A DNA stretch of 56,705 nucleotides, from NCBI GenBank assembly GCA_000708835.1, contig DF237528.1:1-56705 (forward strand), given 5' to 3'. Made by a program: the position numbers and the translations under genes. Below the pieces are notes generated by a model. That model saw only the letters and a list, made by a program, of their open reading frames with translations, had not been told where the DNA came from and did not search any database. The stretch is from Klebsormidium nitens. Taxonomy: Eukaryota; Plantae; Klebsormidiophyceae. Positions within the stretch are counted from its first letter, which is position 1. Every line of letters starts with the position of its first letter. Positions 1-56,705 of the stretch are shown piece by piece.

Positions 1-112
1 CCCTAAACCCTAAACCCTAAACCCTAAACCCTAAACCCTAAACCCTAAACCCTAAACCCTAAACCCTAAACCCTAAACCCTAAACCCTAAACCCTAAACC
101 CTAAACCCTAAA
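1..112 (-). repeat. Telomeric repeat, Arabidopsis-type (TTTAGGG)16, distal block
   Basis: 16 perfect CCCTAAA units from base 1. Confidence 0.98.
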
Positions 113-200
113 CCCTAAAACCCTAAAACCCTAAAACCCTAAAACCCTAAAACCCTAAAACCCTAAAACCCTAAAACCCTAAAACCCTAAAACCCTAAAA
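113..200 (-). repeat. Telomeric repeat, Chlamydomonas-type (TTTTAGGG)11, proximal block
   Basis: 11 perfect CCCTAAAA units directly after the 7-mer block; a further isolated CCCTAAAACCCT at 259-270. Confidence 0.97.
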
Positions 201-229
201 AGACCTTCTTAACGCCCATGAGAAGCTGG

Positions 230-1500
230 ATCCGAATATGCAACTTTCAACCTCAATACCCTAAAACCCTCACCTTATGTGGAGCGGTTTATTGATCGAT
301 CAAGTGACGTGCATTCTGCAATCATTTTGTGCTTTGCTATTTATTTGACAATATTTCCATGCATGATTTAATGTTTTGATATGAAGTACATATGCATGCC
401 AGAAACATTCAGCTTGTTTATACTTAATTATGATCCGTAGTGGCAGCACGAACCATGCAGGCTAGCCTGCTAGATCTTCAATCCGTGATATGTGAGGCCG
501 TTGTTGTACGTTCTAGCTCTGGCAAGCCTTCTTCAAGCTTAACGATTCCTAGCTCTCCGCGAGTGGTACATCGTACAGGCATGAAACTCAGTTTTAGAGA
601 TTCTTTCAAAAGCTTTTCATGAAGTACGTAACGATAGGATAGTGCGCAGCTTGGTTGCGGGCCCCATGGTTAACTAATGGACTCAGCATGATTGAATGAT
701 CTTCACATCGCGCGGCTCGCCCATGCAATTGTGTGCAAAGTTGGCGGCAAGAATGAAATTAACTTTGCAATTGCATGCCATGCGGATCGGTATACGTACC
801 AACTTATGGCGCATCGGTATACCGTCGTTCCAACTTACTGCGCCACAGGCCACGCTTTGCATGTCGATCAGTGCCACATGCAATATTTCGGCTAGTGCTC
901 AAGCATCTAATAAGTTAGACGGTTCTAGCTTGCATGTGACGGACGGTCTGTACGGTATACATTTCTGCGAAAGCGCCGCGCCGCCGTGGCCCTAGAACTC
1001 GATCCAGCGCCCCATCGAGCGCGCGGCCCCCGCGCCGCCCCCGGCGATTTAGTACATGCCAATCTCTTTTTCCGGGCCCGGGGCTGACTGTAGCTATTGG
1101 GGGGCCCGTGCGACATGCCACATGCAGAGCTCGATGCAGCAAGTCTACGCCAGAACTTAAAAACATCAATTATTACATATTGAATTGTTCTATATAAGCA
1201 AACCATTGATCGAATCGACGTGCTCGATCATTTTGCATGCTAAAGGCGGCGCACTGCCCTCTTCATTCTATACCTGTGATGAATGAATTGTTGCCAGGCT
1301 AGAATAGTAGGTACTCGATCCGGCCCGTGTCATGTAATTTGGCAGGGAAAGTAACCTGCAATGATTCGATCATACTTCCTCAAAAATTGAACAGTGATTC
1401 ATTGAATTGTGTGCCACGGAAGCCTATAGGGTCACTGCCATGTCACTGTGGCTACGGCCCGTTCGAAATGAAGAGATTATCAGGGTACATGTGACCGGCT
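230..1500. other. Subtelomeric palindrome-word-rich non-coding island
   Basis: Dense GATC/CATG/TGCA/GTAC/TACGTA words, perfect palindrome CGGTATACCG at 815-824, no credible ORF; boundaries approximate, judged by eye. Confidence 0.6.
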
Positions 1501-1908
1501 CCTTCAATGAACGACTGGACGGTACTAATTTGCCGCCCGCTCAACGAAGTTTGAGTCAAAAGTCATGGTCATGCAAGATCGGACCAGAGCGACAATTCAG
1601 ACCATCCTTCAAGTTTAGCAAATGTGTCACGGGGTCTCTTAGGGCAAGACCAAGTTCACCGACGAGACTCACATCGCTCCTTGAGAAAGCGGGTAAAACT
1701 ATTAGATCTCTTTGTACACGGCTTTGTCTAATGGACTCGATTCAGTTTTGATTGAGTCATTATTTCTTGCATATCCAAAGTAAGGAGACCGCTTCTTCAA
1801 TCATCAGCGCCTTCACAGCCTTGATAAGGAGCATAAGCCAAAAGTCAGACTTGAACAACCGATGGAGGGGACTTCTCATACAACCGGATTAGTCTGCAGC
1901 ACACGCTA

Positions 1909-4900
1909 CTATGCATGACCGCATTTCTTGAGACAGCGCACCCCTTCCTCCTCGTACTCCTGCTTGCTGATCCAGAACTCGGGCTTGTCCTTCATGATGT
2001 CCGCGAGTACTGCCCCTCCCAAGAACACCATGTGGCGCCGCCGGGGAGGGTCCTCGATCCTCAACCGGAACTTTTTGAGGGCTTCCGTGTTTCCTTTCAG
2101 GACGTGCTGCAATCAGGAACAATGTACTGGGTCAGCGAATGTAGCCTGCTGATGGTGGAGCAGCAGATCATGAGCCGCAATCAACGGCTCTTCAAATCAT
2201 AGACAGAAAGCATCCTTGTCCAGAAAAGGCCGGTTAGCGGCCTGAGACGCCTTGTGCCGGTGCGTCGTTTCCGCCCTCCCCCGCGGCTGTTGGTGGGCGG
2301 TACCTGGAGGTAGCGCGCGCGCAGGTCGGCCTCGAGGCGGGAGGGCAGGCCGGGGTACATGGAGGAGCCGCCGGAGAGCACGATGTGCTGGTAGAGCGGC
2401 ATGCGGTTGTCGATGTCCATCTCCTGGATGCAGCGAAACACCAGCCCCGACAGGCCCTCGCCCTCGCAGTCCACCAGCTCCGGCCGGAACAGCGCCTCCG
2501 CCGCCTGGAACCGCTCCGCGCCCACCGAGATCACGCGCCCGTCCGGCAGCTGCGAGCAGACGCGGGGCGTTTCTCAAAGGTGCCAGTCAAGGAAGTGCTT
2601 CACGCGTAGTCTCAAGGACAGCGATGCTCAACAGCTGCGGTTATCCACGTCTCATCTTCAACTTTCACTGAGCGGGCACCCATGAGACAACCAAGACGAG
2701 ACTGTTCCCACTGCAAGGTAGGTATGGCCCACGCAGGGCTGTCTGGGGGCCTCACGGTGTAGTTCTTGACCAGGATGGTCGTCTCCTGCGCCAGCCGCAT
2801 CTCGCGCGCGTAGTCCGCACTGCAGCGCCAGGCACACCCACACCACGAGTCAGGCCCAGCAGCGTCCTCCGCAGCAGGCTTCAGCACCGCAGCAGGAAAG
2901 GCCGTACAGTCACAGGCCCCACCGGACAATACACCGGGCAGGGGGCCCCACGGATCCGGCCTGCCACAGTGGGGCACTTCGCCCTGGCTTCCTGGAACCA
3001 TGCAGCAGTGCAGGGCTGGGCGGGCGCGAGGGACTCACCTGACGTAGCAAAGCTGCTCTTTGATCTCGCGCACCGTCTCAAAATCGGCGGTGCGGTTGAA
3101 GGCATACCTGCCGAACAGGAAGAGTGACCCGTCAGGCCTGCCGCAGTGCATCGTCTAGTGTTCCCCATTCGACTTGCAAGAACACGGACATCGATTGCCC
3201 CAGCACAGCCAGTGCGATCTCACTGCCACATGCAAGCATGCCCACGCGGTGCGCGGGCGGGCGGGCTGTGCTGCTGGGGCAGGGCAGGGTGCTGACCCGC
3301 GGCGGGAGAGGAGGTCGATGAGGTGCGCCGTGATGTGGCGGCCGGCGACGTTCATCCGCTTGGTCAGGTGCGGGAATGCAAAGCCGTCCACCACCGGCAC
3401 CTGCAGCGACGCGCGCAGTCAGGGCACGGCGCAAGGGGGGCGCGCAACAGGGGGACGTGCCAGGCAGTACACACGCAGACCAGCACGGGGCAAGAGCCTG
3501 CACTTGGCACATCCTGCCACATTAGCGGTCCTTTTGTTCTTTCTGACCGGGGAGCAACGGCGGGGGCCCTCACCACGTGCGTGACCCCATCCCCGGAGTC
3601 CACCACCAGCCCCGTGAGCAGGCCTGCACAGCCAAGAGCGCACCGCCTCAGGTGGCCATGGGCGGGGGCGCAGTGCGGTCACAGCAGAGCAGCAGGGAAG
3701 AAAGCGCGACGTCAGGCGACAACTGAAGGCAGACAAGGGGGCAGCATGCACCGGAGCCAGCGCAAGGAGGAAGGGGCCTGCCCGCCCTGGTGGCAGCGAT
3801 GGGGGCGAGGAGTGTTACCCTGGGCGTAGAGCGTGAGGACGGCCTGGATCTGGATGAAGGCGCCAGCGAAGCCATACTTCTCAAACATGGTCTCTATCTG
3901 CAGCAACATGTGACCAAAGGGCACACTCTCAGTCAGTCCCACCAGGGCCGTCAGAATCTGGTGGCCAGGCAGGGGCAAGAACCCAGATCTCTATACGATT
4001 GCATTAAAGAAGCGAATGCTTGTAATGCTTCTCGGTCAGACTACACACAACATTCCGGCTAGAAATTTCCCGGGCTGGCCCGCAGCAGGGGCGCGCTCAC
4101 CATCTTCTCGCGGTTCTTGCTGGGGTTGAGGGGCGGGTCGGTGAGCAGGATGCGGCACTCGGAGGGGTCGATGCGCAGCTTGTCGTAGAAGGTGTGGTCC
4201 CAGATGTGGCCCATGTCCTCCCAGCTCTGCACAATGCCGTTCTGCACCGGGTAGCTCACCTCCAGCTGGGCACGCAGCGCGCTCGCACGCGCGCCCACCA
4301 CCACGTCCTGCACCACCGCCGCACTGCGGCTCAGAAGAGGGGTGGAGCAGCGCATATGCCAGGGAGCTAGGAATAGCTGCGGCAGAGCTCCAATGGGCAT
4401 TGGGACTGCTCCCAAAGAAGCATGAGCTTCAAGAGAATTGTGCCCACCATTCCTGGTCACAACCAAGATTACTAGGAAAGACTTTGGGGCGAAGCGCCTC
4501 ACCTCGAGGGCCTCTTGCCCCTGGGCTTCCTCATACCGCAGGATGGGGCGCCCCACCACACAAGGGAAGACAGCGCTGGGGAAGTTGTTGCCCGCAAAGC
4601 CACATTTGACGAACTGCAAAGGAGGCGGGCGCAAACATTTGTGACCACGTGTGAAGGTATGACTGGCATTTAACACTCCACCTGCAAAAGTTCTGGAACT
4701 TCACGGTTCTTCAATCAAAGAAGCCCCAACTACAGGGGCCTTTGGGGAACAGTTTGCTGGACAAAGAAGTGCACGAGGGCCACTGATTTACCGACATGAT
4801 TCCACGTGCTCTTTAAAGAGGCCTCCGCATGATTGAAGTTTTACCCCATGTCTTCCAGGTGCAGTATGAGCGTTGCCCCCAGTCATTTCACAATGAAGGA

Positions 4901-4982
4901 CAACATCTCGTAGCCCCGCTGTTTTGGGTGTGCTCACCCCGGTGCCATTGTCACACACCACCACCTTGTTGCGCTCCGCCAT
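1909..4982 (-). CDS. ARP2: Actin-related protein 2 (ARP2/3 complex), 10 exons, 390 aa
   Basis: Exons 4938-4982, 4503-4613, 4101-4307, 3819-3897, 3574-3623, 3297-3400, 3039-3107, 2756-2819, 2304-2549, 1909-2106; all GT-AG and in phase. Motifs [67 protein letters not shown]. Confidence 0.97.
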
Positions 4983-5792
4983 GCCCCCTGCCAGTGGCCA
5001 GGGGCGGCAGCAGCAGGCAATCGCACAGCACTGCAGACAGCGGGGAAGGATTTCTAGAACTTTTGGTAACAAGCTGACATGTCCACAAAGAGGTTCCCTG
5101 TTTTATCGGCCTGCATGCATTCTAGTGCGAACACGGCCATTTGTTACAAGCACGTGATAAGAGCAAGACGAATGGGTACGTCAAGGCACACCTTGTCAAC
5201 GGAGTTTGTCCTGTGGGCAGGGATCCCCTCAGAGCTGCCCCGCCCCAGCACGAAGGTTGAGTCTTTCAATGTCGCCTCCCTACTCAGCAGGCACAAATTC
5301 CAGAGTCCTTCTGTTGGTGCTTGGCATCGCCAACTATGAACCGCTCACATTATCCACCAAGAGACATTTTGATGGCGCACCCGACGCTTGTGCGATTGTA
5401 TCATGTACACTTGCCAGAGGAGATGGTCAATGCTTATTATTGCACAAACAAGTTGACTCCTCTGCATCAATAGGCCAACTGGCTTCGGGGCTGGCTGAAT
5501 GCCACACTAGCTTCCTTTTAAAACCTCTTCCAGCTAGGGCGCCAAGCCGTCCCTGTTTTCTGAGGTACGAGCCACCACTGGCTCCAGAGTCCAATGTATG
5601 GGAATTCCCTTCTTCACGAATTTTCGGCGACCGCCAGCACCTGCGAAGCTCTCAGTATATCCACAGGTGATTGATCTCTGTCGCCCCAAAGTTCTACATT
5701 TGCAGCGCTTTCTTCCAGTCGAGTCGTCAGTCCAAAGATCAGACCCCAATTGAATCGAGAGCGCTCCCAGTTGCTGCTGCTCCTCTGGCCCG

Positions 5793-7975
5793 ATGGTGTG
5801 CTCTCAGGTCGTCTCCCCTTCTGTTCTCTGCTCTTTGGGGCATTCATTGTACCACCCCACTCCTGGCTGTGCACGTGTTGCCCCTGCGGCCTGCCCTAGT
5901 TTCCCAAATGCATTTTTAGGGGTGCTCACATGGCAGGGTCTGGACCCCCACCGACTGCAGCTTGGGCCGGGGGGGCCCTTGGGCGGCAGTGCCATGCGGC
6001 ATGAGCGGATGGGGCCTCCAGGGTGCTCACAGCGATCGGTGCGGGCAGAGGCTGGAGCGGGGGCAGCGGACATGCCGGCCGAGGGCGGAGGAGCCAGTCC
6101 TTTGAAGGCGGTGGCCAGTCCGAGCGGAGCTGCGCCCGCCGTGGAGGCTGGCAGCAGGGCCGGGAAGCGGGGGCGCGGGGGGGCGCGGTCCAAGGAGAAG
6201 CGACGGTTGGTGCTGCTGCGGCACGCCAAGAGCTCCTTTGCGGACCTTACCTTGCGAGGTAGGGGCTGCAGCAATCGTTGAATGCAGAAGGTCCTCGCTC
6301 AGGGAGGCATGCAATGCAGGCACTGCGCACTGTGTTCTTGACGCTGCTGTGCAATCAGAGGGATCAGTTTGTCGTGCATGCTCTTTGTGGTCCCTGTATC
6401 GTTGTGTCTGCATGACTTATCCGTGCTGCGGCTGCTCGTGTGTGCCTGTCCAGACCACGAGCGGCCGCTGGACGAGGCAGGTCGGGCATCTGCGCGCGAA
6501 GTGGCGGCGAAGCTGAAGACTGCGGGCTGGCTGCCCAAGCTGGTGCTCTGCAGGTGCGCACTTACTGCCAGTGTAGTGCTGTCACAACTGTGTCCCACAC
6601 ACCCGTCTCCTGTGTTTGTGACGGGACTGCCGGTGACTCTGCTCTAGACGGCTGCAATGCCACTTTTAGTCAAATGTCGAGTGGCGCATGAGCAAGCTGG
6701 ATTGGAATTGAAAACGTGTTGACAGCATGCAGCCCCCGGCTTCTTGGTTGTGGACCTACTGATGCTGCCTGTCTGGTTTGGAATGCAGTGACAGCCTGCG
6801 CACGCGCGAGACGCTGGCGGTGATGCAGAGCGAGGTGGGCGAGCTGGCAGAGGCGGAGACGCGCTTCTTGGGCAGCTACTACACCAAGAGCCAGCTGGAC
6901 GGCCAGACCGCGCAGCACCTGCGCGAGACCATCTGCAAGTACGCCGCCGACGCGCTTGCCACCGTCATGTGAGCACCCCTGACACCCCCATTGCTGGCCG
7001 GCCAGGCCACTGGCGGCACCAGCTTTGCTTGTGGCTTTTTGAGGGGGGGCGGGCAGTGTGGCAAAACGGACAAAGTAACCGAACTTTTTCCGAACCGTAT
7101 GACTGTCGACGCCAGAGCCACCAGCAATACGAGCAACCGAGTGACTTTTGGTGGGGTTAGGTCGGGGGGTTAGGGTGGGTGGGGGTAGGTTGCCGGTGGA
7201 ACGCCTTAGGGTGTGGGTTAGGTCTCGCGTCAATGTAGCTTAGGTTTTAGTGTTTGCTGGCATTCCCGGGAGCTAATTTGCCTGGGGGGATATACGTACC
7301 GTGAAGTATGTACCATCTAGCGCATTGAGCGTGCGAAGTTTCCCGCGGTAACTACCGCGTGCGCCGACGTTTCATCGTTTCGGAAAAAGTTCGGCTACTA
7401 TGTGCCTCTTGCGGCAGTGTGCCCCCTGCCAGATCCTGTCCAGCTTGGGGGCATCAGCTGTAGCCTATATCATTTCCTTGCTTCCCAGTGTGGGGTCTCT
7501 CAAGTAGTGTCAGAAAAGTTGCTGCTTCGGAACTTTTGCGTCGCCCATCTCTCCCTGCTATGCACAGACAACGTGCCTGCCGTTACATGACGGCTTGGGC
7601 TGACAGCCGGCTGCGTGCGCAGGTGTATGGGCCACAACCGGGGGTGGGAAGAGGCTGCCAGTGACTTCACGGGGCTGCAGCTCGAGTTGAAGACCGCAAA
7701 CGCTGCACTGCTAGAAACGACAGGGGACTCGTGGGAGGATGTAAGCCCCTCGAGTCCTTGTGTTGGTCCTGGCAGAAGCCACACTCCCAGGCCACTTGGT
7801 GTGCTAGGGTGCGAAGTTGGTCGTCATTTTCTCAGAGGCTACTTGTGGCGGACCAACAAGACGTCTTCTTTGCTGGTTTGACCCAGGTCTGCTTGTGTGG
7901 ATGCAGGCTTTCGAACACGCCCACAAAGGCGGCTGGAAACTGTGCGGCCTGCTCACACCGGACCCCGCAGGGTAG
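5793..7975 (+). CDS. SixA-like histidine phosphatase (At3g52155-like, probably organelle-targeted); start codon uncertain
   Basis: Exons 5793?-6258, 6454-6553, 6789-6968, 7623-7740, 7907-7975. LVLLRHAKS, DHERPL, SDSLRTRET, CMGHNRGWEEAAS, LKTANAALL, GGWKL. Confidence 0.88.
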
Positions 7976-8689
7976 CCAGCTCAGCCAGGACCGGCGGGCC
8001 AAACGTTGGGAGGTCAATGCCTTGTGTGGCGCATGTGGTCACAAAGGCAAGTGGCTGGTTTATTGAGTTGCTCCATAAGATTTTCTGCAACTGTATATAA
8101 CTATTCCAGATGCACGAGGGGCATAGGCGTGCTTCGATTAAGCAAGGTGCGTTTCTCATTGCCAAGGAGGTCCACTAAAGTGGGGACTGTTGGTTTTGCA
8201 ATCTTTTGGCATGTCAATCTGCATACATCTTTGTTTTTGCCAAAGTCGCAATACTGATCTTAAAAGATGTTCGGGGGACGATTGGACTCCTTTGCATACA
8301 CCGTCCAACATTTTCAATCAACAATGATGCGCTCTCTGAAAAATCGTGGAAAAACTCGAGCAGAGCAAGTTAAAATCTGCGGTCTGGCAGATTACCAACC
8401 AATGGAGTCAGGATACCCCTGTGAAAGATAAAGCTATGGTCACGTTGAATTATCCATACATGCGGCACCATGAGCATGCAGTGCTGATTAAGCCACCATG
8501 CGTTCTGTATAAAGGGGTGCCGGGCTGCCCAGAGCACATGCAGTGCGTATTGGCGGATCAAGCAACCGACCGTAGGCCAGTAAAATTGAACTTGACTCAA
8601 AAATCGAAACTTGTTGGAAATTGGATCGATCGATGGCGAGCGACCACTGACGAGAACGGGTAGAGGCATGCAACTTTTGAGTGTACATA

Positions 8690-9450
8690 TACTTAAGAAT
8701 GACTCATCCGCATCGAATGCATGTGGGGCACTATAATTATGTTAACACATGTATATTGAATTGTGAATTAATATAATGTACACTCCAATCCTACGCGTAC
8801 GTCGCGTATACGTCCATACAGTACGTGACCGTACTAAGCTATATCGTAAATTAAAAACATGCAGATTGCATGCATGCGCTTATATGATTAGCGCTTTAAG
8901 CATATATGTGCATGTACGTGCATCCCGGCCAAAGGTTTGCACGCGTATATATTGCATGCATGACGTGAAGTCATCCGCGCACCACGCGACGGTTATAGTA
9001 TACGATGGTCACCTATAGTAATGATACATTGTTGCTTTTGATTTCAACCAGAGCGCGCGGCTGATGCATTGAGGTACGCTCACCGCGGCGCACAGCTCAG
9101 CCTACGAAGGCAAGTCTACTAAGTGAGTGGCTGTGGCGGTGGCGACTCGATCACACGTACTGAGAACTGAGTGGACAGCGGTAGCTTAAGTTAGCAAGGA
9201 TCCCACCCTGTCAAGCTCCTAGCTGGAAACGAAACCATCTTACGACTAAGTTCGACGTTCGTCTTGACTTGATTGCGAGCTAACGGGGGCAGACCCTGTG
9301 AAATTCGCAGGGATACCGCTGCATCGTCAACTCGCCAGAGCTGTATGTCTGTATTCAACATAGTCTAGTATAAGGATCCGAACGTCTAGCCTAGAGATGT
9401 TCCAGTCCAACGTTAATGCATTGACTTTGATTGATTTGAAGGGACACTGA
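8690..9450. other. Palindrome-word-rich island between convergent SixA and RING-CH1 genes
   Basis: e.g. TACGCGTACGTCGCGTATACG, TGCATGCATGC; no credible ORF; approximate limits. Confidence 0.6.
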
Positions 9451-9775
9451 ATCAATGCCCCGTTCAGAACTTGGACAAGAAAGCAATGCGCCCTCTTCTA
9501 TTTGTGATCTCAGCTAGTCTTTACACCTGCATATCCCTACCCCTTACATTGAGGCGTATAACTACAATAGCTCATCCTTTTCAGGTGTGCGGGACACGTC
9601 GCTTGTCCCGCCTCTAAAATTCGCAGTTTGGAGAAACTTCGCAACAGGCAGCTCCCCAGACCTTTCGAGTTATTGTACATAATATTAGCCGGCCTTCCCT
9701 TCGTTTGCCCTCCAGTCGCTCCTTTGTGCCCCCTGATCTCGCGGTGCCCTTGTGAGCGGCAGCAGCCGTTGAGTG

Positions 9776-11339
9776 TCAGACGTTGTGCACGCTGGTGATG
9801 GGCGAGCGCGGCGACGTGGGCGAGCTGAAGGGCACCAGCACCGGGATCAGGTTCGCCTTGCGCCACCGCTGCGACACCTGCCAGCCAGCCACACACAACA
9901 GAGAGGGGCCGTCAGGGACACCGCTGACAGACATTGGAGGGCAGCGCGACTGAGGCCACGTGGGGAACAAAGAGCACCTCCAATCGAACCTCGGCCGTGA
10001 TCTCTGGTGAATCGTCATCCTAGCGCCAGCAGCAGCGGGCTTGCATGAGCCCGCGAGTGCGGGTGCCGGGAGCCGCACCTTGGCGAGGGTGAAGATGCCG
10101 AGCGCGAGCACGGTGATGCCCATGCCCAGACTGATGTAGAATGCCACCCCACCCACGCCGGCCTGCAGCGCCACACACAAATTGCGTGTCAGAAGACGGA
10201 CCAGCCTGCAGACCAGCTCTTGCCGACATGCTGTGCAAGCAGGAGAAACGGACTCCCAGCCGGATGGGGACCTGACGATGCTGTCACATCAACAGACGCA
10301 TCGCGCATGGTCGAGCCCTGCGACACACTGAGCTTTGGCGGATGCAAAGGCCGTTTGCTTCTGTGTGCAAACTAGCAGAGCATGGCGGGTGTGGTGCGGC
10401 GCTGACCTGGTCCTGCGAGTAGGCAAAGAGGTAGAAGAGCGCAACCATGGCGGCCAGCGTAACTAGGATGGTGGCAAACTCGGCGTAGAAGCCCAGGGAG
10501 GCGCAGCTGCAGAGCGCGTCCAGCGTGAGGTTGAGGCGCTCGCGCACGTGCAGGCGGTACGGCGCCTTGCACACCTCGCAGCTCAGCGCGGCCGCGTCCG
10601 GGACAGCAGGGTCCGCGCGCCGCCGCTCCAGCCACTGCTGCAGGCACCGCAGGTGCACGCGCGCCATGCTGCCGCCGCACAGGCACGGCCTGGGGGGGGA
10701 GAGAACGCAGAGAACGGGTCGGGGGGGGTACGGGAGAGAACGGGGCAAGGACTGGCATACTGATAAGAACCAACAGGCGATTGGTGTCAGAATGTTGACC
10801 GAATTCCTCATAAAGTTCCTACTTTGAGGCCCATGGATAACGTCCAAAAGAAGAATTCGAATAGCAAGAAACGCTTCATATTATAGGAGAGCTCGTTCTG
10901 ATGCTCGTTTTGGACTTCTCGCGCACCTGATCATCCGCTCCCCGCCCTCCCTCCCCTCCTTGCATATCCTGCACTCCTCCATCTCTATGCTCCCCTGCCG
11001 ACTGAGCGACGTCCTCTTGGTGGGGCTGCCCACCCCCCCCAGGCCTCCCCCCGCTGTCATGGGGGCCATGCTGGGCGCGCCTTGCCACCCCTGGCCAGTG
11101 CCGCCATGGCCGTCGCTGGCGCGGTGCGTGCGGATGGGCCGCAGGAGGGGCTGCTGCAGCACGAGCTCCCCCGCGGAGGGGGTGTGGCCGCGCAGCGCCC
11201 CGCTGAAGGTGACCGCGCGCGCAAGCGCCCCCGCCTTGGGGAGGCCCTCCTCCAGGCTGGCCTCGCTCGGCCAGTCAGGGCCCACCGTGTGGGCGTGCGC
11301 TATGCGGGGGGGCTCCAGCCGCCCACCTCCGCTGGCCAT
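9776..11339 (-). CDS. RING-CH (MARCH-type) membrane E3 ubiquitin ligase, paralog 1, about 293 aa (a 5' exon may lie in or beyond the gap)
   Basis: Exons 10927-11339, 10407-10689, 10079-10162, 9776-9877. CRIC..PCLCGGSMARVHLRCLQQW..CEVC (C4HC3) followed by two hydrophobic helices. Confidence 0.88.
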
Positions 11340-11493
11340 CTGTAAGGCAGGCAGGAAGGGGTGGGGGAGTCAGGCAGAGAGGGGCGGTGGGAAGGGAGAA
11401 TGGGCGGGTGCCTGGGGCGGGCCATCAATGGCCTCCTTAAGGTGCGCAGCGCGGAGGCCTGTTGGCAGAAGGCCTGCCATCTTGAGAGAATTT

Positions 11494-11876
11494 NNNNNNN
11501 NNNNNNNNNNNNNNNNNNNNNNNNNNNNNNNNNNNNNNNNNNNNNNNNNNNNNNNNNNNNNNNNNNNNNNNNNNNNNNNNNNNNNNNNNNNNNNNNNNNN
11601 NNNNNNNNNNNNNNNNNNNNNNNNNNNNNNNNNNNNNNNNNNNNNNNNNNNNNNNNNNNNNNNNNNNNNNNNNNNNNNNNNNNNNNNNNNNNNNNNNNNN
11701 NNNNNNNNNNNNNNNNNNNNNNNNNNNNNNNNNNNNNNNNNNNNNNNNNNNNNNNNNNNNNNNNNNNNNNNNNNNNNNNNNNNNNNNNNNNNNNNNNNNN
11801 NNNNNNNNNNNNNNNNNNNNNNNNNNNNNNNNNNNNNNNNNNNNNNNNNNNNNNNNNNNNNNNNNNNNNNNNNNNN
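11494..11876. other. Assembly gap (N run)
   Basis: 383 N. Confidence 0.99.
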
Positions 11877-12757
11877 AGAGAGCCGCAGGAACCCTCATTT
11901 TAGGGGCAAGACAACTTTGGTGTTCAACCTTGCTTGAGGAGTTACTTTCAGTGGTCATGCTGTCGTATCATGAATACAAAGAAACTGGTGGGAAAGAGTG
12001 CCCCAGCATAAGTGCATTATGTTTGCCAGCCCCTCTCTGACACTTTGAGGAACAACATGCAACACACCAATGGGCCATTATTAGTCCAGGTCGTGCGGGC
12101 CAGTCACTAGGGGCGTGGGTCTCACATGCTCGCCAACGCCAGAGTCCTCGTCAAGACCTTCTCTGCGGGGCCAGGGCAAGCTTCTCCTGCTTGCCTCTAT
12201 GATTAGCAAAGCTTTCCTTCCATGCCCTTTTCTGACCTAGTTTTCTTATATGTAGAGGGGAACTCTTCATGCAGTGGGACGTCTCCTGCCTTTCGAAAGC
12301 AATGTGGATTGTTCACTGGACAGGATTAGCAACCAAAGGCATCATGGTCTTATTAGGCGCTCCTTTTCGACCTCACTAGAGACGACAAGTGCACCAATCT
12401 CCGCCAACAAAGACGCAGCATAGACCTCTTATGATTCTAGGTAAGTTCAGCCTTCAGGCGTGTGCGTCCACAACATTATCCAGTGTCAATCTTACTGTCC
12501 CCAGCGCACGGGGTTCGGCTTGACACTCGCACTTCACGTAAGTTCCGATCGTAGAAAACGTTGACCCAAGATCCTTGAATCAACGCATGAATGAAGAGCT
12601 CTAGCCTCTAGCCCAGCTTCATGCTCACTGCTCAGGCTCTCGTTCTCGAATGCAGCTATACACGGTCTCTCCTCTTTGCTTTCAGAGGAAGGCCTTGGGC
12701 GGGTTGTGCCGCGCCGTTTCTGCTGTGCCTGTTGCCTCTATGTGACGTGGTGCTGCA

Positions 12758-15700
12758 ATGGAGGCCCTGCTGCTGAGCGACCTGCCAGCCCCTGGCATCA
12801 CACTGTCGCGCCTGGCATCGCTGGTCAATGACAGCCATGCCCAGGGGGCACAGGCGGAGGTGCGACTGAAGAAGGCAAAGAAGAAACACGCCCAGCCAGC
12901 AGACAGCCCCGCCGGGGGTGGAGGGTTAGACTCTGGTCGTGTGGGTGAGAATGCAGAATCAGGGAACACCATGGCAGGACCCACGACAGTGCTTGGCGCA
13001 GACTCTTCTGACGAGCAGCAGGATGATCGGAGATCACCACCGTTTGAGATCACGTTGAATCCTAGGGAGCACAAGGCTGAAGGTGGCGGTGTGAAAACCT
13101 GTGACGCGGTGGGCTCCCCCCCCGCTCCCGCCAAGGCAGCCCCCAAGTCTAGGGTTAGCTTCCGGCCCAAGGAGGAGAAGCCCGCCTGGGACGGCCGCAA
13201 GAGCAAGCCACAGCAAAACAAGGCAGAGCCAGAGCAGGCCACGGGCAGCCCCGAAAGTAGCCCCCCCAGAATTAGGGTTCCGCAGGGCTCTAAGGTGTCC
13301 CAGAAGGCTGGCGGCCCCAATGGTGCAGCCGGTGCGGCGCCAACAAGTGCACGCCCCGAGATGGACACAGGAACCAGCGCGAAGGCCAAGGCACGGAAGG
13401 CATCTTTGGCCGGACGGGCATCGTTGAGCGGCGTGTTTGGGGCGCTGTCGGCGAGCGCGGTGCAGCTGGGCGGGGTGCAGCGCGCGGCGCACAAGATGGA
13501 CGCAGCAGAGATGCGGCGCCTGGAGGACATGCTGGCCAAGGTCAGGGAGGCTGTGGAGGCGGAGCGCCAGGTGAGCCAGGGCAGCGCCAGGAGTGGGGCA
13601 GAACAGACGACTTAAACTTCACTATGACCTGGATGACCTCATGCAGTCAGCAGAGCGAAAATGAGACTTGCCCTGGTGTGAGATGCCTGGCTGAAGAAAT
13701 TACAGTTTCATTGGTGGACCTACCTCACAAAATGAATTCACAGTCTCATCTGTGAACCCTCCAACATTAGGCGAGCATAGTTGGCAACCACTTCGACCAG
13801 ACTGGATTCATGGTAGATGGGAGGACTTCCATTGAGAGCAGGCCCCCCTGGAAAATGGCCAGCCTGAGCTGGTTGCATCCCCTTCTGAGCCGGTGCTGGC
13901 GGTGCAGGCGATGGCTGCGGAGCGCGCGGCGTCGGAGGCGTCGTGCGCGGGCGTGCTGGAGCGCGCGGCGCACTCGTGGCTGCGCATCTGGCAGGTGCAG
14001 CGCGTGTACGCGGGGTCCAAGGAGGCGGCGCTGCTGGGCCTGCCCTGGCGCGGCCACCTCAGCTTCCCGTTCCTGCACTGGAAGAAGACCGCGCAGCAAA
14101 AGGCGCAGCGCCGTCGCCAGCGCCGCAAAGCGGACCTCGAGTACAAGCGGACGCTCTTCAAGCGCTGGCGCCAGGTACGTGACCGCCGCTCGTGGGTCTT
14201 GTATCGCAGGCGTGGGGTTCATGAGGCAGTGCGCTATAGACCAACATCTCTGTACCAGATTTAAAATGTAGGATTGACGAGCAAGCTGCCAGTTGAGGTG
14301 CCAAGCAGGGGCCTAGTCTGTCGATCAGCAGGGGTTCAACTTCTCCCTCCCAGCTGTCATCTCTGGTGCTCGCAGGCCGGCCAGCTGTCAGCGGGGATGG
14401 CTGCGAGTGTGTCTGCTTTTGAGCGGCGGCGGTGGCGGAGCCAGCAGCGGGGCACGCTGCGCTCGTGGAGGGCGCTGATCGACGACCGCAAGACCGCGCA
14501 CTCGCGGCTGCGGCAGTGCGTCCAGAGGTGGCAGGCCGGCCGGCTGCACCAGGTACGGCCCCGGTGCGGGCTGGCAGGCACGTGTAACATTGAAAGCATT
14601 CCGCCCAGCTGTTTGTTACTTGTTCTTAAGGTGGAAGTCTGTATTGAAGTCTGTGAAGAGCCAAGCCACCTGCCAGCTGTTTATGGAAGTCGAATGTACC
14701 TCCTTGGTGTTCTGCCCCAGCCGCATGCTCGCTTGGCAGGCCGCCTGATTCTGTGTGGCGCTGTGTGGTGCGCAGGCGTGGCAGCGGTGGCGCGAGGGCG
14801 TGGAGGTGCAGCAGAGCAAGAAGGCACGCCTGGTCAGTCCTGTCGCGTACTTCCATTGCTCGCTTTGGTAGGCCCGTGCTGAGATTCGGAGGAATTTATC
14901 CTGAAAGAAGTTGACGAAAATCGTTTCAAATGACAACATCGCTAGAAGCTGACATCCAGAGGCGCGTGTTGTCTTCGTGCTTGTTTCAATCAATACACAA
15001 CCTAAGCTTTTGTTTTGATGAGCCCCACCTCGTCTCCCTCCTGGCCGGAGACCGGGACCAGCGCGTGTTGTCGCTTGCTCGGGTAGCACTCCTAGCCGAC
15101 CCCGGGAATGTCGCCTGGGCACGTCTTGAATCAGCCTGTGACACCCCTGCAGTGACCTTTTCTTCACCCCTCTCGTCCTGCCGGTCTCCAGGGCAGACCC
15201 CCTTTCGCCGCCCCCGTTCGCACTTTGCGTGAGTAGCTGGCTCTTTTGACTCTGCGTCTCCTTTCTCTGTGCAGGCGCGCGCACGCCGGCACGTGCAGGG
15301 CATCCTGGTGCGCGCGGCTTTCTCGGAGTGGCGGGGCCTGGTGTGCGTGAGCGCGCACGCGCGCGAGGTGATGCGCAACAGCAGCGAGCGGCTGCAGCAG
15401 CGCGGCCTGCTGCGCGCCTTCCGCGGCTGGCGCGAGGCCGTGGCCGAGGTGCAGCGCCAGCGCGCCATCATGCAGCGCGCCGCAGGCCACATCATGCACT
15501 CCGCGCTCGCGCAGGTCAGCGCGCGCTGACAAAGCGCGGAAGAATGCTCTGCGTGACCGCATGCGAGCCTGCAGAGGAAGCCTGCCACTGACAGGAGAAC
15601 TTCGAAGCTTCGTCCTGCTGTCGCGTTGCTGTTGTGTTGCTCTCGCTGCTCGTGTGGTCCGGTGTCTGTTGCGAACACAGGAAGCGAGTTCGTATGTTGC

Positions 15701-17709
15701 GGTTCGCGGTTGTGCTTGCAAGATGTCGAACAAAACTCTTTCGGTGCCAACGTGAAAAATTTGTCGAGAGGCGCCGTATGGCGCTCTGGATTGATTCGCC
15801 ACTTTACCCGCTGACGCCTCACGTTGTCTTGTCGTACAGGCCTTTTCTGCATGGGTAGCCAAGACGCAGCTGCAGCAGGCGGTGCGCCGCTTCGCCGCTC
15901 TGCTGCGCAACCGGGTGCAGCTGTCGGCATTCAACACGTGGCGGTCCGCCGTGCACGAGGGCCGCCAGATGGAGCAGGACCTGCACCAGGTGAGGGCCCG
16001 CAGAACGCGCAGCACGCGCCCGCCGGAAAGCGGCGGGGGGGTCGGAACATGCGCGGTACAGGGTCCCGAGGCCAGAGTTGACTCCTTTCAACTTCTGACG
16101 ACATTGTGAACCGCGTACCCAAAGGTACAATTTCGTAGGAGTAGGTATGCCGAAGGCGCAGGAAGTAGAGGCCGTCATCGTTGGCGGATGCTCCATCGTT
16201 CTCACAGTAACGGTTGCCAATGTGAGAACCAATTAGGTTCGCTCGTTGGCATGCTCAGGAGAACGAAACAACTTCGCAAACTCACGTATTACGACGGTCG
16301 CCGTTGCTTGCTCGTTGCTCCGCTCGACTCTGCGCGAGCGGATCCCTTGCTGACTCGTCGCGCCCCCCCATGCAGGTGTTCGCGCACCGGCGTGAGGCGT
16401 TTGCGGGCGAGATGCTGTCTCGGTGGCGCGCGTGGCGCAGCGGCGGCGTGGCCCCTGAGGGCGGGTCGGCGGGCGCGCTGCGGTGGGCGTTCCGGAAGTG
16501 GCGCGCGCGGCTGGGCGAGAAGCGGCAGCTGCGGCAGCACGCGCGCCGGCTCGCGAAGCAGCGCACGTTCCGCCAGTGGGCCGCGCACACGCGCTGGGCC
16601 AAGAACCTGCAGGCCACCACGCTGCAGCGGCGCGCCTTCGACAGGTGGGCGGGCAAAGCTTGTGACGGCGGCTATGACTGTCTGCGATGTATCATGACAG
16701 GTTGATGAACCTCATAACGAAGAATTCTTTACGTGTCAACATTGTTGGACCGATCAGGCACAACGACAGCCGCTCCGATCTGGAGAAACGTGTTGGGACT
16801 GTCCTTAAGTATGTCTTGTTGATCCGCGGTCTAACTGCCTCCGTGCTCTCTTGCTGTTCCTGTCTCTCGACTCGCCTTCCATTCTTCAACTGCCCGGTTC
16901 AGCAGGGAGCTCCGGGTTGAGCTCGCCCGCTTTCGTGAGACGTCCCTAAACACCCTTTACAATTTTGAACTCGGCTCATCTTCTTTTATCTCCCGGTCAC
17001 CTCTTCCATATGCGACGTGTCCTGCCTCCAGGTGGAATACGTGGACGAGCGTGCGCATGCGCGGCAAGAGTCTGGCGACCTTGGAGGCTGCGCTGGCGAG
17101 TAGCGAGCAGCGGAGCCGCGATCTGCGCGCGCAGCTGCAGGCGATGCAGGACGAGCGGGACGCCGCCAACCAGGTGTGCGCGCACGTAAAGGCCCCCAGG
17201 CGCTCAGCACGGGAATAGCGAACTCCCAACCCCGACCGCAGCCCTTTGGCGGCAACTCGTGTGCTTTCAGTGTGACCGAGTAACTCGCGAAATTGATTGT
17301 CTTTGTGAAAACTTCAAGCTGGTTTATCAACCCGTGTGTCACAGTCTTCCAAGAACCGACCATCACGGTAGGTTTGATGCGATTGCTTGCGTGCTTGTCG
17401 CACCGCCTCTCTTTGCGTGCCCTCATTCGCTCTACTTCAAACGAACTTATCAGTGAATCCTTGTCACAAGCGCTTTTGTGATTCTGGAGCTCTAAAAGCC
17501 GTTCGGGTGCGGCTGTGCAGCGCGGCGCGGACTTGGTGGCTGCCGTGCGCAGCCTAGACTGGAAGCTCCAGTCGGCGGCCAAGGGGCAGGGGGCGTCCCC
17601 CCCGCGGTCGCCCCGGGTGCACCCGCCAGCACCGACGAGTCAGGGCAAACCAGATCCCCGAGCCAGAGGCGTTATGTCCCGACCAAACGAGCGAGTACTT
17701 GAGGTCTGA
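12758..17709 (+). CDS. Sfi1-repeat-like (centrin-binding type) protein, 9 exons, about 767 aa
   Basis: Exons 12758-13570, 13908-14174, 14376-14552, 14776-14832, 15275-15514, 15840-15989, 16376-16644, 17032-17173, 17521-17709, all in phase. Recurrent (A/L)F..W(R/K) motifs in an Arg/Ala/Gln helical region (LFKRWR, AWQRWR, AFSEWR, AFRGWR, AFSAW, AFNTWR, AFRKWR, TFRQW, AFDRW); low-complexity N-terminus. Confidence 0.7.
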
Positions 17710-17899
17710 GCTAGACCGAGCCGCCCTGCTGAAACTGATTGATAACTTATGTGTGGCAAACTGAATTTGCCACCTGATTATGTAAAAACAACATCTAGGA
17801 TCTTTGACCGGACCATAGTCGAGAGTGCTAATGGTCCTAGCTAAGTTCACACGAAGGCTCTGAGGCATGCAAGTCACGGTGCTGGACATGACAAGCTGC

Positions 17900-18720
17900 T
17901 CAGCCGCGGCTGACCGCCGCTCAGCTGCAGCTCATGGAGCGATTGAGATGCACACTCGTTAGTCATCTGCTCACAGTACGCGCGCTGTCACTGTATGCAT
18001 GGCAACGTACCACGTTGGACGTGCGATTGAACCGTCTCGACTACACAGATCAACTGATCCATTATCAGTTGATCGAGTCTGCCAGGTGACCGTCATCGCC
18101 GTCTCCTTGTCATCTGCCTCGTGGTCCGACGGGCCCGCATGCTCAAGTTGTGCTCCAGTGCTTTATAATACATCTGAGTCATTGAATGCCATGCCTAATT
18201 GGCCTACAGAGTACGGTCACATACGTACTGTACGCGACGTCTGGCACATAGGAGTCACCGTGAGTCTGTCATTGTCACTTTATTATACTCCTCATCTCAT
18301 CGCACACCACTATAATCACTCTGTACGTTAACGCCTGACGACCCGGGCAGGCAAGCTTGACTTATGTATGATCGAACGACTCACTGGCGCTGGGCATGTA
18401 CAGAAAGCATACGTTGGGTAGCCTGCGCTGGGCACGAGAAATTAAGAGCGAATCTTCCATGTGGTCACTATCAAAATGGTTAATGACATACTGAGTCTCG
18501 CTAGGAACTCTGTCATGACTCACGTACCATTAACCTAAGTTACACAGAAGCGGAATCGGTACGGCCTTCGAAGGGCGCTACCGTACGACAAATCAGCCGG
18601 GAACTCGGCATCTGCATTGTTGCCCTGGTGTTCATTTGGTTAAGAGGAACTGTAAACGGCTAAGTTTGGATACATATCTCGAACACTCTATGCGTACTTG
18701 GGTTTTGCTTGAAAGGTACT
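17900..18720. other. Palindrome-word-rich island between convergent Sfi1-like and EGF-module genes
   Basis: GTAC/GATC/CATG/TACGTA-rich, no credible ORF; approximate limits. Confidence 0.55.
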
Positions 18721-18800
18721 AAGTCATGTCACGCCAGGTACCCAATAAGGTTAGAAGATTGAGATTGCAAAGCCAGAACACTTCAAAACCGAGCACAAGA

Positions 18801-21800
18801 TTACAAATTTGGCGTGAGGTAAGTTCCGCTCTTGCACCGGGGGAAGAAGCTGTCCGGGGGAACGAACCCGTCGCATCCCGCGGAGTCGCAGCAGATGTAT
18901 CTCCCCAGCGGGTCGTTGTTGTACCAGCAGCGCAAAGGGAAGCTTGCAGCGGCCCCGGTCCCGCACACGCCTAGGCATAAAACACGTGTCGATTGGCGTT
19001 TCGCCCCGGCCACAAGTGCATGATCTCAACTCTCCAGCTTGGCACCTACTGGTGGATCATGACGGGCCGCAGCCATTTCACCAACAAATAAAGACCTGAA
19101 GCTCTGACCTCTCGGGAACGATGACCGCTGATCCCAAACAGGCTTTCCGGGATTCGAAGAGGCAGATTGCAAATTGGGGTCGCGTGGCTGTGAGACAGCT
19201 GATAAAGCCAAGTCCCTTTTCTGCCCTAGTGACAGAGCGCCTTGAAACCTCCCCTACATGATATCGGCTCTCCTTTGCCGCCTTCCAGGTTGAAGGGAGT
19301 ATCAGCTTCTGAAAACAAGCGGACGGTAATTCATAAAGCTTTCTTTACGGTCGTACAAAGTGACCGGATCGCATGCGAGCTTTTTAAACCTACTGGCAGA
19401 GCCGTACAGAGTATTAACATGTTTAACACGCACGCGGAAACTCGTTGAGTCTGGGTGAAAAGGGGTTCCGTATTTGAAACACTTCCGCTTTCCGACTGCG
19501 ACGCATTTTCCATCAAACGGCCACGACCCTGAGAAACGCCACGTGAGCGGGTCGACAAAGCCTTTCAATAAACGCTTTGTGTATCGAACCAGGAGACATG
19601 GGAAGAGAAAAATGAGTCCGCTCACCCTGCGAGCCACTCGGAGGCTCAGGGGAGGGGGGCGACGCCCCGACGCCAAAGTTAGGTGGCACGTAGCCGTAGT
19701 TTTTGCAGTGGGGGGTCAGGTTGTCGGCGTTGAATCCGTCGCAGCCCTGCCCATCGCAGCAGACGTAGCGCCCCTGGGGGTCGCTGTTGAACCAGCACCG
19801 CGTCGGGAAGAAGGCCGCGTCGCCCGAGCCGCAAACACCTGCAGGGGACGGCACGCCTCGTGACGGCTTGCACAAAACACAGTGCCAACGCCTGTGTGGA
19901 ACCAGCTCAGCCCGAGCTTATGTTGCGGGTGAGCTTTGAAGCGACCGGATGATTCTGAACACAGTCGTGCACCAGTCGGAAGCGTGCTGGATCATTGATC
20001 CCCGGACTTCGATTGTTCATTAAGACGAGATTCGGTTTCACATCGATTCTGATCCTGCTGCAGAGTCGAGATGAATGGCGGGTAACCTTTTCGACGCAGC
20101 TTTTGAGAACCCAACCTGCTACTGAGGACGCACACTGCCCTGGAAAGGTGACATCAGTGGTTACGCTCAAGTGAAAGGAAGCAGCAAGAAGAACTTTCTG
20201 GAAACCAATCAGCTACTTGGGCACTACCTTTCCAACACGAGGGAGCGAATGAAGTTTCTTGGCGATTCTGCCGGGGCGACTCGTCCAGCTCCCCCGGAAC
20301 TTATAGATCTGACAAAATTCTCCATCGGCTGGATACGTCAACTGAACGATATGATTCGACGCCAAGACCGGCTGTGCAAAGAAGCAGAATGCATCGTAGT
20401 CTGGTCTCCGATCATCCCTGCTTGCAAAGAACAGAGTACGGCATGAGCTTGTGATTTAAGGAGACTGTTGCTGCCGGATAGGGTCAACCCCAAACGTCGA
20501 GACGAAAAAGCGGAGACTCTTAGCGGAGTATCGTACCTTCGGATCCACTCGGGAGGGGGCCCGACGGGGGCGAGGTTGCCGGGGGGGTAGACGGACTCGT
20601 CCCCACGCCGAAGCCAGGTGGCACGTAGCCATTGGCCTTGCAGTGGGGGAAGAGGTTGTCGGGGGGGTTGAAGCCGTCGCAGCCGGCCGCGTCGCAACAG
20701 ACGTAGCGCCCCTGAGGGTCGTTGTTGAAGTAGCACCGGACAGGGAACGCGGCCGCGGAGGTGAAGCCACAAACACCTGCCGAGTGGAACATGTGATACG
20801 TTTTGGAAGTGGCCCTTCGATCAGGAAGACCCGAGCTCAAGCTACAGTCTATCGTTCCCTTCCCGGATCTCCCAGCGACGCAGAGTCGAAAGTGCGCCTC
20901 AAGGGCCCATTGCTGCAAGTTCGCTAACGCGTCGGAAGGCAGCGGGCTGCACACACCCGCTCAGGAGAGGGATCGTGCATCTGTGTCTTTGGAGATAGTC
21001 TAGAGCGAGTTGCCCAGTTTGCGCCGTTTCGAATGCCGACTGATCTTTGAGATGCAATTGCACTCTTCGTTTGTCTCAATCTGCAATAGGAGCGGGTGGG
21101 AATAGCTAGTAGCTACGAGTTCGACGCTCGCTTTTTCTGAGCTTTTTCTATGCAACGGAGGCTTCTCAGATTTCTTCACTAGTCAAAGAAATCAAAGTCG
21201 TCCTTGCAGCCTCGAATCTAGGCCTCACCTTGAAAGCCGCTCGGTGGGGGGCTAGACTTCTTCACCGGTGTCGGGTACTGGCCATTCGGGACCCTGCACG
21301 CAAGATGTCCGTCATCAGACACGTCATGCACACGGGTTGGTCAAAAAGCCGCATTCGGATAATATGGAACAACCAGGGTTTGTTCATGCTGGGTTAGGTA
21401 CCATTGGACGGAACTCGTTTGCTCAGGGATTGGCGAGCCTCCTTATTCAAGCACGACCAAGCGGCAGACGAGGTAAGCAACCACATGACAGCTTAGTAGG
21501 AGCTGGATACCTTTGAAAAGCGTCTTTCAGAAGTTTTCTTTGTGAGAGTGCCGCCAGCGAATGAGAGCTGTTGAGCTCTTCAGGCCAGATGCAGACAAGG
21601 TCAACACAGGGGGGGATACTCCAGGAGCTCTCAAACTGGACGGCCAAGTTTGCGGAGACAACCGGTCAGAGCTGGATTCGCTTCAAGAACATATAGAGAA
21701 ATCCGGAACGCACATTCACATGTGGGTCGAAGCACCCATCTCTTACTTTCGAATCTCCAACAGGGGACGACTTGGATCACTCACGAAAGGGCGCAGGTCT

Positions 21801-23451
21801 TCCCGAGAAACCCAAAAGGGCAGGCGCAAGTGAAGTCGATGACCTGGTTGCTGTTCTCCCCCTCAGGGATGGGACCCAAACGGTTGCCAAACTGTACGCT
21901 GCATGTACCCCCGTTCTCGCAAGGGTTGGGACTGCATGGGTCCCGACCTGCACAGTAGAATTAGCCCTTTGCAAAAGCGGACGGCCAAGTGAGCCTGTTG
22001 ATGTGGATCATTGAAGTCCACGACGTCCTAAAGGGACTTTGTAAGTCCAGGCTGTTCTTGAGAGTACATTCAAGTGGGAAAGCGCAGGTGATTTTGCGAG
22101 GAGACTTTTCTGTGTAATCTGCATGTAAGGATTTTTTTTCGTAATGCTTCTGCAGAGCCACGTCGGAAGCTTTGGCAAGATTCCCAGGAGCGAATACGAC
22201 TAGGCCCGAACAGTACTTCATCTTATCATTCCAATACAATAGAGATACAGTTGAAAAAGGTCAAGTGCCCCTCGACTTATAAGGTCATGGCTGAGGTGCT
22301 AAGAGGTGGTTTGGTTGACAAATCGGTGGTCAGGGTAGAGGCTGTTACCTGGGATGAAGCAACTGATGTGATTCCCAATGCCCTTGGTACTCTGGTAGTC
22401 TCCTCGATAATATGGGGGGTTGCACACGCATATGTGCTGGTACGAATAACCAGCGATGGAGCCGGACGGGTTCTGCACACACACGTTGCCTGCAAGCACA
22501 CAAACAGAGAAGGGAAGTACATTATTAACCATGTTTGTCTGAAGCTCTTTCGAAAATCTTAAAGCTGCCAACTACCGTCTTGTGATGGCCACACCCACCA
22601 GGCAGATACTGAGTTCTCCCCATGAGAATAACAAAAGCGAAGGCCAATAGGAAAAAGATAATAAGGATACGGAGAGACAAAAGTGTCAAGGAAGTAGGAA
22701 ACTTGCATGGGTCCCACTCCTCAAACAAGACGGTGAAGTAGACGGGCTTTAGAGAAAGAGGTGAGGAGAAGTAAACAAGACAGTGAAGGATCAAGAAGAA
22801 ACAAAAGTCTGAATGGTAAGGTTGTGTCTTAGGCCCTTCTGAGGGGCCTGCAGGTTGAAACTTAGTTGAGAGCCAACGAGAATGACGAGCAGGGTTCTCT
22901 GCAGGTGTGTTGCAACAAAGAGAGCAGAGCCATAAACGAGAGGAAGCGGGAAGGATTGGGGCGCAGCAGCCATGCTTGATACCTCGCAGAATCTTCAGAT
23001 TGGGAGTTTTCCTTGATGATTTGATGTTGAGATACTGACAAAAATGTAATAAACAAACCACTGCAAGGCACTCATCTAGTAGACTCTGCACAGATTGGTG
23101 GAGGAGCTGGCAACCCCTTCCGGGAACCTTTGGTTCAAAAACAGCAGGAGATACCAAGGGTCTATTTGCTTGGCAGACACTGCCAGTAATGTCCATCCTT
23201 CCTTCCAGTTGGGCAGAATAGGCAATGAGAATGCCTCAAAGGAACATACCTGGGCCGCAGCCAACTACCTCATTGTAGCACTGATCGGCATCGCACTCAA
23301 CAAGGTCGGAGGTGCCCCGTTGGATAGGTATGAACCCCGGCGGGCAGGTGTAATCAGCTGCTAGTGCATTGGTATACTCCTGAGCTGATACTGAGAAAGG
23401 CGAGACGCACAAGAGCGCAAGCGCCACAACTAGGAGGCAAGTGGGTGCCAT
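18801..23451 (-). CDS. Secreted modular Cys-rich protein: signal peptide, 2 EGF-like modules, 3 tandem copies of an unrecognised 6-Cys module, Pro-rich linkers; 7 exons, 397 aa
   Basis: Exons 23250-23451, 22349-22489, 21785-21947, 21229-21293, 20537-20776, 19626-19838, 18801-18970; all GT-AG, intron phases 1,1,2,1,1,1, total 1194 nt open. N-term [24 protein letters not shown]; [31 protein letters not shown]. Confidence 0.85.
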
Positions 23452-24049
23452 CGCTGCTGCTTATCACAGAGAATGCTGGAAAACTGGACAGCTGGTGTGG
23501 AGAGCTCTCACAACATACAAGCAGCTGGAAGAGTTGTCGGATGCTCCTTGAAGTCGCAGGGCAAGTACTACTGTTAGAGGGAATTCTTCCCAGCGATTGT
23601 ATCAGTTTTTCAAGGGGAGGTGTGTTTGTAACCTGCTCGAGTGTCTGAAGCAATAACGACCAAGCAGCAAGTCGACTTCGACGAAAGCTCGGGTGCTACC
23701 GTGCTTGGATGGGCAAAAGACTGGAAGCCTCTGCAAGCTCTGCTCGATCAGGTACCGGAAGATGTTGGTCACATCGTCGTCAGGAGCAGCCCCAGCTACC
23801 AGCTTACATGTTAGATGATAATCAAGTTGAAAGGGCCTGCTGGCCAGCTTCAAGCTCCAACCCGATTGCATCTACGGTAGATCAAATCTCCAACTTCAGC
23901 AACTTGTCCAGCTGAGCTAGTTCGGGCAAAGCGGACATCCGACAAAAGCTCGCTGCTCCAGCTGCCAGCTCCAGGCTGTTCAGTTCTAAGCATTCAAGAC
24001 GCACCGTAGCGGCATTCCTGACTCCTGAGCAGCCTGCATGATTGATTCA

Positions 24050-24700
24050 GAGATCCACGGCCCGGGGGCCGGGTACTCCGACTCCGAGTTGGGCGATCCA
24101 TCGAGTGAGCACTGCATGCATGATGCACTGCAACCCCTGGCCGGAGAGTCTACCGGTACCTTGGTAGCTTGCTGCACAGTGGTGTCGGCGACCGGGGCCC
24201 GGGCGGTACTATATATTTAAGCATTCGATTGCTGCCGCCGTCCCACGTGACGGTGCCAGTCACCGTCACTCAACGTGGCCGGTAATTCATTGTACACCGG
24301 TGACCGGCCCTAAACGCCTCGCGATTCTGGTGAGCTGAGTACGTATATGCGCGGTGCCCCGGGGGCCAGGGCCCAGGAGTGGTTGGGCGGTCAACTACCG
24401 GTCTGCCGGTGACTACCGTCTAGTACTCGGAGTCCGGACGCGCGGGCTGGAGCCGCCGGTCGTTGACGTGCGCGCGGCCGCCAGCGGGCGGGCCCTCAGG
24501 CCGCGCGGCCGCTTCGCTCAGGCTGCCGCTCGCGCGCGCTAATCACGGCACTCAGGCCAGGCCTGAGTCATGAGCGGGGTTGCCCATTGCAGCCTAATTC
24601 GAGGCCCTCAAAGCGCATGATGGGGGCCTACTGCAGTAAGTGCAGCCATGCTTATATGGCATCCTCATCCTGAAATGTTGTATGGTTTCGAGTCCATCAT
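24050..24700. other. Palindrome/hairpin-rich island between GT43 3' end and EGF-module gene 5' end
   Basis: 9-bp stems GTGACGGTG/CACCGTCAC (24247-24269) and ACTCAGGCC/GGCCTGAGT (24550-24568); many CCGG/GGCC/CGCG. Confidence 0.6.
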
Positions 24701-25076
24701 GTAAAGGAATACGTGCGGCGTCAGTGCGCAAATCTTGTCTAGCTCAATAAGCATTGCATGGTGTTCTCTGTGTTACACCCAAGATCCATGGGCGGCTGCA
24801 AACTGGCGGTGAAACCGTGAAGTATGGCAGACGAGACTCGGATTTGTAAATCCGGATCTCTACACCCGAGGATACGAATTAGATTGAAACATCAGACCCA
24901 AGCCTGCCGATCATCTGTTGGACAACTTGACAAGCGCTCACATAAGCAGTTTCAAAACATTTGTCCGAATCGTTATGCGCCACATCAGCACAACGCACGG
25001 TCCTCACAATTGCAGCGTGCAGCAAGCTGGTTTCAGACTCGTGCGGATGAGTTAGTATGGTGTCAATGGACCCAAC

Positions 25077-26796
25077 CTAAGGTTCGCGTATTGACTCAGG
25101 CGTCCTTGCGGGCGTGGTGATGTTCATGCTGGCGCGCAGCATCCAGGAGGTCGGATACACGCTGTCCCGCGCCGCCTCTGCGCGCAAGTGCCACACCAGC
25201 ACCTCCCGGCAGTCGTCCGCCAGCCCCTCCATCTCCGCCTCACTGCCCACCAGCTGCTCGATAAACGTCGTCTCCTGGAACCCCTCCTTGATGTTATCCC
25301 GGAACCGAACCGGCGCGTTCCTCCGCCGTCCCTCACCCCCTGGCTCCCACATCAGCGACGAATTGAACGCAAAGCCGCACAGGTCCGAGTGGAAGCGCCG
25401 CTGCGCCGCGCTCTCTTCGCTGGTGTGCCACCCGATGACCCGCCCCCCGGCGCACACAGGCCCCTCGATCGTCGTCTTCTCGGCGCCTTCCACGAGCATG
25501 GCCACCGGCAGGACGCCAAAGCGCTTGACCTTGCGGATCTCCTCAAAGAGCTCGACGCTGTAGTTGTTGTCGTCGTCCGCAAAGTAGACGATGCCCTGCA
25601 GCGCGTGCTGCTGGATGTGGTCGAGCGCGTGGTTGCGCTGGTGCACGCCGCGGTCCTTGTGCTGCGGGCTGAATTGCTGCACCACCAGGTGGCGGTACAT
25701 CAGCCCCGTGCGCATCAGCAGCGCCACGCTCTCCTCGCTCTGCCACCCCGTCTCTACCACGATCCACAGCACCGGCGGCCGCACCAGGCGCAGCGTGTGC
25801 GCCAGCCGCGTCAAGTACATCGCCTGCCAGGACAGATGGCATAGGGTGAGAAGAAGAAACTAAGGTCCCAGCCACTTTATCTCGAACAGAGAGGAGGAGG
25901 ACTATACTCGTGTGACCCGAACAGGACTGTTGCAAACGAGACGGACAAAACAGGACGCATCTTTTCTGCATCACCCTCCTGAAAGTTCGCTCCATGCTGA
26001 GCGTCCAGCCAATAGTGGACCAGGAACGGATTCATTAACAGCCAACAAGCAAGGGCGCCCTGTTTTCGCTGGTAAAAAGGTGTAACAAAGGACCCCTGCG
26101 ACATGACACGAAAGCGGCATAACTCCTTCAGATGACTTTCTCGGATGCAAACCTTGCTTCGCTCACTTTCTCGACTTTGTCAATGGCTTGGGGCCAAGTC
26201 TGCTGGGATCATAGATATGCCTCCATCCATTGCCGCATTGCGGGGAAGGAAGAGTGTGGATGGCAGCCCGCTTAAAAGCAATGCATACCGCATTACGATA
26301 TCGTGGTTCGAAAAGATAATTGCCCCACCCTGCCGTTCCCTGGAAATGTTACCGTTTTTCAAGCAACAGTGGTCAGATTCGAAGAAGCATCATTTGCAGC
26401 CTGCCAGCACAGCCTGTTCAAATCTGTCGAGAACTTCATGGATGATGCCAAGTCCGTGTCATAAGGACATGCCAGATCTCCAACATGGGGGCTGCCCGTG
26501 CCTTCATTTGTCCACTATAGGTCAAAGACGTCGGTGTTGTTGCCGCGGGCGCCTCACCTGGAAGGGCCGATTGTACGTGGGTGTGACAATCAGCAGCTGG
26601 ACGGGCGCCTCGAGGCGTGGCTGCGCCGGCAGCTGCTGTTGCACCAGGATGCGGCTGGCCCCCGCACCCACCAGGCCGCGCTGCTCATCCTCAAGGGCCT
26701 GCCCCGGGAAGCTGTGGGAGACGGCGTCCGGAAAAGAGGCCTCGAAGCGGCGCGTGTCAAACACCCCCAGCAAAAAGCCGAGCAGGAAACAGAACC
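25077..26796 (-). CDS. GT43 glycosyltransferase, IRX9/IRX9L-like (xylan backbone synthesis complex); 5' exon unresolved
   Basis: Exons 26558-26796 (FLLGFLLG TM, LLIVTPTYNRPFQ) and 25077-25823 (YLTRLAHTLRLV, DRGVHQRN, YFADDDN, IEGPVC..VIGWHT, GFAFNS, KEGFQETTFIEQLV). Confidence 0.93.
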
Positions 26797-28462
26797 CTGG
26801 GGGGAAAGAGGAAGAGAGCGCAGCAAGCGTTGGGCAGTGAAAGCGGATCTTTCTTACAGCTGTCTGCAGAAAACTTAAGGATGCGCTGATCTTCCTTGCT
26901 CAGGTCAAAACGCAGCGTTCAACAGGAGTCGGTGCCACGAAAGCTGGTGTCGAACACCGTTTGAACTTCTCGAGTAGCATGGTTTTGGAAGCCTGGGGCA
27001 CAACAGAATGGAGATGATGTCATCTTTGCGATCGGGAACAGGGCCGTTCATATGGCCCCATTGGTGATACGCACTGATGTTCACCGAGCACCAGCAACCC
27101 TGATCTAACTCCCCTCACACCTTCGCGCCTTCAGGTTGTTCATAAGTTGCACTTAATATGGGGAAAGAGCAAAACGAATGTCGATGCTCCCGACTTTCTC
27201 CATGCAATAACAGCCAGCACACATTTCTTGAAGAGGAGAAGCCGGCTGTTCTGGCGGAACACTTCAAGTCTTGGCAGCATTTTCCGTCTTCCCTGTGAGA
27301 GTGTCATGAGAGGCCCCACTATGCTGCAATGAAAAACATCATGGCGGCACCACCGTTGTGGAATGAAGAGCCTGAAAACTCACCCAGGAGCAGTGGCCTT
27401 CGATTGTTGAGCAAGCTTCCTATTATTGGCGCGTGCTTTGCCATCGGCTTCCCTCCCCCAGGTGGCATTCGTGGGTTGGCTTACCCCCTAAGCAACAGCC
27501 CGCCAGCACTACGATGGCAACATCTGCATCAAAATCTTAGCAGCTTGCAGACGTGGCTACAACTTCCAGAAAACTAAAACAGCTTACAACCACGTCCTTA
27601 AAAACTCCTGAATCCAGAGTCTCTCGTGAATCTAATCTTCCAAGTCCACAACCTGGGTCATTACTAGCTATCACAATCTGCACTACTGTATCAAGGCCCT
27701 CGGCGCGTTAAAGCCCAAGCATAGATTGGCACATCATCCAAGACAAGAGGCACATTGCAGATTGCGGTCTTCAAAATGCAGGAGAGCGTCACGTCCAGGG
27801 ACGGTCAAGAGAGGAGACTTGAGCTGAGAAATGTAGCTAGACACTTCACTTCTGAAATAGTGAAAGTTCTGCCCCTTGCATGCTGACCAGTTGGTAAATC
27901 GTGCTTTGTTGGTCAATGGTCATATATTCTTATCATTTGTGGTATTCGTTGGAAATCTGCCGGGTTTCGCGCGAAGGTTCTTCAACGTTCAAGAGACCCG
28001 TCATGACCATACTGAGAAGATCTCTAGAAGTTTTGGAGCTTTCCACAAAGTCCAGCTTAATATATTCCTGAGGCTACCGGTATAATCTAAAAATTCAACG
28101 TGCGCGAGTCGATTGAAGAAGTTCTGGATGACTCGGTTGTTGCTAGCGTGAGTCCTGATTATCTACCAGTGCAAGGAGAGGGCAGGGGCGCAAAATAATC
28201 AGCAGACGCTGTAGGCTGTGTAGCAGCAAGCTCAGAGCGTCCTGAAATCAAGAAGAGGGCCACGAAATTTGGGCATCAATTGCTCGAAAGTTGCTTCTGC
28301 GCCAGCTCCTGATTGAAGCGCACCAAAAAGTAGCGGAAAAGCATAGAGCGGAGGGTGGAAAGCGCCATTCAGCAGTTGCTGAACGAGATTCACGTACGGG
28401 TCACTTGTGAGGGCTGTGTGGGACGTGCTTGGTGGTGGGAGGTGCCTGTCGCTGAGTGAGCC

Positions 28463-29781
28463 ATGAGTACTATGAAGTTTTGCCGAGAGTGGTGAGATCA
28501 ACTAATTGCTAACTTTGGAGCGAAGTCGATGGTGGCAGCTTGATTAGAGGCAATCAGCATCAGTGGTGCTCGCCCCATGACTTTTTCAACAAAGAGAGCC
28601 AGTGGTGCTCGTGCCTTGTTTCTTAGACTCCTGATTGCTTTGAAAGTTTGTTGAAGTCGCATTCCCTAACATTCTTGAAGATGAGAGTTCCTCGGCCGTA
28701 GACTAAAATCTCTCTCTTTTCCCCCCTTCTGCGACGGCAGTAACAACATCTTATATCCCCGAGAAAATAAGGCTGAGAAGCGGTTGGAGTATGCCTGCGG
28801 GCGGTGCGACTTTTCGGAGGATGCAGAGCAGTCCTGCGTGTACCGCAACGAGATTCACCATACCGCAGAGTGAGCACAAGAAGTTGGCATATGTTCTTTT
28901 CACTGTTTAGTGTGATAAGGGCGAGCAGTTCAAAAGAGAGATGTTTTCATGAAAGTATAAAGGTACGATCAGCTTAAGATGCAGTCATCTGCATAAAGGA
29001 AGAGATCTTTGGAAGTGAATACGCAGGTGCAGGTGCATCTTGGTTTCGATGTTCAATCTGCGACACCTCTAACAAGTCAAAGCTTTGGCCGTTTGGATCA
29101 CACTGTCACCAAGGGCATACTCTTCTCTGGACTCTGGTTGTCAACCACGCTAGCAGCAATGCTCCTGAGTCGAATCTTCTCTCTTCCGTTTGTATAAAAG
29201 TCGGGGCTAGCGGAGCACTTCGTACCTTACTTGCTTTGGCCCCCTGCTGATAAAAGGTAGCTCGTGTGTGCAGTGAGAGAACCCAGGTCTTGCAGGACGT
29301 GACGTCAGATCCGACCTTACCCCGAAGTAAAGCATTGCGCTGCCCAGTTTGCAAGCATGGGGAGGCTGTTTTCTTCCAGGTACGCAGAGAACGGCATCGC
29401 GACCTTGATGAGCATGCAGCCATGTTTGATTCGGCCATTACTTCATCTGAGCATGTCCCTCTGACAAACAAGTGATGGGTCCGACTGTCGCTCCTCAATA
29501 TCAGTTGATGTATCTTCTTACTTTTTGTCCGGGTCATCTTGGACCAGCTCTGGGGCAGAAAAAAAACAAATTGAAAGCCGGTTGTTTTCAAGGGCCGGTC
29601 ATAGGGCCGGCTCTGAAGAAGGTTTTCCTCCCCTTCTGGTTTGGCATGCTGCGACCTTTTGATTGCAACAAAACCATTTCACACCTTGTGTTTGCAGGCC
29701 ACGAGTCGAGGAGAGGAGGGTATGACCTTGTTTTTCGTTTGTTGCAATCCGAACTGTCAACACCGGTGGCGGGATCAATAG
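28463..29781 (+). CDS. RPB9: RNA polymerase II subunit RPB9, 4 exons, 115 aa
   Basis: Exons 28463-28491, 28741-28869, 29274-29379, 29698-29781: MSTMKFCRECNNILYPRE..CVYRNE..SDPTLPR..C..C.H.EAVFFQ..EEGMTLFFVCCNPNC.HRW. Confidence 0.97.
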
Positions 29782-30049
29782 GTACTGATTCACAGTAGAA
29801 TTGGATTGTTGTCACAGACTATGATCACTAGATTAAGCAGAGCAGGTTGAAGAGGAGAGCAGGTGGTCCGGTTTAGCAAGGTCTGAGTTGTGTTTTTACT
29901 GACATTATATTGTGGCGGCCCTATTCAAGAGTCAGCTGCGCCGCTGAGCCTCGGAGTGAGCTGGTGTATGAGAATTGAGTAAACGTTGTGTTAGCTGATT
30001 TGAACAGCCTTACACGATTGAAGCAGCGCGCGCGAAACCTTTTACAAAC

Positions 30050-31620
30050 GAAGCAACCCGCAACATCTATGTCACGTATAGACATGACGTTGGGTCAGCC
30101 GCGCTCAGTGCTGCCTGCAGATCAAGGATATTTGAAAGATTGAGCCTAAATAGGATTTTATATGTGTATAGGCATGCATGAACCGTCATGGAAAGAATGT
30201 CATGCAGCTTAAAGAATTTTAGAATTTAATTTCCTTTAATTCATGACGATTGTCGCTTCATCTTTTGCAATAGTTAATACTATATGCGAGTGTGTGCCAT
30301 GTCGGATGTAATGCCACATGTATATAGCCTGTGATCGATCGTTGCAGACATCATCGATTCCGCAGTTCGCCAGTTCATCCTTCATGCAGCACATGATCGG
30401 CGCGCTCTGTTGGCTTCTATCTCTTGACTACATACATGCGGTTCTTCTAACATCCCTGCTTTGTCCCTTTCAGGCCAATAGGCAGGCTCGCATCATACGG
30501 GCAACCAGCACCCAAGCAAGCGGCAGCCTCATCCTTCATTGCCAAAGCCCTAGCCCATGACGGACAGTCTTTGTAAAGCGGCTTTCATCAGAGCATAAAC
30601 AGTGTCCACACAGTGGCATGTTCCTCAAGTCGGAATTCATTTGCATGCTTCCTCAGCTGGCAATAAATCGGCGAAATTCTCCTCATCGAATCGTTTTTCG
30701 AGCTCAAAAAACTCCAGAACCTAGGTTCTGGCATGCCATCGAGTATCATAATGTGTTGCTTGTAATCATATAAGCCCAATGTCAAGCTCAAGCTCAAGCC
30801 CCAGCTCAAGTCTGTATAGATTTTGCACTCCACCGTTACCTTTTTCCCCTCTGAAACGAAAAGATCCCCTAAGCTATACGAAGTACGGGGAGGGGTTTTT
30901 TAGTACGGACGGTGTCTTGCATATCTTATACTGGATGTTCACAGCACGGTCCTCGTGACCCGGTCAACTTCGACTCTTCTCGCGCGCCGATCCCGGCCAT
31001 CCTTACAAACCGTTGCCTTTGTACAAATCCGTCGTTTAGCTACAAACGCCCTCGGTTATGTTGAAGACAAGGCCCGGACAGCGCTCGAATTGGCAGATCG
31101 TCAGCCTCGTGTTTGTAATTGTGTCGGTAGGCTCAGATTAGTCGTAAGTTGATACTATAGAGAAGCAGACATCTTCAAACACAACAATTGTATGCCATGA
31201 TCGAAGCCTATGGCCGCACTGGCTACGGCGTTACGAAAAGAGACCATCGAATTACTGATCTACTCAATGATACGTACGAATTGTCGGATCGATATAATAT
31301 ATGCCACATGTGTATATATTGTTTGGGATTACACAATTTCTAGTTATACCATGCAATGTAAGCATCAGCCGCCATAAGGCGGATGCCGATTATGGCACTT
31401 ACTGCCATATTCGGCATCCTTTCCAAAAACGGCCGCATCTGCGTGCATTGCCATTGGCACGGCATTAGTGCGCACATGACCATGGACTCATGACTTTTGT
31501 GACCAACGATCGTCCATGCAAATAATGAAAGGATTGCCGCATGCCACTGCCATTATAATAGCCAGAAGTAGTCATTGAACTTTCTAGGATTTTCATGCTG
31601 TGTGTACATGTAATACACAA
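30050..31620. other. Palindrome-word-rich island between convergent RPB9 and SDF2 genes
   Basis: CATG/GATC/GTAC/TATA-rich; 17-bp imperfect inverted repeat at 31381-31419. Confidence 0.6.
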
Positions 31621-32023
31621 TACAATTCACTCACTCTGGTCAACACTGGGAGTCGTGACCATCGGATCACAATTCTCCGTGCTCAGGGCTGCCAATCGAT
31701 GCAGATCTGCAAGTCAGGAACCATACAAGCCTGAGAAATATTGCACCACTGCAGGATCGGTTGCACGAGTACAAGAGACAACAAGCAAGCAAATTGTATA
31801 CCAACTTGTTTCTCCGCAAGGTCAAAAGGCGTTTCAGTAAACAGTGAGCCATCGAGACCTTGTTAGCACGAATCCAATCACTGCACTGGGTTCGAAAGAA
31901 AGGTCAGATGGAACAGCGAACCGACATGCGTTGTTGCTGCCAGAGTCAATGCCGTCTTCATTGAACAGACGGTAAGCACGCTCTGCAGAACTCACATGCC
32001 TCTGAAGACTGGGGTGTCCCGAG

Positions 32024-34254
32024 TTAGCTGGCTGCTGACCTCGGCATGTAGGTGCCCTCCGCAGCCTTCCACAACGCGTTCTCCGACTTTTTGCGGTGTC
32101 CGCACACCTCCTGCTGCCCTGCGATCGGCCGCCCGTACCGCCGGTCCGCTGCACTGTGCAGCCATCCCCCCTGGACAAAGGAGAACGAGGGTCGCTCATG
32201 CTACACGTGGCAGTAAAGTCATGCAGACTGAGAGCTGGACAGCAGCTGGTTCTCACATACCGCAGGTACTCTTTAAAAAGCAGGAAACTCCTTAACAACC
32301 TGGAAGAGAAAACCATGCAGCAGCCCAACGAATTTGCGGTTTTAGTATTTAACAGCCTCAAGGTAAAGCCAAAGGCCGAGAAAATCTAGAGGAGACAAAA
32401 GACGAGGAAACTTTGACAACGTCTCACCGTCTCAACGTGCTGAAAGCGGACCCCCGAATCTTTGAGCCACATGCCTCCACCGTTCACCTCCACCCTGCAG
32501 AATCAAATCATGCGAAATGACTTCACGCTTGAAGTTTAACAAGCTCAGAGACTATTACCGATGGCAACCCTTATTCCGCAGAAGCTTTGGCCACTCACTA
32601 CTCAAACAAGGAGGGAGCTACAGGGGGCTTCTCCGTCACAAAACCCCTCAGGAGCTCGAAACGGAGCATCTTGATCCGTCATGTCAGTGGAAGTAGCGGT
32701 AAAACTGGAAGACCGGCTTACTGCCGGCTAAAAGAAGGCAGACCTTCAACTCGAGCAAGAATTTGGTCCGACCTCAGCAAAAGTGCCACGCGGTTGGAGT
32801 CAAAGCTTTCACTCGGCTCGGTATTTTTCAGTCCAGAGCCATTCCGCCCCGGAAGGGCACCTAAAGCAAACCAGGTGGTCGACTCACCTCCAATGGTCTC
32901 CCCCGTCGCTCTGGTTGTCGTCCCCAAATCCGCTGACCTGCAGTGTTCAGACAAGTATGGTCAAGCCCCGATTCAAAAGCGCTGCTGGTGAGATAAGCTT
33001 AGCAACGATCATGTGACCATCGTGGAAGACGAAATCAAGAAGCTGGTCGAGATGATTCTGACCTCGCTGATGTGTAAGTCCATTAGCTGGAGGACCCTGA
33101 CTCCTACAATGTATCAGGGCTGTCCTACCAAAACGCGATTTGCCCCTCCTCCTTGTGTAGTGCTTTCTCACCTCGTAGTTCTGTGAAAGTGGGGAGAGGT
33201 GCAGGTGGCTGTGCAGCCACCTCTTGGTGGCCATGTGCTGGAAGCGCACCACCGACCCCGACTTGAACGCTTCACCCTGGGCGCACTCAGCGTCATGGGG
33301 GCCGTGGACGCTCTGGCAAGGAAGAGCGGCGCACCACTCAATATACTGTACTAGCAACGCTGATCTTTCGAATATAGATTTTCCACACTTCTTCCTGACC
33401 TCGTGTACAAAAGCTAGGGCGGTGCTTCAAAGAATGCTATCCAATCAGGCGTGTGCGCAGTCGCTTCCTTGATGTCAGTGGCGGCGCTACGGAACTGCTT
33501 ATGAAATTTCAGTACAAGACTCTGCCTATGGCGAAGCTCATGTGCAAGCCAGTCAAGGAACGTGTTCCCTCAAGAAGATGATCCACGTATCAATGAGGCG
33601 AAACGACGCCGATCAATCGTGCTCATCTACCTGACAAGAAGATTGGAAAGATTTTTCACTATCAAAAACTTCTGAGAGCTGTAGGCAAACCTTGCTCAGA
33701 AAAGGTATGCTGAGCTCACCCAGTAGCTGTTGCTGTCATCCCCTGAAGGGAACGCAGTCACAGACTGCTGTCCGCTGCCACTGCCATATGCGACTTCATG
33801 AGAGTGTAATCGAAACTTTGTCCGCTCGTGCATCAACTTGATCACGCTCCCGCAAGTGACCTGCACAACCGTGTAGTGCCAGAGTGAGCAGGGTTTCACT
33901 TACAACATTAACAACCACTGAAGATCTAAGATAGGTGCATTGGGGAATCAACCACCACAACACAGGAGCACAGAGCGAATTCATGTCACATATGTGAAAG
34001 ATGCCCGGTGGTGCCGCATGAAATGTCACCAACACCAACCAAGCAATACTTTGATACGCGGCCAACACACATACCCCTTTTTCAGACTAGGGTTTCAGCG
34101 ACAACGGATGCAGATCAAAAGTCAAGCTCCGTGCTTCCTGATTTCAATCAACACATGTGCTCACCTCAACAGCAGGAGCTGCCGCAATCACCGTGTCAGG
34201 CCAGCAGACAGCCAGAAGGAGCAAGCCCGTCAGGACGAACAGCATGCTGCCCAT
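32024..34254 (-). CDS. SDF2: Stromal cell-derived factor 2-like ER protein (MIR domains), 6 exons, 211 aa
   Basis: Exons 34165-34254 (signal peptide), 33720-33860, 33172-33312, 32888-32937, 32428-32494, 32024-32170. VTCGSVIKL.H..T..RLHSHEVAYGSGSGQQSVT, RWLHSHLHLSPLS, GQQEVCG, W.AAEG. Confidence 0.95.
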
Positions 34255-34583
34255 CACCTCAGAGTCTGGTGTGAGCCCCAGATTCCAAGAAGGCCTTCCT
34301 CTTAGTAGAAGGTGCGAGAGGAGTAAACAAGCGGACAACCAAAGAAGCAGTCAACCAATCTTTGAAGAGAAGGATAATCTGGAAGTCGTGGTTGGGACAA
34401 AGCGACACCTTTCCTCAGGTCTACCAGCTCCCTCAAACATTCAATTTTAGAAGCTACATAGCTCAGGATCAGACTCAGAGTCGACTGAGTTAGGAGCGTT
34501 TCAACTTGACGTTCAACTTGAAGTTGAAGTTGAACTCATGAAGTTCGAAGTTCTCGAGTCAACGAGTCGGAACCAAGCACGCC

Positions 34584-34592
34584 AAACCCTAA
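34584..34592 (+). promoter_or_regulatory. Telo-box (AAACCCTAA) in the SDF2/PTAR1 divergent promoter
   Basis: Exact match to the plant telo-box about 200 nt upstream of the PTAR1-like ATG; function not shown. Confidence 0.4.
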
Positions 34593-34791
34593 TTTCAAAT
34601 TGTATGAACAGCTTCGAAGCCCCAAACACCAATCCTCCATGCATAGGCGCTCGTGAATGCTACCTTCCATGTCGCATTGGCAATGCCATTGTGGGGCTAT
34701 TTCTGCATTGTAATTACATCTTGGTGTGCACAAGGTCCGGCTGTTGCTTGCAGGAGCTAGGATTCAGTATTCCAGTGCGCCGGCAGGTGCC

Positions 34792-37700
34792 ATGGACGGT
34801 GCATGCCTGATCCTCGAATTGGATCATATTCTGCGCAGTGACCCCCTCATGTAAGTACTTGTATGAAGGTATGGCGGGCCATGGCTGGGGTTTCTGACTT
34901 GCTTTCTTACAGCTGAAGCCAAGAACTTGTAAAGCTCCTTGTGCATAGATAGAATGCAACATCAATTTGCAGGTTGAAAGACAGGTCAATCATATTTCGA
35001 AGAGATTTTTTTCAATCAAGCCATTGCTTTTGGCAGGTTTATATAGTCATCTGCAGTTTATTGCCACCACCACCATTACATCATGGTTTTCATGTCAGAT
35101 TGGAGTTCTCCCTACTTGTGTTCTATCAAGTACTTGCTCACCCTTTATTGAGCTCTGGCGCCCTAAGGTTTTCTGTCTCCAGCCTACTGCGACAACAGGG
35201 TTGGAGCTTGGACCCAGATGTGACTCATCGGGATTGTCATTAGGTCATCAGGTCTTCCCCCCTGAACGTTATATCCTCCTGAACCTGCCTTTTGCTATGA
35301 GTGCATCAACTAAGCAGTCCTCCAAATACGCAGTCGTTGGAGGGTACTGGAGACTCTCAGAGGTCTCGGTATTACTCGAGTGTGCCACTGTCCAACTTAT
35401 CCGCCCTCCTTCTCCTTCCAGCGATGAGGTGGGCCTTGTACCGTCTGTGTCTGCGGACGCTCTTCCCCTGGAGCAGGCCCCCCAGTCTGCCGACTCTGCC
35501 TCAGCGTATGATCCCTCAGCTTTCTGGGTTGGAGACCACAAGCTCGCTGTCGCGCTAGTGGCGGCGAGAGCCATGTACTCTGCGGCGCTGCTGACCCTCA
35601 AACGGGCGCGCACTGCTGGCCCCACAAGCACAGGTGACGCTGAGTTGCTTCAGGCAACGCAGGTCATCGTGATTGTCAACCCGGAGCACTACACAGCCTG
35701 GAATACCAGGTGAGCCACTCTGGATCTGCACTTGTATCAAGACTAACATCAACTCTCCATTGTCTTTCTTTGAGTTGGTGAAGCTGTGATGGAGCTTTTC
35801 AGAGCCTCTCTCGAGATTTTCGATAAAAATAGCCTGCACACAGAAGCCTTGTCGTCAGGTCGGTTTGTGTCAACGTTTATGGATTTCGACTCGATGGTTT
35901 CCTAGTACCGACCCAGCAATTGTTGTGGTTAGTCTGATTCGAATGAGGACATGATCGCTTGATGCTTATGCATGCTCATGCCATTCGGGCTGACGTTACG
36001 AACGACGGACACACGAGCTATTAGAAAGAGGGCACCTTTTCCTTTTTGCAGGAAGCGCGTGTTGCTACGGAGTCCTGCCCCGGAAGGTGCGGCCTCTGTG
36101 GAGCTGCAGCTGTCAGCGTTGGCACTGTCGGTGCACCCCAAGAGCGAAGCCACCTGGTCGCACAGGTCAGACTTGACAGGAGCAATCCCAGATCTTTGAG
36201 GCGCACTCAAGCCACGGCTCCTTGTTATTCAAAAGTCATTAGCCTCGTTTTCCTGCAAGCGTGTCTTCTTTGTAGGACTTTGATTGAGTTCACCCTTCTA
36301 TCATCTTCAAAAAGCAGCAGGCTAATTATTCCTGGAAAGCGGAGACTTGCTTGGTTTGATTTGTACACGAAGAAGGGCAAAGAAGGGGAACACCCATCGT
36401 TGACACCGTCGTACCTTCCGGTCACGGCTCAGTTGGGCCAGTGGAATGTATTGATCGCTAAGACTTCGGAAAGCAGAGTCCCCAGTTGTTGCCCGACCGG
36501 ATTATCATTGACCTGCCCCTCTGTCCCCTGCGTGCAGGCGGTGGGTCCTGAGAAACCTTCTGCAGATCGCCAAGAGTCCTCAGTGCAGCGTGCTGGAGAA
36601 AGAGTCTGCGCTGGCACAACGCTGTGCCGAGGTAGGCTTTTGAATGACTCTTCACGTCTGACAAAGGTGCTGCGCATGCGGACTCAGTAGTTTGAAGCGT
36701 CAGAGAAGGTGCTTTGCTGAGAGTGGTTCGACGCTTCTTGTGCGCTTTTACTTTCTATGTTTCACCGATTGAAACGCGTGCTTCAGATGGCAATGCGCGG
36801 GCCTTTGAATCTCACACCCAAGACGTTGCACGGCCAGTCTGTAGCTTGTGAGGTGCGGGCTTTACGGAGTTCAAGGATAAGAATGTATCTTCGCCTTTGT
36901 CGGAAATATCGAACGCTCCGTCGAAAACAACATCTTGGGTGCGAAATTAGGGGCCCGAGTTGCTTCACATAAGAGGTCGTATGCATGGGTCATGCTCACC
37001 GCTGAGACGCTCGACTTCGGAATCTGCTGAAGTAGGATGGTGCTTTTTCGACCCTTGTACAGTCGAAACAGGGCCCAGTATCATCGTCCTGATGAAATCA
37101 ACGCCCGTTCTTTCTCGTGCCCCCCAGCTGCGCCCCATGAACTACCGTGCCTGGAGCCACCGCGCGTGGGCCGCCCAGTGGATGCCGCCCGGCCAGCTGC
37201 GCGCCGAGCTGCAGGCGAGCCGCGTGTGGGCGGAGCAGCACGTCACCGACAACTGCGGCCTGCACTACCGTCGAGTGAGGCAGCCTAAGGCACCGCGGAT
37301 CCTACCCTGTGAATCGCACGTTTGCGTTATATCTTCTGTGAACGGGCTTGGATGAGCGTTTCTGGTTTTGTGAGAGTCTGCAACCTCGGGCCCAATCTCC
37401 CGAGATTGGTTGAAGTCGTATTGATAGATCATCCTGAAGACTGTAAGGCTGGGGATCGATTTTGGGAGCCCAAACGCCTTTACTCAATTGATCGTGTTGC
37501 TTCGGAGATGGTCCTCAGGTCGAAATGAAGCCTGCGCGCGTTTTTGTGATCCTCTTCGCCGTTCTGAGTTCCAAATAGTAAAGGAGTTCGAGAGGCAATC
37601 TCGAGGGCACGTCTGAGTTGGCCGATTCAGCACTTTCAGCGCATCCCTCCTGACTCTACGGACACAGTCTGCTGCTCGAGGACTCTCCTCGTTGACGTTT

Positions 37701-39171
37701 TAAGAGAGTCTGCAAAAGTCGCGGTCCTGCAGTCAGCTTCTGCTTTAAGAGCGCCGTGCCTTGTCAACACAAAGGGGCCGGCGTTGCTAAGGGGTTTGGT
37801 CTATCGAGCGCACGCCTCGCTTGGTTGCAAAGCCGGAAAAGCATTGGGTCATGCTGTTACTCCGATTCTCGTATCTGGCGTCGTCATTCGATTGGCTTTT
37901 TGCTGAGTGGACGTCGTACACTCTTCTTTCGATTTTATGATCGCCAAGGAGACTATAAAGTATCATCATTGCGATTAGCTCTCTAGTTGACTTCTTTCCA
38001 ACCCTCACAAGGTGACACTACTTCTTTTCGTGCTTCCAGTGAAAAGCATCCGCACAACTGTTTCTTCTACACGGTATAACGGTCAGACTTGCCGGGCCAA
38101 CCCAATATCCGGTTGCTCTCAACGTAACCGGACGTCGCTTGTTCCAAAAATACACTCTGAGCTTCCTTCAAAAGCCTTCCTTTTCACATTGACTTCCCTC
38201 CCTCAACACTCTCCTGTTTCTGCGCAGCGGCTTATCCTGCTAGTGCTCCAGCGGTCCCCGGGGGATGAGGTCACGGCCACGTCACCCGGATTGCTTGTCG
38301 AGCAGGAGCGAGCCTGGCTGACCCCCCTCCTGGACTACTACCAGGGCAGGGAGGTGAGGCAGTGCCTACACATGTGCGTCGCGACGTATTCCTGTGGCTA
38401 CAATGGCGCTGAAGATTGCGCCCTGGCGTCTGCCGGCTCTGTGTCAAGTCGAGTACTCCGAGGCGAGACGCGTCGTCTTTTGCAGTGCCTTAGCAACCTG
38501 TCCGTCCTGTCACGTGTTTGCCTGTATGACGCCACGATCTCTTGGATTCTGCCGTTGGGATGGATGGAACCTGCAACAGGCCGGCTCTTGAAGCAAAGCG
38601 ATATGCTGTCAGCATCAACGACCTTCAGCCAGAAGCGTCTTACCGCACGCAGCGAACCTGACCCCTTCTTTTTCCTTTCCTCTAGGCGCTTTGGCTGCAC
38701 CGCCGCTTCTTCGCACAGATTAATTTCGCCGGTGCTGGGGCAGAACCCCAAGCCACCGTCAAACAACCGGAGAGTGACCCTAAGGCTTCGACGTCCCCTT
38801 CTCAAGCATCAGACACGGGTGGTACATTCAAAGGGTTTCCTGTTCCGTTTCCCCTCTGGAGTGCAGAGCAGACCTTGGTAGATGAAGTCGACAGTGGGTC
38901 CGTGGTGGCGTCAGGGATCATGGCCTCCGCAGCTGAGTCCTGTGCACGCGAGGAGGCATTTGTGACGGAGGTTGTCGAAAGACTGCGCTCGGACACTAAT
39001 TTAGGTAGTCAAGCTCAGGTATTGCTTGCGAGTAGACACAAGCTCTGGGCACGGATGATACTGTTGAATTCTGCGGGAAGGATCTCACGCTCACTGTTTG
39101 AAAATGCATCCTTGCTTGCAGACTATACCAATCTTGAGTCTGCGGCATGCCTTCGATCCAGCAAAGGCTGA
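34792..39171 (+). CDS. Protein prenyltransferase alpha-subunit repeat protein (PTAR1-like), 7 exons, about 437 aa
   Basis: Exons 34792-34850, 35422-35709, 36052-36165, 36538-36631, 37128-37274, 38228-38353, 38686-39171. DPLIDEVG, NPEHYTAWNTRK, HPKSEATWSHRRW, MNYRAWSHR, DNCGLHYRR, GREALWLHRR. Confidence 0.9.
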
Positions 39172-39259
39172 TCTGGCTCGGCTGGCGCGCCCGGTCAAAT
39201 GTTCGAACCGTCAATCAAAAGTTTCTCCCCCCAGGCTTGTAAAATGTCCCGCGATTGTG

Positions 39260-39850
39260 GCTGACTGAGCATTGCATGATGGCGTAACTAATTACGGGGT
39301 CAACACATGCATGTACATACATCCCGATGAGACCATCGATGATTAAATCAGAGTAGAAGCGGGGGCGTTTGGCGCGTCTCAGAATGTGCCCGGCCCGGCC
39401 ACTCTACTATATAAGGCGGCTGGTTGAAGTCAATATATTCTCACTTAACTGTGCATGGTCAGGTATAGTTCGACAATGACGTATGCGATTACACATACCG
39501 CGCATGCACATGCTGATATACATTATACTCGATATACGTCTAGATTCACGTACCCATGCTAGCTTATTCGAAGTATACACATGTGTGCATGTATGGCCGG
39601 ATGAATTGTACAATTGCGGCAATTGCACATGTGACAATCATCATCAACAGCCACGCATGTAACTGTTCACCTCCAACACTGAAATTTTGATCGATTTGGA
39701 CCACTGATGCTGATTAATTGTTCCGCTCATATGAATTCAATTAATCCAGAATAACATGGTTGACAGTTCTGCCAACCAAGACCCAATCTACATGGCCCGC
39801 CGCCGGCAACCGGTATGCGATCGAACTTGGTACTCGTGGATGGGCCTTAA
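39260..39850. other. Palindrome-word-rich island between convergent PTAR1-like and RING-CH2 genes
   Basis: CATGCATGTACATAC, ATCGAT, CAATTG, CACATGTG words; approximate limits. Confidence 0.55.
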
Positions 39851-40081
39851 GCAACCCAAATGCTTGAGGATCTGCTTCTGACCGAGCGTCCTCCAATCAG
39901 AATCCAGAATCGAGCAATCGACGCTTCAGACAGACTCCGGCACGCGAAAGAAGGGGTTGGGTAGGCGTATGCGTCAACTGACACCATCTGCCAGTCGGTG
40001 TCTATGTACAATCGGAAGCAGGCTATTTTTAGCAGTGTTACATCTATAATACTCTTAATCTCATAGAACTTGTGGACGAAA

Positions 40082-42261
40082 TCAGACGTTGCTCGTTCGT
40101 GGGGAACGAGGCGATGTGGGAGAGGTCACGTTGCTGAAGGGCGTTAGAACAGGTATGGTGTTCTCCGCTCTCCATCGCTGTGCAACCTGCAACAGTAGAA
40201 AGTCTGGTTCATGAGCGACGCAAGAGATCCTAAAAGCAGGCAGTAGGAAATCAAAGCTCGAGGTCAGCTGCTAATAATCTGGAAGAAGATCCGGATCAAC
40301 CCACCTTGATCAATGTGTGAGAAGTTTTCGGCCGTTTTGGAACCTCGTGTTAGTTATCCTTGACGAAGTTTCCGGCAAGCTCAGCGAGGGGTTGAACTGG
40401 CTGGTCCGTAATCCAAACGTCTCTCGAAAACAATCTGGCAGAACGGATGGCGTCCACCAGATTTGAGTTTCTCAAGGGCTTCGTTCCATTACCCCGTCTG
40501 TTCGGTATATGCAATCAACATCGATTTTGATCAGGGAGTGTTTGGCGCACGGAGGCTTCTAACAAAAAGCAAGCTCGGAGCACTTACGTTTTTGAGCATC
40601 ACTATCCCCAGACAAAAGACGAACGAGTCCATCCCAACTGTGATGAAGAACCCCAGGCTGCCCACGTCCGCCTGCAGAGAGTGAAGCAGGATACGAATCA
40701 TTAGCAAGCAGTGTTATGACATCGAACTCTTACAAACTGATTGAATTCGTCCGCAGCCAAAGCTTAAAAACTGTCTGGCACAACCATCACCAGACCATCA
40801 GATGTACAGATCGCGGGCGCAGCTTGAGCCGCAATCTGCCCAGAGACTGTTTCTCAAGGAGAAAGACCCAACGTTGATTGAACGACACAGAATCGTGTAT
40901 CTCAGACTCAATGTCAGTGCGAACACGCACAACCCAAAATGGTGTATCTCAAACCCGACTTCAATGCAAACACGAATCTAAATCCCACTCACCTCGTCGT
41001 TGAGGATAGAGAGGCAGAAGACCCCCGCCAGCGTGATCAGCGCCGCTGCGATGACCGCAAACTCGGTGCAGAAGCCGCACGTGGTCCAGGAGCAGAGCGC
41101 GGCGGCGGTGCAGTTGAAGTACTCGCGGATGTGCAGCCGGTACGGCGCCTTGCACACCTCGCACTTGAACGCGTCCTCCTGCGACACGTCCGCGCGCCGC
41201 CGCTTGAGCCACGCCTGCAGGCAGTGCGCGTGCACGCGCGCCATGCTGCCACCGCACAGACACGGCCTGCGGCGGACGGAGCAGAGACGCAGGGTAAGTC
41301 AAAGGGGGGTAAATGTGGTCTTGCCTGGCATCTGCAACCAACGGTTTGGGGGTCTCCATCTCCCTTCCTTTGATCGAACCACCTGCTTCATTGTCAGCAT
41401 GTTTCCCCGGCCCAGGCACAAAGATCATATCTGACTTCTAGAGCTGATTCAAGGGTCTGCGCTAACTGGAAAGGCTGGGAACCACTGTGGTTGCTTAATT
41501 CCAGGTTTTGACCTTATCCTGAAGCCCTACCACACAGTGCAGGGGGGTAAAGCAGTGCCACTTGTGTGCGATCGAGTCCCATGCAGTTTGCCGACATGGA
41601 CCCTAAGAAAGTAGGAACTGCAGAACTCGCTTGAGAAGCGTCTGAGCAATAAGGCTGCAAAACATTTCCAAGCGACCTTCCGCACCCCTAAATCTGCAGT
41701 ATCTGGCCAGATCATCTTAGTTGTCCTCATGATTCTTGGCAATAACCCCTCGTCATTGATTGTCAATCCAAGGATGGAATGCATTTTGAATCCAACATCA
41801 ACGCCGGGCCAAAAATCCAAACCAATTCGCATGAAACAACCGCAGTTGCCACACTATCTCCCCCTTCAATGGCACTTCACACTCTTAGCTTGCCCCCACC
41901 TGATCATCTTCTCCCCCGGCTCCCGCTCCTCCTTGCATATCCTGCACTCGTCCACGCTCTCACTACTGCTGCGCGCAGACCCTTTAGACAGGCTCCTCAG
42001 TCCGGGGGGGATCTCCCCTTCCGTTCCCTCCTGCCCCCCTCCCCCGGCCTCAATATCGGTCCTCAGCAGCGGCGCCTCTAGGCCCATTTCAGCCTCTCCC
42101 TCTGGCACTGCCTGCTTCCCCTTTCGTGACTCGCTCCCCCGCTCCGAGGTCTCGGCCTCGGAATGCGTCCGCATATCGACCGTTGTTATTCCGTCTTCCA
42201 TGGTTGTGCTGGCAGGCGCTTTTTCGGTCGCAACTGCGATGTCGCCATTAGCTCCGCCCAT
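40082..42261 (-). CDS. RING-CH (MARCH-type) membrane E3 ubiquitin ligase, paralog 2, about 274 aa
   Basis: Exons 41900-42261, 40993-41266, 40588-40671, 40082-40186. CRIC..PCLCGGSMARVHAHCLQAW..CEVC plus two TM segments; same intron positions as paralog 1. Confidence 0.88.
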
Positions 42262-44678
42262 TGGGCACGTCCGCTGCTCGGAATCGAATCAGAAAAATAC
42301 CAGCCTGGATTCCTGCTCCTGTTGCCCTGCACAAAAGAGGAGTCATCAAGGGGATAATAAAAGCAGACCCAGCCGGACCTCCATGAAGGAGCTCACAAGT
42401 TTTCACGCAAAAACTTATGTCTCGGACTCGAAAAAGCGAATAAGCAGGGCTGAGCCCAAAAAACAAACAAGGAACAAAGCAAAGGGCTAAAGCAAAAAGT
42501 CCCCACAAGCAATAACAGTGAGCTCTGCACGAACGTGGTTGAAGCTGCACATTCCCGTTTTGCGATTATGCTTGCGTTTGCAAACCTACGAAACCTGGTC
42601 TATGTAAACCAGTACAAAGTGCAACTGAGAAAGTCTGTACATCAACCACAGGATGGACACCTGAGGCTCAAGAAGCAGAACAGCTTTCGCTACTGTTGCA
42701 AACCACTCTAGGCCCCTGCTGATAACTCTGACAATATGCACTTGCACAAGCAACGGTGAACACGAAGCACCTTAGTGAGGAGAAGAGACTTGCAAATCAG
42801 AGTAGCCAGTTCGGAAGCAACTGCTACTGCTTGACGAAGCTTTTGTCAGATTGATTGTTGTTCGTCATTTTGGCAAACATTCAACAATGCTGACCAGATA
42901 CCCATACCTAGCATCAAAGAGAGGTTTGATATGCAGCACACTTGCGAAAAATATCGTGCACCAATCCAAAGGCAACGTTAAACCGAGTCCGTCGAACATC
43001 CGTTGTTGGTTGTGGCTGCAAAAACTTCGAAATTCCTGATTCCGCAATGAAAGCCATCTACTACAGACCTTACCTGATCCTTCAAGTAAGTTGCAAACAA
43101 CCTGCTAAAGTTCTTGTCCGTTGCAAGACCAGACAATCCAACCCGCCGTTTGTCGCCCAGAGAGCCACTGCCACGATTCTTTCACCAGGAGCGTGCTGTC
43201 CAAAGAAGAGGGCATGGTTCCTGTTCATGCACGGCGGGCACCACTCAAGTTCAACCTCGAAGGGCGCAGCTCCAGCTGCGCTTATTCGCGACTCTAGCTG
43301 ACTGTGTCCGTCACCATGTGCAGCCATGTGCAGCTGCTCCGAATTCCATGGCAAGAAGTTGAACTCATCATTCTCATGGACACTGTCAATATTAATATTA
43401 AATGTCATGGTGTCTGGTCGTAATAGGTGAGGGGAAAAGGTACGAGCTTATAAACCACGTAAGTAAAGGCAATATACGATCTGGAAGCGCTGACAAAACT
43501 TACTGCAGAAGGGAAAGCAACATATCCCCGTCGGACATCTAGTTGTAAATCCTTCGACGAAAGCAACATGCAAAATTAGCTTATATTAGTATGCTGTTCA
43601 TAATTGATGAAGACCAATGCCAATGATCCTTTCTCGAGAGCAAGTTCATGAGGTGTCTGTCTTTCGTCGAAGGCTTTGCTTGCTTTCCCTCGCCCTTGCT
43701 GCACTGTGGCAGACTGGAGACCTTTGTGGCCTCTTTCTGGCCCTGCGTAGGTTGATTACACGAACGCTTTTGCAAGCCGAGCTGTTGTTTAAGAAAGTCA
43801 GATTCGCAGGCGTTCAACAAAGCACGCAATGGCGTCAGCATTGGCGGTCCAAGCTGGAGTTGGCACACCCTGCAAGGTAAACAAACACTTCAAAGTACGC
43901 ATTCATGCATGCATGTTGTCTGTTGTTATGCTTTTGAAAATTCCTGCTTCCATGTCGACACTCTGGGTTTAGCGCTGGTGCAACGGCAATTGAGTGTGAC
44001 CACCTTATCCATCAGACCCCCCAACTTTTGCAAATAAATCCCTTTGCCATCTCTTCCTGTAATTGGCACTGCCATGTCCACAAAGTTGCCTCAATGTCCA
44101 CAATGGCACTTGCTGTGTTCAAGGAGAGTGGTGGTTATGGTATGTTGGCGTGTTTATGGAGTTTTGGACGTAACCATTACCAAATCATAGAGGGTACGCG
44201 GTTGTGGGTGGCAATAGGGAAGGAGTATTTGGAATCTCAATCCGCGATTAACAATGCCTGCCCTTCACTTTACAGTGCTCTGATTGCAGTTGGTGGCTTA
44301 GTGGTCAGTGAATTGTTCTTATTGGCGGGTAGGAGTCATGATTGATACATAGCCGTCTGTCAAAAACAAGATCTGTCTCGTCGTCAACCACGTCACTTGG
44401 TGGCATCATCTTTGTTGATGGGGTTTGCCAAGATTGTGCCAGATTTTAAGTAGGAGTCCAATTGATGAGAAACTGTTATGAAGACTTGGGCCAAAAAATT
44501 TTGTGCTTTGAGGGTCAGCAACTCTACCTGCCCGGGGATGAGCAAAGCACCCACTTCAAGCATCATTTGAACGGACAAAAAGATCTTCCATCTTTGATGT
44601 CTTTGAGCCAGTCGCTGGCGCCAACGTTGTGTCAAAGCTTTCTGCTCAGAACTGTTGTGCAAAAGTTCAATTTCTTCA

Positions 44679-47600
44679 ATGCAGCTGGGAGCCACCTCCG
44701 CAAGCAATGGCACTGCGTGTCAGTCCTCTCCTAGGGTCGCATCTTTCTCTAGCAGCTCCCTCTTGGGGTCCCCTCTCTACTCCAGTTCACTTTCTATCAG
44801 GGGCCGCGGTCTTAATCTTCGCGTGTCTGGGGTCCGGAACAGTACAGCGCTATCCCATAAGAGCGTCACTGCACAGTTAGAGGACAACAGGTCCCTTCCA
44901 GATAATATCATTCTTCCGGAGTTAGAAACTTCACTAACAGTCAAGGACCCTGAGATTAGGAGCAGAGGGTTTCCCGTCGGGGCCTATGTAGCTGGGATTG
45001 TCATTGCTGCGGCGTGCTCGCTCGCAATGCCGAAAGCTGCGCACGCAAAGGAGGGGCTGGCGTCAGCCCCACCTGCAACCTCGACACAAAAGTCATCTTC
45101 GAAGGTTCAGAGTAAGTCTTCCTGTGCCTCTTCTTACCACATTCGTTTTTCTGACTGTTTGCGCAGCGGTTTCGCATGCATGTGGATGAAGTCATAATCA
45201 GAGTGGGCAATACTGTCAAGGTCAAGGATGAGTAACCAGTGCGTATAAAAACCGTTGCTCAGGTTTCCGGGTCAATTTTGATTGGCTTTTTGGTGCACAT
45301 TCTACCTTTGCCTGGAAGTAGCATCAGGTCTATGCTTTCATTGGCGAGCGACGGATTGAGGTCATAGGTTGTCGCCGTGGTTTTCATAAGGCCAGTCGTG
45401 CCCTGAATGTTGGCATGTTGTGCCCATAAGGGGGCAAGCATATGTCTCGAGAACGCTTACTGATGGTTTTGTGATTGCCTTTCATTGGCAAGTGTTGCGG
45501 GCCGACCACCTCTATCTTCAAATCTGTTGCCTTTCAAAAGATTGTCTTTATTACGCTACGAGTCTCTGGCATCAGTGTGCCTCTGCACCCAATCCTTCTC
45601 TCCCCAAGCCTCTTTTCCAAGCGCACTGCTATGTGTTTGGTGCAGTCCCGAAGAAGCGCCCCGGGGTGCAGCGGCATCGCCTCGATCCCGATTCGGTGCG
45701 GACGGTCCCCCTGCCCAACCGTGACGGATCTCTTCCCACTACTGACGAGAGGGCAGCCAAGATTGAGGCTCGCAAGCAGCAGGTAAACCTCCCAGGCCAT
45801 CAGCAAGGAGGTTGAGGCGCCATTGCATTGAGTACTCCATTTGATATGCGGCATCCAAGCTCGATTCCGGGATGCTATTCCAAACCCCCCCTCTTTCTCG
45901 AAGCCTTGGCTCGATCTGTCTAGTAAATCGCGCTTCTTACCGAGGATTTCGGCCATGGGCTTCGAGGTCTGGCTTCGTTCGGGTGCCGTAAGTGCAGCCA
46001 GTCAGAGTGAAGGCCGTCGGCAGAAAGCCGTCTTCATTAGCTGCCATTTGGGAGGAAATGATTCCGGTTTGCATTGGCCGTGCCTAGTTACACATACCAG
46101 TCGTCAGTCGATGTGGCTGTATTTTAATAAGCCTTGGTGAAGGGGTTCCTTACTTCTGAACTGCATATGAGATTCTGGTTTGGGCTTCTCTATGATTGTA
46201 AGCTTTGAAACTCCAAGAACCTTTCCTTTCGACCAGGCTTCGTTAACTCCAATCGCCTACGAGCATGGTCCGGTCAGAGTCCGGTCAGATGACGTCAGCT
46301 TTGTTGTGGGCGGCCGTCGCCAGGTTGCGCACTCAGGAGGCTGGATTAAGTCTAGTCAAAAGCAGAGGTTTTGTGTGGGTAATGACGTGAATGATGTTGT
46401 CTGATCTCATAAGTACTCACGCGACATTATGACTGAACGCCAGGTGGCGGAGTATAAGCGGCGCGTGCTGCGCAAGGAGGCTGCGGTCAATTGTCGTCAA
46501 CTTCAGGATTCTGCGTGATGACGTTCACATTGATGTCTGATTGCATAGTTGTATTTCGATGTCTTTGATGACGTCAGCACGTGTCTGCCAGGTGGCGGAG
46601 TACAAGAGGCGCGTGCTGCGCGAGGAGGCTGCGATCAAGTCGAAGCTGGCGGAGGACCCGCGCGACGAGAAGGGGCTGCAGCGCCTGGTGGACGTGCAGC
46701 TCATGAAGAACGACTACGACGCAGTCAAGGACACGCTGCGCAAGATGATCGACTACTTCCCGGACGACTACCGCTACAGCCTCATGCTCACAGAGGTCGC
46801 GGTGAGCTTCCCATGCAGTCCTGATTCAAACCCGTATTTGAGTCGGGGTCATTATAACGGAGAGAATAGCAAATTTCCCGCTATGCGCATCAAGAACATG
46901 CCGCGCAAATGATTCAAATACTTCACCGACGACTACCGCTACGGCCTCACAGAGGTTGCGATGAGCGATTCATCAACTCCAGAGTAGTGCTAATCTGGAG
47001 TCGACGTGACTGAACGGGTGTGTCTCGAGCGTGCCCATGGCAGGCAACAGATCCGCAGGAAATCAAACGACGGGGGTACCGCTAATGAGGCCGCGACTTT
47101 CGAGAAGGACTTTGGTGTGGGAGTTGTTGCGAATGCTGGTGTGCTGTCCGCTTTAGAAAAGAAGGACACCCTAAGCTTGAGTGTAGCTTTAAGTAGGGAC
47201 GGGCTGAGGTCCAAAATCAGGTCTTGTCGTTGTCATCAGTAATGTCTCGTAAGGAGGCACGTCCTCCTTCGAGCGTACTCCGCAAGTGGTTCGGAATGAA
47301 TTAAGCGAAGCCCGCTCTTCTCGTCGAAAGTTGGCAGTTCAAACAGGTTCTGGACGTTTCGAGACAAATTCTGTGCCGAGAAATAGGCACACTGCTTTCT
47401 TTTGAAGGCACGAAATCGACATTGCGGCCTCCGTTGTGCGGCCGTCTCCCACGCACTCCTTTGCAGTGTTTCTCAGCTCTGTTTTTCCCATTTGCGTACA
47501 TGCAGTCAGGAACGCGCAACCTGGACGAGGCGCTTGAGGTGGCTAAGACCGCCAGCGACAAGTTCCCCCGGGTACCTGAGATGGTCCAGGTGAGGCCCCG

Positions 47601-50327
47601 CACAACCGGCGCACTTTGCCGCCTCTTTACGGATCCAAGAATCCACACCCTGTGCAACTGGTCTTGAAGCTGCTGGTTTGCAGCTGCTTCCGAGTAACCC
47701 GCCATATTCAGTGTCATCTGAATCAGACTTTTCGCATCCAGTAAATAGGTTAATCAGTCTAACCAGGTTCTCCACCAAAAGTGGTAGCTTGCTCCGGAAA
47801 AGCTGTATGGGTGGCGGGAAAGGGGCACAAAATGTACAAGGATGCTTAGCGGCAACAGGGCACAAAGTTTCAACCCTTGCCAGGCACGTGTCGAGTATGT
47901 AGGCAGCTGGCGATCATCCGTCATTCCGAGTTTCCATCATCGGAATCCTGAGGGGTTTCACCCGTTCGTACGTCACGCGTCCCTTGAAGTCCTAACAGAC
48001 TGATTGATTGGGACAAGAGGTCCGGGACTCACCTTCTTCCTTATGCTGCAAGTCACCGCAAATTCACCAATGTTTGTCAGGGCAATCTGCTTGATCCAAA
48101 GTCGCTCTGAGCTTCGAGAAAGACCATCTTTGTGGTCCAGGAAGTCAACCGCACTTCCGATACCGTTGGATTGGTAAAAGCATGTTTAGTTGTTACTTTT
48201 GAAGGCCCGCTCGCCTGATCCAATCTCTGAAAGCCCTGCTGCGGTTGCCTGTCAGACGTACGCGATGATGCTGCTGGCGTCGGACAACCCGGACGGCGCG
48301 CTGACGTACGCGCGTGGCAAGGTGGAGGAGGCGGAGCGCACGGAGGCGGGCGAGGAGAACGGCAAGGAGTTCAGCGTCGGGATGAAGCTGCTGCTGGGCC
48401 AGATCCTCTCCGCCGTCGTGAGTTTCTTATCCAAACGGACCAGATTTTGTGCTTTGCGTACTGTCTCGTCGAGGATGAAGCTGTGTAGCCAGTTTGACGT
48501 CTTTTGCGGGTGAAGCTGTTGGACGAAGCTGCTCCTGGGCCAAATCCTCCGTGAGTGCACCCTGCGGGGATTCGCGCACTGCTTTTTGAAGGGTTTTGTC
48601 AAGAGTAACGGACTGCCGGCAGCCGTGGAATAGTTGAGACCTCGTGGGTGCAGCCATCTGTGGTCGAACCTGACGGTGCTTGTTACGCTGGAGGAGGTGA
48701 AGAGCAGCACGCGAGCGAGAGTTGTTATAGTCTGCTAGGCTTTTGAGAAGAAGGACGTCATCATGGCGAGGGGATTGTGGGGAACCCGTTGAGGAGACCT
48801 TCCGGCAAACAGCTTCGATAGTACTGTGACAGCAGAAAAGCTGGAGGCTGTCGTTTCTACCTTGTCCACAGGATCTGGCAGATTACGACTTTCCTTTTCT
48901 CCCGGCACGTCAGTAGTTCCAAAAATTTGACAGATTCGGCAGTCAGCACGCAACGAACACAACCAGAACGCTACTCACAAAACGAGGATCCAACTAAATC
49001 TCCAACGTACAAGCAAGATGTTGGCAAGTCTTGCGCGTCAGCGTTGAGCCAATCTTTAAAGATATTTGTACCGACCCCTGCTTTCATTTCTTGCAGGGCG
49101 ACTTCGACGGCGCGCACGCGCACTTTGCGGATATGATTGCGGCGGACCCGGCCGACTTCCGGCCGCGCGTGAGCAAGGGCCTGCTGTTCCAGCTCAAGGG
49201 CGACACCGCCGCCGCGGAGGAGCAGTTCGCCAAAGTGATGGAGCTGCTGCCGCCCGACTTCCCCGAGCGCGAGGCCGTCGTCGCCATGATCGAAACCGCG
49301 CGTCAACAGGTGGGCCGTGCCACGTGGTGCTTGGTTCTCTTTCCATGCGAATTCATTGGTATCGGCAGGGGTTTAGATTCAAGCTTTTCGTGTCCCGCAT
49401 GTGTGATTGACACCGGCGCTAACAGGTGGGCCACGTTGGGCAGTGCTCTGAGATTCTGTCGTACGACCTGCTGGGTCAAAGAAGTCCGTATATAAGTACC
49501 CCCGTGTTTAGCACACCGTCGCGTTTTGAGAGGGCGGCCTTCAGAGCCCCACCCACAAAACGCGACGGGTGTTTCTATCCTGGCAGTCTTTGAATTTCTC
49601 TTGCAAGCTTGCGCGGGGTATGGAGTGGAATGTGGCATGCATTGCTGCTGTCCAGTCCCCGTGCGCCGTCCCGGCCGTTTGGGGGGCGTCTTCTCCGGTT
49701 CGCACATTGAACGTATTTCATGCGTTCCCAAGTTGCAGTAGTATGCCGTAGTATGTCGTAGATTTGTCCCTTTTGCCAAGTCATCACAAATCCGGTTCAG
49801 GAGAGCTGCACATTCCGTGCACGAGCCTCCCATGCACCAGTAGCGGCACTTCAGTTTGGATCATTTCGTTAGCGCTGCTCACTGGTTCCGAAGCTATACT
49901 TGCTCGTATGAAACTCGATAGCCAGTTATTTCAAAGGAAGGTGACAATTACAGTCGCCCGTTGCATTCATAATATTCTATTGTTATACGAGCTGAGACAA
50001 CCCCGCCTTTCAAACCTTGCTTTGTTTCCGGAAGCGGCATTTTGACAAGATATGGAGGTTTATGGTGGTTTGAACCGTGTAGTCTTTCGAGACAGCGTAT
50101 CCTTTCGCTTGTGACCAGAAGCACTTTTCCGCACCAGAAGCTCACTGCTCTTGTTTACGTGGTCGCAGAAATTCCCGGACGCCGATGAGGACGAGGAGCA
50201 GGGGGAGGGTGCGGCAGAGGAGAAGCAGATCGAACGGGAGAACACTCAGAAGCAAGAGAGCCCAAAAGCGGAGAACTCCAATCAAGATCAAAGTAAAGGA
50301 AAGAAGAAGGGCTGGAAACTGTGGTAG
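44679..50327 (+). CDS. Plastid-targeted TPR protein, SLOW GREEN1-like, 7 exons, about 465 aa
   Basis: Exons 44679-45111, 45646-45782, 46592-46801, 47506-47589, 48256-48417, 49097-49309, 50169-50327, in phase. Ser-rich transit peptide and A-H-A motif; TPR helices; DPADFRPRVSKGLLFQL..AEEQF...LLPPDFPER resembles the SG1-family C-terminal motif. Confidence 0.75.
46380..46490 (+). repeat. Degenerate intronic copy of the exon-3 acceptor and 5' end of the SG1-like gene
   Basis: CAG|GTGGCGGAGTATAAGCGGCGCGTGCTGCGCAAGGAGGCTGCG (exon-like part from 46444) vs real CAG|GTGGCGGAGTACAAGAGGCGCGTGCTGCGCGAGGAGGCTGCG (from 46592). Confidence 0.9.
46887..46966 (+). repeat. Degenerate intronic copy of the exon-3 3' end and donor of the SG1-like gene
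   Basis: ..TACTTCACCGACGACTACCGCTACGGCCTCACAGAGGTTGCGATGAGC vs ..TACTTCCCGGACGACTACCGCTACAGCCTCATGCTCACAGAGGTCGCG|GTGAGC; donor GT is AT in the copy. Confidence 0.88.
48471..48560 (+). repeat. Degenerate intronic copies of the exon-5 3' end of the SG1-like gene
   Basis: GGATGAAGCTG.. and GAAGCTGCTCCTGGGCCAAATCCTCCGTGAGT vs GGATGAAGCTGCTGCTGGGCCAGATCCTCTCCGCCGTC|GTGAGT. Confidence 0.75.
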
Positions 50328-50399
50328 CTGATCAGGCCGGCATCCTTTGACTACTGCGGATTTTCGGTTTGTAATGCATGACCAATAGAAAACGGAGGC

Positions 50400-51280
50400 T
50401 TGCGTAGGTAAAGTACCGACTTGGTAGTTATCAAGGGAATAAGATGGCTATGACGATCTGGACATAAGTGACGGGCACGGCAATGTACATATAGTTCACA
50501 TTGTATGGTCTTTCGATCATGCTGCTCAGTGAGTTGGGCCGGGTCAATTGCATGCACGTCACTTGTGCACACATTCATGATCATAGTCGAGTTGTTGATC
50601 AGCTGTATAAAAAGGTGAATGATCGATGTTGTTCCGGGCCCATGGTCACGATCACCGACTGATCTGCTATATGGACGATATTGCCGAAACTATTTTCCAG
50701 TAATAGAGTCACATGGGCCGGCCGCCCATCCATAGATGTACCGCGTACTAAAATGAAGGCAACAGTAAAAAGTTTTACATTCTCGAACGGTCACGGTAGT
50801 GATCGAGTTTGTCAGATACACGAGTATGTATTGTATGTGGTGCCCATGCATGCATCAAATATCTCATGTGCTTGAGACATCCGATCGCGAAATGCTAAGT
50901 ACTATATATATAATTGAACATGCATGGGTCATATTGAACCCTATAGCATAGAGTACGTTGTCAAGAGGTACCTAGCTACTGAGCTTGCAACTGGCCGGCC
51001 GGCCGGCCGGGCCGACCGTGGGCGCGGCCTTAAGTTCGACGATCTTGAGTCCTCTACCGTCGGACTGCTCATATGGTGAAGCCTAGTTTTTCATTCGCAT
51101 GTTCGGTCGCCCGCCGAGCCGTGCTGCATTGAACAGTCATTGTTTGCAGGATAAGGTCCAATAGAGATTCCTATTCAGCTGCCAGGAGCTAGGCCGTATG
51201 CATGCACATATTGTTTTTGCATGCATGCCATGCAATTGTGTGGGCCATGATCGATTGGACCTCAGCGCTTTAACTTGGAA
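50400..51280. other. Palindrome-word-rich island between convergent SG1-like and NTF2-like genes
   Basis: CATG/GATC/GTAC-rich; (GGCC)n run at 50993-51010. Confidence 0.6.
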
Positions 51281-51941
51281 ACTTGAAACTTCTTAAAACT
51301 CAACTGGCAAGCCACCTAGCTAGAGCATATAAAGGTCATAAAGGCACGACCATCTGTGTGAACCATGACAACCGCTTGAAATTGTCGCTTGTATCTGAGA
51401 CGGTAGTCAAGCGGGGCAAGCTAGCCGAGCGGGGAATTCTTGCAATGCAATTGCAAATCAAAATTGAAATTAGAAGACAGACTTGACTTGTAGATCAAGT
51501 GTTTGTCTTTCTGTCACTGCAACGGGCCGATTGCTGTCACAAGAACCTGTTGCCAGGAGGGCTCGATCGATCTCACATTAAGGTGCAATGTCTAAGTTCT
51601 TTAGAAAATAACAATGATATGTTGTGTTCCACAGGAATAACTTAAACTTATACCAAGCTCTGTCAAGCCGCACGCAAGCGATGCAAAGTAATAGTTGCTT
51701 CTTATAAGTTCTTTCAAGTAAGGGCCTGCTATCAAGAACTTGCATGCGCAGCGTCTCGTGGGTTTCCAGCCCAGCTCAACCCAGTTTGCTAGATCTTTAC
51801 CGTAGCCTCGGCAAGTCTCTCACCCGCAGCGAACTACATACTTCACATCGAAACCACCTCGAAACCACAGATGTAAAGACCAGATAAGTGCACCATCACA
51901 CCATAAATAAGTTCATAACAGCTTGCTTAAGACTCAGTGCT

Positions 51942-54900
51942 CTACTGGGCGGCAACGGCGGCTGCGGCAGGTGCGGGCGGCACGGGCGTGTTGGGCTCTG
52001 CGGACATGACCCACAGCAGCTTCCACTTCTCCTCGGCGCCGTCCAGGCTCCAGATGGCCAGCCGCTTGCCGGCCTCCACCACCTACAATAGTATAATCAC
52101 AATAATGAATCACAACGCCTACGCAAGAGGCGTTGGCCCAAAGTCTCGTGTGAGTGCCACATCGCACTAGGTTCATTCCTCTGTCGAAGTTTGGGCTTTG
52201 TGGTTTTCATGAACGGCCGGTTGTAACCCGACCGTCGAGCAACCAGACTGCCTTGTATCGAGAACCGCTTTCCGGCCCTCCCCTCTTGCAGGGGCGCACG
52301 GATCCTCGGTCAGGGGTTGGGTTAGGTGTCTGCTTAGAGGTGTACCTCTGATTCAGCCTTTTTGCCCCCTGCGAATATTGCTGAGGGGTTGACTCGCCTT
52401 GTTGCTAGTTGTAGTCCTCAGGAGAACCCTCGGTCAGGGGTTGGGTTAGGTGTCTGCTTAGAGGTGTACCTCTGATTCAGCCTTTTTGCCCCCTGCGAAT
52501 ATTGCTGAGGGGTTGACTCGCCTTGTTGCTAGTTGTAGTCCTCAGGAGAACCCATCTAGCATACAGCCACCACATACTAACAGTTGCATCTCACAAATGC
52601 GACCTGATCCGCAATCGTGATTGGAGTGGTTGGTCGACAGAAACTCCATAATTGTCGGAGACTGGCAATGCTAGCCTTGGCCTTGCGTACCTTGCCGCCC
52701 TCCACCTCCTCGATGGAGTACGAGTCGCGCTCCACAAGCACACCGTATGGGACGCCCACAAACGACTCGCGCGTGTCCGCCTTCTTCATGCCCAAGTGCG
52801 TCTTGGCCAGCTGCAGGGCGGAGAATCATGTAAGAAGTCAACGTCACCTTGGGATGGGCACGTTGCGATTGGTACTTACCCTAGAGGCTAGGGTCAATGT
52901 CGAAATAGAAACCCAGCTGAGCTGATGTCCTTGAATACGTGCAAGGGAACAGGCGAAACAATTCTTTGTTCAACTGACTCACCGACAAAGTCGTTCAAGT
53001 ATTGAAGCCCCTGAACTTGACAATTTGAGGCTAGTCCAGTTCTGCCGGTTCTGCCGGCTGGAATCCACCCATGGCCATCAGAACCTTTCATGTCAGGGTT
53101 TTAGGGACCATGCCACTTCCACGATTTAATTTAGGAAGTTGACGCGACCAGACAACGCATTGGGCGGCGAGAAGAGAAACTGGAAGAGGCGCTTCCTCTT
53201 GCCTTCGAGGCATAAAGAACAATTTCATTATAGCTTCAAGCGTTACAACATCCAAACTGCGGCAGGTGAGCCTACACAGTGTGAGCCACCAGAAAGGTGG
53301 CTTGGAAAGTTTGGCCCTTGTTGTGCCCCCCACTACAAATCTCTTCACGCAGAGCTGAAGCAGCAAATACACAGATGACAGTCACTACTAACGCTCCCTC
53401 ACCGCGATCGCGAGCTGCATCTCGCTCTCCTTCTTCTTCTTGTCGGCCTTGTTGACCTTTTGCGCGGGCGGCAGCGCGACCTGCAGGATCTCGTCCACCG
53501 TCGTGGTGATGCGCAGCTTCTTCTCCGACAGCTGCTGCACCCACTGGATCAGCGCAGGGCCCTTGCCCACCAGCCACTCCCCGCCGTCGATGCACCACCT
53601 GGCAGCACAGCGCAAAACATTTAAGCTTTGCTTTGGGTCTTCGTTTCGGAGTTACAGCAATGCTTTGGCAGAAGGAGTGTAAGCCCTGAACTTCTTTAAA
53701 CAGAAGGGGCCCTTGCCTATCAGCCAGTCCCCGCCGTCAATGCACCACCTGGCAGCGCAGCGTCCAGTATTATTAGCATAATCAACATTCAGGAATCTGG
53801 ATACAAGAATTGTAGGTCTAGGGTCATCGCATTGGTTGTCAGCAGAGTTTTGGGCCCTAAATTTCTCATAAGATGGGGTTGAGAACGACAGGTTTGGACT
53901 AACAATGAGAAGACTTCTTCAAGCCCTTGCCTATCAGCCAGTCCCCACCGTCAATGCACCACCTGACAGCACATCGCACGACACTTTTTGAGATCTTCAG
54001 GATTATGGACTGAAGAGTTACAGTAGTGATTCAGCAGGATTACGAGCCATTAAGTTCTTTGCAAACAGGGCCCTTGCCCACCAGCTAGTCCCTGGCTTCG
54101 ATGGACCACCTGGCAGCACGGCGCAAACCGGGTTTGAGGCGCTTAGGGTCTAGGGTTTTGGGGTTGTAGCGGTGGTTTGTCAGCAGAGTCCTCAGCTGTC
54201 AATGGGGTGAAAAGCAATGGGTTTGGACTGATGACACTATGACAAACCGGTCAAGCCCTCTGACAAGGAGGAACCTTGAAAGCAGGCTGCATCCCTCTGA
54301 CCAGAGGTGGGCATTTCTGGAAGAACAAGGCCAGCATTCAGGAAAATCACAAGCAGAAGCGATTGCTGAAGCCAGCTAAGCGCTGGTGGTCCGCACCAAA
54401 AGCAAGCTCTTGATGTTTGTGACTAAAAATCGAGCTAATGCGGCCAGCATTGTCTAAAAGGGTTTGACTGCCTGCATTGAAAAACTGAGCCCACAAGGGA
54501 AATTGCTTTTGCAACTGAAACCCAAACAGCGCTGAGAATGAGGCTTCCACATTGATGGGACTTCAAGGCGCCTATATCAATTGATCTCATGTGGGCTGTA
54601 CGAAGATCTCATGTGGGCTGTAAGAAGATTGACCCAGCTTAGAACAGGACAACATAGTCAGGGGGTGAAACGCAGCAGAAGCATTGCCAGGGATTCAATT
54701 GGATGTATTCTCGTCTGTAAGGCCAACAGGCGGCATTGCACTGTCGGCATTGCAGAACGCAAAATACCAGATCATGATCAGAGCTGTAGCAAGTAACGTG
54801 GCACTGCGCGACGGCATTGTTACAATCCCTAGCTTTCACATGGACCAATCGCGCTTGAAAGAAAAGAACAATCCTGGAAGGCTGCAATGTTGTCCTAAGA

Positions 54901-55607
54901 CTCCAAAGACTACTGGCTGGACTCTGGGCGCAATAGGAGCAGCTTTCTCAGCCATACACAAGTGCGCATAGCCAATTCAAGTACAATTGTCCTCCCACAC
55001 AGCAAAGGAAAATTCCTCACGCGCACAAGGTGATAAACTTTTCTGATACCAGCATTGTATCACATTGGGCAAATACGTTAACGCTGGTGCTCTTTCTCAA
55101 TCTGTATACTTCAGTTCAGGGACTCGCACTTGCAAGAAGCCCAGACAAGCTGGATGGGTATAGAATTGCATCAAAATGCAATGCATTGGGTCCTGGCAGA
55201 CCAAGCCTGACAATCTCATGCCCTGAAGATCATCTCTTCCAGCTCGAGAACCCTCCGACGAATTCCTCTACCAATATTCCAAAGCTCCAACCTTTCTTGA
55301 CAGGGTTGCGACCCAACCAGAGACTCGTCAAAGAGCAATGCTACTTTCTGCCTCAGCAGACCCCCCACCTGAGATCGTCTGAAAAGAGCTCCAAAGCCGC
55401 CTGCAGCTGCTTGGTTTGCACCGCATCGTTGAAAGCGATCCACTGCAGCTGGATGACCCCCTTGAGCAGCTCCGCGCCGCTCTCGGCCTTTGCTTCCTTG
55501 GCGCCCTTGTCGGCCTTGGCGGTGTCGTCCGCTTTGCCCGTCAGCTTGTTGAACAGCTTGGTGGCGTCCTTGCTACCGGCCGTCTTGAGCATCGACTTCA
55601 GATTCAT
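51942..55607 (-). CDS. Uncharacterised protein with probable NTF2-like/SnoaL (DUF4440-type) fold, 4 exons, 231 aa
   Basis: Exons 55369-55607, 53403-53598, 52691-52810, 51942-52082, GT-AG and in phase. FNDAV....L.AALELFSDD, LVERDSY, GKRLAIWSLDGAEEKWKLL resemble NTF2-like termini (fold is inference). Confidence 0.72.
52304..52553. repeat. Exact 124-bp tandem duplication (2 copies) in intron 3 of the NTF2-like gene
   Basis: CCTCGGTCAGGGGTTGGG...CTCAGGAGAACCC starts at 52304 and again at 52428. Confidence 0.95.
53556..54260 (-). repeat. Degenerate tandem array of four units, each carrying the exon-2 acceptor and first about 14 codons of the NTF2-like gene
   Basis: AG acceptors at 53599-53600 (real), 53749-53750, 53963-53964, 54110-54111. 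Confidence 0.9.
54583..54622. repeat. Short direct repeat GATCTCATGTGGGCTGTA x2 (period 22)
   Basis: Copies at 54583-54600 and 54605-54622. Confidence 0.85.
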
Positions 55608-56099
55608 CTTGGTGGGATGTGCGAGGGGGGGATGCAGAAAGTTGTTAGGTGAGATCTGGGGATGGGGCGGACAGGAAGCTGAGCAGGAGCGAAGAATGCC
55701 TTGAACTGATAGGGTTTTAGGGTGTAAGAGCAAAGGGGGAACGCAGCACAATGGAGAAAAGCACCTGAGTGAAGCAGCAGGCGAATCTGGATTCTGGAAG
55801 TTGGGAATTCGAAGCTGTTCTACTGTAGTCCTAGGTGAGTCTACGGTACGTTCTGCAGCTGAAACTTGGAACTTGGAAGATGCTCATCGGACTTGGTCAA
55901 CGCTGCTGCAATGCACCTCGTGTCACGTGTGTGCACTCCGCAGCCATCATCGACGAGTCGGAGAAGGGAGTCCAAACTCGAACTCATGAGAGACAAAGAA
56001 TCTGCGCTTCGAAGTTCGAACTCAATACGCCTGGCCCAGGTGGACAAGCCGGGTAGTCAACCCATCGCTTTTACTCTTGAAGACCAGCCGGTACAGTCC

Positions 56100-56480
56100 T
56101 AAGGATGCCCGGTGATTGCTTTCCAGCCCGTGTCGACAACGTGCCCGGTGCCGACGGTGGCCCGTGACTCGCGAATGACGACAGGCTCACGTGTCGGCAG
56201 CATTCAATCATTGGCAGGGGGATCATCAGGGATATTCGACGCGGCGGCTTACAGGCGCTTCCGAGTCAAACCCGTAAATCCTGTCGCCGGGGATAGCCGC
56301 CTGGCCGGCCGCGCCCGTCGATCCTGGCCGGAAATGGCACGTAGACTCGGCCCCGGAACAGGCATATTAGGACATGAATATGCCATATGCCCAGTCGAAA
56401 AATCGGCAATATGCCATATGCCAAACCAGATTTTGAACAATATGCAATATGCCAAAGGCATATTACCAAAAATGCCCGTT
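56100..56480. other. Palindrome-rich island ending in an array of (A/C)ATATGCC motifs in both orientations
   Basis: GGCATATT 56361 and 56457; AATATGCC 56377, 56408, 56446; CATATGCC 56384, 56415; AATATGCA 56439. Confidence 0.75.
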
Positions 56481-56705
56481 TCTGAGCCCGGTAAAGCCCT
56501 ATTTGCGGTCGGAAGTCACTCTCAACAACCAAACGGAGAGTCTGAACCGGGCTGCCTGTTCTTGCATCAGGTTTTCTTTGAAAAGTACCCCTTGACTCGT
56601 TTGAGTCTCGTGGAAAATCAGGAACAGCAAAGGACCTATTCGAATGAGGTTTTGAAGGGGTTTTGAAGCTTTTATTTGTGATTTTCAATTGAGATCCAGT
56701 TTTAA

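What the first reader, a model, noticed from the sequence alone, without database searches (positions are those of the whole stretch)
18801..23451. Hidden 7-exon gene for a secreted EGF + novel Cys-module protein (top candidate)
Seen: scattered ORF fragments plus two exons not shown in this frame in the ORF track (21785-21947, 21229-21293) splice into one 397-aa ORF: signal peptide, CPPGF..C half-module, EGF-like 1 preceded by DADQC (resembles the D-x-D-E/Q-C calcium-binding EGF start), EGF 2, linker, three 6-Cys modules; 32 Cys in the mature chain, no TM helix. Established: land-plant EGF domains occur mostly in membrane receptors (WAKs, S-domain kinases, vacuolar sorting receptors). Inference: a soluble multivalent extracellular adhesion, wall-crosslinking or ligand protein of an architecture I do not recognise.
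Basis: partly seen in the sequence, partly recalled or inferred. Interest (0 to 1): 0.85.

Follow-up and report, generated by a model that had tools for sequence, protein, structure and literature searches.

The report
Klebsormidium secreted EGF–cysteine-module protein
This is a real, spliced and already annotated but unstudied gene of the land-dwelling alga Klebsormidium nitens; it is one of at least 15 genes whose mostly secreted proteins carry a small six-cysteine module that matches no known family or structure and probably grips the cell wall, though what it binds is untested.

Summary
The 7-exon, 397-aa model is correct. All six GT-AG introns appear in transcript-like contigs from four studies. 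It is not hidden: it equals annotated K. nitens KFL_005790050. Layout: signal peptide, one short Cys loop, an EGF-like unit, a Pfam EGF, and three C-x11-C-x11-CC-x4-C-x11/12-C modules on Pro/Ser/Thr linkers; no TM or GPI tail. The calcium-binding DADQC motif is not conserved (1 of 17 homologues). The module occurs in at least 15 K. nitens genes and in K. subtile, behind unrelated heads (EGF pair, LDL-receptor A, Ig-like, signal peptide only), usually after a phase-1 intron, which suggests exon shuffling. It folds confidently (pLDDT 89) but matched no Pfam family or PDB, BFVD or Atlas structure, and it lacks the hevein chitin-binding signature; cystine-knot connectivity is untested. Best reading: a multivalent wall or mucilage-binding tether (about 0.5), inferred and not shown. 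The scan had already reported this module and architecture on other K. nitens scaffolds (s1-313253 and others).

The parts
23452..23976 (-). 5' untranslated region (about 525 nt) with five upstream ATGs
   Evidence: contigs begin at 23924-23976; uATGs listed
23602..23871 (-). 89-codon upstream ORF inside the 5' UTR, ending before the main ATG; function untested
23250..23451 (-). coding exon 1: signal peptide (aa 1-23, 23451-23383), two-Cys loop C36-C53 (CPPGF...C), first two Cys of EGF-like unit 1
22490..23249 (-). intron 1, 760 nt, phase 1
22349..22489 (-). exon 2: rest of EGF-like unit 1 (six-Cys EGF-type spacing overall; no Pfam EGF hit)
21948..22348 (-). intron 2, 401 nt, phase 1
21785..21947 (-). 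exon 3: EGF domain 2 (Pfam PF00008, 25.8 bits, above the gathering cut-off of 21.5), with a long loop insertion
21294..21784 (-). intron 3, 491 nt, phase 2
21229..21293 (-). exon 4: Pro/Ser/Thr-rich linker
20777..21228 (-). intron 4, 452 nt, phase 1
20537..20776 (-). exon 5 (phase 1-1): six-Cys module 1 (Cys1-Cys6 at 20771-20640) plus linker
19839..20536 (-). intron 5, 698 nt, phase 1
19626..19838 (-). exon 6 (phase 1-1): six-Cys module 2 (19833-19705) plus linker
18971..19625 (-). intron 6, 655 nt, phase 1
18801..18970 (-). exon 7 coding part: six-Cys module 3 (18965-18834), ten more residues, TAA; no hydrophobic tail
18454..18800 (-). 3' untranslated region, TGTAA at 18544

Best explanation
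A secreted, non-enzymatic wall or mucilage protein of Klebsormidium nitens. Shown: it is transcribed and spliced; the protein has a signal-like N-terminus, no membrane anchor and no catalytic domain. Predicted: each six-Cys module folds into a compact small beta domain. Inferred: the three modules bind a repeated, invariant extracellular ligand, most likely a wall or mucilage polysaccharide, through conserved aromatic and Asn/Asp residues, and gain avidity by repetition. The Pro/Ser/Thr linkers act as O-glycosylated flexible stalks. The EGF pair is a rigid head that binds a partner protein or dimerises. The protein thus tethers or cross-links wall components. The same module, moved as a phase-1 exon, anchors other extracellular heads.
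For: All introns confirmed. No TM or GPI tail. AlphaFold pLDDT 89, four short strands; a shorter variant gives pLDDT 80 with the same strand order. The module sits behind different heads: EGF pair; LDL-receptor A (PF00057, 29.1 bits, above the cut-off); a DUF7933-like domain (below the cut-off); another non-EGF head plus EGF; or a signal peptide alone. That pattern fits a portable binding or anchoring module. Aromatic residues are kept at positions 10, 15, 16, 24, 35 and 50 in 96-100% of 54 modules, with invariant N17, D19 and near-invariant D28 and D/N33. Purifying selection: exon 6 against the L001 copy has 15 synonymous and 4 replacement codon differences. Paralogous modules are up to 87-98% identical, not hypervariable. 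Linkers are 26% Pro and 21-33% Ser+Thr; module pI 4.7-6.1. A phase-1 intron lies exactly at the module's first Gly in 12 of 15 copies examined, including the LDLa host. A wall glycoprotein framework has been proposed for this alga (PMC4927632).
Against: No binding, localisation or proteomic data were found. No sequence or structural match to any known carbohydrate-binding module. I could not inspect the model's coordinates, so I cannot say whether the conserved aromatics form an exposed platform or a buried core. None of the hosts I recovered is an enzyme; an enzyme-borne six-Cys module is reported only in unchecked scan notes (s1-282088) and may be a different module.
Confidence: 0.5

Rival explanations
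1. A self-assembling surface or adhesive protein: the modules bind each other or abiotic surfaces and build the film-like, water-repellent layer or the glue that fixes filaments to rock and bark, in the manner of fungal hydrophobins or mussel EGF foot proteins.
For: Small disulfide-rich modules with 8 aromatic residues each. Summed contig depth over exon 6 reaches 48-2146 against about 10 for the gene's own contigs, with loose ends that read as paralogous modules; this hints that some paralogues are abundant, though the tool warns that contig depth is a poor measure of expression. Film-like structures and a lipid-glycoprotein layer form on solid medium (PMC4927632).
Against: The Cys pattern is six-Cys C-C-CC-C-C, not the eight-Cys hydrophobin pattern (own knowledge). 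No fold match. The mussel PVFP-5 hit is a generic EGF match. Single-module fusions to LDLa or Ig-like heads fit an anchor better than a polymer subunit.
Confidence: 0.2
2. A defence lectin or precursor of antimicrobial knottin-like peptides, like hevein hololectins: the tandem modules bind microbial glycans or are cut out as peptides.
For: The C-C-CC-C-C spacing class and tandem arrangement are those of hevein and knottin precursors (PMC9127739, PMC4695807). The shortest variant (C-x5-C-x9-CC-x3-C-x11-C) is near plant knottin spacing. Some relatives are only signal peptide, an RRSLL-type motif and two modules.
Against: The hevein signature (S-x-aromatic-G-aromatic in loop 3; G-x4-aromatic in loop 4) is present in 0 of 64 modules. 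No Chitin_bind_1 or knottin Pfam hit among 64 modules at E up to 10. No structural hit. Modules are neutral to acidic and highly conserved between paralogues, unlike typical cationic, fast-evolving antimicrobial peptides (own knowledge). The Pro-rich linkers lack conserved cleavage sites.
Confidence: 0.15
3. A secreted signalling ligand or decoy that binds a cell-surface receptor through the EGF head or the modules.
For: EGF2 resembles Notch, Delta and Del-1 type EGF repeats. The long 5' UTR with upstream ORFs may indicate translational control.
Against: The EGF hits are generic. A family of 15 or more genes with near-identical modules and glycosylation-type stalks fits matrix proteins better than specific ligands. 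No receptor link was found; the neighbours are a GT43 gene and RING-v and actin-family genes.
Confidence: 0.1

Closest known systems
K. nitens KFL_005790050 (kfl00579_0050), 'hypothetical / EGF-like domain-containing protein'
   Same: Identical 397-aa sequence, on a contig of 56,705 bp.
   Different: Nothing; the annotation names only the EGF domain and gives no function or name for the three modules.
Hevein (CBM18) domains and tandem hololectins such as wheat germ agglutinin
   Same: Secreted; tandem small modules with C-C-CC-C-C spacing (PMC9127739).
   Different: Loops 1, 2 and 4 are much longer (11, 11, 11-12 residues); chitin-binding signature absent in 0 of 64; no Pfam or fold match; Pro/Ser/Thr stalks and an EGF head.
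Knottins / inhibitor cystine-knot peptides (e.g. PAFP-S type)
   Same: Six Cys with adjacent CysIII-CysIV; a small beta-rich predicted fold.
Fungal and algal CBM1-type appended carbohydrate-binding modules on Pro/Ser/Thr linkers (own knowledge)
   Same: Works-like analogy: small disulfide module, conserved aromatics, glycosylation-type linker, several unrelated host domains.
   Different: Different Cys pattern, no sequence or fold match; the hosts I recovered are non-catalytic.
Animal class 1-1 exon-shuffled extracellular mosaic proteins (EGF, LDLa modules; own knowledge)
   Same: Modules bounded by phase-1 introns, combined with EGF and LDL-receptor A domains.
   Different: The module itself is found only in Klebsormidium among named sources; EGF2 ends at a phase-2 intron here; some copies lack the boundary intron or carry internal introns.

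Membership tests
EGF-like domain (PF00008), EGF2 | Six Cys in EGF spacing and a score above the Pfam gathering cut-off | tested here: met
   25.8 bits against 21.5; the family profile hits Del-1, Notch1 and Delta EGF repeats
EGF-like domain, EGF1 | Six Cys with C4-x-C5 and a Pfam EGF-clan score | tested here: inconclusive
   Six Cys at 58, 65, 71, 88, 90, 111, conserved in paralogues. No Pfam EGF hit, but the domain is split over exons 1 and 2; paralogue fragments holding the whole unit hit Pfam EGF best at EGF2
Calcium-binding EGF (EGF_CA, PF07645) | Conserved D/N-x-D/N-E/Q-C before Cys1 | tested here: not met
   Present in this protein only, 1 of 17 homologues
Calcium-binding EGF (EGF_CA, PF07645) | C3-x-D/N-x4-Y/F-x-C4 second ligand motif and an EGF_CA profile hit | tested here: not met
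   16 residues between C3 and C4, no D/N at +2; no EGF_CA hit for the exons or for whole paralogue EGF regions
Hevein / CBM18 | CXnCXnCCXnCXnC motif | tested here: met
   definition from PMC9127739
Hevein / CBM18 | S-x-aromatic-G-aromatic in loop 3 and G-x4-aromatic in loop 4 | tested here: not met
   0 of 64 modules; loop 3 is D-x-x-G
Hevein / CBM18 | Pfam Chitin_bind_1 hit or structural match to hevein | tested here: not met
Knottin / ICK | Six Cys with disulfides I-IV, II-V, III-VI forming a knot | not testable with these tools
   The structure tool returns no coordinates or disulfide list
Knottin / ICK | Structural similarity to solved knottins | tested here: inconclusive
Hydrophobin | Eight-Cys C-CC-C-C-CC-C pattern (own knowledge) | tested here: not met
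   Six Cys per module with a single CC; no hydrophobin Pfam hit
Land-plant EGF receptors (WAK, S-domain RLK, VSR) | Transmembrane helix, with kinase or PA/VSR domains | tested here: not met
   No TM after the signal peptide; the transcript ends after module 3
Carbohydrate-binding module (functional class) | Demonstrated binding to a glycan | not testable with these tools
   Needs a binding assay

The most novel reading that the evidence does not exclude
The module is a small disulfide fold not yet in the PDB and a new class of wall-binding domain. Klebsormidium spread it by phase-1 exon shuffling onto EGF, LDL-receptor A and Ig-like heads, building an animal-style mosaic extracellular matrix that forms the glycoprotein framework of its cuticle-like layer.
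Probability: 0.2. Interest if true: 0.65.

Novelty: new variant of a known kind. Interest (0 to 1): 0.42.

Why it matters
The wall proteins that let Klebsormidium stick to surfaces and survive drying are unidentified in the papers I could search, although a glycoprotein framework has been proposed (PMC4927632). This family gives concrete, small, expressible candidates, and the module's ligand can be tested directly on glycan arrays. If it binds a wall glycan, it would be a new binding-module family and a probe for streptophyte algal walls. The gene itself is already annotated, the module appears limited to one genus, and the scan had already reported it elsewhere in this genome, which limits the surprise.

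Tried and rejected
No hit for the module in Pfam (7 exons; 64 modules), PDB sequences (two chance hits), Foldseek PDB, VIA wide and second look, BFVD, ESM Atlas by shape (48, best TM 0.47) or by features, bacterial and archaeal genomes, viral contigs or phages. The weak phmmer hits P0021 and P0023-P0025 (E 1e-6 to 5e-4; bacterial-type repeat and other unrelated proteins) lack the six-Cys pattern and were rejected. L007 is a chance motif match. Calcium-binding EGF rejected. Hevein and hydrophobin membership rejected. The module profile is unrelated to the EGF region profile. A fasciclin-like head in P0005 was suspected by eye but not confirmed by Pfam or PDB. A search for further relatives of the second (B-type) module found only itself. 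No paper mentions kfl00579_0050 or describes the module. The module tree is poorly resolved; it shows only that terminal modules cluster apart from inner ones (6 changes against 15 shuffled). Functional linkage with the neighbouring GT43 gene was considered and not supported: the L001 homologue shares no flanking similarity with the window, and other paralogues have unrelated neighbours.

Full report
Observation. On the minus strand, exons 23451-23250, 22489-22349, 21947-21785, 21293-21229, 20776-20537, 19838-19626 and 18970-18801 join into 1194 nt, 397 codons plus TAA. All introns are GT..AG, in phases 1, 1, 2, 1, 1, 1. There are 32 Cys after residue 23, GC3 is 0.74, and the only strong hydrophobic segment is at residues 5-23. 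Twenty runs from eight studies hold part of the stretch, eighteen of them 22-30% of its words, about the exon share. Contigs of four runs from four studies skip exactly 760, 401, 491, 452, 698 and 655 nt, with no letter differences; the transcript runs from about 23976 to 18454. The tool lists these runs as RNA by guess only, but intron-less contigs are what spliced transcripts give. One contig spans exons 1-5 into exon 6, another runs from exon 6 to the 3' end; no single contig spans the whole gene, because the repeat breaks the assembly.

Method note. Database searches and folds were run exon by exon by window reference, or with homologous database proteins. The joined model was not sent to any database search or fold tool, and that step is left out. 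I did join the exons inside a script to check the frame, and used that copy for local tblastn against the window and three fetched loci. The database's own full-length record, P0004, came back as a hit; I used it only in local scripts and never as a query.

Identity. P0004 equals the model residue for residue. It is listed as hypothetical protein KFL_005790050 of Klebsormidium nitens, 'EGF-like domain-containing', on a contig of 56,705 bp. The upstream neighbour is a GT43 gene, matching kfl00579_0060 in PMC4449007. So the gene is annotated and not hidden. I found no paper on it or on the module.

Anatomy. After the signal peptide come a two-Cys loop (C36-C53), a six-Cys EGF-like unit 1 (C58-C111) and EGF2 (C119-C166). 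EGF2 passes the Pfam cut-off, and the family profile hits Del-1, Notch and Delta EGF repeats. The short loop looks like the last disulfide loop of an EGF repeat (inference) and is kept in most paralogues. DADQC is present in this protein only, 1 of 17 homologues, and no EGF_CA hit was found, so calcium binding is not supported. Three modules follow, C-x11-C-x11-CC-x4-C-x11/12-C, separated by linkers of 26% Pro and 21-33% Ser+Thr; module pI is 4.7-6.1. The protein ends ten residues after the last Cys, with no hydrophobic tail.

Family. A phmmer search of 1.84 billion representatives with exon 7 gave 24 hits, 20 of them carrying the module in whole or part. A further search added paralogues. Named sources are only K. 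nitens (15 genes including this one) and K. subtile; the rest are unnamed metagenome or sequencing-run contigs. Nothing was found in bacterial, archaeal, viral or phage collections. Most hosts have the same signal-EGF-EGF-modules layout. A gene in L001 has the same seven-segment structure. Other hosts differ: LDL-receptor A repeats (PF00057 above cut-off), a DUF7933-like domain (below cut-off), an unassigned head plus EGF, another Cys-rich head (L005), or a signal peptide alone. Two shorter variants with the same six Cys and the Pro before the last Cys occur in the same proteins. A phase-1 intron lies exactly at the module's first Gly in 12 of 15 copies examined, including two in the unassigned-head gene and the one in the LDLa gene. 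One more lies two codons upstream. In L001-L003 the introns are inferred from acceptor context, not from RNA. Exons 5 and 6 here are symmetric phase 1-1. This supports spread by exon duplication and shuffling. Exon 6 against its L001 counterpart shows 15 synonymous and 4 replacement codon differences. Paralogous modules reach 87-98% identity. Aromatics at six positions and N17, D19, D28, D/N33 are kept in 96-100% of 54 modules.

Mechanism. The best reading (0.5) is a multivalent tether in the wall or mucilage: modules that bind an invariant repeated ligand, probably a polysaccharide, on glycosylated stalks, with an EGF head for protein contact. Expression, splicing, domain layout, family structure and conservation are shown. 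Secretion is inferred from sequence. Fold is predicted. Ligand and location are inferred from the portable-module pattern and by analogy with appended carbohydrate-binding modules (own knowledge). Rivals are a self-assembling surface or adhesive protein (0.2), a defence lectin or peptide precursor (0.15) and a signalling ligand (0.1). Context: a lipid-glycoprotein surface layer has been proposed for this alga (PMC4927632). Two paralogues appear with higher second values in the high-light gene table of PMC9121098 (kfl00024_0070, 9.1 to 18.5; kfl00180_0070, 22.0 to 75.1; column headings not read); this gene was not found in the held text. The depth spike over exon 6 and loose ends matching paralogue sequences hint at more abundant family members, but contig depth cannot rank genes.

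Earlier scan notes. The same module and architecture were noted on other scaffolds of this genome (s1-313253 with a follow-up; s1-348817, s1-305643, s1-299410, s1-323186). Notes on six-Cys add-on modules on enzymes (s1-282088, s1-290849) may concern this module's shorter variants or a different one; I could not test that. These notes are leads, not support.

Verdict. A real, expressed, already annotated gene; one member of a Klebsormidium-restricted family built from known EGF domains and an undescribed six-cysteine module. New variant of a known kind (secreted modular Cys-rich wall proteins). Interest 0.42.

Noticed in passing
window 23452-23976 (-): The transcribed leader is about 525 nt and has five upstream ATGs, including an 89-codon ORF at 23871-23602; possible translational control.
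   Followed up: partly
window 19637-19827 and 20592-20782: Summed contig depth is up to 2146 and 113 against about 10 for this gene's contigs. Loose ends at 20739 and 19754 read as paralogous module sequence, so some paralogues may be far more abundant.
   Followed up: partly
window 25077-26830 (-): GT43 glycosyltransferase gene (kfl00579_0060, PMC4449007) lies directly upstream on the same strand; no evidence of functional linkage.
   Followed up: partly
window 21947-21785 (-): EGF2 has C2-ENGGT-C3, which fits the animal POFUT1 O-fucose consensus; Thr is kept in most but not all paralogues. It is also the generic EGF consensus, so it may mean nothing.
   Followed up: no
L001 7207-7281 and 8286-8348: Decayed partial copies of the module with in-frame stops lie just before intact module exons, suggesting ongoing exon duplication and loss.
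   Followed up: no
P0011, P0041, P0042, P0014 and L005 ORF: Several module-bearing relatives have an RRSLL, RRLLQ or RHLLQ motif after the signal peptide, resembling a site-1 protease cleavage motif (own knowledge); this gene lacks it.
   Followed up: no
L008 3001-5333 (P0005, KFL_002360050): The N-terminal 150-residue head resembles a fasciclin domain by eye but had no Pfam or PDB support.
   Followed up: partly
P0007 (KFL_006180020), P0034 (KFL_004990060), P0008 (KFL_000240060): These annotated paralogue models look mis-spliced or incomplete: no signal peptide, an intron-like insert, or a missing part of EGF1.
   Followed up: no
window 18954-19583: Short low-depth contigs lie inside intron 6 in all four runs, and one joint suggests an alternative acceptor near 18995; probably unspliced or minor transcripts.
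   Followed up: no
window 4062-4676 (-), 10287-10847 (-), 11494-11876: An actin-family exon, a RING-variant exon and an assembly gap of 383 N.
   Followed up: no

What the first reader, a model, noticed from the sequence alone, without database searches (positions are those of the whole stretch)
18801..20776. Unrecognised about 45-aa six-cysteine module repeated three times
Seen: [134 protein letters not shown]. Consensus C-x11-C-[WY]-[FY]-N-x-D-P-x-G-R-Y-x-C-C-D-x2-G-C-D-G-F-x3/4-D/N..P-x-C. Protein is conserved while flanking introns are not, implying selection. Inference: conserved aromatics plus N/D residues suggest a disulfide-bonded carbohydrate- or Ca-binding module.
Basis: partly seen in the sequence, partly recalled or inferred. 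Interest (0 to 1): 0.8.

Follow-up and report, generated by a model that had tools for sequence, protein, structure and literature searches.

The report
Klebsormidium-only six-cysteine module, three exons
The three repeats are real: they are the last three exons of an annotated but uncharacterised secreted protein gene of the land-dwelling green alga Klebsormidium nitens, and they encode a small disulfide-rich domain that matches no described family or solved fold, occurs only in this genus, and most likely serves as a repeated binding or anchoring unit outside the cell.

Summary
Observation confirmed. Three copies of a module of about 55 aa with six cysteines lie on the minus strand. Each is on its own exon, with a phase-1 intron before each and between them (the last exon ends at the stop). 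The window is K. nitens scaffold DF237528.1. The gene is KFL_005790050 (GAQ89934.1, 397 aa, "hypothetical protein"), seven exons at 18801-23451. Its layout is signal peptide, EGF-like region, EGF domain, Pro/Ser/Thr linkers and three modules.

No Pfam match at E<=10 for any of 39 copies, and no PDB sequence match. AlphaFold gives the same four-strand pattern for all copies. It has no structural neighbour by Foldseek, by VIA against 48,161 chains, or in the ESM Atlas.

An exhaustive profile search of 1.84 billion representatives found 24 real clusters. Every one that carries a source's organism name is Klebsormidium. At least 15 K. nitens genes carry the module, as do K. subtile transcripts and a few environmental contigs.

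Copies are under purifying selection (dN/dS 0.05-0.45) and introns are unrelated. Two divergent subtypes with the same C-C-CC-C-C spacing exist in paralogues.

Function is untested. Multivalent extracellular (probably wall-glycan) binding is my best guess.

This scan already found the same module on other pieces of this genome (s1-299410, s1-299500, s1-313253). It is a further case, not a first.

The parts
23250..23451 (-). Exon 1: ATG at 23451, signal peptide (about 23 aa, hydrophobic core, V-S-A before Q), start of the first EGF-like Cys-rich region; ends in phase 1 at a GT donor
   Evidence: conserved against L001
22349..22489 (-). Exon 2: rest of the first EGF-like region (C-x-C signature); phase 1 on both sides
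   Evidence: only sub-threshold Pfam hits; predicted beta hairpins
21785..21947 (-). Exon 3: EGF domain; ends in phase 2
   Evidence: PF00008 25.8 bits against a cut-off of 21.5
21229..21293 (-). Exon 4: 21-codon Pro/Ser-rich linker exon, phase 2 in and phase 1 out; ends with the P-P-S-G-x-Q-G motif that precedes every module
   Evidence: (same small exon in L001)
20537..20776 (-). Exon 5: module A (20601-20774) plus a 21-aa linker that is 76% Pro/Ser/Thr
19626..19838 (-). Exon 6: module B (19666-19836) plus a 13-aa Pro/Ser linker
18801..18970 (-). Exon 7: module C (18804-18968) and the TAA stop (18801-18803); no hydrophobic tail, so no GPI or membrane anchor signal

Best explanation
SHOWN. 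The three repeats are exons 5-7 of the K. nitens gene KFL_005790050. The gene encodes a 397-aa secreted protein with no membrane anchor: signal peptide, an EGF-like region, one EGF domain, then three copies of a six-cysteine module of about 55 aa, strung on disordered Pro/Ser/Thr-rich linkers. The module is an independent, selected domain family known only from the genus Klebsormidium. It has no detectable relative among described families or solved folds. It is moved and copied as a phase-1 exon cassette, and is attached one to four times to several different secreted proteins.

INFERRED. The module is a non-catalytic binding unit. Three disulfides hold a small four-stranded sheet. The sheet presents a near-invariant surface (aromatics at positions 11, 16, 17, 25, 36 and 50; Arg14, Asn18, Asp20, Arg24, Asp29). 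Tandem copies on probably hydroxyproline-glycosylated stalks give multivalent, avidity-based attachment to an extracellular ligand. That ligand is most likely a polysaccharide or glycoprotein of the alga's own wall or matrix, so the N-terminal EGF part would be tethered there. The confidence given is for this inferred mechanism; the shown part I hold at about 0.95.
For: Gene and product: my GT-AG exon model translates exactly to P0006 = GAQ89934.1, whose contig length of 56,705 bases equals the window. The EGF domain is above the Pfam threshold.

Fold: the single-module AlphaFold model has pLDDT 83. In the full-length model all three modules repeat the same pattern (short helix, then four strands), while the linkers score below 50.

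Orphan status.

Distribution: 24 real clusters among 1.84 billion representatives. All hits that carry an organism name are K. nitens or K. subtile. At least 15 K. nitens genes carry the module.

Cassette behaviour: the module sits behind different N-terminal parts. These are EGF pairs, an LDL-receptor-A-like repeat protein (P0018), other Cys-rich repeats (P0015) and an unrelated region (P0007, P0019).

Selection and age: dN/dS is 0.05-0.45 with saturated dS. C-terminal modules of different genes group together (support 92/98), so the array is older than the gene family.

Linkers: 69-76% Pro/Ser/Thr with S-P-P runs, the motif class that green plants hydroxylate and glycosylate (established knowledge of HRGPs).

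Transcription of relatives: complete ORFs in the K. subtile transcriptome (EukProt EP00243), and an intron-free 376-aa ORF on a 1.85-kb JGI contig.
Against: No binding was tested. No family member carries a glycoside hydrolase or other enzyme, which is the usual company of carbohydrate-binding modules. The partner domains (EGF, LDLa-like) are classic protein-protein modules. No structural or sequence similarity to any known CBM was found. In a 55-aa domain the conserved aromatics may simply be the core. The five single-module models ranged from pLDDT 83 down to 50. I found no transcript of this particular gene in the collections.
Confidence: 0.45

Rival explanations
1. The module mediates protein-protein contacts, such as self-association, cross-linking of matrix proteins, or cell-cell and cell-substrate adhesion, rather than binding a glycan. 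The proteins would then be matrix or adhesion proteins built wholly of interaction modules.
For: The partner domains are EGF and LDLa-like, which are protein-interaction modules in other lineages. No enzyme partners were found. Klebsormidium is filamentous and lives in soil crusts (general knowledge).
Against: There is no evidence for a partner. The very high conservation of the whole module across at least 15 paralogues (69% mean column identity) fits one common, invariant ligand better than many protein partners.
Confidence: 0.2
2. The protein is a polyprotein precursor. The linkers are cut and the modules are released as free knottin-like peptides of about 6 kDa, acting as antimicrobials or protease inhibitors, as in multi-repeat plant peptide precursors.
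For: The C-C-CC-C-C spacing is that of knottin-type peptides. A conserved motif (P-x-G-[SD]-Q-G) directly precedes every module. Copy number varies from 1 to 4.
Against: No conserved basic or Asn/Asp cleavage site follows the modules. The conserved junction is equally well explained by the shared phase-1 splice site. Single-copy members embed the module between other domains (P0015, P0018, P0019). No solved knottin matched the model.
Confidence: 0.12
3. The module is a Ca2+-binding structural spacer, as calcium-binding EGF or LDLa repeats are. Its conserved Asn/Asp residues (N18, D20, D29, D34, N37, D39) coordinate calcium to stiffen the array.
For: There are several invariant or near-invariant acidic and amide residues. 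The module co-occurs with EGF and LDLa-like repeats.
Against: There is no match to any known Ca-binding motif or Pfam model at E<=10. Asp34 is Asn in 11 of 44 copies and Asp39 is Gly in 8. The N-x-D-P-x-G stretch lies in the loop between the first two predicted strands, so it may simply be a structural turn (inference).
Confidence: 0.1
4. The module is a very divergent member of a known family, for example hevein/CBM18-type chitin-binding domains or another knottin-like CBM, that sequence and model-based fold searches failed to recognise.
For: It shares the CC doublet, followed four residues later by a G-C-x-G-type turn, and the six-Cys C-C-CC-C-C order seen in six-Cys hevein-like peptides (comparison from memory, a lead only). 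Small disulfide domains often escape fold searches.
Against: Zero Pfam hits at E<=10 for 39 copies. Zero of 48,161 PDB chains reached Z>=2. Loop lengths (11, 11, 0, 4, 11) differ from hevein, and the hevein Ser/aromatic sugar-binding residues are absent.
Confidence: 0.1

Closest known systems
Hevein-type chitin-binding modules (CBM18), including six-Cys hevein-like peptides and the Solanaceae lectins that alternate hevein modules with extensin-like stalks
   Same: Small (40-55 aa) disulfide-rich extracellular module with an adjacent CC pair. Repeated in tandem, joined by Pro/Ser-rich (hydroxyproline-type) linkers, and non-catalytic. The overall 'lectin beads on an HRGP string' architecture is the best analogue.
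   Different: No Pfam PF00187 hit at E<=10, no fold match, different loop lengths, no conserved Ser-aromatic-aromatic sugar site. Ligand unknown. Restricted to one algal genus.
Knottin / inhibitor-cystine-knot peptides
   Same: Six cysteines in the order C-C-CC-C-C, a small beta-sheet core, and the capacity to occur as tandem repeats.
   Different: Loops 1 and 2 are long (11 residues each). Disulfide connectivity is unknown. No solved knottin matched the model. The module is embedded in larger multidomain proteins, not a free peptide as far as is known.
Fungal CBM1 cellulose-binding modules on Pro/Thr linkers
   Same: A tiny disulfide-stabilised module with conserved aromatics, attached by a glycosylated Pro/Ser/Thr linker to the end of a secreted protein.
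   Different: CBM1 has about 36 aa and four Cys, is appended to enzymes and is usually single. Here there are six Cys and 1-4 copies, and the partners are EGF-type modules, not enzymes.
EGF-domain extracellular proteins
   Same: Exon 3 encodes a bona fide EGF domain (PF00008 above threshold). The whole gene is built of phase-1 exon cassettes, the classic exon-shuffling layout of extracellular modular proteins.
   Different: The three C-terminal modules are not EGF. They have a different Cys pattern (CC doublet, no C-x-C) and no Pfam EGF hit.

Membership tests
EGF domain (PF00008), for exon 3 only | Pfam model match above the gathering score; six Cys with the C-x-C signature | tested here: met
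   25.8 bits against a cut-off of 21.5 for window:21787-21945:-. Paralogues score 17-27 bits.
Hevein / CBM18 (PF00187) | Profile match to Chitin_bind_1 | tested here: not met
   No Pfam family at E<=10 for any of 39 module copies.
Hevein / CBM18 (PF00187) | Hevein fold in a structure comparison | tested here: not met
   Foldseek PDB best E 6.5. VIA-align found 0 of 48,161 chains with Z>=2. A weak test for so small a model.
Knottin / ICK | Cysteine order C-C-CC-C-C | tested here: met
   Invariant C3, C15, C27, C28, C33 and C45 in 44 copies.
Knottin / ICK | Disulfide map 1-4, 2-5, 3-6 with a threaded knot | not testable with these tools
   Model coordinates are not exposed. Needs MS disulfide mapping or a structure.
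Knottin / ICK | Structural similarity to solved knottins | tested here: not met
   No PDB match.
Peritrophin-A / CBM14 | Six separate Cys without a CC doublet; Pfam CBM_14 match | tested here: not met
   A CC doublet is present. No Pfam hit.
Klebsormidium six-Cys module family (as seen elsewhere in this genome by this scan) | Same consensus (V-C-G ... R-C-[WY]-[FY]-N-x-D-P-x-G-R-Y-V-C-C-D-x-x-G-C-D-G-F ... P-x-C-K), own phase-1 exon, C-terminal tandem copies behind EGF domains | tested here: met
   Profile hits E 1e-31 to 1e-34. At least 15 K. nitens proteins share it. Phase-1 exons confirmed.

The most novel reading that the evidence does not exclude
The module is a new fold and a new carbohydrate-binding family. 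It evolved within Klebsormidiophyceae and recognises a wall polymer of this land-dwelling alga (for example callose or a lineage-specific glycan). With its two divergent subtypes, it would form a genus-specific toolkit for tethering EGF-type matrix proteins, linked to filament cohesion or desiccation tolerance.
Probability: 0.25. Interest if true: 0.6.

Novelty: new variant of a known kind. Interest (0 to 1): 0.4.

Why it matters
Klebsormidium is a reference organism for how green algae first coped with life on land, and its extracellular matrix is poorly understood at the protein level. At least 15 secreted proteins of K. nitens share a strongly selected domain that no database describes. That marks a lineage-specific piece of wall or matrix biology that current annotation labels only 'hypothetical' or 'EGF-like'. 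If the module binds a defined wall polymer, it would add a new small binding domain. Such a domain could be useful as a probe for algal walls, and it would be a clear example of exon-cassette invention outside animals. If it does not, it remains an ordinary orphan Cys-rich repeat. The finding repeats what this scan already saw on three other pieces of the same genome.

Tried and rejected
- Pfam: nothing on the three exon ORFs, on 39 single copies, or on the two divergent subtypes.
- PDB sequence profiles A2 and A6: only chance hits, E>1.
- Foldseek PDB, VIA-align wide and ESM Atlas shape search with the pLDDT-83 model: no neighbour. Best TM by query was 0.44, on unrelated families.
- ESM Atlas feature search, on a single module and on the three-module tail: no usable hit.
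- P0026, the one non-algal hit of the exhaustive search (E 7.7e-4): a Cys-free bacterial repeat protein that shares only a G-R-Y-V-C-A-D-like word. Rejected as chance.
It returned only three Klebsormidium-type proteins, so it is uninformative on absence.
- Metagenome DNA scan: only three loci, all from one JGI sample.
- Literature: no paper holds the locus tags, the accession or the motif words. General searches on Klebsormidium secreted or Cys-rich proteins gave nothing relevant.
- Rfam on the window: nothing.
- Exact look-up of P0006 found only the GenBank record, so there is no independent transcript of this gene.
- The R-G-D tripeptide in exon 2 is not conserved in L001. Treated as chance.

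Full report
**1. What is in the sequence**

The three quoted peptides are all on the minus strand.
- Module A is window:20601-20774:-.
- Module B is window:19666-19836:-.
- Module C is window:18804-18968:-, followed by a TAA stop.

Each module begins two bases after an AG acceptor. Modules A and B, with their linkers, end one base into a codon at a GT donor. Each copy is therefore preceded by a phase-1 intron, and exons 5 and 6 are phase-1 on both sides.

A profile of 44 family copies run over the six-frame translation of the whole window finds exactly these three (E 1e-31 to 1e-34). The next best score is noise at E 1.7. DNA similarity between the three exons (74-77% identity) stops within 2-4 nt of the acceptor and never enters the introns. 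Pairwise dN/dS among these copies and three copies in a related locus is 0.05-0.45, with dS from 0.4 to saturation.

**2. The gene**

I followed open frames, GT-AG sites and conservation against a related metagenomic locus (L001). This gives seven exons:

| Exon | Coordinates | Content |
|---|---|---|
| 1 | 23451-23250 | ATG, signal peptide |
| 2 | 22489-22349 | EGF-like region |
| 3 | 21947-21785 | EGF domain, PF00008 25.8 bits against a cut-off of 21.5 |
| 4 | 21293-21229 | 21-codon linker, converts phase 2 to phase 1 |
| 5 | 20776-20537 | module A plus linker |
| 6 | 19838-19626 | module B plus linker |
| 7 | 18970-18801 | module C plus stop |

The sum is 1194 nt, or 397 codons.

I searched exon by exon, by reference, and sent no joined model to any search tool. 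The exhaustive protein search then returned a 397-aa database protein, P0006. From that point I used P0006 by id. The only joining I did was inside a script, to check that my exon model equals P0006, and it does exactly.

P0006 is GAQ89934.1, hypothetical protein KFL_005790050 of Klebsormidium nitens. It lies on a contig of 56,705 bases, which is the window's own length. The record is DF237528.1 of GCA_000708835.1, with the gene at 18801-23451 reversed. The gene is therefore annotated; only the C-terminal domain is undescribed.

The product has a cleavable-looking signal peptide and 34 cysteines. It has no hydrophobic C-terminus, so there is no GPI or membrane anchor signal. The linkers are 46-76% Pro/Ser/Thr with S-P-P runs.

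**3. The module as a family**

In 44 aligned copies, C3, C15, N18, D20, Y25, C27, C28, C33, G35, F36, P43 and C45 are invariant. G1, G4, G6, A8, F11, P12, R14, P21, G23, R24, D29, G32, G49 and P52 are nearly so. The unit extends past the sixth Cys through a conserved K-N-x-G-Y-V-P-P tail.

An exhaustive HMMER search of 1.84 billion cluster representatives found 25 proteins at E<=1e-3. One is a Cys-free bacterial repeat protein that shares a single word and is chance. The other 24 are real.
- Every hit that carries an organism name is K. nitens, or comes from the K. subtile transcriptome of EukProt.
- The rest are unnamed JGI, ENA or Logan contigs of the same type.

A word search with the three-module tail lists 15 K. 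nitens genes. A DNA-pattern scan of 241 million metagenome records found only three loci, all from one sample.

Most members share this gene's layout, with one to four modules. Other members place the module behind different parts:
- an LDL-receptor-A-like repeat region (P0018, below the Pfam threshold);
- other Cys-rich repeats (P0015);
- regions without any Pfam match (P0007, P0019).

In a tree of 44 copies, most C-terminal modules of different genes, including module C here, form one group (support 92/98). Module B groups with internal modules of another gene. The array is therefore older than the gene family, although the tree is short and mostly unresolved.

**4. Two divergent subtypes**

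Paralogues carry two further modules with the same C-C-CC-C-C order.
- Subtype 2 lies between the EGF domain and the canonical copies. Its motifs are C-L-Y-x-D-G-x-H-Y-x-C-C and C-G-P-x-G-P-D-G.
- Subtype 3 lies at the extreme C-terminus of some proteins. Its motifs are N-S-C-F, H-V-C-C and N-P-D-S-C.

Profile-profile comparison gave these results:

| Comparison | Probability | E-value |
|---|---|---|
| canonical vs subtype 2 | 95% | 3e-8 |
| subtype 2 vs subtype 3 | 86% | 5e-6 |
| canonical vs subtype 3 | 2.9% | 0.016 |

The first link is solid. The link to subtype 3 is probable but only transitive. Neither subtype occurs in this gene, and neither has a Pfam match.

**5. Structure**

AlphaFold2 on module B with a 39-row alignment gave mean pLDDT 83 and pTM 0.66. 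The five models ranged from 83 down to 50. The model shows a short helical turn and four short strands, at T-R-C-W, Y-V-C-C, C-D-G-F and P-H-C.

The full-length model (pLDDT 65) reproduces the same pattern in all three modules. The linkers score below 50, which gives beads on a string.

No structural neighbour was found.
- Foldseek against the PDB: best E 6.5.
- VIA-align against 48,161 chains: none with Z>=2.
- ESM Atlas: TM by query at most 0.44, on unrelated families.

For a 58-residue model these blanks do not prove a new fold.

**6. How it most likely works**

Shown: the protein is a secreted modular protein without an anchor signal. Its tail is three copies of a strongly selected, genus-restricted, exon-cassette domain on disordered Pro/Ser/Thr stalks.

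Inferred (about 45%): the module is a non-catalytic binding unit, and its tandem copies give multivalent attachment to an extracellular ligand. That ligand is most likely a wall or matrix glycan, which would tether the EGF part. The reasons are:
- near-invariance of the whole module, including Arg, Asp, Asn and six aromatic positions, across old paralogues;
- variable copy number;
- stalk-like linkers of the kind that green plants hydroxylate and glycosylate (established knowledge of hydroxyproline-rich glycoproteins);
- the analogy with hevein modules on extensin-like stalks in Solanaceae lectins, and with CBM1 on Pro/Thr linkers.

Against this reading: no enzyme partners, protein-interaction-type partner domains, no similarity to any known CBM, and no experiment.

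Rivals are protein-protein adhesion or cross-linking (0.2), a polyprotein precursor of knottin-like peptides (0.12), a Ca-binding structural spacer (0.1), and an unrecognised divergent member of a known family (0.1).

**7. Expression**

I found no independent transcript of this exact gene. Relatives are transcribed. The K. subtile Trinity transcriptome holds complete ORFs. A 1.85-kb JGI contig carries an uninterrupted 376-aa ORF spanning the EGF domain and three modules, which genomic copies split with introns.

**8. Comparison, novelty and verdict**

The module is not a member of any family I could test (see the membership table). By architecture it resembles small disulfide-rich binding modules on glycosylated linkers. 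I rate it a new variant of a known kind: an undescribed, genus-restricted domain family on ordinary-looking secreted modular proteins.

Notes of this same scan had already reported the module on three other pieces of this genome (s1-299410, s1-299500, s1-313253) and this very gene in another window (s1-310263). I confirmed their main points independently: the organism, the orphan status, and the module's attachment to different secreted proteins. I add the census, the subtype links and the position-specific grouping.

Interest is 0.4. The finding is real and clean, but the function is untested and this is not the first sighting.

Noticed in passing
window 25077-25820 (-): The next large ORF upstream on the same strand is a glycosyltransferase family 43 domain (PF03360, E 7e-68, full profile length). 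This is the family of plant xylan-backbone IRX9/IRX14 enzymes, so a wall-synthesis gene sits beside a putative wall or matrix protein gene. No link between the two was tested.
   Followed up: partly
L001 7234-7317 and 8220-8339 (+): The related metagenomic locus holds two partial module relics inside its introns. Each is a first half only, ending at the N-x-D-P-x-G-R-Y or R-C-W-F stretch. Three database fragments (P0003-P0005) start an exon exactly at G-R-Y-V-C-C. Some relatives may therefore split the module with an extra intron, or carry decayed duplicate exons.
   Followed up: no
paralogues P0030, P0031, P0032, P0037, P0010, P0040 (subtype 2); P0017, P0018, P0019, P0024, P0029 (subtype 3): Two divergent six-Cys modules with the same C-C-CC-C-C order occur in paralogues but not in this gene. 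By hhalign, subtype 2 is homologous to the canonical module (95%) and subtype 3 links to subtype 2 (86%). This suggests a small genus-specific superfamily.
   Followed up: partly
window 22400-22392 (-), exon 2: There is an R-G-D tripeptide in the first EGF-like region. It is not conserved in the related locus L001 (K-G-T there), so it is probably chance.
   Followed up: partly
window 11494-11876: A run of 383 N (assembly gap) lies well outside the gene.
   Followed up: no
P0015 (KFL_008230020): This one-module family member continues with two copies of a different, long Cys-rich repeat (with C-C-I-D-Q-P-P-Y-D-Q-L-C-G-D and S-T-C-C-L-D motifs), separated by a Thr/Pro-rich stalk. The repeat has no Pfam match either.
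   Followed up: no
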